From a virus (lineage: Duplodnaviria > Caudoviricetes), in the IMG/VR virus record IMGVR_UViG_3300036833_000068, positions 1 through 32,153 of that record: DNA of 32,153 bases; one strand, written 5' to 3'. How positions within the stretch are numbered: the first letter of the stretch is position 1; each line of letters starts with the position of its first letter. Positions 1 through 32,153 of the stretch are shown in pieces. A program made the translations under genes and the position numbers. A model generated the notes under the pieces. The model ran no database searches and was not told where the DNA came from. It saw only the letters and a program-made list of their open reading frames with translations.

Positions 1-59
1 GTTTAGACCGAGAGCCTTTAAGGCTACCCGAAGGGTATATTCGGCTGGGTTAGCGGATG

Positions 60-260
60 CTAACATACTCTCTCATGTATACCTTGTAACCAAGAATATT
101 GTTTATCGGATATATAGGTGGATTGACCATACTTAGTTAGGCGTTCGTCTAATCCAGTTATGAATTCCTTTTCTTTGCTGTTTAGTTCTTCGTAGAAGTT
201 ACGTATATCCTCTAAAAGAGTTTGGCATTCCGCTACCCGTTCTTGTTCAAAACTAGTCAT
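60..260 (-). CDS. small hypothetical phage protein (66 aa)
   Basis: ATGA overlap with the stop of the upstream ABC-GNAT gene; helical pattern LNSKEKEFI...ISDKQYSWLQGI resembles small phage proteins. Confidence 0.75.
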   Translation of the reverse strand: MTSFEQERVAECQTLLEDIRNFYEELNSKEKEFITGLDERLTKYGQSTYISDKQYSWLQGIHERVC

Positions 261-1837
261 CCGTTTGTCCCTTCTACTACGTATTTTGGGTCTATACCGC
301 CATTAATTAACATCGCTGCATCCGCAGGGTTCATCGCAGGTCCGATATACATAAAAACGGCACATCGCCTTCCACCGAAACCTCCGACACTTGAGGTATT
401 ACCTGCCCTGGGCGAGAACGTTCCGCTGTTCTTAACTTGCATCCAATCACGACTTCGTTGATAGGATCGTATCCAGGCGGGGTGATTTGGGTAAGAATGA
501 AGTCTCTTTCCCAAAGCCTTATATGCCGAGGCGACGGTTGTAGCGAGCACGAAAGCCAAACCGAGTCCTTGAAAGTCCGGTAACGTAACCATTCGAGTGA
601 AACCGTATATGTCATTGACGCGGGGATGTGGTCGGTAAAGGACGCCACACATAGAAGCAATTCGATATCCTCCAGTTGATTTAGGTACATCTGTGCCCAT
701 TTGTTGAATTGTTGAGATTGCTGTTGGAATATTGCTTGTTTCATCGCTCGGAGTTGTTGTTGTTGTGTCTGATGCGTCATCTGCGCGAAATACCATGTCC
801 GAATGTCCAACGCTGACTGGCACGGCGGAGGGAATCCGTGATCCTGTATCAGCTCTTGTGATATTTCCACTCCAGTATTTACGTGAACGTAGCTCTTGGT
901 TAGGAATCTGTAAGTCCATCCCTGCGGCGCTTTCTTCTGGATTGGTATGCTCGCTTGTGCCTGTTGATTCCTTCGTTCTCTCCCTACCTGAATTCGTAGT
1001 TGGATTATTTTCTTCCTTAGATTTTCTACGTAATGGACTGGACTCATCCGACGGATCGCCTCCGTCAGTTCGTCCTCCGTATCCTTCAACTGCTGCTGGA
1101 GTGGAGACAAAGATGCCATAACACCTCGCAGCGCGGTTAAGATCCGCGCTCATATAATGAAATTCACGGAAAAGCTTCCAAGTTTCGTATTTAACTCTTG
1201 AAATTGAGACATTAATTGGTGGTCTACGTTGAAGGGACCTCCAAGTAAATTTACATGGATTACTGGGTTCGAGGATCCAGTCTGGCTGGAGCCAGTCGAT
1301 TATGTCGTAGTGACAAGAAGCTACGACGAGGCGCTTGTTTTTCTCACGCACGTATTTCTGGACAGCATGACAAGTAATCTGTGCGACTTGTCTATCAACG
1401 ACTGAGGTGTACTCGTCAATAGTAATAGGAAACCGATTGTCCAGAAGATGACGCGCAATAGAAGCCCTAAACTTTTCCCCATTAGAAAGGACGTTATAAG
1501 GACGTAACCAAGCAGGGATTGTGTTAAAACCAACGGATTGACATACACGTGAAATGTCCTCCATGGTACAAACCGATGGAAAATCGTCAATGACGCTTCT
1601 GGAACCCCATTCGAGGTCCTCAGGTACGCCAAAGTACTGGTTGAGAATAAGAGTCTTTCCAGAACCCGAAGGGCCAACGATGAGTCCGATGTTATAATCT
1701 CGACTTCCATCTAGGGGTACCTCGCCAGTTAAAGAGACGTGGAGTTTGTCGTTAATGGGGACCTCGAACATGGAGCTGAGCATTTCGACTCGGTTTGTTT
1801 TTAGGATGTCACATTCTTTGTGAATGTCTATTTTCAT
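257..1837 (-). CDS. ABC-type ATPase fused to a C-terminal GNAT acetyltransferase-like domain (putative DNA-modification enzyme), with a ~140-aa insertion in the GNAT domain
   Basis: Walker A GPSGSGKT, signature LSNGEKFRA, Walker B ITIDEYTS, H-loop ASCH; GNAT elements FREFHYMS and RMVTLPDFQGLGLA (acetyl-CoA motif A); ATGA overlap with the ParB gene. Confidence 0.85.
   Translation of the reverse strand: MKIDIHKECDILKTNRVEMLSSMFEVPINDKLHVSLTGEVPLDGSRDYNIGLIVGPSGSGKTLILNQYFGVPEDLEWGSRSVIDDFPSVCTMEDISRVCQSVGFNTIPAWLRPYNVLSNGEKFRASIARHLLDNRFPITIDEYTSVVDRQVAQITCHAVQKYVREKNKRLVVASCHYDIIDWLQPDWILEPSNPCKFTWRSLQRRPPINVSISRVKYETWKLFREFHYMSADLNRAARCYGIFVSTPAAVEGYGGRTDGGDPSDESSPLRRKSKEENNPTTNSGRERTKESTGTSEHTNPEESAAGMDLQIPNQELRSRKYWSGNITRADTGSRIPSAVPVSVGHSDMVFRADDASDTTTTTPSDETSNIPTAISTIQQMGTDVPKSTGGYRIASMCGVLYRPHPRVNDIYGFTRMVTLPDFQGLGLAFVLATTVASAYKALGKRLHSYPNHPAWIRSYQRSRDWMQVKNSGTFSPRAGNTSSVGGFGGRRCAVFMYIGPAMNPADAAMLINGGIDPKYVVEGTNG
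331..1119 (-). CDS. candidate nested gene in the +1 frame inside the ABC-GNAT gene; Gln-rich helical protein
   Basis: 262 open codons; ATG preceded by GAGGTGTT; the first ~150 aa read as an amphipathic helical protein exactly where the host frame is low-complexity. Confidence 0.55.
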   Translation of the reverse strand: MASLSPLQQQLKDTEDELTEAIRRMSPVHYVENLRKKIIQLRIQVGRERRNQQAQASIPIQKKAPQGWTYRFLTKSYVHVNTGVEISQELIQDHGFPPPCQSALDIRTWYFAQMTHQTQQQQLRAMKQAIFQQQSQQFNKWAQMYLNQLEDIELLLCVASFTDHIPASMTYTVSLEWLRYRTFKDSVWLSCSLQPSPRHIRLWERDFILTQITPPGYDPINEVVIGCKLRTAERSRPGQVIPQVSEVSVEGDVPFLCISDLR

Positions 1838-2562
1838 GCCACAATCGGGCTACACGTAAGGCCCGCTCCTCTGAACTGCGTTAGTAAGGCGATTTGGTGT
1901 TGTTCGCTTTCACACTCGACGAGGATTTTATAGATTAAGGGCTTCGCCGTAGGCGTTAGGGACATCCCAGAATGAATACGTATGGCTAATTCTAGTTTAC
2001 GCTTCGCGGCTTCTCGCGAGGGTTCATTCTTTAGAATAGGGAACCTCTCGATAAGAGCGGCCGTTTCAAGGTCCTGTGATGTAGTGGAAGCGTTTTCGTT
2101 TAGGAGCTCTGCGAGCTTACGGACACCGAAGCCTGCTGGCTTTAGACCCAACTGAACACCTTTTTCAGGTTGACCAGGTTTAGGGGCGCCATAAATCTTC
2201 TCATACGTTTGGAGAAGACGTTGTTTACCGAGAACTTCTTCACTCCATGTCATGGCTTTACGTCGAATGTTTTCTTCTAGTTCTACAGCGGTCCGTCTAT
2301 AAACGTCCGCTGCTAATTCGGAGCGCCATAGATAGTGGGTGCCGTGCTCCAATTGAGTGATGCCCAACTTCTTAAGCGCCTCGAAGCGGCGGTGCCCCGC
2401 GACTAACATAAATGAATCGTTATCGCTAGAGGTTAGCGTTATGGGATTTATTAGCCCGTTTTCGGCGATTGACTTAGCAAGGTTATCTATGTCGCCCATT
2501 TCGCTTCTCATTCGATTTGACACAAGAACTTCGGAGACTGGAATATCTTGTAGTTGTTCCAT
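1834..2562 (-). CDS. ParB/Srx N-terminal domain protein with HTH and short C-terminal domain
   Basis: LAKSIAENGLINPI, LVAGHRRFEALKKLG, ELEENIRRK; C-terminal YKILVECESEQHQ..LLTQFRGAGLTC resembles the tail of ParB proteins encoded next to phage ABC-GNAT genes. Confidence 0.9.
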   Translation of the reverse strand: MEQLQDIPVSEVLVSNRMRSEMGDIDNLAKSIAENGLINPITLTSSDNDSFMLVAGHRRFEALKKLGITQLEHGTHYLWRSELAADVYRRTAVELEENIRRKAMTWSEEVLGKQRLLQTYEKIYGAPKPGQPEKGVQLGLKPAGFGVRKLAELLNENASTTSQDLETAALIERFPILKNEPSREAAKRKLELAIRIHSGMSLTPTAKPLIYKILVECESEQHQIALLTQFRGAGLTCSPIVA

Positions 2563-2582
2563 TTAGAACCTTTCGATTTTAG

Positions 2583-2606
2583 AGAGGGAGGTTTTACCCT
2601 CCCTCT
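2583..2606 (-). promoter_or_regulatory. 9-bp purine/pyrimidine stem-loop AGAGGGAGG-GTAAAA-CCTCCCTCT
   Basis: perfect inverted repeat between the SSB-like and ParB genes; no clear U-tract. Confidence 0.55.
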
Positions 2607-2607
2607 T

Positions 2608-2628
2608 AGTGTTTAGCTTCTAAACACT
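2608..2628. promoter_or_regulatory. 21-bp palindromic operator-like site, copy 1 (AGTGTTTAG-CTT-CTAAACACT)
   Basis: perfect 9-bp inverted repeat; related copies at 11148, 14383, 15874 and 26577. Confidence 0.65.
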
Positions 2629-3093
2629 TTACTTCGCTAACCCGGATGCATGCTTCGTATTGCACTTATCACCCAACGCACAGAACCATTGGTCAATCTT
2701 TGAAGAGTCCTTACCGTTGTAGGTAGTCTTCTTCAGCATAACCTTGGCTACGCCTCCGGTGAGCGGGCCTACGTACTGCCATTCACTCGGTTTGTCGTCG
2801 GGTCCCATGAATTCACCTGGGAGATCCCCGCCACCATTCGCATTCGGAACTAACGGTTGTCCGAAAGCGTGACAGACGCTTTCTAGGATCCAGGCTGCAC
2901 CCGTGTTCATGTTGTCGAATACACGCTTTCCGTTTAGGGTAGCATGATTGACAATCTTAAGCACAGGGTTTAGATTCACGGAGTCGCCATTCTTGGAAGC
3001 CTTCGGTTCAAAGTTCTCCAGCCGAAGTTCGTACAAGCCGTCTGGATATACGTTTCCCGATAGGTCTTCCTTAGAGTAGCTGATTTTTGCCAT
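2629..3093 (-). CDS. DUF669-like phage single-stranded DNA-binding protein
   Basis: YPDGLYELRLENFEPKASKNG...GKRVFDNM pattern; directly downstream of the Sak4-like ATPase; RBS AAAGGA. Confidence 0.7.
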   Translation of the reverse strand: MAKISYSKEDLSGNVYPDGLYELRLENFEPKASKNGDSVNLNPVLKIVNHATLNGKRVFDNMNTGAAWILESVCHAFGQPLVPNANGGGDLPGEFMGPDDKPSEWQYVGPLTGGVAKVMLKKTTYNGKDSSKIDQWFCALGDKCNTKHASGLAK

Positions 3094-3122
3094 TTTCGTT
3101 GTCCTTTCGTCGTTACGTCGTT

Positions 3123-4007
3123 TTATTTGTATTTACCTGACGGTACTACTGCCAAGTTTCCAGTGCCTTGCGGCATTGAAAGTCGTTGATGATGCTTTTT
3201 AATCATCTCCTCAATAGACGGTTCTTCAACCGGATCCAGCAGCATCGTAGTTGCGGCGTCCATTGAGAAGTCTGGGAGAGGATACACACGAGGCAAATAC
3301 CGAACACCATCCCGAGAAGGAATAGGGGTAAGTCGTACTCGCCAGACTTCGTTGAAGTACTTGAGTAACATCTTGTAACGAACGGGATAGATACTAACAC
3401 GACCAGTATATTTAGGCTTTTCATCGGTGGAGTCCACACTTTCTTCTGCGGCTTCGTGAAAGGTACAATAGACGTTAATGGGGAGAGCAAAAGCACGGAA
3501 TACTACGGCTGCTACTCCCTCCATCTCAGCCTTCCAGGCGTCGTAGTTCTTGGGGACATGTATTTCGAGGTTAGGACCAATCTTGATTGAACGCCGTAAG
3601 GCTTCGTTGTTGTACATTTCATATTTTTGCATACAACTCGCAAAACTTGACATGGAGTCGAACATTAAAGACTCAACCATCGTACCTTCTTTAGCCTCGG
3701 GGAAAAGAAGGGTGCCATTCTTGTTTTTTAATTGTGAAAGGTCCAGCGAGTTTTCGAGACCGGACATAATGTCCAGTGCCTCTTCAGCGGCTTCTGGCAT
3801 TCTAGGGTACTTGGGGTCGCTTAATGTGATGGCGTATACGCCTTTCTTGCCCGCCACCGCTTCACGTCGTTGGTCGAAGTCGAGGAAGAGCTTAATGCCG
3901 GGAGCCGTACTACATAGAACGGACTTACCGTTCTTCTCGGCGCCTATCATAGCGACCCTTAAACGGCCAGTTGATATTTCGTGTTCCATGTTTTTAGCTT
4001 CTATCAT
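3123..4007 (-). CDS. AAA_24 / Sak4-like P-loop ATPase (single-strand annealing recombinase)
   Basis: Walker A GAEKNGKS, LFLDFD, Walker B LMFDSMS, CTFHE; lies between a nuclease and an SSB-like gene. Confidence 0.8.
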   Translation of the reverse strand: MIEAKNMEHEISTGRLRVAMIGAEKNGKSVLCSTAPGIKLFLDFDQRREAVAGKKGVYAITLSDPKYPRMPEAAEEALDIMSGLENSLDLSQLKNKNGTLLFPEAKEGTMVESLMFDSMSSFASCMQKYEMYNNEALRRSIKIGPNLEIHVPKNYDAWKAEMEGVAAVVFRAFALPINVYCTFHEAAEESVDSTDEKPKYTGRVSIYPVRYKMLLKYFNEVWRVRLTPIPSRDGVRYLPRVYPLPDFSMDAATTMLLDPVEEPSIEEMIKKHHQRLSMPQGTGNLAVVPSGKYK

Positions 4008-5024
4008 TTAATCGTCATTCTCCTTTAATTCTTTCTCTGTACGACCTGGAATCCAGGGCTCCCTTTTCTTGTAATTAGCGGCGATTACAACTAGACGAAC
4101 CGCAGGTGTTTTCTCGTGAATGTCCCTAAAAGGACATACTTTGTAATAGAAACTGGAACAGGCAGTTTCATTCCACTGCCACGTATTCGTCTCTATAGAG
4201 TTTCGGAGTAACTCGGCTTGTTGAAGTCTTCGTCGCTTCCATTCATCGAGTTCGTCGGGGGTGTAGGATATAAGAAAACGTTTGAATCTCGGAAACTTAC
4301 CTGAATCGGTTTTATCCGTCCTATCAGTACGTGCCACGCAATTAATAATCGCCCTATCAATAGGAAAATCGAGCGAGAGAGACTTGGCCAGTATTTGCCC
4401 AGCGATGATATACCCAGGTATTTGCACATCCGGTTTATACTTATTTGACGTGTATGCGTCAATCCAACCAGTTGACTTATGATCGACGGGTAGGACTCGT
4501 CCGTCTGAAATGACATATAAATCGGGCTGTCCCATCCAGTAAAGGACGATTTTGTCTGTTTCTCCAATGCAAACCTCCTTATTTCGGCCGAACGAAGCCT
4601 CTGCGGCGAGAATCTTCCATGTACGATAATCAATTGGTAACTGGCGTGTCGCGTATTCGCTAATCATTGTTAGAGCGCCGTAGCGACCACCAAATTCTTT
4701 GTATTGTTTGAGGTGAAGGGCTTCTAGTTCGTCGAGTTTTAATTCGTTCCATACACGCATGGAGAGTGCGATAAATTCGCTGGGTTGGAGAGGTTTATTA
4801 TGGAATTGGGCCGTGTAAACCTCTTCCATAACGCGACTCCACCAGGAGCCGAGATTCATGGCGAAGGGCTTTTCACCTTTTGGAACTAGATTCTCGATAA
4901 AGGATTCTTTGAACATCGCGGGACAAGCACCGTAGACGCGTGCCATTGTGGCGTCTAGAAAGATGTCCCAGCGACCATCGGGTCTTATCTCATATAACTG
5001 GCCGGGCTTAATAGTATCTGTCAT
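4008..5024 (-). CDS. PD-(D/E)XK RecB/Cas4-like exonuclease
   Basis: N-terminal ACP, AAEASF, GQPDL...VDHKS, QIPGY, C-terminal CSSFYYKVCPFRDIH. Confidence 0.85.
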   Translation of the reverse strand: MTDTIKPGQLYEIRPDGRWDIFLDATMARVYGACPAMFKESFIENLVPKGEKPFAMNLGSWWSRVMEEVYTAQFHNKPLQPSEFIALSMRVWNELKLDELEALHLKQYKEFGGRYGALTMISEYATRQLPIDYRTWKILAAEASFGRNKEVCIGETDKIVLYWMGQPDLYVISDGRVLPVDHKSTGWIDAYTSNKYKPDVQIPGYIIAGQILAKSLSLDFPIDRAIINCVARTDRTDKTDSGKFPRFKRFLISYTPDELDEWKRRRLQQAELLRNSIETNTWQWNETACSSFYYKVCPFRDIHEKTPAVRLVVIAANYKKREPWIPGRTEKELKENDD

Positions 5025-5623
5025 GGGGTCTTAGGTTTCTCCTTTTGCTTCGCTAACATAAGCAACACATTGGCAATAGCGTCTTTATTTAAGCCAAGTT
5101 TATTCAGCGATTTTAATGCATCCTTGGCTACTTCAATTCTTGCACTGGCGTCTGTGGCGGAGATTTTGTTTGCTTTGTGGGCGTCGTCAACGGCTTCAAT
5201 TAACATTCTACGACGCGTCTTACGCGTATGTCGCGCCTCCTTTTCATTTTCCGCCTGAGAATGGATTATGCGACGGTAGTCGAGAATCATCTCGGCTTCG
5301 TGGACTGCGTTTTTAAGGGCGGTTAACTTAGATTCAAGTTCTACATCGGTCATCTTGGAGATAACGTCGCGCGAACGCATCCAGGCTTCGCCAGTTAAAA
5401 CAAGTTTAGTTCCTTGGTGTTTCACACCTTCGGTGTCGATTAATGGTTGCTTGTCTATTTTAGTGTTGTCATGCGCAACACAAACGGTACACAAAGCTGG
5501 GTCGTAGAGAGATGCGTGATCGGCGCAGAAGGGTTGTGAACAGGATTTACACGTCCCACAAATCATACCTATGTCGTCTGCTCTACCACATACATGACAA
5601 TGTGTTTTACCGTTTTCACTCAC
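5021..5623 (-). CDS. B-box-like zinc-finger plus coiled-coil protein
   Basis: start reassigned to GTG at 5623 (AAGGAG 7 nt upstream); CHVC..CKSC...FCADH...CTVC followed by a helical, basic C-terminus. Confidence 0.75.
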   Translation of the reverse strand: MSENGKTHCHVCGRADDIGMICGTCKSCSQPFCADHASLYDPALCTVCVAHDNTKIDKQPLIDTEGVKHQGTKLVLTGEAWMRSRDVISKMTDVELESKLTALKNAVHEAEMILDYRRIIHSQAENEKEARHTRKTRRRMLIEAVDDAHKANKISATDASARIEVAKDALKSLNKLGLNKDAIANVLLMLAKQKEKPKTP

Positions 5624-6101
5624 GGTCAGGCTCCTTTGTGGCGCTGAGGGCGGCTTCCAGCGCATCCCATAGTCCACGTCGAAATACATCTTTTTGATTT
5701 GCCTCAAGCCATTTAATAGCAGATGCTAACTTAGTTTCGGCGTTCTCTGCCCTTTTAAGTAAGGAACTACAAGAGGCACCTAGATGTTCTACTGAATGTG
5801 TTAGCGCCCGCACTCGCTCATTGGCAGGCGTCCCCATCTCCACCGTAGGCTGGCCCGACTGGACGTAGAAGGACTCGCCGCAGCCACCGCCACCAATTGT
5901 TTCCCATAACTCATCGGCGCAACGAGCTAAGTCTTTTGAGCCTGTTTTCTCTGCTTCGCGGTGCCAATTGTTATAGAGTTGACCCAGGTCGTCATCAGGA
6001 CGACCGCACACATACCGCCTTGACTCGCTACCGCCGTCCATCGTCCCGCTCTGTTTGGTTAGGTGGATGTGGGGGCACTGTTGCTTGTTAATTTCGTTCA
6101 T
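5616..6101 (-). CDS. hypothetical protein
   Basis: 161 codons, RBS AGGAG, 8-nt overlap with the downstream gene. Confidence 0.7.
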   Translation of the reverse strand: MNEINKQQCPHIHLTKQSGTMDGGSESRRYVCGRPDDDLGQLYNNWHREAEKTGSKDLARCADELWETIGGGGCGESFYVQSGQPTVEMGTPANERVRALTHSVEHLGASCSSLLKRAENAETKLASAIKWLEANQKDVFRRGLWDALEAALSATKEPDRE

Positions 6102-6110
6102 GGCTAACTC

Positions 6111-6407
6111 CTAGCTGTTACGTAAATCGTAAATCAGTGCTTCCCGTGGCGTCATATTATCGTTATAGAAGCTCAACCACTCAGACTCCTCTACTGCTCC
6201 CGGCTTAACAGCGGCTTCACATACCGAGCCGACCGGAAAGCCAAATTCATTAACAGCGATTTTATGAAGTTCACGCATCCATTCTGAGAATGACAGTTTT
6301 TGTGGCTCACGAACTGGAAAACCTTTTAACGGCTTCATTGTTGTCTCCTCCACTTCTGCTTTACCGTGACACTCGTTGTACGGCCCTTCGTGGGTGTAGC
6401 CGCTCAT
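6111..6407 (-). CDS. hypothetical protein (alternative start at 6338)
   Basis: ATGA overlap at 6404-6407; GGAGGAG precedes an in-frame ATG at 6338; W...Y.D.MTP.EA-type C-terminus. Confidence 0.7.
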   Translation of the reverse strand: MSGYTHEGPYNECHGKAEVEETTMKPLKGFPVREPQKLSFSEWMRELHKIAVNEFGFPVGSVCEAAVKPGAVEESEWLSFYNDNMTPREALIYDLRNS

Positions 6408-6559
6408 GGCCGTTTATCTCCAAGGAATCCGCTTACCCAGCCGGTTAGTTTGCCATCGGAGTAGCCGATAAAGTAGAAGCCGAGCGCGACGGTCGGGCAC
6501 ACAATGAGAATGAAAAAGTTTGCTACAACTCGCATGGTGAAAGGGTCAAGTGCGCTCAT
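6404..6559 (-). CDS. small single-pass membrane protein (51 aa)
   Basis: start reassigned to ATG 6559 (AAGGAG RBS, ATGA overlap); hydrophobic VVANFFILIVCPTVALGFYFIGY. Confidence 0.7.
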   Translation of the reverse strand: MSALDPFTMRVVANFFILIVCPTVALGFYFIGYSDGKLTGWVSGFLGDKRP

Positions 6560-7056
6560 TTGCTCTCCTTGGGGGCTAGCTTGGCGATAAGGGCGTCCAA
6601 CTCGTCGGCGCACTGAAACTGATTCACACGCGCTATTTCGCTTACAGGACGCTGAATATTATTCCACTCCTTGCTATACCGCTCCGGACGGTCGCGCCAC
6701 TTCGCACTCAGTTCCCGCAACTCGGCGGTCAGATCGGGCACCGCCGCACGCTCGGCTTGACCTGCTGCGTGGGCTGCGCGTCGTCCTAGTTCTTGAACGA
6801 GTAGTTCTACGCAATTATGGCCAGCGTTATCTCGCACTAGTTTTTCAAGGTCTATTCCATATTCCTTTGCCCAAGTAAAACAAGGGAGAATGTATTCTCG
6901 TTCATACTCTTTCCACTTCTGTTCATCGACTCGCGCATCGAACACAGGCGTGGCCGCACTGCTAGAAACCTCAGCGTTCCATTTAGGACCAAAGCGTTCT
7001 TTGCCGTAGTTGACATTTTGGCTCATCGGCACCCTCTTCTCAGTCTCTCGGCTCAT
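6556..7056 (-). CDS. hypothetical protein
   Basis: open frame in the coupled run; GGGAG 7 nt before ATG 7056. Confidence 0.7.
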   Translation of the reverse strand: MSRETEKRVPMSQNVNYGKERFGPKWNAEVSSSAATPVFDARVDEQKWKEYEREYILPCFTWAKEYGIDLEKLVRDNAGHNCVELLVQELGRRAAHAAGQAERAAVPDLTAELRELSAKWRDRPERYSKEWNNIQRPVSEIARVNQFQCADELDALIAKLAPKESK

Positions 7057-7234
7057 GGCCATCTCCCTTACAGTAAGGGCATGTTATTTCTTCTTCTCCA
7101 GTACAGCCGCAAGTCATGCAACCTTGCCGTATCCACCCGTGGGAAGCATCCCCAGAGCCATCGCAGACATGACACTTTTTCTTACGTTTGCCAGTCCCGT
7201 TGCAAAAGCGACATTTGCGCTCAGTCTCTCGGCT
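7039..7234. repeat. 15-bp direct repeat CTCAGTCTCTCGGCT at 7039-7053 and 7220-7234
   Basis: identical 15-mers bracketing the zinc-finger ORF. Confidence 0.85.
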
Positions 7235-7246
7235 TGGCTGTTTCAT
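7040..7246 (-). CDS. DnaJ-type cysteine-rich (CxxCxGxG) zinc-finger protein
   Basis: four repeats: CRFCNGTG, CHVCDGSG, CMTCGCTG, CPYCKGDG; starts 1 nt after the FtsK stop. Confidence 0.85.
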   Translation of the reverse strand: MKQPSRETERKCRFCNGTGKRKKKCHVCDGSGDASHGWIRQGCMTCGCTGEEEITCPYCKGDGHEPRD

Positions 7247-7247
7247 G

Positions 7248-8417
7248 TTATACCTTTCTACACGCCATCTCTACGGCTGCTTGTATGTCGGTTATAGATG
7301 CTAAGGGGCTATGTAAACGTCTAATTGCTGGCGTGTTTGGACTAAGATAGAGCATATCCCCCTGAGACAATAATTGTTCTGCCCCTCCAGTTCCAAGTAT
7401 CGTCCTTGAATCGGCTTCAGAAGGCAGTCTAAAGCTAACTCTCGCCGGAAAGTTAGCCTTGATATTTCCTTCGACAACTCTAACCGAAGGTCTTTGAGTA
7501 GCTGCAATGATATGGATTCCTGTCGCACGAGCTTTTTGAGCTATGAGTCCAAGCTGATACTCGGCTCGTTTACCGCGCTTTCTATATTTGATTTTTCCAT
7601 CGGCATCCGTGTACTCCTCCTTAGTTTGATCCTGTAATATCTCTGCGAGTTCGTCTATGACGAATACGACGTACGGCATTGGTGTGCGAGCCACCTGGTT
7701 ATATTGGAGGATGTTTTGCGCCGTGCTGCGGGCCATTAGTGATAACCTGCGATTAACTTCGTCGATGAGCCACTCCATTTGTTCCATTGTATCTGCGATA
7801 CTTGTGGAGACAGGGTACATCAAATGGGGGGTGCCGACGAAGTTGGTGAACTCGACCTGCTTTACGTCGCTTAGAACTAGCTTAACTCTGGTTGGTGGTA
7901 CGGTGTAAATAAGTGACGCGAGAATAGAATTAAGGAGCGTAGACTTACCCGAACCCGTGGCTCCAGCAATAAGGAGATGCGGCAATAGAGGTAAGTCCTC
8001 GATGACGAACTCACCCATATGATCAATCCCAAACATGACGGGGATCCTGTGGTGTTGTTTCTCAAAAGCATTCCACACATGCCCGACCGAGTCGCGGAAT
8101 AAAACTGGCTTTTTGTCTTTATTGGGTACATAAATACCTACCGCGCTTTCTCCAGGTAACCTCTTGACCTGGACTGCTTCGACGCCGAGGGCGATTGCCA
8201 TGTCGTCTGCTAGGCGCTCGACTAATTGAACGCGTGTTGCGTTTTGAGGTACAAAGCGATAAAGGGTAACTACTGGCCCTTCCGAGACCTGTTGTGTGAA
8301 GTGACCGTCTATGCCAAGAGCCGATAATTTCACCTGAAGGGTTGCCAGGACCTTCAGGTGTTTGTCGTCAAGTTTCGCTGGAGTCGGAGATGGATTTAGC
8401 GTTGACATGGGCAACAC
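7248..8417 (-). CDS. FtsK/SpoIIIE-family DNA translocase motor (alpha+beta domains only)
   Basis: GPVVTLY alpha-domain motif, PHLLIAGATGSGKS, VFVIDELAE, AQKARATGIHIIAATQRPS, GAEQLLSQGDMLY; no transmembrane or gamma domain visible. Confidence 0.92.
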   Translation of the reverse strand: MLPMSTLNPSPTPAKLDDKHLKVLATLQVKLSALGIDGHFTQQVSEGPVVTLYRFVPQNATRVQLVERLADDMAIALGVEAVQVKRLPGESAVGIYVPNKDKKPVLFRDSVGHVWNAFEKQHHRIPVMFGIDHMGEFVIEDLPLLPHLLIAGATGSGKSTLLNSILASLIYTVPPTRVKLVLSDVKQVEFTNFVGTPHLMYPVSTSIADTMEQMEWLIDEVNRRLSLMARSTAQNILQYNQVARTPMPYVVFVIDELAEILQDQTKEEYTDADGKIKYRKRGKRAEYQLGLIAQKARATGIHIIAATQRPSVRVVEGNIKANFPARVSFRLPSEADSRTILGTGGAEQLLSQGDMLYLSPNTPAIRRLHSPLASITDIQAAVEMACRKV

Positions 8418-9133
8418 TAACGTACCTCATCCGCTCCCATAAGGGAGCCCCTTGTAGTTTCCGGCAACTGCGCGAATTCTTCCCTTTGTCCTGGTAAGAG
8501 GTAATGCAAGGATTGGCTAAAAGCCAATACGTCCTTGAACTTGAAGAACATCCCTCCGGTTATCTCCGCTATCTTCTTCAAGGTTTCTTCACCGCGACTG
8601 GAGTCACCGATATGAAAACAGTCACAAACGATTTCACGGTTACGATACAACCTTGCGGCATCGTAACATTTGTCACCGTCGGTTTGCTCTCCATCTGATA
8701 TAAGCATCGCTCTGGTAGGTGAATGAGATTCGAGCGCATTGAGTAGCCCTTGCCCCATCGGCGTATCTCCGATTGATTTAACTTGGAGCATACGCATCCA
8801 GACTTCCTGAGAGTCATTTGTTAGCTCGATTCTGAACCCATAGGGGAAGGATTCTACGGCGATAGCCGTGCTAGAGGTGTCGGACTTTAAGGCGAAGTCT
8901 TGTACGCCTTCGGCCAGGAGACTGAGTTTTGACTTAGAGGAATCGCTTTTATAACTCGCTGGTGAGTCCATCGAGCCGCTGAAGTCACAGATAATCGCCA
9001 AGCGATTTGGAAACATCTTTGGATCAACCTGCGGTGCAATCTCCTTCATTAGCTCGGCGCTTTTAATGCGCGAATGAAGACCACCACCGACACTTATTTT
9101 ATTACGTGTTACGATTTTATTATTATCAGTCAC
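8417..9133 (-). CDS. von Willebrand factor A (vWA) domain protein
   Basis: MIDAS DFSGS, GDTPMG, LISDGE, LKKIAEITGG; start reassigned to GTG 9133 (GTGA overlap). Confidence 0.9.
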   Translation of the reverse strand: MTDNNKIVTRNKISVGGGLHSRIKSAELMKEIAPQVDPKMFPNRLAIICDFSGSMDSPASYKSDSSKSKLSLLAEGVQDFALKSDTSSTAIAVESFPYGFRIELTNDSQEVWMRMLQVKSIGDTPMGQGLLNALESHSPTRAMLISDGEQTDGDKCYDAARLYRNREIVCDCFHIGDSSRGEETLKKIAEITGGMFFKFKDVLAFSQSLHYLLPGQREEFAQLPETTRGSLMGADEVR

Positions 9134-9339
9134 GTTGTTTTCCCTTTCCCCTTCTCCTCTACCCAATAGGACATACGAAGGATAGCAATCCTATCTCCTT
9201 CTCGAAATTGCCAGTAGACCGATAGTTTAGAAGGTGTCATGCTATACCCTTCGGGTATAGTGGAACCTTCGCTACGAGTCTTGAATGGAACGGATTTATC
9301 AAAGAACGCCTTCAACATTTCGGTGTCAGTTGGAAGCAT
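9130..9339 (-). CDS. hypothetical protein (69 aa)
   Basis: overlaps both neighbours; GGGGAG before ATG. Confidence 0.65.
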   Translation of the reverse strand: MLPTDTEMLKAFFDKSVPFKTRSEGSTIPEGYSMTPSKLSVYWQFREGDRIAILRMSYWVEEKGKGKTT

Positions 9340-9661
9340 CTTCTCCCCCTGACGGCGAGCCGTTTGGCCCTTGTCCGTCCTCGATACACCCGAAGGACTC
9401 TTCCATTGATTTCTTGATGGCGTATTTATAACCGATGGTTACGCCGAGTTTGAATAGCTGATTGACTATCTCAATCGCCGCTTCTGGTATCGCGATACTG
9501 GTAGCCTTCGCCGCTGTTATAACAGCGTCCGACATGACCACCGGCTCAATACCAAGCCCCTTTAGAAACGCACCAAGAGGTGGTCGGTCATCACCGAGCG
9601 TATCGAGATAATCGTGAAGGTCGAGGACCGCTTTTATGCGGTTCGTATGCTCACTGCCCAT
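9326..9661 (-). CDS. hypothetical protein
   Basis: start reassigned to ATG 9661 after AGGAGG; overlaps the J-domain gene stop. Confidence 0.7.
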   Translation of the reverse strand: MGSEHTNRIKAVLDLHDYLDTLGDDRPPLGAFLKGLGIEPVVMSDAVITAAKATSIAIPEAAIEIVNQLFKLGVTIGYKYAIKKSMEESFGCIEDGQGPNGSPSGGEDASN

Positions 9662-10136
9662 AAACCTCCTTTTCGATCTTCGTCCAGAGGGCGTTAACCT
9701 TGGACATATCACCGAGGTCACCTTCGCGGTTAATGTCGGGGTGCATTAGTTGGGCTGCGCGACGATATGCCTGACGTGCCGCTTCGTATGGGATGGACTT
9801 CATGAATTGGTAACAGGTGTCCCCGAGTGGAGAATTAGCTGCCAACACGCCAGTGTTTGAACGTGGCGGTTGTTGTGCAGCCTCTACCTGCGCTTTGGTG
9901 ACGGTGGCAACCTCTTGATTACCGAAGATGAGTTGAAGTAGTTTTACTGTGCCATCCAGATAGGACTCAGTAAAGGTCCATATGTGCGTTGAAGGGTCGT
10001 AGGTTCGTTCGGAGTGTGGAACGTTCTTCTTAAGGAACTCAACAACCTTCTCGGAACGCGTTTTATCCCATTGCATCTTAAGCCGATAGGCTTGGATGCC
10101 TTTGTCCCAAAAGATTTGCGCTTTAGCCATAAGCAC
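9651..10136 (-). CDS. J-domain (DnaJ-like) protein with an N-terminal HARP-like alpha/beta domain
   Basis: ARQAYRRAAQLMHPD...MSKVNALW J-domain with HPD; N-terminal RTYDPSTHIWTF motif; start GTG 10136 or ATG 10130. Confidence 0.82.
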   Translation of the reverse strand: MLMAKAQIFWDKGIQAYRLKMQWDKTRSEKVVEFLKKNVPHSERTYDPSTHIWTFTESYLDGTVKLLQLIFGNQEVATVTKAQVEAAQQPPRSNTGVLAANSPLGDTCYQFMKSIPYEAARQAYRRAAQLMHPDINREGDLGDMSKVNALWTKIEKEVYGQ

Positions 10137-10179
10137 TAATTCCTTTCTACCTAATCTAACTGCACTTACAACACGAATA

Positions 10180-10203
10180 GGGAGAGGTTTTTAGGCCTCT
10201 CCC
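10180..10203 (-). promoter_or_regulatory. 8-bp stem-loop GGGAGAGG-CCTAAAAA-CCTCTCCC
   Basis: perfect inverted repeat similar to the 2583-2606 hairpin; possibly a weak terminator or processing site. Confidence 0.5.
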
Positions 10204-10335
10204 AATCGAGAACGGTTTAGCGTTCTGGTTTCATAAAGCACCTCACGTGAAGCGTTCTATGTTTCTACCTTCAATTTATTTTACAGTATCATTTATTATA
10301 GGTTTATCTATGTGAAATAGATAGCAACGATTCAA

Positions 10336-10446
10336 CTTAGCGTGCGTAGCTATTTCGCCGAGTAGACTGTGGGATGGAATTGAACCATCTTCCGGTATCT
10401 CTCCGGTTCTCCCGCGTCTATCAATCTACTCGACGCTATGGCTAAG
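10336..10446 (-). ncRNA. candidate tRNA-like structured RNA
   Basis: T-arm GATGG-TTCAATT-CCATC (10373-10389), adjacent CCGG-N7-CCGG hairpin, enclosed by GTCGAGTAGA/TCTACTCGGC and CTTAGC/GCTAAG stems; intergenic. Confidence 0.5.
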
Positions 10447-10495
10447 CGCCCTTTAGGGTTAAGACATACGATTCTGCTCTAAAGGGATTCCTTTA

Positions 10496-10984
10496 TTACG
10501 CCGCCTGTGCTCCCAGCGACGCAATGATGTTGGTGAGTTCGTCCAACGAGATTTGCCGACCCAACATCTTCGACAAGGCGTTGGCCGCCTTCTGTTCGGG
10601 CGAAGCCGTCTGACGCTCCGAGACTGCGCCGATCACTGGTGACAGGTCGTATGCGCCTTCGACAGGCGTAAAGTCCTTCGCCATCAGGAGACGCCGTACG
10701 TATTGCTGTTGTTTGAGGATGATTGCGCGATTGATAAGGTTCGCCTGTTCGTCCACCGTAGGTACGAACATCACGAAGTCGGTTAGAGGATCGGTTTCGG
10801 AGACGGAGTGAAAAGTGAAGGTTTGGGCTGCGGTAATTTCTACGGTAGTGCCGTCCGCCTTCTCCTTCGCTTCATCAATTAGTTCTTGCGCCTTTTCCTC
10901 CTTTACGGAAATTTCTTCGTCAACCTTGCCACCGGGGTTGGTGACCTTGAGGTTAACGCGTGTTTCATCATACGTAGTTGCCAT
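10496..10984 (-). CDS. hypothetical protein, probably highly expressed
   Basis: 162 codons, AAGGAG RBS, near-consensus promoter upstream. Confidence 0.85.
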   Translation of the reverse strand: MATTYDETRVNLKVTNPGGKVDEEISVKEEKAQELIDEAKEKADGTTVEITAAQTFTFHSVSETDPLTDFVMFVPTVDEQANLINRAIILKQQQYVRRLLMAKDFTPVEGAYDLSPVIGAVSERQTASPEQKAANALSKMLGRQISLDELTNIIASLGAQAA

Positions 10985-11113
10985 TTAATTCTCCTTTAGC
11001 CGTAAGGCTATTTGTTTTTTACTTGTCCTTGGGTACTTCTGGTCTCATCCTTTAAGCCTTACGGCCTATTGGATGAATGTCGTTTGGCACTTGTGGGTGC
11101 CGCTTCTAAATTC

Positions 11114-11142
11114 AGTCTAGCGAATCGCGCTCGCGCTGTCAA
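11114..11142 (-). promoter_or_regulatory. sigma70-type promoter TTGACA-17-TAGACT
   Basis: -35 at 11142-11137, -10 at 11119-11114, 17-nt spacer. Confidence 0.85.
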
Positions 11143-11147
11143 GTTTT

Positions 11148-11168
11148 AGCGTTTAGAATCGCAACGCT
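11148..11168. promoter_or_regulatory. degenerate operator-like copy AGCGTTTAG-AAT-CGCAACGCT
   Basis: 5 nt upstream of the -35 box; symmetric substitutions relative to the consensus. Confidence 0.45.
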
Positions 11169-11258
11169 AAGTCCTTTTGTTTGTTGGTTTTAGCGACGTT
11201 TCTCACAGTGTCCCTCTTGACACATAAATCTTTTTAGCTGTGCAAAACCTGTGCAAAA

Positions 11259-11396
11259 CTATAAGGCAAAGGTAAACGTCAATAAAACAATGAGAACAAC
11301 AAAGATTGTAAAGATAATGGCTATTTGCTTGAATAGCCAATACCGGAAGGGGTACTTGGCACGGTAATCATGTAGTTTGAGGAGTAGCCAGCTCAT
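11259..11396 (-). CDS. small membrane protein (45 aa), absent from the ORF track
   Basis: MSWLLLKLHDYRAKYPFRYWLFKQIAIIFTIFVVLIVLLTFTFAL; AGGAG RBS; starts 5 nt after the upstream stop. Confidence 0.7.
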   Translation of the reverse strand: MSWLLLKLHDYRAKYPFRYWLFKQIAIIFTIFVVLIVLLTFTFAL

Positions 11397-11401
11397 TTGT
11401 T

Positions 11402-11653
11402 TTATTCTCCTGGTCTTAAATCTACCGAATATTTCTCTTCACAATCTGGGCACACAAAATCTCTATCAATGGATTCATTTGTTTGAATCTTGAATTCACC
11501 ATAATTCTGACACGATAGTGTCTGGCAGAGAATTAAGGAACACGATTTGTTTTCACCGTTAAGGTACTCATTTACGGTGCGTACAATAACCGGACCTTCG
11601 CACCGCGGACAGAGGTGTTTTTGGAAAAGGCAGTACTTACAGGAGAGAATCAT
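11402..11653 (-). CDS. multi-Cys zinc-finger protein
   Basis: CKYC, CPRC, CQTLSC, CPDC; ATGA overlap. Confidence 0.7.
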   Translation of the reverse strand: MILSCKYCLFQKHLCPRCEGPVIVRTVNEYLNGENKSCSLILCQTLSCQNYGEFKIQTNESIDRDFVCPDCEEKYSVDLRPGE

Positions 11654-11865
11654 TGATTTACATACACATCTTTCCTTGTGCCCTTTGCCGCGTGGACACG
11701 AAGTATAGTCTTGGCAAAGAACGCCAGTTCACGTAGATTGTCTCGGTCTATTGGTGGGAGTACTAATCCACCTTTGTACTTACCATCACGTTCAAGCATC
11801 ATATCGCATGTAAAAATAACATGCTCCAAATGAGACTTGACGTTTAGCATTTTACGCTTAGCCAT
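11650..11865 (-). CDS. hypothetical basic protein (71 aa)
   Basis: TAATG overlap, AAGGAG RBS. Confidence 0.7.
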   Translation of the reverse strand: MAKRKMLNVKSHLEHVIFTCDMMLERDGKYKGGLVLPPIDRDNLRELAFFAKTILRVHAAKGTRKDVYVNQ

Positions 11866-12335
11866 TAGGACTGCTCCTTTTTCATCTTCTCCAATACATC
11901 GTCGAGACTAATCTCCTGTACCTCCGGTTCGATTGGAGGTGGTTGCGGTATGATAGGCTGAGGTGTATCACTATCAGTTGTAAACACCCAACCTTCTTTA
12001 CGCATTTGAGTGTATATCTCATCCGGGCCTTTGTACTTCTTGGTTTGACAGGCCAATTCATTGTATCTAACTGCAAAGGCATCAAAGTATTCTTTAGGTG
12101 ACAGTGTGCCCATTTTCTTCTCTTCCTTTACTACCACGTCGGACTTCTTTATAACCTTTGGAGGTTCGATATTCTTTGGTGCAATGCATTCCTGCCCACC
12201 TTCAAACTCCGCTCCGCACTTACAGGACCACCATTGTTTACCTGAATGCCTAGAACGAATCTTTAGAAAGTAAGGATTAGCCTTACCACACACTACGCAA
12301 TGTGACCATTCCCTTCCACATATACAAGCGGTCAC
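11865..12335 (-). CDS. zinc-ribbon protein, paralog of 12332-12655
   Basis: CICGR..HCVVCG.N.Y.LK..S...CKCG.EF....C.AP; GTGA overlap. Confidence 0.75.
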   Translation of the reverse strand: MTACICGREWSHCVVCGKANPYFLKIRSRHSGKQWWSCKCGAEFEGGQECIAPKNIEPPKVIKKSDVVVKEEKKMGTLSPKEYFDAFAVRYNELACQTKKYKGPDEIYTQMRKEGWVFTTDSDTPQPIIPQPPPIEPEVQEISLDDVLEKMKKEQS

Positions 12336-12655
12336 TTTTTGGCCAGCCTTTCACCAATTCTTTTTAGTTTCTCTTCTCTTGAAAGGCCTTCTAATTCCTT
12401 TGCAAACTCAGAGCCTTGGCGAGAGTTATTAGGATCCTCATTTCTAAAAGGTGCCTCACACTTCGTGGCATCCGTAAACTCGGTATCACAGGAGCGACAA
12501 TAAAAGGTGCGAATCTTCACACCTTGGTACTCCACACTCTTCCGCTTTAACGCATAACAATTCCGCGCACCACATGAAGGGCAATGCTTTTGCAAGGCGT
12601 TTTCCCTACCGCAGGTACAATACTTATCTTGTGCCAAAGGCATGTTGGTTGACAT
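12332..12655 (-). CDS. zinc-ribbon protein, probably translated from a leaderless mRNA
   Basis: CTCGR..HCPSCG.N.Y.LK..S...CRSC.EF....C.AP; ATG lies 6 nt after the -10 box. Confidence 0.8.
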   Translation of the reverse strand: MSTNMPLAQDKYCTCGRENALQKHCPSCGARNCYALKRKSVEYQGVKIRTFYCRSCDTEFTDATKCEAPFRNEDPNNSRQGSEFAKELEGLSREEKLKRIGERLAKK

Positions 12656-12661
12656 AAGCTG

Positions 12662-12690
12662 AGTCTATCAGAACGCGAGAGAGTTGTCAA
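12662..12690 (-). promoter_or_regulatory. sigma70-type promoter TTGACA-17-TAGACT
   Basis: -35 at 12690-12685, -10 at 12667-12662 with extended TG. Confidence 0.85.
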
Positions 12691-12708
12691 GCACTATAAA
12701 TGCTTTAG

Positions 12709-12721
12709 AATCAATAGCTTA
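12709..12721 (+). promoter_or_regulatory. IHF-consensus site AATCAATAGCTTA
   Basis: exact match to WATCAANNNNTTR, 18 nt upstream of the -35 box. Confidence 0.45.
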
Positions 12722-12782
12722 CGTGCGAAGCGCGTGAGAGTGAGAGAGATGTACTTGGGAGTAGACGAGCGCGAAGCGAAGC

Positions 12783-12817
12783 GAAAAAAGGGAGAAAGAT
12801 TATCTCTTTCTTTTTTC
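12783..12817 (-). terminator. possible intrinsic terminator
   Basis: imperfect A/G-rich versus T/C-rich inverted repeat with T-runs, downstream of the 12880-13143 gene. Confidence 0.4.
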
Positions 12818-12879
12818 TCTCATATGATATATATTTTTATAACTACTATAAGATACAATCTCTCTCAAATCGGCATACC

Positions 12880-13143
12880 TTAGACAGGTATGTTATTATC
12901 GGCGCAAAACTTATTGAATCGGCCTTTCGCCTCTTTAGAATCACGCCTGCAAGGCGTGCAAGGTCCGAAATAGGACTTCTTGTGAATACAAAATAAACAG
13001 GACTTAGTAAGGTAGGGTGGAACCCATTCCCTTTCGGCCTCACCTTTGGAAGGTTCGCGACGGAATGAAACGGAGTTGTTATCACAATAGGCGGAGTTCT
13101 TCTGCGCAAGTTTGCGCCGAATTTCCGCTACTAGTTTGTCCAT
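12880..13143 (-). CDS. small Cys-containing hypothetical protein
   Basis: CLFC...PCTPC motif; overlaps the upstream stop. Confidence 0.6.
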   Translation of the reverse strand: MDKLVAEIRRKLAQKNSAYCDNNSVSFRREPSKGEAEREWVPPYLTKSCLFCIHKKSYFGPCTPCRRDSKEAKGRFNKFCADNNIPV

Positions 13144-13340
13144 GCTAGGCTACCGTCCGCTGGTATTCCAAGGTCCATAGGAGCTTGGTCAATTCCCTGA
13201 AACGCGCATCCAGATACTAACTCGGACTCGGATGCTAGTTCACGTTCTATCGCCTCCGCCATTATAGCGGCGTAGTAGCGAATAACGTTTGGAGATGGAA
13301 CATCTAATTCGTGATGAATGTTAATCATCCATCGATTCAT
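13131..13340 (-). CDS. hypothetical protein (69 aa)
   Basis: start reassigned to ATG 13340 after AAAGGAG. Confidence 0.7.
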   Translation of the reverse strand: MNRWMINIHHELDVPSPNVIRYYAAIMAEAIERELASESELVSGCAFQGIDQAPMDLGIPADGSLAWTN

Positions 13341-13412
13341 GGTTTCTCCTTTTCTAACCCACCCACCTAGCGAGGTACTTAAACCTCGCATCCCTTCGGG
13401 ATGTCGAAGGGA

Positions 13413-13751
13413 TTATACTTCACGCGGGGTTCCTTTAACGAGACCTTTCTCTAAAGCAAGTCTCGCCAAACCCTCCGCATCACGGATGGAGCCATCGGCG
13501 TTGAAGCAACGGGCTGCCGACTTCGCGAACTCCCGTCGGTTCTTGTTCTGATCCATAGCGGACCAGTAGTGCCGCGTGGAGGTTATACCCTTATCCAGGA
13601 TGTGTAACATAACACCCTTGATTGAGAGATATTCTCCCCGTTGCTCGAAGTCTTCCTTTAAGCGTAGTACGCTGGTCATTTGAGCAGCGTCAACGGTGAA
13701 GTCTTCGACTTCGATAACGGACCCATCACGTTTGGTGAATTCATTAGCCAT
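13413..13751 (-). CDS. hypothetical early protein, possibly a ribbon-helix-helix DNA-binding protein
   Basis: 112 codons; strand-helix-helix pattern DFTVD/AAQMTSVLRLKE/SIKGVMLHILDKGI; the fold call is weak. Confidence 0.7.
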   Translation of the reverse strand: MANEFTKRDGSVIEVEDFTVDAAQMTSVLRLKEDFEQRGEYLSIKGVMLHILDKGITSTRHYWSAMDQNKNRREFAKSAARCFNADGSIRDAEGLARLALEKGLVKGTPREV

Positions 13752-13813
13752 AGCGGTTTCTCTTTTCTAAGTTACTAATTAGAATTAAGTAACTCGCTAG
13801 ATGGATGGTATTA

Positions 13814-14080
13814 ACTTGTGTACTTTGCGAGAGTGTTAATTCTCGCCAAAGCGCCCAAACTTATGCTTTCTTTGCAGACGTATAATCTCTACGTTTACGC
13901 GGCCGATGAGATGAATTAGCCGCTTTAGTTCGGGCGAATTGCTCCGACCAATTGGTTCTGATTTACTAATTAGATTGCGTCGAAACAACTCTACTTTGTT
14001 TTGTATATGCTTTGTCATGTTATATCTCACTTGTTAGATTTAACTAACAGAGTAGTAACACTCTGACAAAGTACACAAGT
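13814..14080. repeat. 25-bp inverted repeat pair (13814-13838 and 14056-14080, 23/25 identical)
   Basis: ACTTGTGTACTTTGCGAGAGTGTTA versus TAACACTCTGACAAAGTACACAAGT. Confidence 0.85.
13836..14030 (-). CDS. small basic protein enclosed by the inverted repeats
   Basis: 64 codons from GTG (or ATG 14018); the stop codon lies inside the left repeat. Confidence 0.5.
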   Translation of the reverse strand: MRYNMTKHIQNKVELFRRNLISKSEPIGRSNSPELKRLIHLIGRVNVEIIRLQRKHKFGRFGEN

Positions 14081-14097
14081 CATAAGTCTTATGACTT
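14077..14097. repeat. perfect palindrome AAGTCATAAG-T-CTTATGACTT
   Basis: 10-bp arms, 1-nt centre. Confidence 0.85.
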
Positions 14098-14382
14098 ATT
14101 GTCACATGATACAACGTACTGAGATTGTAACATTCTATCTCATTACAATATTGGATGTAGCTTGTAACACACACATCACGACATTGTATCATGTAAGAGT
14201 GAAAGTCTTTGTTTATTCAATCACTCTCATATATAGTGTCCGAGCACCCGTACGGCATAAAAACGCACTTTTTCGCGGGAGGATTGGAAGAATCACAAAT
14301 AATTTTTTTCAAAATCCTATAACTCGAAAAATTTTATTTTGGTACCAGGATGTGTATTGGTAAAGGAGGTGTTAATTCCTTT

Positions 14383-14403
14383 AGTGTTTTGCTTCTGAAC
14401 ACT
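14383..14403. promoter_or_regulatory. operator-like copy AGTGTTTTG-CTT-CTGAACACT
   Basis: 36 nt upstream of the rightward -35 box. Confidence 0.6.
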
Positions 14404-14439
14404 TAAACTAAGTCCTAGTAAACAAAGTAGATAAAAGAC

Positions 14440-14468
14440 TTGACAAGGGCTTCGCCCTATGATACACT
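14440..14468 (+). promoter_or_regulatory. rightward sigma70-type promoter TTGACA-17-TACACT for the structural arm
   Basis: -35 14440-14445, extended -10 TGaTACACT ending at 14468. Confidence 0.85.
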
Positions 14469-14493
14469 GTCTTAGTCATGAGGGCTTCGCCCT
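14446..14493. repeat. two identical 13-bp palindromes AGGGCTTCGCCCT (14446-14458, 14481-14493)
   Basis: one fills the promoter spacer, the other lies just downstream of the predicted +1. Confidence 0.85.
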
Positions 14494-14503
14494 GAGGGGT
14501 GTT

Positions 14504-14944
14504 GTGTTCGGATTAGAAAAACGTGAAGTGGATGAGGATTTAATTCGTGAGATTCGCGTCTTAACACGTACACTCCTTAAAATTTACATAGAGCCAAGTA
14601 GTTCGAGTTTAGGATTTCAAACAAGCGAAGGAGTAACGCAGATGCCATTAACGGTTACGATGGGGGATAAGCCGGGTTCCGCAGCTTATCAAGAATTCAA
14701 TGCCGCAGGGAATCCAGTAAAGCCCCTTGGAACAGTGCAATATGCCTCCGATAACACGGCGGTAGCGACGGTAGACCCTTCTAGTGGGGCATTGACGTAT
14801 ATAGGCCCAGGGACCTGTAACATCGCTGCGGCAGATAGCGGAGTAGCAGGGGGACTTCCAGCCTCGGATTCACTAACAGTGAACCCCTCGGCTGTAGATA
14901 ATACGCCTGTGAAAAGCACGATGACGTTGAAAGCTGGTACATAA
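14504..14944 (+). CDS. Ig-like (Big_2-type) domain protein; second in-frame start at 14642
   Basis: VQYASDNTAVATVDPSSGALTYIGPGTCNIAA motif; GAGGGG before GTG 14504 and AAGGAG before ATG 14642; the track start 14459 lies inside the promoter. Confidence 0.8.
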   Translation: MFGLEKREVDEDLIREIRVLTRTLLKIYIEPSSSSLGFQTSEGVTQMPLTVTMGDKPGSAAYQEFNAAGNPVKPLGTVQYASDNTAVATVDPSSGALTYIGPGTCNIAAADSGVAGGLPASDSLTVNPSAVDNTPVKSTMTLKAGT

Positions 14945-14955
14945 CGCGGAGCGTT

Positions 14956-15543
14956 ATGGCGATTAAGATAGAAGTTACACCTGGTCTAGCCGAGCTGAAT
15001 AAGACGGGGTCGGCTGGGCAAGGTAATCATGATGCGATAGGGGGGCCGGGTAGAAGTCCTGGTTCCCCTAATAGTGCTATGTCTATACGCATCCATAAAG
15101 TAGCAAGGATGCGTGTTAATGGCGTACGCGATAACGTAATACAGCATCTACTTGGTATTCAAGCCCCTGCCTTCAAGTATCTCATTAATCTCCCCGAATA
15201 TAAAGAGGTAGAAGAGCAAATCCTATTAGGTCACTTAACAGACCTAGACGAGGCTACTGCTGGACAAGTTAGTGTGTTACGTCAGCAGGCACGAGAAGCA
15301 GTGCCTTCGGCCCTTCGCTGTTTAGTTGAGGCAGTTAACCAGCGACGCGACTTACGTACCGCTTTAGCGGCGGCAGGTGAAATACTGGATAGGGACCCAG
15401 ACGCAACCTTCACGAAGCAAAAGGGTCTTAACGTAATACCTATTGATGCACAACGTCTACCAGATACGTTAATGGAAGTAACGTCGAAGGAAGCGGATAA
15501 AGTCATAGAAGACCTAGCGCAGAAGAAAGAGAGAGTGATGTAA
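14956..15543 (+). CDS. putative terminase small subunit (HTH protein)
   Basis: HTH-like N-half, helical ALRCLVEAV...ALAAAGEILDRD; upstream of TerL. Confidence 0.55.
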   Translation: MAIKIEVTPGLAELNKTGSAGQGNHDAIGGPGRSPGSPNSAMSIRIHKVARMRVNGVRDNVIQHLLGIQAPAFKYLINLPEYKEVEEQILLGHLTDLDEATAGQVSVLRQQAREAVPSALRCLVEAVNQRRDLRTALAAAGEILDRDPDATFTKQKGLNVIPIDAQRLPDTLMEVTSKEADKVIEDLAQKKERVM

Positions 15544-15875
15544 TGCCATTAGAAAATGTAAAGCCTTCTAAGTCAATGGATGTTTTAGAATTACTGAAGA
15601 ATGCCCAGAAGTCCGGGTCAGCTGTTGGAGGATCAGATGCACCTAAGCCCGCCCCAAGGGATCAGGTCGTCTTCGAGCAAGAAAACACCGTAACGGCCCC
15701 CATACCCAAAAAACACAACATTAAAGTCCTTAAGCTCGCAGACCCCGCGCAGCTCTATCCATTCCTTACGGAATGTACCTGTGGATTTCAGGGACGTAAT
15801 TACACCGTAGACCAAGCGAAACAGGCAGCAGCTAATCACATTGAGAACGCACAGCATCCATCTACGATGCGTTAG
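15543..15875 (+). CDS. hypothetical protein with a C-terminal CxC...H motif
   Basis: TAATG overlap; ECTCGFQGR...AANH. Confidence 0.7.
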   Translation: MPLENVKPSKSMDVLELLKNAQKSGSAVGGSDAPKPAPRDQVVFEQENTVTAPIPKKHNIKVLKLADPAQLYPFLTECTCGFQGRNYTVDQAKQAAANHIENAQHPSTMR

Positions 15876-15894
15876 TGTTTAGCTTCGCTACACT
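15874..15894. promoter_or_regulatory. operator-like copy AGTGTTTAG-CTT-CGCTACACT
   Basis: intergenic, overlapping a stop codon. Confidence 0.6.
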
Positions 15895-15920
15895 AAAACG
15901 TTTCGCGTAAGGAGAACTAA

Positions 15921-16199
15921 ATGGCAACTAAGTACGTAGAAAATACAAACGTCACTCCCTCCCCTGGTTCCCGACATCACGGTAATGAAAGACCCAAATA
16001 CAAAAGCACCATTGAATTCGCTACTGGGCCGGAAGAATTCGATTCCCATCTAAAGCATTGTATGACGGCTCGTCGTCCAGGCGGTGAATACCGTAAAGGG
16101 CATGGCTTCAAAACTATCGGTTCCGATTCTAACCACCCTGATAAGACTGGAACTGAGGAAGCAAAGAAACATATTATTCATTGTAACATAAATGAATAG
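15921..16199 (+). CDS. hypothetical His-rich hydrophilic protein
   Basis: AAGGAG RBS, 92 codons. Confidence 0.7.
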   Translation: MATKYVENTNVTPSPGSRHHGNERPKYKSTIEFATGPEEFDSHLKHCMTARRPGGEYRKGHGFKTIGSDSNHPDKTGTEEAKKHIIHCNINE

Positions 16200-16219
16200 A
16201 CGAAGTTGCGAGGGTTCAG

Positions 16220-16402
16220 ATGACGAGTGGGAACATAAATCTAGGCTCTGAAGGATTGGAAACCATTCAACCTAGTGGCTCACCAGAATGCTCGTCATCT
16301 ACCCTCCAACAGCTTATCGCCTATCCCCGCACATTCTGGAAGCCCAAAAAAGAGTTTCCTCCGACGAAAATGGGTGCCGCCCGCGGCCCGGAGCAACACT
16401 AA
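16220..16402 (+). CDS. possible small hypothetical protein
   Basis: GAGGG before ATG; fills the gap before TerL. Confidence 0.4.
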   Translation: MTSGNINLGSEGLETIQPSGSPECSSSTLQQLIAYPRTFWKPKKEFPPTKMGAARGPEQH

Positions 16403-16409
16403 AGGTTAA

Positions 16410-18107
16410 ATGGCTACCGTAACACAGGCTCTAAAAGAAACCTTTCAGCCACTCCCATTGGCTGGGTTAAAGGGAGAGGAATGGCGTAAGGCTTTACGGC
16501 TTAATTGCCTTGGTTCATTGTACTACTTTATTAAGATTGGTCTTAAGAAGAAGCGGCTGACGAATAACCTCCATAAACCCTTCTGTCTATCCCTCGAACG
16601 TGAGCATATTAAGGACGTTTACGAAATACCACGCGACCACTTCAAATCCACCATGTGCTCTGAAGGATTGCCGATGTGGCGTGTTCTATGGTGCTCAGAT
16701 GAAGACCTCGATGAATTTAGAAGACTTGGCTACTCAACTGAATTCCTGCACTGGATGCGTAGAATTCACAGGCCCGAAGCCAGAAATTTGCTTGTATCAG
16801 AAAATATCACCAATGCAGGGAAACTTGGTAGACGTATTGATTTTCACTACGAGTCCAATGCCGTATTTCGTCACGCTTTCCCTGAATTAATACCAACCTC
16901 CTCTGAAACTTGGAGTAACATATCTAAATGGCAACGTCTTCCCGCCTCGCTAAAAGCGTTGGGTGGGCATGGGGAGGGCACCTTTGATTTCCTCGGAGTC
17001 GGGGGTGCCCTACAAAGTCGTCACTATAACGGCATTGTAGTTCAGGATGACCTTGTAGGGAAGAAGGCTTATGAGTCTATTACCGTCATGGAAAAGACCA
17101 TCGAATATCATCGTCTTCTCGTCGGCGCCTTCGAGAATGAGGATGCTATTGCAGATAACGATGAACTTGTTGTTGCGAATCGTTGGTCTTATTCCGACCT
17201 CAACTCCTGGATTAAAGAGAATGAGCCGTGGTTTACATTTGAAACTCACTCGGCTATGGGTGGTTGTTGCCCTGTACATGAACCGGACACACCGATCTTC
17301 CCAGAAGAGTTCTCCTCCGAGAAACTGGAGCGGTGGCGCAAAAGGCTAGGAAGCTATCTATATAGCTGCCAGTTCCTTAATGATCCCGCCGCTCCAGAAA
17401 ATGCCGACTTTCATGAGTCGGATCTAAGGCATTTCTATTTGGTTAAAGGAGAGAATGACGAAGACATTATAAAACATGAAGTTTTTAACGGAATAGTGAT
17501 TGGGGACGTTAAACTAAAGACAATCTCTAAATGTATTGTTACGGACCCCAATCACTCTGGTGCGGGCGGGCGGTGTAGACATTCGATTCAAGTCGTGGGC
17601 TTAAGTGCCGAAGGTCGCTATTATCACCTCGCCTCTTGGGCAAAAGCCTGTAACACGGATGAATATATCGCCAAGCTCTACGAGATGTGTGATGAGTGGA
17701 AAATGACTAAACTAGGTATAGAGACTGTAGCCGCGCAGAAATACTTAGCGTACCATATTAACTTTCGTAACAGGTTAGAAGGCCGTTTCCTTCGTTTAGT
17801 GGAGCTTAAAGGAGAAGTAGATGCTCCAGATGGGTCTATCACTAGAAACAAAGAGTTTCGTATCCGCAATGTGTTATCTCCTATCTTCGAATCAAACCGC
17901 TTTTATACTCAACGGAAATTTATGGACTTCCGTGGAGAATACACCACATTTCCCAAAGGGAAATTCGTGGATATTCTCGATTCTCTTGCCTACGTCCCCC
18001 AAATGTTAAAGCTTCCCCAGTCTTGGTTTAATGAGCAGAAATGGAAGATGGCGAACGCGATGGGTTCGAGACGTATAAATCAGCCGTATTCAATAGGAGC
18101 GAGATGA
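16410..18107 (+). CDS. terL: terminase large subunit
   Basis: variant Walker A EIPRDHFKST, Walker B IVVQDDLV, motif III ANRW, YSCQFLNDP, RNase H-like VTDPN...GIET...FPKGKFVDILDSLAY. Confidence 0.92.
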   Translation: MATVTQALKETFQPLPLAGLKGEEWRKALRLNCLGSLYYFIKIGLKKKRLTNNLHKPFCLSLEREHIKDVYEIPRDHFKSTMCSEGLPMWRVLWCSDEDLDEFRRLGYSTEFLHWMRRIHRPEARNLLVSENITNAGKLGRRIDFHYESNAVFRHAFPELIPTSSETWSNISKWQRLPASLKALGGHGEGTFDFLGVGGALQSRHYNGIVVQDDLVGKKAYESITVMEKTIEYHRLLVGAFENEDAIADNDELVVANRWSYSDLNSWIKENEPWFTFETHSAMGGCCPVHEPDTPIFPEEFSSEKLERWRKRLGSYLYSCQFLNDPAAPENADFHESDLRHFYLVKGENDEDIIKHEVFNGIVIGDVKLKTISKCIVTDPNHSGAGGRCRHSIQVVGLSAEGRYYHLASWAKACNTDEYIAKLYEMCDEWKMTKLGIETVAAQKYLAYHINFRNRLEGRFLRLVELKGEVDAPDGSITRNKEFRIRNVLSPIFESNRFYTQRKFMDFRGEYTTFPKGKFVDILDSLAYVPQMLKLPQSWFNEQKWKMANAMGSRRINQPYSIGAR

Positions 18108-18361
18108 ATTCAATGGTCCAATTCCTTCAGATGCACAAAACAGTAGACACTCTAATTGTGTACTATATTGGAAGTTCATTCGTTGGGTCTCTACCTGCAC
18201 CAACAGCTTCATCTACTATGTTCTATCAATTCTTCTTTAAGTTCTCCAACACTCTAGCTGGCAATCTAACTCGTGCTTTTGCTACTAGAGTCGAGAAATC
18301 TCCCAATTTTCAGGATGCGGTAGTTATTCAACAAAAGACGAATGGAGCCCCAAAGTCATGA
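18104..18361 (+). CDS. holin-like / small membrane-associated protein
   Basis: start reassigned to ATG 18104 (AGGAG, ATGA overlap); two moderately hydrophobic segments around LPAP. Confidence 0.5.
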   Translation: MNSMVQFLQMHKTVDTLIVYYIGSSFVGSLPAPTASSTMFYQFFFKFSNTLAGNLTRAFATRVEKSPNFQDAVVIQQKTNGAPKS

Positions 18362-18717
18362 ATTTTCTAAAGAAACTAGGTTCAGTAGTAATGAAGATCA
18401 TTGGAATATGGGCGGGGTTTAGTCCATTAGTTCAAAATGCGGTGCAGAATTCCCCTACTGGAACGAAGGTAGTTGGCGAGATTACGCAAGCCTTTGGCGT
18501 CGTTCAAACCGCAGAACAAATGTTTACGGCAGCATACGGCCCTGATACTAAACTACCTAGTCAGAAGCTAGCGGCGGCTTCACCCTTCGTTGCTCAACTA
18601 ATTCAAAGCACTGATATGTTAATTGGTAAACATCCCAAGGACGAGGCGATGTTTACAAAAGGTGTTCAGGACTATACCAGTGCGATGGTTACTATTCTTA
18701 ATTCATACGGACAATAA
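18358..18717 (+). CDS. hypothetical amphipathic helical protein
   Basis: ATGA and TAATG overlaps; MNFLKKLGSVVMKIIG N-terminus. Confidence 0.75.
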   Translation: MNFLKKLGSVVMKIIGIWAGFSPLVQNAVQNSPTGTKVVGEITQAFGVVQTAEQMFTAAYGPDTKLPSQKLAAASPFVAQLIQSTDMLIGKHPKDEAMFTKGVQDYTSAMVTILNSYGQ

Positions 18718-20609
18718 TGCCTGAGAACTTCATCCCTATTAAGCTAAGTGGTGACGCGGAGACAAAACTAAAGCGTCACTTGAGGAATCGCGTCAAGGCT
18801 CTTGAAGACGGCTTATTTCAGCTACACGAAGATAAGATAACTAAATGGCGTAAAGCCTATGAGGCCGAACCAAGGGAGAAGACACGAGAGTTTCCCTTTT
18901 ACAACGCCTCTAACCTAGTCGTCCCTATCATTGCCACCTTTAGCGACACTCTCTTGGCTCGTGTTATGTCCGCTATTCTAAAGACTCGCCCACCTTGGGC
19001 AGTCAAGATATTCGGTCAACACGACGATATAGACGACTCAGTTAGAATGGCTCTCGAAGAATTCATGGAGTATGTAGGTATAGAACCAGAAGAACTAGAC
19101 CTTTATCGTGTATACCACGAATGGTTTAGTGACGCTATCAAATACGGTACTTCTCTTCTTAAGTGTCCTCACGAAATCCGTTACATGGATGAAGTACAAG
19201 TAGAAGCTGGGGATGATACCACCTCGTCTAGTGACCTAAAACCGTCCTTTATACGTGAGACTTCGTATGAAGGCCCTCGCCCAGAGAAGATTCCCTTTGA
19301 GGACTTTCTGTTACCTCCAAATGCGAAGACACTAGAGACTTGTGATATAAAGATTCACAAACGTACCTTGATACGTTCTGAAATGGAAGAACGTAAGTTC
19401 TTTAAGATATACGAACCCTACAAAGTAGACCAGCTTCTATCTAAGCCTGATAGGACATCACCCAAGTACACAACGCAGATGAAGGAAGAAACTCTGGGTG
19501 CCAAGACCTTAGGTCAGTACGGTTACGCGGAGTGGGATCTTTACGAGTGCTGGCTTAAATGGGCTGACCCTTCGGGTAAATTCAAACCGCGTATCATAGC
19601 GACGTACCACGAGAAAACCGATACATTAATGAGAGCAATCTATGACACACATACACTTGAACCATTTGTTCTGGCCCGTCTTTTCTATCGTGACGATATG
19701 TTGTATGGTTATGGGTTTTGTGAAACTATGTGGGCGTTTCAGGAAGAAATAAGTGAACAACACAACCAACGATTGGATAATCGCACTATTGCTAATACTC
19801 GGATTTGGCGCGTTAATCCTGATTCCAAGCTTCATGCTGGTTATAGAATCTATCCTAGTGCGATGCTACCAGCGGAGAAAGACGAGATTGAAGGGCTCCA
19901 ATCCGGGGACATCTCACAACAAACCATTGAAGATGAACGTTTCTCCCTCGAACTCGCTGAGAGAAGGGCGGGCATTTCTCCACCGATGCAGGGCGCGGGG
20001 ACCGGATCGCAGGGTAAGCGGGGAATTTACACAGCGATGGGAACTTTAAGCGTTATGCAAGAAGGTAATTCAAGGACTGATCTTAATACCTCCGACCTTC
20101 GCTACTCTCACACGAAACTGGGTCGTGTTCTCCTAGCCGATTACTCTAAGTACGGCGTTCGAGACTCGCTATTACAGCAGTTTGGAGATAAGGCTAGTAA
20201 GATTACGAAGGCACTCGAAGCTATTTTATCTCGTCGTATCGGGTTACCTGTCTATTCCTCAACTGCGTCCGTTAATAGAGAAGTAGAAAAACAAAACGAT
20301 ATAATGTTGGTCACCGTCCTTCGTCAGCACTACATGGGTGTAGCGAATATACTTGGTCAAATGGGCAATATGATGACCAACCCAACGGTGAAAACGTATC
20401 TCGAACAAGTAATTAAAGCTTCTAATATGGTTATGAAATCCGTTCTACGTAACTTCCAGAAAGAAGACGTAGACCTTCTCGTACCAGAGCCAAAGCTAGG
20501 AGGCGGACCGAATGAGCAAACTGGACAAGCTCCTGGTCAACAACCCAACAATGTTCTCCCGATGGTTCGAGGCTCCGGAGGGCAAGGACTTCCGGGAATA
20601 CCTCAGTGA
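18717..20609 (+). CDS. portal protein (podovirus-like)
   Basis: 630 aa after TerL; DAIKYGTS, YGYGFCETMWAFQEEI...NQRLDN, AERRAGIS..MQG; G/Q/P-rich tail. Confidence 0.88.
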   Translation: MPENFIPIKLSGDAETKLKRHLRNRVKALEDGLFQLHEDKITKWRKAYEAEPREKTREFPFYNASNLVVPIIATFSDTLLARVMSAILKTRPPWAVKIFGQHDDIDDSVRMALEEFMEYVGIEPEELDLYRVYHEWFSDAIKYGTSLLKCPHEIRYMDEVQVEAGDDTTSSSDLKPSFIRETSYEGPRPEKIPFEDFLLPPNAKTLETCDIKIHKRTLIRSEMEERKFFKIYEPYKVDQLLSKPDRTSPKYTTQMKEETLGAKTLGQYGYAEWDLYECWLKWADPSGKFKPRIIATYHEKTDTLMRAIYDTHTLEPFVLARLFYRDDMLYGYGFCETMWAFQEEISEQHNQRLDNRTIANTRIWRVNPDSKLHAGYRIYPSAMLPAEKDEIEGLQSGDISQQTIEDERFSLELAERRAGISPPMQGAGTGSQGKRGIYTAMGTLSVMQEGNSRTDLNTSDLRYSHTKLGRVLLADYSKYGVRDSLLQQFGDKASKITKALEAILSRRIGLPVYSSTASVNREVEKQNDIMLVTVLRQHYMGVANILGQMGNMMTNPTVKTYLEQVIKASNMVMKSVLRNFQKEDVDLLVPEPKLGGGPNEQTGQAPGQQPNNVLPMVRGSGGQGLPGIPQ

Positions 20610-20793
20610 TTATAGGAGCGAAATCTTACATGGTCTCACTCGTAAAACGGATACCGTGGAACTTTATCGTTTACAAGGTGGCCTTGCTATTATTGAAGAT
20701 ATTCTCCAACTCCGAGGAGAAGTTAGTAAATATCTAAAGGGGATAAGGGAAGGGACCATGAAGAAAATCGAGGTGAAAGATGGCGTTCGGTAG
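20512..20793 (+). CDS. small helical protein following the portal
   Basis: AGGAGG RBS; ELYRLQGGLAIIEDIL motif resembles post-portal genes. Confidence 0.78.
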   Translation: MSKLDKLLVNNPTMFSRWFEAPEGKDFREYLSDYRSEILHGLTRKTDTVELYRLQGGLAIIEDILQLRGEVSKYLKGIREGTMKKIEVKDGVR

Positions 20794-21538
20794 AAGTGAG
20801 TACGACGAACTTAAGGAACTTGGAATGACACCCAAGGAAATTAGGGACGCGGTTGCGGCTAGTAAAGAACTGAAAGAAAAACACACTTCGTTAGAAACGG
20901 AATTCAATACAACGAAGACCGCTCTAAGTTCCCTCGAAGGAAGCTTTAATGAAACGAAGAATAAACTAAACGAACTGGAAGCCAATTCCAGAAGGCAACC
21001 TGAAAAGACTAACAACGAGGAACGTCCACTGAAAACCTCGTTTATTGACGATGAGGATAAGGCCTTTAACGAACGTTTTAATGAGAGGGTGAGTCCCATT
21101 GCCCAAACCGCGTTAAATGCTGCTCGTAACTCCGCAAAGATGGCAGCTAAGATGTCCCTACACGGCCAGTTCATCACTACTCCTGGAGGTAGAATCTCTC
21201 TTACTCGTCTATGGGACAAGTGGGAGGGCGAGATTGAAACCGATTCCAAGCAGGTTAATCTCGCTGCTCTAGGGGATATGACAACCTGGATCAATATGTT
21301 TAACTATGTTAAGGGTAAACACATTAACGAAATGATGGCTGAACCTCAAACCTTCGTCGAATCGGTTCAGTCCTCTACCGATACCCGCGTTCGAGAAGAC
21401 CGCTCACAGGATAATGGAAAACTAAACGACGAAGAAAACGCCACGATCAAAAAGATGTCCAAGTATTCCAAGTTCGTAACCGATAAGAGCTATCAAGAGA
21501 CAAAGAATAAAATGAAGTTCGTAGGAGATAACGCATAA
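20780..21538 (+). CDS. capsid scaffolding protein
   Basis: charged coiled coil between portal and capsid; GAGGTG RBS. Confidence 0.7.
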   Translation: MAFGRSEYDELKELGMTPKEIRDAVAASKELKEKHTSLETEFNTTKTALSSLEGSFNETKNKLNELEANSRRQPEKTNNEERPLKTSFIDDEDKAFNERFNERVSPIAQTALNAARNSAKMAAKMSLHGQFITTPGGRISLTRLWDKWEGEIETDSKQVNLAALGDMTTWINMFNYVKGKHINEMMAEPQTFVESVQSSTDTRVREDRSQDNGKLNDEENATIKKMSKYSKFVTDKSYQETKNKMKFVGDNA

Positions 21539-22095
21539 TGGCGATGACCAACAACAACAACCCAGCACAAGCCTTTACGGTGGATTCTAAGGATCCATTC
21601 CCGGGGGTGGAGGCACGCCCACTTCAATTACCGGACTTTGTTAACTTGAAGCCGCGAAACCCGATGATGTCTATTCGTTGGGTTAACCGTGTAGCTGGAG
21701 AAGGTCAAAGGCTTGATGAAATGACCTTCGCCGGCTTTGTACCTGCGAAGCCAGAAGATTTATTGATGCCAGATAATAAGCCCATTCTTCCCTCATTCGT
21801 AAAGAATGGACAGGTATGGCGTGGTGATCTTATCGCTATGTTAATCCCACGAAGTCAATACGAAGGTGCCCTGAAGTATAACTGGAAGAGAGCCGTCTCT
21901 CGCCTCCATCCAGCTTCTCAACTAAAAACTGGCCAATCTCAACTAAGAAAAGCTGTTGGCGAACAAGGCGTCCCAGCGTCCGTAGGACGTACCCTCGCCA
22001 CTAAACTACAAGCCTTCCGTCCGGGAACTTCGGATAAGACCGCTGACCCGAATTTCCTAGAGGATGATTCGTTACCAAGTGAAAGAAAGGAGTAA
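21538..22095 (+). CDS. head-module hypothetical protein
   Basis: TAATG overlap; IRWVN...GF..A...GDLIAMLIP motif. Confidence 0.75.
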   Translation: MAMTNNNNPAQAFTVDSKDPFPGVEARPLQLPDFVNLKPRNPMMSIRWVNRVAGEGQRLDEMTFAGFVPAKPEDLLMPDNKPILPSFVKNGQVWRGDLIAMLIPRSQYEGALKYNWKRAVSRLHPASQLKTGQSQLRKAVGEQGVPASVGRTLATKLQAFRPGTSDKTADPNFLEDDSLPSERKE

Positions 22096-22098
22096 TAG

Positions 22099-22659
22099 AT
22101 GGCTTCAAATATCATTGCTTCCGTCCAAACCGTGTCTGGAAATCAGGCACGTATGCGACGGATCATTGAGAAGTCAGGACAAACTTTTCTATCTGGGGTG
22201 CCAGTCGAAGTATCCTCTGCTGATGGAGGTATTCAGGAATGGGCTGGTACACCCCTCACGGATAGTATCGCTGGCTTTTCAAAGGAGTTTGCAAATAATC
22301 TCTCTACGACGGGTGTAGCAAAGCAGATTCAACAGGGTACCGTTCCGAACCAACCTGCCGCTCAAAACATAATGCGTCCATATTTTAACGATGGTCGTAT
22401 TGAGCTTGAGGTGGCGGATATCGACACGGTTTTTCTAGGTCAGGTTGGTCCTGCTCAAACTGCTCTTGTTACTGACGTAGGGAAAGCGTATGGAATGACC
22501 AAAGATTCTGACGGTCATTGGTTCGTAGACAAGACGAAAGCTACCGTCGGAACAAACACCGTATGCACGATTGTTAAACTTGACCCCAACGATCAATCTG
22601 CCACTCCTCGCGGAGTTTATTTCACGATCAACGCCGCGAACGCGCAGATTGTGGCATAA
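22099..22659 (+). CDS. capsid decoration/cement protein
   Basis: beta-rich, G/T/V-rich, directly before the MCP; AAGGAG RBS. Confidence 0.65.
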   Translation: MASNIIASVQTVSGNQARMRRIIEKSGQTFLSGVPVEVSSADGGIQEWAGTPLTDSIAGFSKEFANNLSTTGVAKQIQQGTVPNQPAAQNIMRPYFNDGRIELEVADIDTVFLGQVGPAQTALVTDVGKAYGMTKDSDGHWFVDKTKATVGTNTVCTIVKLDPNDQSATPRGVYFTINAANAQIVA

Positions 22660-22674
22660 AGGAGAATTGACCAA

Positions 22675-23628
22675 ATGACAATGGTAAGAGGGCAGTTCTC
22701 ACAACTACAGGCTCCGGGTCTTCACGGTGAATTCGTTCACTGGGTGGATACGCTACAACGTGAAGAAGAATTCTCGCATATTCTTCACGTGGAGTCTTCT
22801 GATAAGGCATTCGAGGATGAAGTCGAGTTTGCGGGACTTCCCCCGATGCCAGAGAAACCTGAAGGCGAAGCAACGATTTATCAAGACGCCATTCAGGGTG
22901 GTACCAAACGATATATCAACTTCACGTATGCAATGGGTGTGCGTAGCTCCTTCGAGCTTTACGAAGACGACCAGTATGGCGTTATCATGCAGGTCCCGAA
23001 GGCATTGGCACGAAGTGCCCACTTCACGAAGGAGCAAAATGCGTGGAACCTCTTTAATCTGGGATTTACGACACAGGTTACCGCTGACGGTGTTTCGTTA
23101 TTCAACAACCAGCACCCTCTTCTTGGTGGAACTAGTGCGACGAGCGTGGGCCCGGGTCTCTCTAACATCATCTCCGCAGCAGGTACGTATCCAAATAGGC
23201 CCGCTACGGATGTGGATCTTTCGTTTACCGCGATTCAATTAATGGTCAATCAATTCGAACGTTTGGTGGATTCTCAGGGCTTGCCCATCTCCATTAAGCC
23301 TCGTTACTTGATTATCCCCCCCGAACTAAAATGGATTGCGCGTGAAATCCTTGGTTCTCCACACAAGCCCTACACGGCCGATAACGAAATCAATGCATTG
23401 ATTAAAGAAGACTTGCAGTACTTCATTAGCCACTACTTGACTTCTCAGTCCGCCTGGTACGCAGTAACAGAGAAAGAAGGACATTGGTTGAAGTTCCTGG
23501 TTCGTAAAGAACTGGACGAAGATTTCTCCGATGACTTCGATACTTTCTCTATTAAGCAGCTCTCCAGGATGCGCTTCTCCTTTGGCGCCACTTCTTGGAT
23601 GGGCACGTGGGGTTCTAACGGGCCGTAG
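22675..23628 (+). CDS. major capsid protein (HK97 fold, Mu gpT-like family)
   Basis: EKPEGEA..Y, ELYEDDQY, ALARSA..TKE, ADGVSLFNNQHP, KPRYLIIPPEL..AREIL.S, DFDT...RFSFG. Confidence 0.9.
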   Translation: MTMVRGQFSQLQAPGLHGEFVHWVDTLQREEEFSHILHVESSDKAFEDEVEFAGLPPMPEKPEGEATIYQDAIQGGTKRYINFTYAMGVRSSFELYEDDQYGVIMQVPKALARSAHFTKEQNAWNLFNLGFTTQVTADGVSLFNNQHPLLGGTSATSVGPGLSNIISAAGTYPNRPATDVDLSFTAIQLMVNQFERLVDSQGLPISIKPRYLIIPPELKWIAREILGSPHKPYTADNEINALIKEDLQYFISHYLTSQSAWYAVTEKEGHWLKFLVRKELDEDFSDDFDTFSIKQLSRMRFSFGATSWMGTWGSNGP

Positions 23629-23655
23629 TGGCAGCTAGCCAACGAGGAGGCTATT

Positions 23656-23913
23656 ATGCCAATGATGTCTCACTCAGGGCGCGGAATTTCACCGTGGCAT
23701 CGGTGTGATCGGTGTGGGTGGCAATTCCGCGTTACTGATTTGAAGAGGCAATTAGGTCTTATCGTCTGTCACCCCTGCTACGATAATCCTATCGCCTGGT
23801 ATCGCCCGCTTTTGATTCAGGATTTGTTGAATTTCTCTGGTGATGAAGAACTTCGTATCGCAGATATTCTGAAAGAATCCTCGTCCGATGATATAACTGG
23901 ATTGAGTGGTTAA
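23656..23913 (+). CDS. small zinc-finger protein
   Basis: CDRCG...LIVCHPCYD; GAGGAGG RBS. Confidence 0.8.
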   Translation: MPMMSHSGRGISPWHRCDRCGWQFRVTDLKRQLGLIVCHPCYDNPIAWYRPLLIQDLLNFSGDEELRIADILKESSSDDITGLSG

Positions 23914-23925
23914 AAGGAGAATTAA

Positions 23926-24336
23926 ATGTCTTTCTTAGGTCAACCGCTTCTGGGTGTTCCCAGTAGATTCCCGTACGGTTATTGCAGGAATCCAGTTAAC
24001 GCTTCTGGTGCAGCCGACGCGTTACCGGTTACTGATGCTGATGTGTTTGTGACTAGAGCTGGTGTTGACGCGATGACTCTAGGTACGCCAAAGGCTGGAG
24101 TTTACCCTGCTGGGACCGCGGTTATGCAAGCTCTTGGTGACCCGGGGAACGATGGTAATTGTCTATTTGTTATCTCTACAACCGCGTTTGCTCACACTAT
24201 TACCACCGCTGCTGGTAAAATCAACGGTACTTTACACATCGCTACCTTTGCGGCTGCTGTTGGTAACTGGATTGAATTCGAAGCCTTCAATGGAATCTGG
24301 TATGTAGTTGGATCTAATGGAGTTACACTGTCGTGA
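23926..24336 (+). CDS. putative virion structural protein
   Basis: A/G/T-rich beta protein ending NGIWYVVGSNGVTLS; AAGGAG RBS. Confidence 0.7.
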   Translation: MSFLGQPLLGVPSRFPYGYCRNPVNASGAADALPVTDADVFVTRAGVDAMTLGTPKAGVYPAGTAVMQALGDPGNDGNCLFVISTTAFAHTITTAAGKINGTLHIATFAAAVGNWIEFEAFNGIWYVVGSNGVTLS

Positions 24337-24887
24337 ATATATCAACAAATCCTTGGACGTTTGCTACCGCTGACGTTCCCGCACCGTCCACGGCTGCTGC
24401 GTCTCCTGGTGGGATGATTCAACAGGGCTTGGCATCGCAGCCAAATAGCTTGGGTGGAGTTCTTTACACCTCTACTCTAGCGCATGGTCTTGTAGTTGGG
24501 CAATTCGTAACGTACATCTCCGACACGAATGGTAGATTTGGTGGGTGGTATAAGGTTATCGCTGTCCCTTCAACGACAACTGCTCTCCTCGCGAATCTAT
24601 CTAGCCCTACTAGCGGTCAACCATTTAACACCGTTATCGCACCTTCTGGTGGCGGTTCGATGCTAGTTAATCAAGTACAACAGAACGTTCGCGCAGAGGA
24701 CATTTCATGGCAAGGGGCTGCTGCTGGAGCTACCTTATCATTACTTGATAGAAATGGCTCTCTTATTTGGACAGCCTTATCCACACTTGCTGAATCATCG
24801 GCACAGAATCGTGGAAAGATTATGTGGGTGGACGGCATAACCTTACAAACTATTTCAAGTGGTACCGTATTAGTAACTATAAACTAA
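24333..24887 (+). CDS. putative virion structural protein with an inserted small beta-barrel (HGL..G, FCCH-like) domain
   Basis: GTGA overlap; TSTLAHGLVVGQFV...GWYKVIAVPSTT. Confidence 0.7.
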   Translation: MNISTNPWTFATADVPAPSTAAASPGGMIQQGLASQPNSLGGVLYTSTLAHGLVVGQFVTYISDTNGRFGGWYKVIAVPSTTTALLANLSSPTSGQPFNTVIAPSGGGSMLVNQVQQNVRAEDISWQGAAAGATLSLLDRNGSLIWTALSTLAESSAQNRGKIMWVDGITLQTISSGTVLVTIN

Positions 24888-25282
24888 TGGGAAAATCACT
24901 AGACGAGCTTGCATCCTACTTTAGACCGATAGCCGAAGGCATTCTATCTGATGCTACAGATGCCGGTCTAGACCCAGTTATAGAGGATACTGGTCGTACA
25001 GAGCCCGAACAGGCAGTTAAGATAGCGACTAATGTAAGCTGGACAACAACGTCTAAACATTTGCCTCAACCACCAGAAGGGAAGAGCGAGGCGATTGACA
25101 TTGTGCCGCGAGTCTGTATTTCTTTGAAGTACTGGGGATGGACTGGGGAAGTTGGAACTAGCCATCCTTATTGGGGAAAACTGATTGAAATTGGGAGAAA
25201 ACGTGGGGCTCGTTGTGGAGTTGACTTCCCACATCCAGACCCTGGGCACTTTCAATGGATTTCAGGTGTAGAAACAGCATGA
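24887..25282 (+). CDS. endolysin, peptidase M15 family (L-Ala-D-Glu peptidase-like)
   Basis: GRT..EQ, SKH, AIDIV, DPGHFQ zinc-site motifs; start reassigned to ATG 24887 (TAATG overlap). Confidence 0.85.
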   Translation: MGKSLDELASYFRPIAEGILSDATDAGLDPVIEDTGRTEPEQAVKIATNVSWTTTSKHLPQPPEGKSEAIDIVPRVCISLKYWGWTGEVGTSHPYWGKLIEIGRKRGARCGVDFPHPDPGHFQWISGVETA

Positions 25283-26577
25283 GGTTAGACGACATGGGTT
25301 TCCTAATCATATCCGAAGGCGGAGATGGTCTTGGATTGGCTATTCGTCTACAGAACGAAGGTCACAAAACCTCAATGTGGATTCGTGACCCTATCTCCGA
25401 TCAGCGAGGTGAAGGACTTGTTCAAAAAGGGGAAGTTCCCGAACTTAACTCCACTATCATTGCTGATTGTACTGGGGCTGGCGCTCTTCTTGATTCTTAT
25501 AGAAGCTCTGAAATTCGTACTTTTGGTGGTTCACAAATTGCAGATAAGCTAGAATCAGATAGGAAGCTTGCAACTGAGGTTTTCAATGAATGTAAAATCC
25601 CACAACCAAATTCGCAGAATTTTACGAACTGGGAAGAAGCAGAAGAATACATTAACAACTATGAAGGTGAATCGAAACTTGTCTTCAAGCCAGAAGGCAA
25701 ATTTAGTGGCGTTCTTCCCTCCTACGTCCCCAATAATAACGATGAGCTGTTGTCAATGTTCGAACATTTTAAGGGAATTATTGGCTCCGAAGAACCTGAA
25801 TTCGTTTTACAGGAGTTTATTGAAGGCACTTGCATCTCCAGTGAAATCTGGTGTGCGAAAGGACAGCCGATCTGGCCAACCAATCATACACTAGAACGTA
25901 AGCAATTCATGAATGGGGATATAGGCCCGTCTGGTGGTTGTACTGGTAACGTCGTATGGCGTTGTGACGATATGTCCTGTCCACTTTGTGCAAACTTATT
26001 GAAATTGGAACCATTTCTTAAAGAACACGAATGGACAGGTCCTATCGACATTAACACCGTTGTTTCCAATGAAGGGTCTATATACGCTTTAGAGTTCACT
26101 CCCAGGATGGGCTACGATGCTTTCCCAACATTTCTGTCTGGGCTGTTTGAAGGAGACTTCGGAGGATTCATCAACGATAGTTGTCGGGGTGATTCAAGGG
26201 ACCAGCCTCTCCGCGAGGGCTTCGCTGCGGGGATTAGGGTATCGTTGCCTCCCTGGCCTTCTGAGGACTTCCACTCCAAGTCAGGTATTGAAATTAGAGG
26301 ACTACGCGAATCTGATGTTAGCGGAATGGCCCCGTCCTTCTATCCTTATGAGGTTAGTAGCCAAAAAGATACTTATGTCACAAGCGGTGGGTGGGGCGCC
26401 GTTGGGGTATGTGTCGGGTATGGGAAAGACGTAGAGACGGCATTTGATGAAGCGTACTCTATGGTGAAGAAACTTAAGATACCTGATATGCAGTATCGAA
26501 CCGATTTCGCACACGTATTTAAGAAGGACCTTTATATGCTACGTCGTGCCTTTAACAAGACCTTTGCGCGAGTTTAA
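25279..26577 (+). CDS. divergent PurD (GAR synthetase)-like ATP-grasp ligase
   Basis: FGGSQIADKLESDR, VFKPEG, LQEFIEG..IS, GDIGPSGGCTG, LEFTPRMGYD, YRTD; start ATG 25279 (ATGA overlap). Confidence 0.85.
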   Translation: MRLDDMGFLIISEGGDGLGLAIRLQNEGHKTSMWIRDPISDQRGEGLVQKGEVPELNSTIIADCTGAGALLDSYRSSEIRTFGGSQIADKLESDRKLATEVFNECKIPQPNSQNFTNWEEAEEYINNYEGESKLVFKPEGKFSGVLPSYVPNNNDELLSMFEHFKGIIGSEEPEFVLQEFIEGTCISSEIWCAKGQPIWPTNHTLERKQFMNGDIGPSGGCTGNVVWRCDDMSCPLCANLLKLEPFLKEHEWTGPIDINTVVSNEGSIYALEFTPRMGYDAFPTFLSGLFEGDFGGFINDSCRGDSRDQPLREGFAAGIRVSLPPWPSEDFHSKSGIEIRGLRESDVSGMAPSFYPYEVSSQKDTYVTSGGWGAVGVCVGYGKDVETAFDEAYSMVKKLKIPDMQYRTDFAHVFKKDLYMLRRAFNKTFARV

Positions 26578-26597
26578 GTGTTTAGATACTAAACAGT
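26577..26597. promoter_or_regulatory. operator-like copy AGTGTTTAG-ATA-CTAAACAGT
   Basis: intergenic, directly after the ATP-grasp stop. Confidence 0.6.
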
Positions 26598-26611
26598 AAA
26601 AGAGATTATAA

Positions 26612-27250
26612 ATGCCATTTCCCCCTAACTTCGCTGATATATGGGATATTAGCCAGCCACCTGATACTGAGTTGGCTAATTTACTTGGTCAGAATATACG
26701 TGGTCTTAAAAACGATATAATGCAGAGGATGTCCCTTCTAAGTGGGACTATTGCTAATAGACCAACCCCAGAGGTTAATAGTGCAACCGCTAATTGGGGC
26801 GGTATTGGATATGGCATTATATACATATCCACCGACACGAATCAGATATTTCAATGGAGCGGCATAGCTTGGGTAGATATAACGGCTTCTGTGGGAAGCG
26901 ACGTAATAGCTTCTGTTAATCTACCAAATCAGGCTGGACAGATCGCCTCAACAGTCTTGTACCCAGTTCCTATTAATAAAGCTGGTATGTATAGAGCATC
27001 CATTGATACTCTTATTACAACGGCTGGAACGTCTGGTACATTAAGCCCGGAAATAATTAGTAATAACGGTATTACAACACTTGTTCAAGGATCCCCTGCC
27101 TTAAGTGTAACCGGGGCTGGTCTTGAATCAACTGGTGAGTTTTGTTTCTACTCTGCGCAGAGTCAGAATATTAGTTTTCAGGTTTTATTTGCTGGTACGG
27201 CTGGCGCTTTGCAGTATACCTTTAGAATACGTTTAGAGTTTCTAGGATAA
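26612..27250 (+). CDS. putative tail/virion protein
   Basis: N-terminal WD...P...IR.LK.DI..R, GTIANRP, YISTDTNQIFQWSG..W, beta-sandwich-like C-terminus. Confidence 0.72.
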   Translation: MPFPPNFADIWDISQPPDTELANLLGQNIRGLKNDIMQRMSLLSGTIANRPTPEVNSATANWGGIGYGIIYISTDTNQIFQWSGIAWVDITASVGSDVIASVNLPNQAGQIASTVLYPVPINKAGMYRASIDTLITTAGTSGTLSPEIISNNGITTLVQGSPALSVTGAGLESTGEFCFYSAQSQNISFQVLFAGTAGALQYTFRIRLEFLG

Positions 27251-28854
27251 TGTCAAATCTACAGGATAGAAGGCAAGCTCAAACGGAGGAGTTCTTCGAA
27301 TTCCCGATTACTGGGCCTTTCGGTGGTGTTCAATCTGAATTACCGTTAGATCAGATTGAGAATTACGGATTCTCCGATGTAACGAACATGCTATTTAGGA
27401 AAGGAGTTTGTTCCGTCAGACCAGGATTCACCGCGTTAACGCCGTTTCCGGTAACCGCGAATGAGGCTGTTCTAGGTATTGCAGATTTCTTTACCAAGAA
27501 CGGGGATAGGGTTCAGACGGTAATAACCACTACACGGCTTCTTAGGTGGAACTCTAATACTGCGGACTGGACTGAGATAACTGGACCTGGTTTCACTGGC
27601 ACTTCATCGCAAACATTTGCGTGGGACGTAATAGGTAATAAGCTGTGTTTTTCACAGGGCGCAGATAGGGTATTCTATTGGGATGGCATAACCCCGACAT
27701 ACGCTCAGACATCTGCTAGTGCTCCGTCGGCGTTCTTTCTTGCAGAGATTGGGTTACACTTAATGGCCCTTAACGTAAATCTAGGTTCTGGTCAACTAAC
27801 ACAAACCTATGTATGGAGCGGTGTTGGTGACCCAACTGATTGGACCTCATTTAATTCGGGTCGTAACGACAATCTTAATAATCTGGGTCCCGGTCGCGGC
27901 CTTCTTAAACTAGGTCAATATGGGTATGGATGGCATAACTGGGGTATCGTGCAGATACAGCCAACCGGAATTGGTCTCGCACCCTTTTACTTTACTCCTA
28001 TCGCTAATTCCAATGTTGGGAACATCTGCACCCGTTCCCTTACACGTTTTAATCGAGAAGGAGTTGAGTGCGCGGCCTATATGGGAAAGGACAATGTATA
28101 CGTATTTAACCAGTCCTCTGTTATCCCAATTGGAGACGCACCGATAGATGGGCGTAAAAGACTGGGCGCCCGTTCTAGAATCCTAGCAGACTTAGTTACA
28201 AGTAACGCCTTAACGGCGTATGGGTTTGTAACACAGAATATTGTTGGACAAGTCTTCAATGCATACTGGCTTATTATACCCAACGTATCTGTATGGGTCT
28301 ATAATTTCGATGAATCTAATTGGACTCGCTTCAAGTACAACGATACTCAAACCGTAGCTGGTCTATTCTTCTGGCAGCGTGGGATACGCATAATGGATTT
28401 AATTGGCACTATTGCTCAACAAAGCTGGACACCAGCTACCCTAAACCCGAATCTTCTATTTGACGGATTCGCTATAGGGTATAGTAATGGGAAGATTGGA
28501 TTCATTGATTTTACTAATTACTCCGAATTACCTAGTCAGGTAGTTTCTGCTAAGCACGTTTTTGGGGATAGAAGACACGGTCACTCTGTGAAAAAGTTTA
28601 GGCTCGTCGTACAGGATAACGGACCTACAACATACACGATGACTGTAAAGAATAATCTTGGATACTCTGAGATAAAAAGTGTTACGTTAGGTACTGGAAG
28701 TGGAGACTCTCTTAGCTACATATTCACCTTCAACGTATCTGGTCTTCGTGTTACTTGGACCTGCGATGTACCAGCGTTTCAGCCTGGTGCTATTATCGAA
28801 TTCTGTCCGATCTTCAATGTCACTGGAGAGCAGCGTGGAGGGATGATAGATTGA
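27250..28854 (+). CDS. tail nozzle / DNA stabilization protein (P22 gp10-like beta-propeller)
   Basis: 534 aa; PFGG start, N......VRPG, VWSGVGDPTDW, WVYNFDESNW; TAATG overlap. Confidence 0.7.
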   Translation: MSNLQDRRQAQTEEFFEFPITGPFGGVQSELPLDQIENYGFSDVTNMLFRKGVCSVRPGFTALTPFPVTANEAVLGIADFFTKNGDRVQTVITTTRLLRWNSNTADWTEITGPGFTGTSSQTFAWDVIGNKLCFSQGADRVFYWDGITPTYAQTSASAPSAFFLAEIGLHLMALNVNLGSGQLTQTYVWSGVGDPTDWTSFNSGRNDNLNNLGPGRGLLKLGQYGYGWHNWGIVQIQPTGIGLAPFYFTPIANSNVGNICTRSLTRFNREGVECAAYMGKDNVYVFNQSSVIPIGDAPIDGRKRLGARSRILADLVTSNALTAYGFVTQNIVGQVFNAYWLIIPNVSVWVYNFDESNWTRFKYNDTQTVAGLFFWQRGIRIMDLIGTIAQQSWTPATLNPNLLFDGFAIGYSNGKIGFIDFTNYSELPSQVVSAKHVFGDRRHGHSVKKFRLVVQDNGPTTYTMTVKNNLGYSEIKSVTLGTGSGDSLSYIFTFNVSGLRVTWTCDVPAFQPGAIIEFCPIFNVTGEQRGGMID

Positions 28855-31800
28855 AGCTAACCCCTAGTCTCGACTTGATTACCGTTCTTCCAGAGAAGAA
28901 GTCTTTATACGACTTCGTACAGATGCTTGGAAAGATGTGGCGTAATCTAGCGCAGCTAATTAACGGTAATATTGGTCTAGGTGACGGGACGAACTCAGAT
29001 AATATAAATGGAACATGGATAAACACCACGACACCAGTAGCTCCGAATACCGATTTTACGGTTAATCATAATCTTGGAAGATTACCAGTTGGATACCTAG
29101 TCATGCAAAAAGATAGGGCGGTGGATGTTTATACCGGGTCCGTTACTGCGACTAATACGCAGATTACGCTACGTGCTACGGTAGCAAGTGCTGTTATTAG
29201 AATGTTTGTCTTTTTACTTCTATTATCTCTAGCACCGTTCTGTCATGCTCAAACAACTACGAATGTTAGCGGTACGATAACCGACGCCGGTGGGCAGACC
29301 TGGAATAATGGAACGATAACCTTTACTTTTAATTCAGCCGGTACTTTCCCCCCATACTTTAATGATGGAGTTCCGTTCGTACCTGTCCCTATTACTTCTC
29401 CGCTAGACGCTACGGGTTCATTTACTGGAGTACTCGTACCAAGTAATAGTCATATAATACCAGCTGGGACTAAATGGAATATTCAGGTATGCCCACAATC
29501 TACGTCTAACTGTTTTATTCTCTTATCCCCTATAACAATAAGTGGTGCTACACAAAACATATCATCTCTAGTCATACCGCCAGCTATTTTAATTAGCCCA
29601 ACCATAGGCACGCAAGCGTATTCGGACACAGAGATTAATGCTACTAAGATTGGATCATCGTATTTTAATCTGACTACACAAAAATTTAGATACTGTAAGA
29701 CGGTAGTATCTCTCGTCTGTACTTTATGGGTAGACCTTGGTAGTAGTGCTGGTGGTGGTATAACCACTCAAGTTAATGGTGTTAATAACGCTGATCAGAC
29801 ATTCCTAAATTTTCTAACTAGTATTAATAATTTATCTGGTCTAACCATAACCCCATCTAATCCATCTGGTGGAGGTGTTAGACTTGAAATAACTGGAAGT
29901 GCGGCTACAGCGAGCGCATTAGATCATACTCCAACTCTATGCACAGGTGGACAGACCGCTGCTGGTATTCTAGCGAATGGTAATGCGACTGGCTGTTCAT
30001 CTGGCGGGGCTGCTCCGGCTGGTAATAACGGGGATATTCAAATAAAAAGTGGTTTAGTTCTTGCGGCTGGTGGAGAGAATGATGACGGGACGAACTTCGT
30101 TGTAAAACGTGATCTCATTCCTAGTGGTCCTAATCCCTATATAGACGTACGCTCGTTCGGGATGCGAGCTGTAACCACCGGGTTCTCTACCACGGGTAGC
30201 ATCACTTCTGGAACCAGTACGCTAACACTGGCAGTAGCTAGTAACTTCATAAACGGCGATGGAATTACGGTTACTGGTGCAGGAGCTACACCCACGATCA
30301 CCACTCCAGCCGCACCTACAGTCACAGCTAGTGACTCGTTCATGCCAGGTACGGGCATCAATTTCGCAAACTCCTCTGGGGCTACGACTTATCAGTATCA
30401 AGTCGTTGTGATTGACCAGAAGGGCGGCATGGCAATCGCTAGCCCTGCGACCTCTATTAATAACGGCGCAGCTACGCTCGGTGATAACACCGTCAACGTC
30501 TCCTCGTGGACGCGATCTAACGGTACAGTTACAGTTACCACTGCTGCGGCACATAACCTCGTGGTTGGTGCGGGAGTCTCGATCATCACGGATGGTAATA
30601 TAGCTGGGTATTGGCAGGTAGTCACCGTTCCTGATAACACGCACTTCACTTTTCTAACCTCACAGGACACGCGTAACGGCGCGTTAACCTCTGGTGGTAG
30701 TACTGGCGTCGTTCACTACTACACCTGCAATCACGTCACTTGGACCGCCGTCACTGGCGCGTGGAAGTACCTCATCTATGGTCGAACCTCTGGAAGCATG
30801 GCGCTAGTCGGCATCAGTCTACCAGAAAACACGAATGTCAATTTTCACTCTGACCCACTTTATAATACTTGGGATGACTTCGGCTCGGTTATGTCAGCCC
30901 CTCCCTTAGCGCAACCGTGGTATCCGGCTACCCCTCCGGTTGCGGTGAAGAACCAAGACCTAACGACTACAATTGTCAGCGGCGCGGGCACGGTCAACGT
31001 AGTACTGGCTAATAACGCGAGTAACACGGTATCCGGAGCTACGGCCACCTTTGACAACGCTGCCAACTTCGCAGCCGCAGCTGCATTTGCTCAGACGGGC
31101 GCAACAGCCGGTGCTTTATTCATCCCAGATGCCCCTGGTAAATTCTTTATCACCAACTCCGTAGTGAACATAGCATCCTCAAACAAGATCATAATCGTCC
31201 AAGCTGGTACGTTATCTCTACTTGATACTCTTATATGGGGACCTGGAACGTGGATCGGCAGCCCCGCGCTTCCCACCAATTCTAGCTCTTTCTCATTTCA
31301 GAGCTTGCCTTTAATCTCTGTCACTGGAAACCCAGCCATCTACACGGGCAACGGACAAGTCAATATGTCCTACGTTACCCTATCACAGCCCAGCGGAAAT
31401 CAAGGTCTCTTATTTTTAAGTGATGCCAGCACCATTCCAGCAAATCGCTGGGAGAACATGACATTTGCTACCACAGGCTCGAACGATTGCATGAATCGTT
31501 CTCTAATCATCCGTCAGAATCTATCTGGCGGTGCAGTCTATAACATACAAAATGTATCATTCCCAGTAGGTACTTGCACTGCTCTCCCAAGTACACCAGT
31601 CTTCGAGATTACGCAGTCTGCTGCGCCAATGCATATTAATAATATTTTACTAAATCGTCGTGGTATGTACTTTGGTAGCGGGTTCTTCGGAGTGATTGAT
31701 AATCTATATGAGCAAGGTGGAACGTCGCCACAACTAACTTTTTATAACTCATTGGGAGGAAATGCCTCGGTTCAACTAGATTATCGTAGCAGTATTCAGG

Positions 31801-32153
31801 ACACTACGCAATCACAGTACATAGCGTACGGCCCAAATCTTGGAGGGTATATCCGCTTCTTCGGCGCGAATGGTTTGGCTGGCTTCCCACTGGTTAGCGG
31901 TCCAGGTGGGGTAGCTATCTCCTTCGAGTCTGTTGAAACCGCGAACGGTAACTACAATCAGAATATCGGGTCTAAGATCGGCCCATTATCTGATAAGGCC
32001 ATTGATGGCGTCTTGAGCCCTGGAGGGCAGCAAAACTACACCGAAGAAATCTACAACATGGCCCTCGCTTTCGGGGCACCTTACAAGGTATTCGCAAACT
32101 CAGTGGCACAAGTAGCACCGACATGTGCCGTTAGTGCCGGGGGTACAGTCGCT
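28851..32153 (+). CDS. large tailspike/tail-fibre-like protein with beta-helix (pectate-lyase-like) region; 3'-truncated by the window, absent from the ORF track
   Basis: TTG start overlapping the upstream TGA, GGAGG RBS; read by hand as stop-free for 1101 codons; T/G/S/N-rich; YIDVRSFG...DNAANFAAA...GALFIP cap motifs. Confidence 0.85.
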   Translation, partial: MKLTPSLDLITVLPEKKSLYDFVQMLGKMWRNLAQLINGNIGLGDGTNSDNINGTWINTTTPVAPNTDFTVNHNLGRLPVGYLVMQKDRAVDVYTGSVTATNTQITLRATVASAVIRMFVFLLLLSLAPFCHAQTTTNVSGTITDAGGQTWNNGTITFTFNSAGTFPPYFNDGVPFVPVPITSPLDATGSFTGVLVPSNSHIIPAGTKWNIQVCPQSTSNCFILLSPITISGATQNISSLVIPPAILISPTIGTQAYSDTEINATKIGSSYFNLTTQKFRYCKTVVSLVCTLWVDLGSSAGGGITTQVNGVNNADQTFLNFLTSINNLSGLTITPSNPSGGGVRLEITGSAATASALDHTPTLCTGGQTAAGILANGNATGCSSGGAAPAGNNGDIQIKSGLVLAAGGENDDGTNFVVKRDLIPSGPNPYIDVRSFGMRAVTTGFSTTGSITSGTSTLTLAVASNFINGDGITVTGAGATPTITTPAAPTVTASDSFMPGTGINFANSSGATTYQYQVVVIDQKGGMAIASPATSINNGAATLGDNTVNVSSWTRSNGTVTVTTAAAHNLVVGAGVSIITDGNIAGYWQVVTVPDNTHFTFLTSQDTRNGALTSGGSTGVVHYYTCNHVTWTAVTGAWKYLIYGRTSGSMALVGISLPENTNVNFHSDPLYNTWDDFGSVMSAPPLAQPWYPATPPVAVKNQDLTTTIVSGAGTVNVVLANNASNTVSGATATFDNAANFAAAAAFAQTGATAGALFIPDAPGKFFITNSVVNIASSNKIIIVQAGTLSLLDTLIWGPGTWIGSPALPTNSSSFSFQSLPLISVTGNPAIYTGNGQVNMSYVTLSQPSGNQGLLFLSDASTIPANRWENMTFATTGSNDCMNRSLIIRQNLSGGAVYNIQNVSFPVGTCTALPSTPVFEITQSAAPMHINNILLNRRGMYFGSGFFGVIDNLYEQGGTSPQLTFYNSLGGNASVQLDYRSSIQDTTQSQYIAYGPNLGGYIRFFGANGLAGFPLVSGPGGVAISFESVETANGNYNQNIGSKIGPLSDKAIDGVLSPGGQQNYTEEIYNMALAFGAPYKVFANSVAQVAPTCAVSAGGTVA

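Follow-up and report, generated by a model that had tools for sequence, protein, structure and literature searches.

A candidate overprinted gene inside an ABC-ATPase/GNAT gene of soil phages and its possible growth by loop insertion

Described nested genes and the locus analysed

Dual constraint is usually regarded as an obstacle to nested genes. Overprinted nested genes are known from viruses, such as gene E inside gene D of phiX174, and the birth of overprinted genes has been described as proceeding via point mutation, the word 'insertion' being absent from the available text of the review concerned (PMC8227390). The nearest published layout that we found, according to the accessible part of its report, is an intein with an out-of-frame nuclease (10.1101/2025.01.02.630785). 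The nearest functional precedent, in which a nested product acts on the enzyme that hosts it, is GndA, an altORF in the E. coli gene gnd with an overlap of ~38 codons, whose tested microprotein relocalises its host Gnd according to the accessible text (10.64898/2026.10.22.760973). In addition, the pairing of an ABC ATPase with a coupled GNAT domain is predicted, in the part of the source available, to acylate a DNA base as a nucleobase-acylation system (PMC7824862).

We analysed a stretch of 32,153 nucleotides (hereafter the window), a tailed-phage contig with terminase, portal and capsid genes on its plus strand and FtsK, PD-(D/E)XK nuclease, Sak4, SSB, ParB and ABC-ATPase/GNAT genes on its minus strand. 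Comparison with GenBank phages gave 80 matching records, every one below 60% identity and none with 80% coverage; the tRNA search found none, and promoter and terminator counts were at chance level. VWA-like and FtsK/SpoIIIE genes stand side by side in the early arm (7248-9166, minus strand). The phages in which the ABC-ATPase/GNAT gene carries a nested ORF form a group of soil phages.

The host gene (257..1837, minus strand; 526 aa) was identified from PHROGs, motifs and profile as coding for a fusion of an ABC-type ATPase with a GNAT acyltransferase. Its product matched phrog_11143 with an E value of 4.6e-87, the match being split into two stretches, and contains Walker A (aa 55-62), LSNGE (117-121) and Walker B (141-145) motifs, while the profile of its C-half was matched by GNAT chain 3ec4 (E 3.7e-4) and PF00583 was found on insert-less homologues. 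Both features, the ABC ATPase motifs and the fused GNAT domain, are thus present in one protein. Its description as a DNA-modifying enzyme follows the published family prediction, base acylation being putative. The stop of a ParB-like gene (1834..2562, minus strand; PF02195, E 2.9e-8) overlaps the host start in an ATGA, and the long relatives of the host gene likewise have a ParB-like gene as upstream neighbour.

Wholly within the host gene, on the same strand and one base out of step, lies a +1 ORF of 262 aa that runs from ATG to TGA (331..1119, minus strand); the two ORFs (1837-257 and 1119-331) are positioned as the first-pass annotation of this DNA had described. The GNAT domain is interrupted by a dual-coded insert of ~147 codons (665..1105, minus strand; host aa 245-391), visible as an alignment gap at the site, which reads in the host frame as a low-complexity S/G/T/D/E loop, probably disordered on the grounds of composition and alignment, and in the +1 frame as predicted folded modules. 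Beyond the insert, the +1 ORF continues for 111 stop-free codons as a tail that overlaps the conserved C-half of the GNAT domain (331..666, minus strand).

This arrangement shares with the phiX174 E/D type, so far as the available text of the review covers it, the same strand, a shifted frame, full containment and a disorder that eases dual constraint (PMC8227390), as well as a distribution narrower than that of the ancestral frame, here 20/20 loci of the clade and 0/105 outside it. Unlike in overprinted viral genes, the overlap here appears to have grown through insertion of DNA in frame, and along this single overlap selection changes from one frame to the other, the insert being predicted as folded in +1 and disordered in the host frame and the tail the reverse. 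With the intein, as presented in the accessible part of the report, it has in common a phage-enzyme insert without shape in the host frame that would form a folded protein in another frame (10.1101/2025.01.02.630785); in contrast to it, no splicing domain, intein ends or recognisable nuclease were recognised here, the length is highly variable, and the nested ORF covers a conserved part of the enzyme and occurs without the insert. GndA resembles the +1 ORF, going by its accessible text, in being an internal out-of-frame ORF with its own start, putative in the case of the +1 ORF, at a place in an enzyme gene that tolerates it (10.64898/2026.10.22.760973), whereas the product here is 117-306 aa long, modular, apparently insertion-grown and predicted from sequence. 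The host domain pair is that of the ABC-ATPase-coupled GNAT system, and a ParB-like neighbour is seen here; the nested gene distinguishes this clade from the family at large, the passage concerned in section 3.4.7 of the source making no mention of one (PMC7824862). Overall, a nested overprinted gene is of a known kind. Its growth by loop insertion was not found described in the literature searched, an incomplete sample, nor did this sample, supplements excluded, contain a description of a nested ORF in this ABC-GNAT family.

Open frames, putative start site and frame-specific selection

DNA scans, including a metagenome scan anchored on GNAT C-half motifs in which open frames were not a criterion, gave 22 non-redundant clade loci including the window, 18 with the insert (3 of them cut by contig ends) and 4 without. 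In the clade loci of full length, the start region and the stop of the +1 ORF coincide, and the frame is open between them. The ABC half is broken in L156, and L169 carries a 30-codon GNAT deletion; L169 and duplicate loci were left out of the frame-identity, stop-count, dN/dS and host-frame-stop analyses.

The opening of 262 codons exceeds chance: among the 17 other genes of the window, 0/2281 windows of this length were stop-free in +1, against 126/4460 (~2.8%) of the 111-codon windows. Over the GNAT C-half, 20/20 distinct clade loci lacked a +1 stop, against 0/105 loci outside the clade, and the GC-matched outsiders (n = 20) had 1-10 such stops each, the +1 frame being closed in the family at large. 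The 22 loci showed 0 stops in this region where codon usage predicted 72, compared with 147 observed and 144 expected in the ABC half as control, counts that are non-independent as the loci are related and recombining. At sites where a stop is possible, the codon pairs dodge it, GTA occurring before T only and ATA before C only. The host frame is kept open as well, with 0 stops in the 18 inserts against 114 expected if the +1 protein alone mattered, and 0 against 7.8 in the insert of the window. The double opening, noted earlier for ~790 nt of the window, was confirmed and proved larger than first seen, and stops in close relatives, which would have spoken against the nested gene, were absent from all 20 loci over the GNAT C-half.

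Within the insert, dN/dS in four close pairs was 0.20-0.36 in the +1 frame; the host frame gave 0.73-1.69 and +2 gave 0.84-1.27. Substitutions in the insert were concentrated at the +1 wobble position. In the GNAT C-half, the differences between divergent pairs fell mainly at host third positions. Selection on the +1 frame within the insert and on the host frame outside it, as the first-pass annotation had proposed, agrees with both the dN/dS values and the substitution positions, and conservation of the insert in the host frame, which would have contradicted it, is not what these values describe. The layout and the frame-specific selection are direct observations, and going by the substitution pattern the +1 frame in the insert is under purifying selection.

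The tail behaves differently from the insert. Its +1 identity was 35-58% in divergent pairs, and synonymous identity in the region was barely raised (0.48 compared with 0.45 in the ABC half). Conservative changes seemed to be in excess, and amino-acid constraint on the tail at first looked significant; it was rejected, about half of the excess being matched by the ABC control. From these comparisons, stop avoidance alone appears clear for the tail, and its amino-acid sequence seems hardly conserved.

Poor conservation of the tail, together with the ~2.8% of 111-codon windows that are stop-free in other genes, would fit a +1 frame that is a by-product held open by codon bias, or the dead remnant of a once-captured gene decaying in the loop. 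We consider this very improbable, as the +1 dN/dS is ~0.2 in close pairs, stop avoidance persists across diverged synonymous sites, the start motif is conserved and the antisense control frames yielded at most one comparable run.

The +1 frame is very probably translated from an internal start at 1119. A Shine-Dalgarno-like GCGAGGTGTT abuts the +1 ATG with unusually short spacing (1120..1129, minus strand; duplex energy -9.2 kcal/mol). Such motifs had been reported before 1119 and 9661, and GCGAGGTGTT-ATG and AAGGAGGTTT-ATG are indeed both present. The distance from GAGGT to the ATG is 3 nt, which is below the usual optimum, and because of this short spacing a low level of +1 protein would be expected. 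The GAGGTG motif (GCG-AGG-TG) precedes the ATG in 15/15 insert-bearers covering the site, with varying codons before it, and is built of codons that make up ~13% of Ala (GCG) and ~13% of Arg (AGG) codons; it is weaker in three of the four insert-less relatives. The ATG at C-Y-G is kept in 17 of the 19 loci that cover it, and in the remaining two, L155 and L156, another ATG lies 3 codons on. RNA structure at the nested start was nothing unusual (z -0.75). At its other end, the +1 ORF terminates in an ATGA overlap at host A-M-N.

In prfB, according to the part of the source available, +1 shifting is stimulated by a Shine-Dalgarno sequence placed 3 nt upstream of the slippery site (PMC10798248), and the motif just upstream with its short spacing, the conserved AGG codon at the site and a +1 frame that is open for 6-13 codons before the ATG fit that geometry. 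The real second product could then be a fusion of the ABC ATPase with the +1 modules, made by a frameshift that GAGGTG drives. This is decidedly unlikely: there is no conserved slippery codon and no in-frame host stop after the motif, the codons following TGY-TAY vary, and the ATG itself is conserved, a nearby ATG substituting where it is lost. For the frameshifted ABC-X or X-GNAT chimeras that had been suggested at first, a conserved shift site is absent.

The insert, its predicted modules and their probable history

The GNAT flanks of the insert are AARCYGIFV, ending at nt 1106 (aa 244), and RIASMCG, starting at nt 664 (aa 392); the residues first assigned to it, 246-389, were nearly right, the exact limits being aa 245-391. 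The TTTTT of the host reading, taken as a repeat read out of phase, does correspond to ACA-repeat DNA that gives QQQQ in +1. A host-protein search in which 8000 candidates were scored returned 5699 relatives, and most of the 120 listed are ~370 aa long, family members without the insert having ~365-375 aa. Their alignment showed the gap at the site predicted for it. The insert pattern was matched by 35 of the best 55 proteins (window included), with 16-174 extra residues at one site, and the insert residues were poorly conserved in the host frame among relatives.

An assembly chimera is ruled out by the repetition of the layout in 17 other insert-bearing loci. Among the sequencing runs listed for this DNA there was no RNA run, and one DNA run may be its source. 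In the contigs of that DNA run the sequence was without differences and the 3' junction was bridged, the 5' junction lying within a 27-nt contig overlap and not being formally bridged. The contigs of this run break exactly at the 5' junction (window 1080-1106), with a depth of 8.3 upstream and 6.6 downstream. The break may reflect a co-occurring allele with a different insert; no contig with an alternative insert at this junction was present among the contigs listed. L083 and L164 are mosaic alleles, in which the inserts are near-identical and the GNAT C-halves joined to them have diverged (L161 and L163 serve for comparison); +1 is still open in both.

The fixed site of the insert and its swapping between alleles would also suit a selfish element (an intein, an intron or a hopped segment) that is removed from the host product and carries its own gene out-of-frame. 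Inteins are recognised by a Hint domain, an HN-[C/S/T] C-terminal junction and fixed ends. HN was found in the last 10 residues of 0/35 inserts, the ends vary and the lengths range over 16-174 aa, there was no Pfam match to a Hint domain or nuclease, and the +1 ORF extends 111 codons past the insert and also occurs in its absence. The accessible part of one report does describe inteins whose homing nuclease is encoded out of frame (10.1101/2025.01.02.630785), and even so we regard such an element as extremely unlikely here. A group I or II intron was rejected, with no Rfam match at E <=1 in 1-3000 and some inserts of just 16-26 codons. The insert is neither an intein nor an intron.

AF2 models of the +1 product, built from shallow alignments (22 and 13 rows), gave pLDDT >90 for most of aa 1-140, with a helical hairpin, three short strands, a short helix and a long helix, and pLDDT mostly <50 for the tail; structure prediction, proposed as a check on the +1 frame, has the insert part folded and the tail not. 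Two modules can be distinguished. Module A is a predicted helical hairpin at aa 6-56 (949..1119, minus strand; helices 6-23 and 28-56, pLDDT >90). It resembles internal parts of the homologues P0128 and P0125 (pairwise BLASTP E 4e-5 and 5e-5), and by alignment it is N-terminal in the window and C-terminal to the core in those two. Module B (709..933, minus strand) is the conserved core defined by alignment, W-x5-T-x4-H-x2-TG...D[YH]GFP-x-P...IR-x-WY, which when modelled alone reached a mean pLDDT of 92 as a three-stranded meander, a short helix and a long Q-rich helix. The three short strands follow a PxGW-like start, and the meander may resemble a WW domain, a fold marked by three strands, two signature Trp and a closing Pro; a WW match for the core was found neither in Pfam (22 members) nor by fold search. 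Several clade members lack the core or have another sequence in its place, and P0029 and P0030, identical outside the insert, have different inserts of ~111 and ~15 residues. These comparisons suggest that modules have been gained, duplicated, reordered, swapped and lost at the insert site.

A profile search of 1.84 billion cluster representatives gave 10 hits. Nine are gene calls of this very +1 frame and all of them include the tail that overlaps GNAT, or at least its beginning; the tenth (P0131) was left out as repetitive sequence; no stand-alone homologue occurred among these representatives. With +1 aa 1-160, a word-based homologue search retained 0/11 candidates at E <=0.1 and a DNA scan of viral contigs gave no match. 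The +1 product had no credible match in PHROGs, Pfam, NCBIfam or PDB sequences, none of 22 members matched a nuclease family in Pfam, and Foldseek returned no match at E <=0.001. In VIA fold search the best Z was 7.9 for the hairpin, a generic fold, and 3.9 for the core, no clear fold match, and ESM Atlas yielded no usable match for P0002 1-152 and P0123 1-165, from which neither novelty nor absence follows.

The first-pass annotation had pictured a free-standing gene dropped into a loop; the lack of a stand-alone homologue and a 117-codon +1 ORF in four insert-less relatives argue against this. A quick, midpoint-rooted tree of insert-free host sequences, from which 8 proteins skipped by the pattern and 10 duplicates were left out, required 3 changes to account for 42 rows with the insert and 21 without it. 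The +1 ORF was present in 3/3 members with DNA (L002, L084, L121) of an insert-less sister group (support 99), and because this group has the 117-codon ORF the overlap is likely older than the insert. Insert-less L085 (P0031) falls at the base of the insert group without clear placement, and insert-less P0022 inside it. The tree is compatible with one gain of the insert followed by losses, and some insert-less forms may be such losses.

Taken together, an older overprinted ORF that grew swappable N-terminal modules is the likely history, as far as sequence comparison can tell. In the ancestor of the clade, a 117-codon +1 ORF would have arisen by overprinting on the GNAT half, with its start at a two-residue turn of the host (CYGLFV-xx-RIASMCG). 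Because the start sits at this turn, DNA inserted there in frame would lengthen the +1 N-terminus, the enzyme gaining just a disordered loop, and the turn could have become a slot for the turnover of modules. The host product would be read straight through, the loop being retained without splicing, and the +1 protein would be a separate product made at a low level.

It is likely that the +1 ORF is a real overprinted gene with its own start at 1119 and a separate protein, probably a variable protein-binding accessory factor. Its role can be named tentatively. From the turnover of its modules beside a constant enzyme we propose, as a possibility short of an even chance, that the accessory protein may bind a variable host target (in counter-defence or host takeover), acting perhaps in the replication phase. 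It is doubtful that the protein serves the ABC-GNAT/ParB machinery encoded with it as a built-in partner or regulator, comparable to GndA and Gnd. The same mRNA, the strict co-inheritance of the +1 ORF with the host gene and the finding that other nested ORFs of the relatives lie mostly within DNA enzymes would suit a regulator, as would the precedent of GndA, an altORF in a tolerant interdomain linker according to its accessible text (10.64898/2026.10.22.760973). A regulator would be hard to reconcile with identical hosts that bear inserts of ~111 and ~15 residues, with the loss or replacement of the core in several members, and with the lack of such an ORF in the family outside the clade; we infer that the binder of a host target stands ahead of it.

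The proposed overprinted gene suggests a way out of dual constraint, in which insertion into a loop frees the younger frame for folded, shuffled modules and the enzyme bears the cost as disorder. Because the clade preserves a series, from no insert through 16 to 174 residues with reordered and swapped modules, domain birth in an overprinted gene becomes directly testable. It also cautions that a 'disordered insertion' in the annotation of a phage enzyme can be the trace of an overlooked gene.

Further out-of-frame ORFs in the lineage

Alternative frames were surveyed in 23 host gene families, drawn from the window, the genomes of six relatives and eight other loci, and the survey pointed to several further candidate hidden genes within one phage group. 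Of all stop-free runs shared in an alternative frame, GNAT +1 was the strongest, with 5.9 expected stops per sequence, followed by polymerase +1 (2.9), primase +1 (2.8), glycosylase/exonuclease +2 (2.8) and nuclease +1 (2.5); no antisense run exceeded 2.3, a value reached in a family of just 7 rows. Out-of-frame ATGs are conserved at 76 columns. Of the 12 columns where the Shine-Dalgarno motif is strongest, 7 lead into ORFs with a median of at least 60 codons, the rank correlation across all 76 being not significant (p 0.14). Synonymous constraint at the further candidates was slight.

First, the PD-(D/E)XK nuclease gene (4008-5024) contains a nested +1 ORF of 146 aa from TTG (window 4193-4633, minus strand), with a 62-column +1 stop-free run in 11/11 homologues, the starts and ends of which vary. 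Second, the glycosylase/3'-5' exonuclease-like gene and its homologues contain two nested ORFs with Shine-Dalgarno-like motifs (8263-8550 and 8753-9016 in locus L159), of ~90 aa in +1 and ~97 aa in +2. A third conserved ATG occurs at the stop column of the +2 ORF, as if coupled. Third, the PolA-like gene and its homologues hold two nested +1 ORFs of ~100-150 aa (8739-9173 and 9357-9662 in L082), the first with GAGGAGG-like motifs, and the primase-like gene and its homologues hold one of 70-96 aa (11422-11694 in L083), preceded in 11/11 homologues by an AAGGAG-type motif, the strongest among the conserved out-of-frame ATGs. In addition, a GARS-like ATP-grasp gene (25255-26577) contains a nested +1 ORF of ~102-105 aa (window 26117-26434, plus strand) with a conserved, Shine-Dalgarno-led ATG in 4/6 homologues.

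It is possible, at somewhat less than even chances, that the lineage hides a layer of Shine-Dalgarno-led, sense-strand, out-of-frame genes in its DNA enzymes, of which the one in GNAT would represent a new route of gene growth. If so, the hosts of hidden genes would be the nuclease, the ABC-GNAT enzyme, the glycosylase/exonuclease, the polymerase and the primase; an overprinted gene would turn a loop of an enzyme into a slot for swappable cassettes and evolve new folded modules there; and selection would alternate between frames along one stretch of DNA, without splicing.

Two more +1 ORFs are less regular. In the major capsid gene, an ORF of 171 aa (window 22727-23242, plus strand) shows a weak shared stop-free run of 1.2 expected stops among 7 homologues that are 90-93% identical. 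In the ABC half of the host gene itself, the ORF list contains a second +1 ORF of 129 aa with a GAGGT motif 8 nt before its ATG (1321..1710, minus strand), which is patchy, being long in 7/16 homologues and short or absent in the others.
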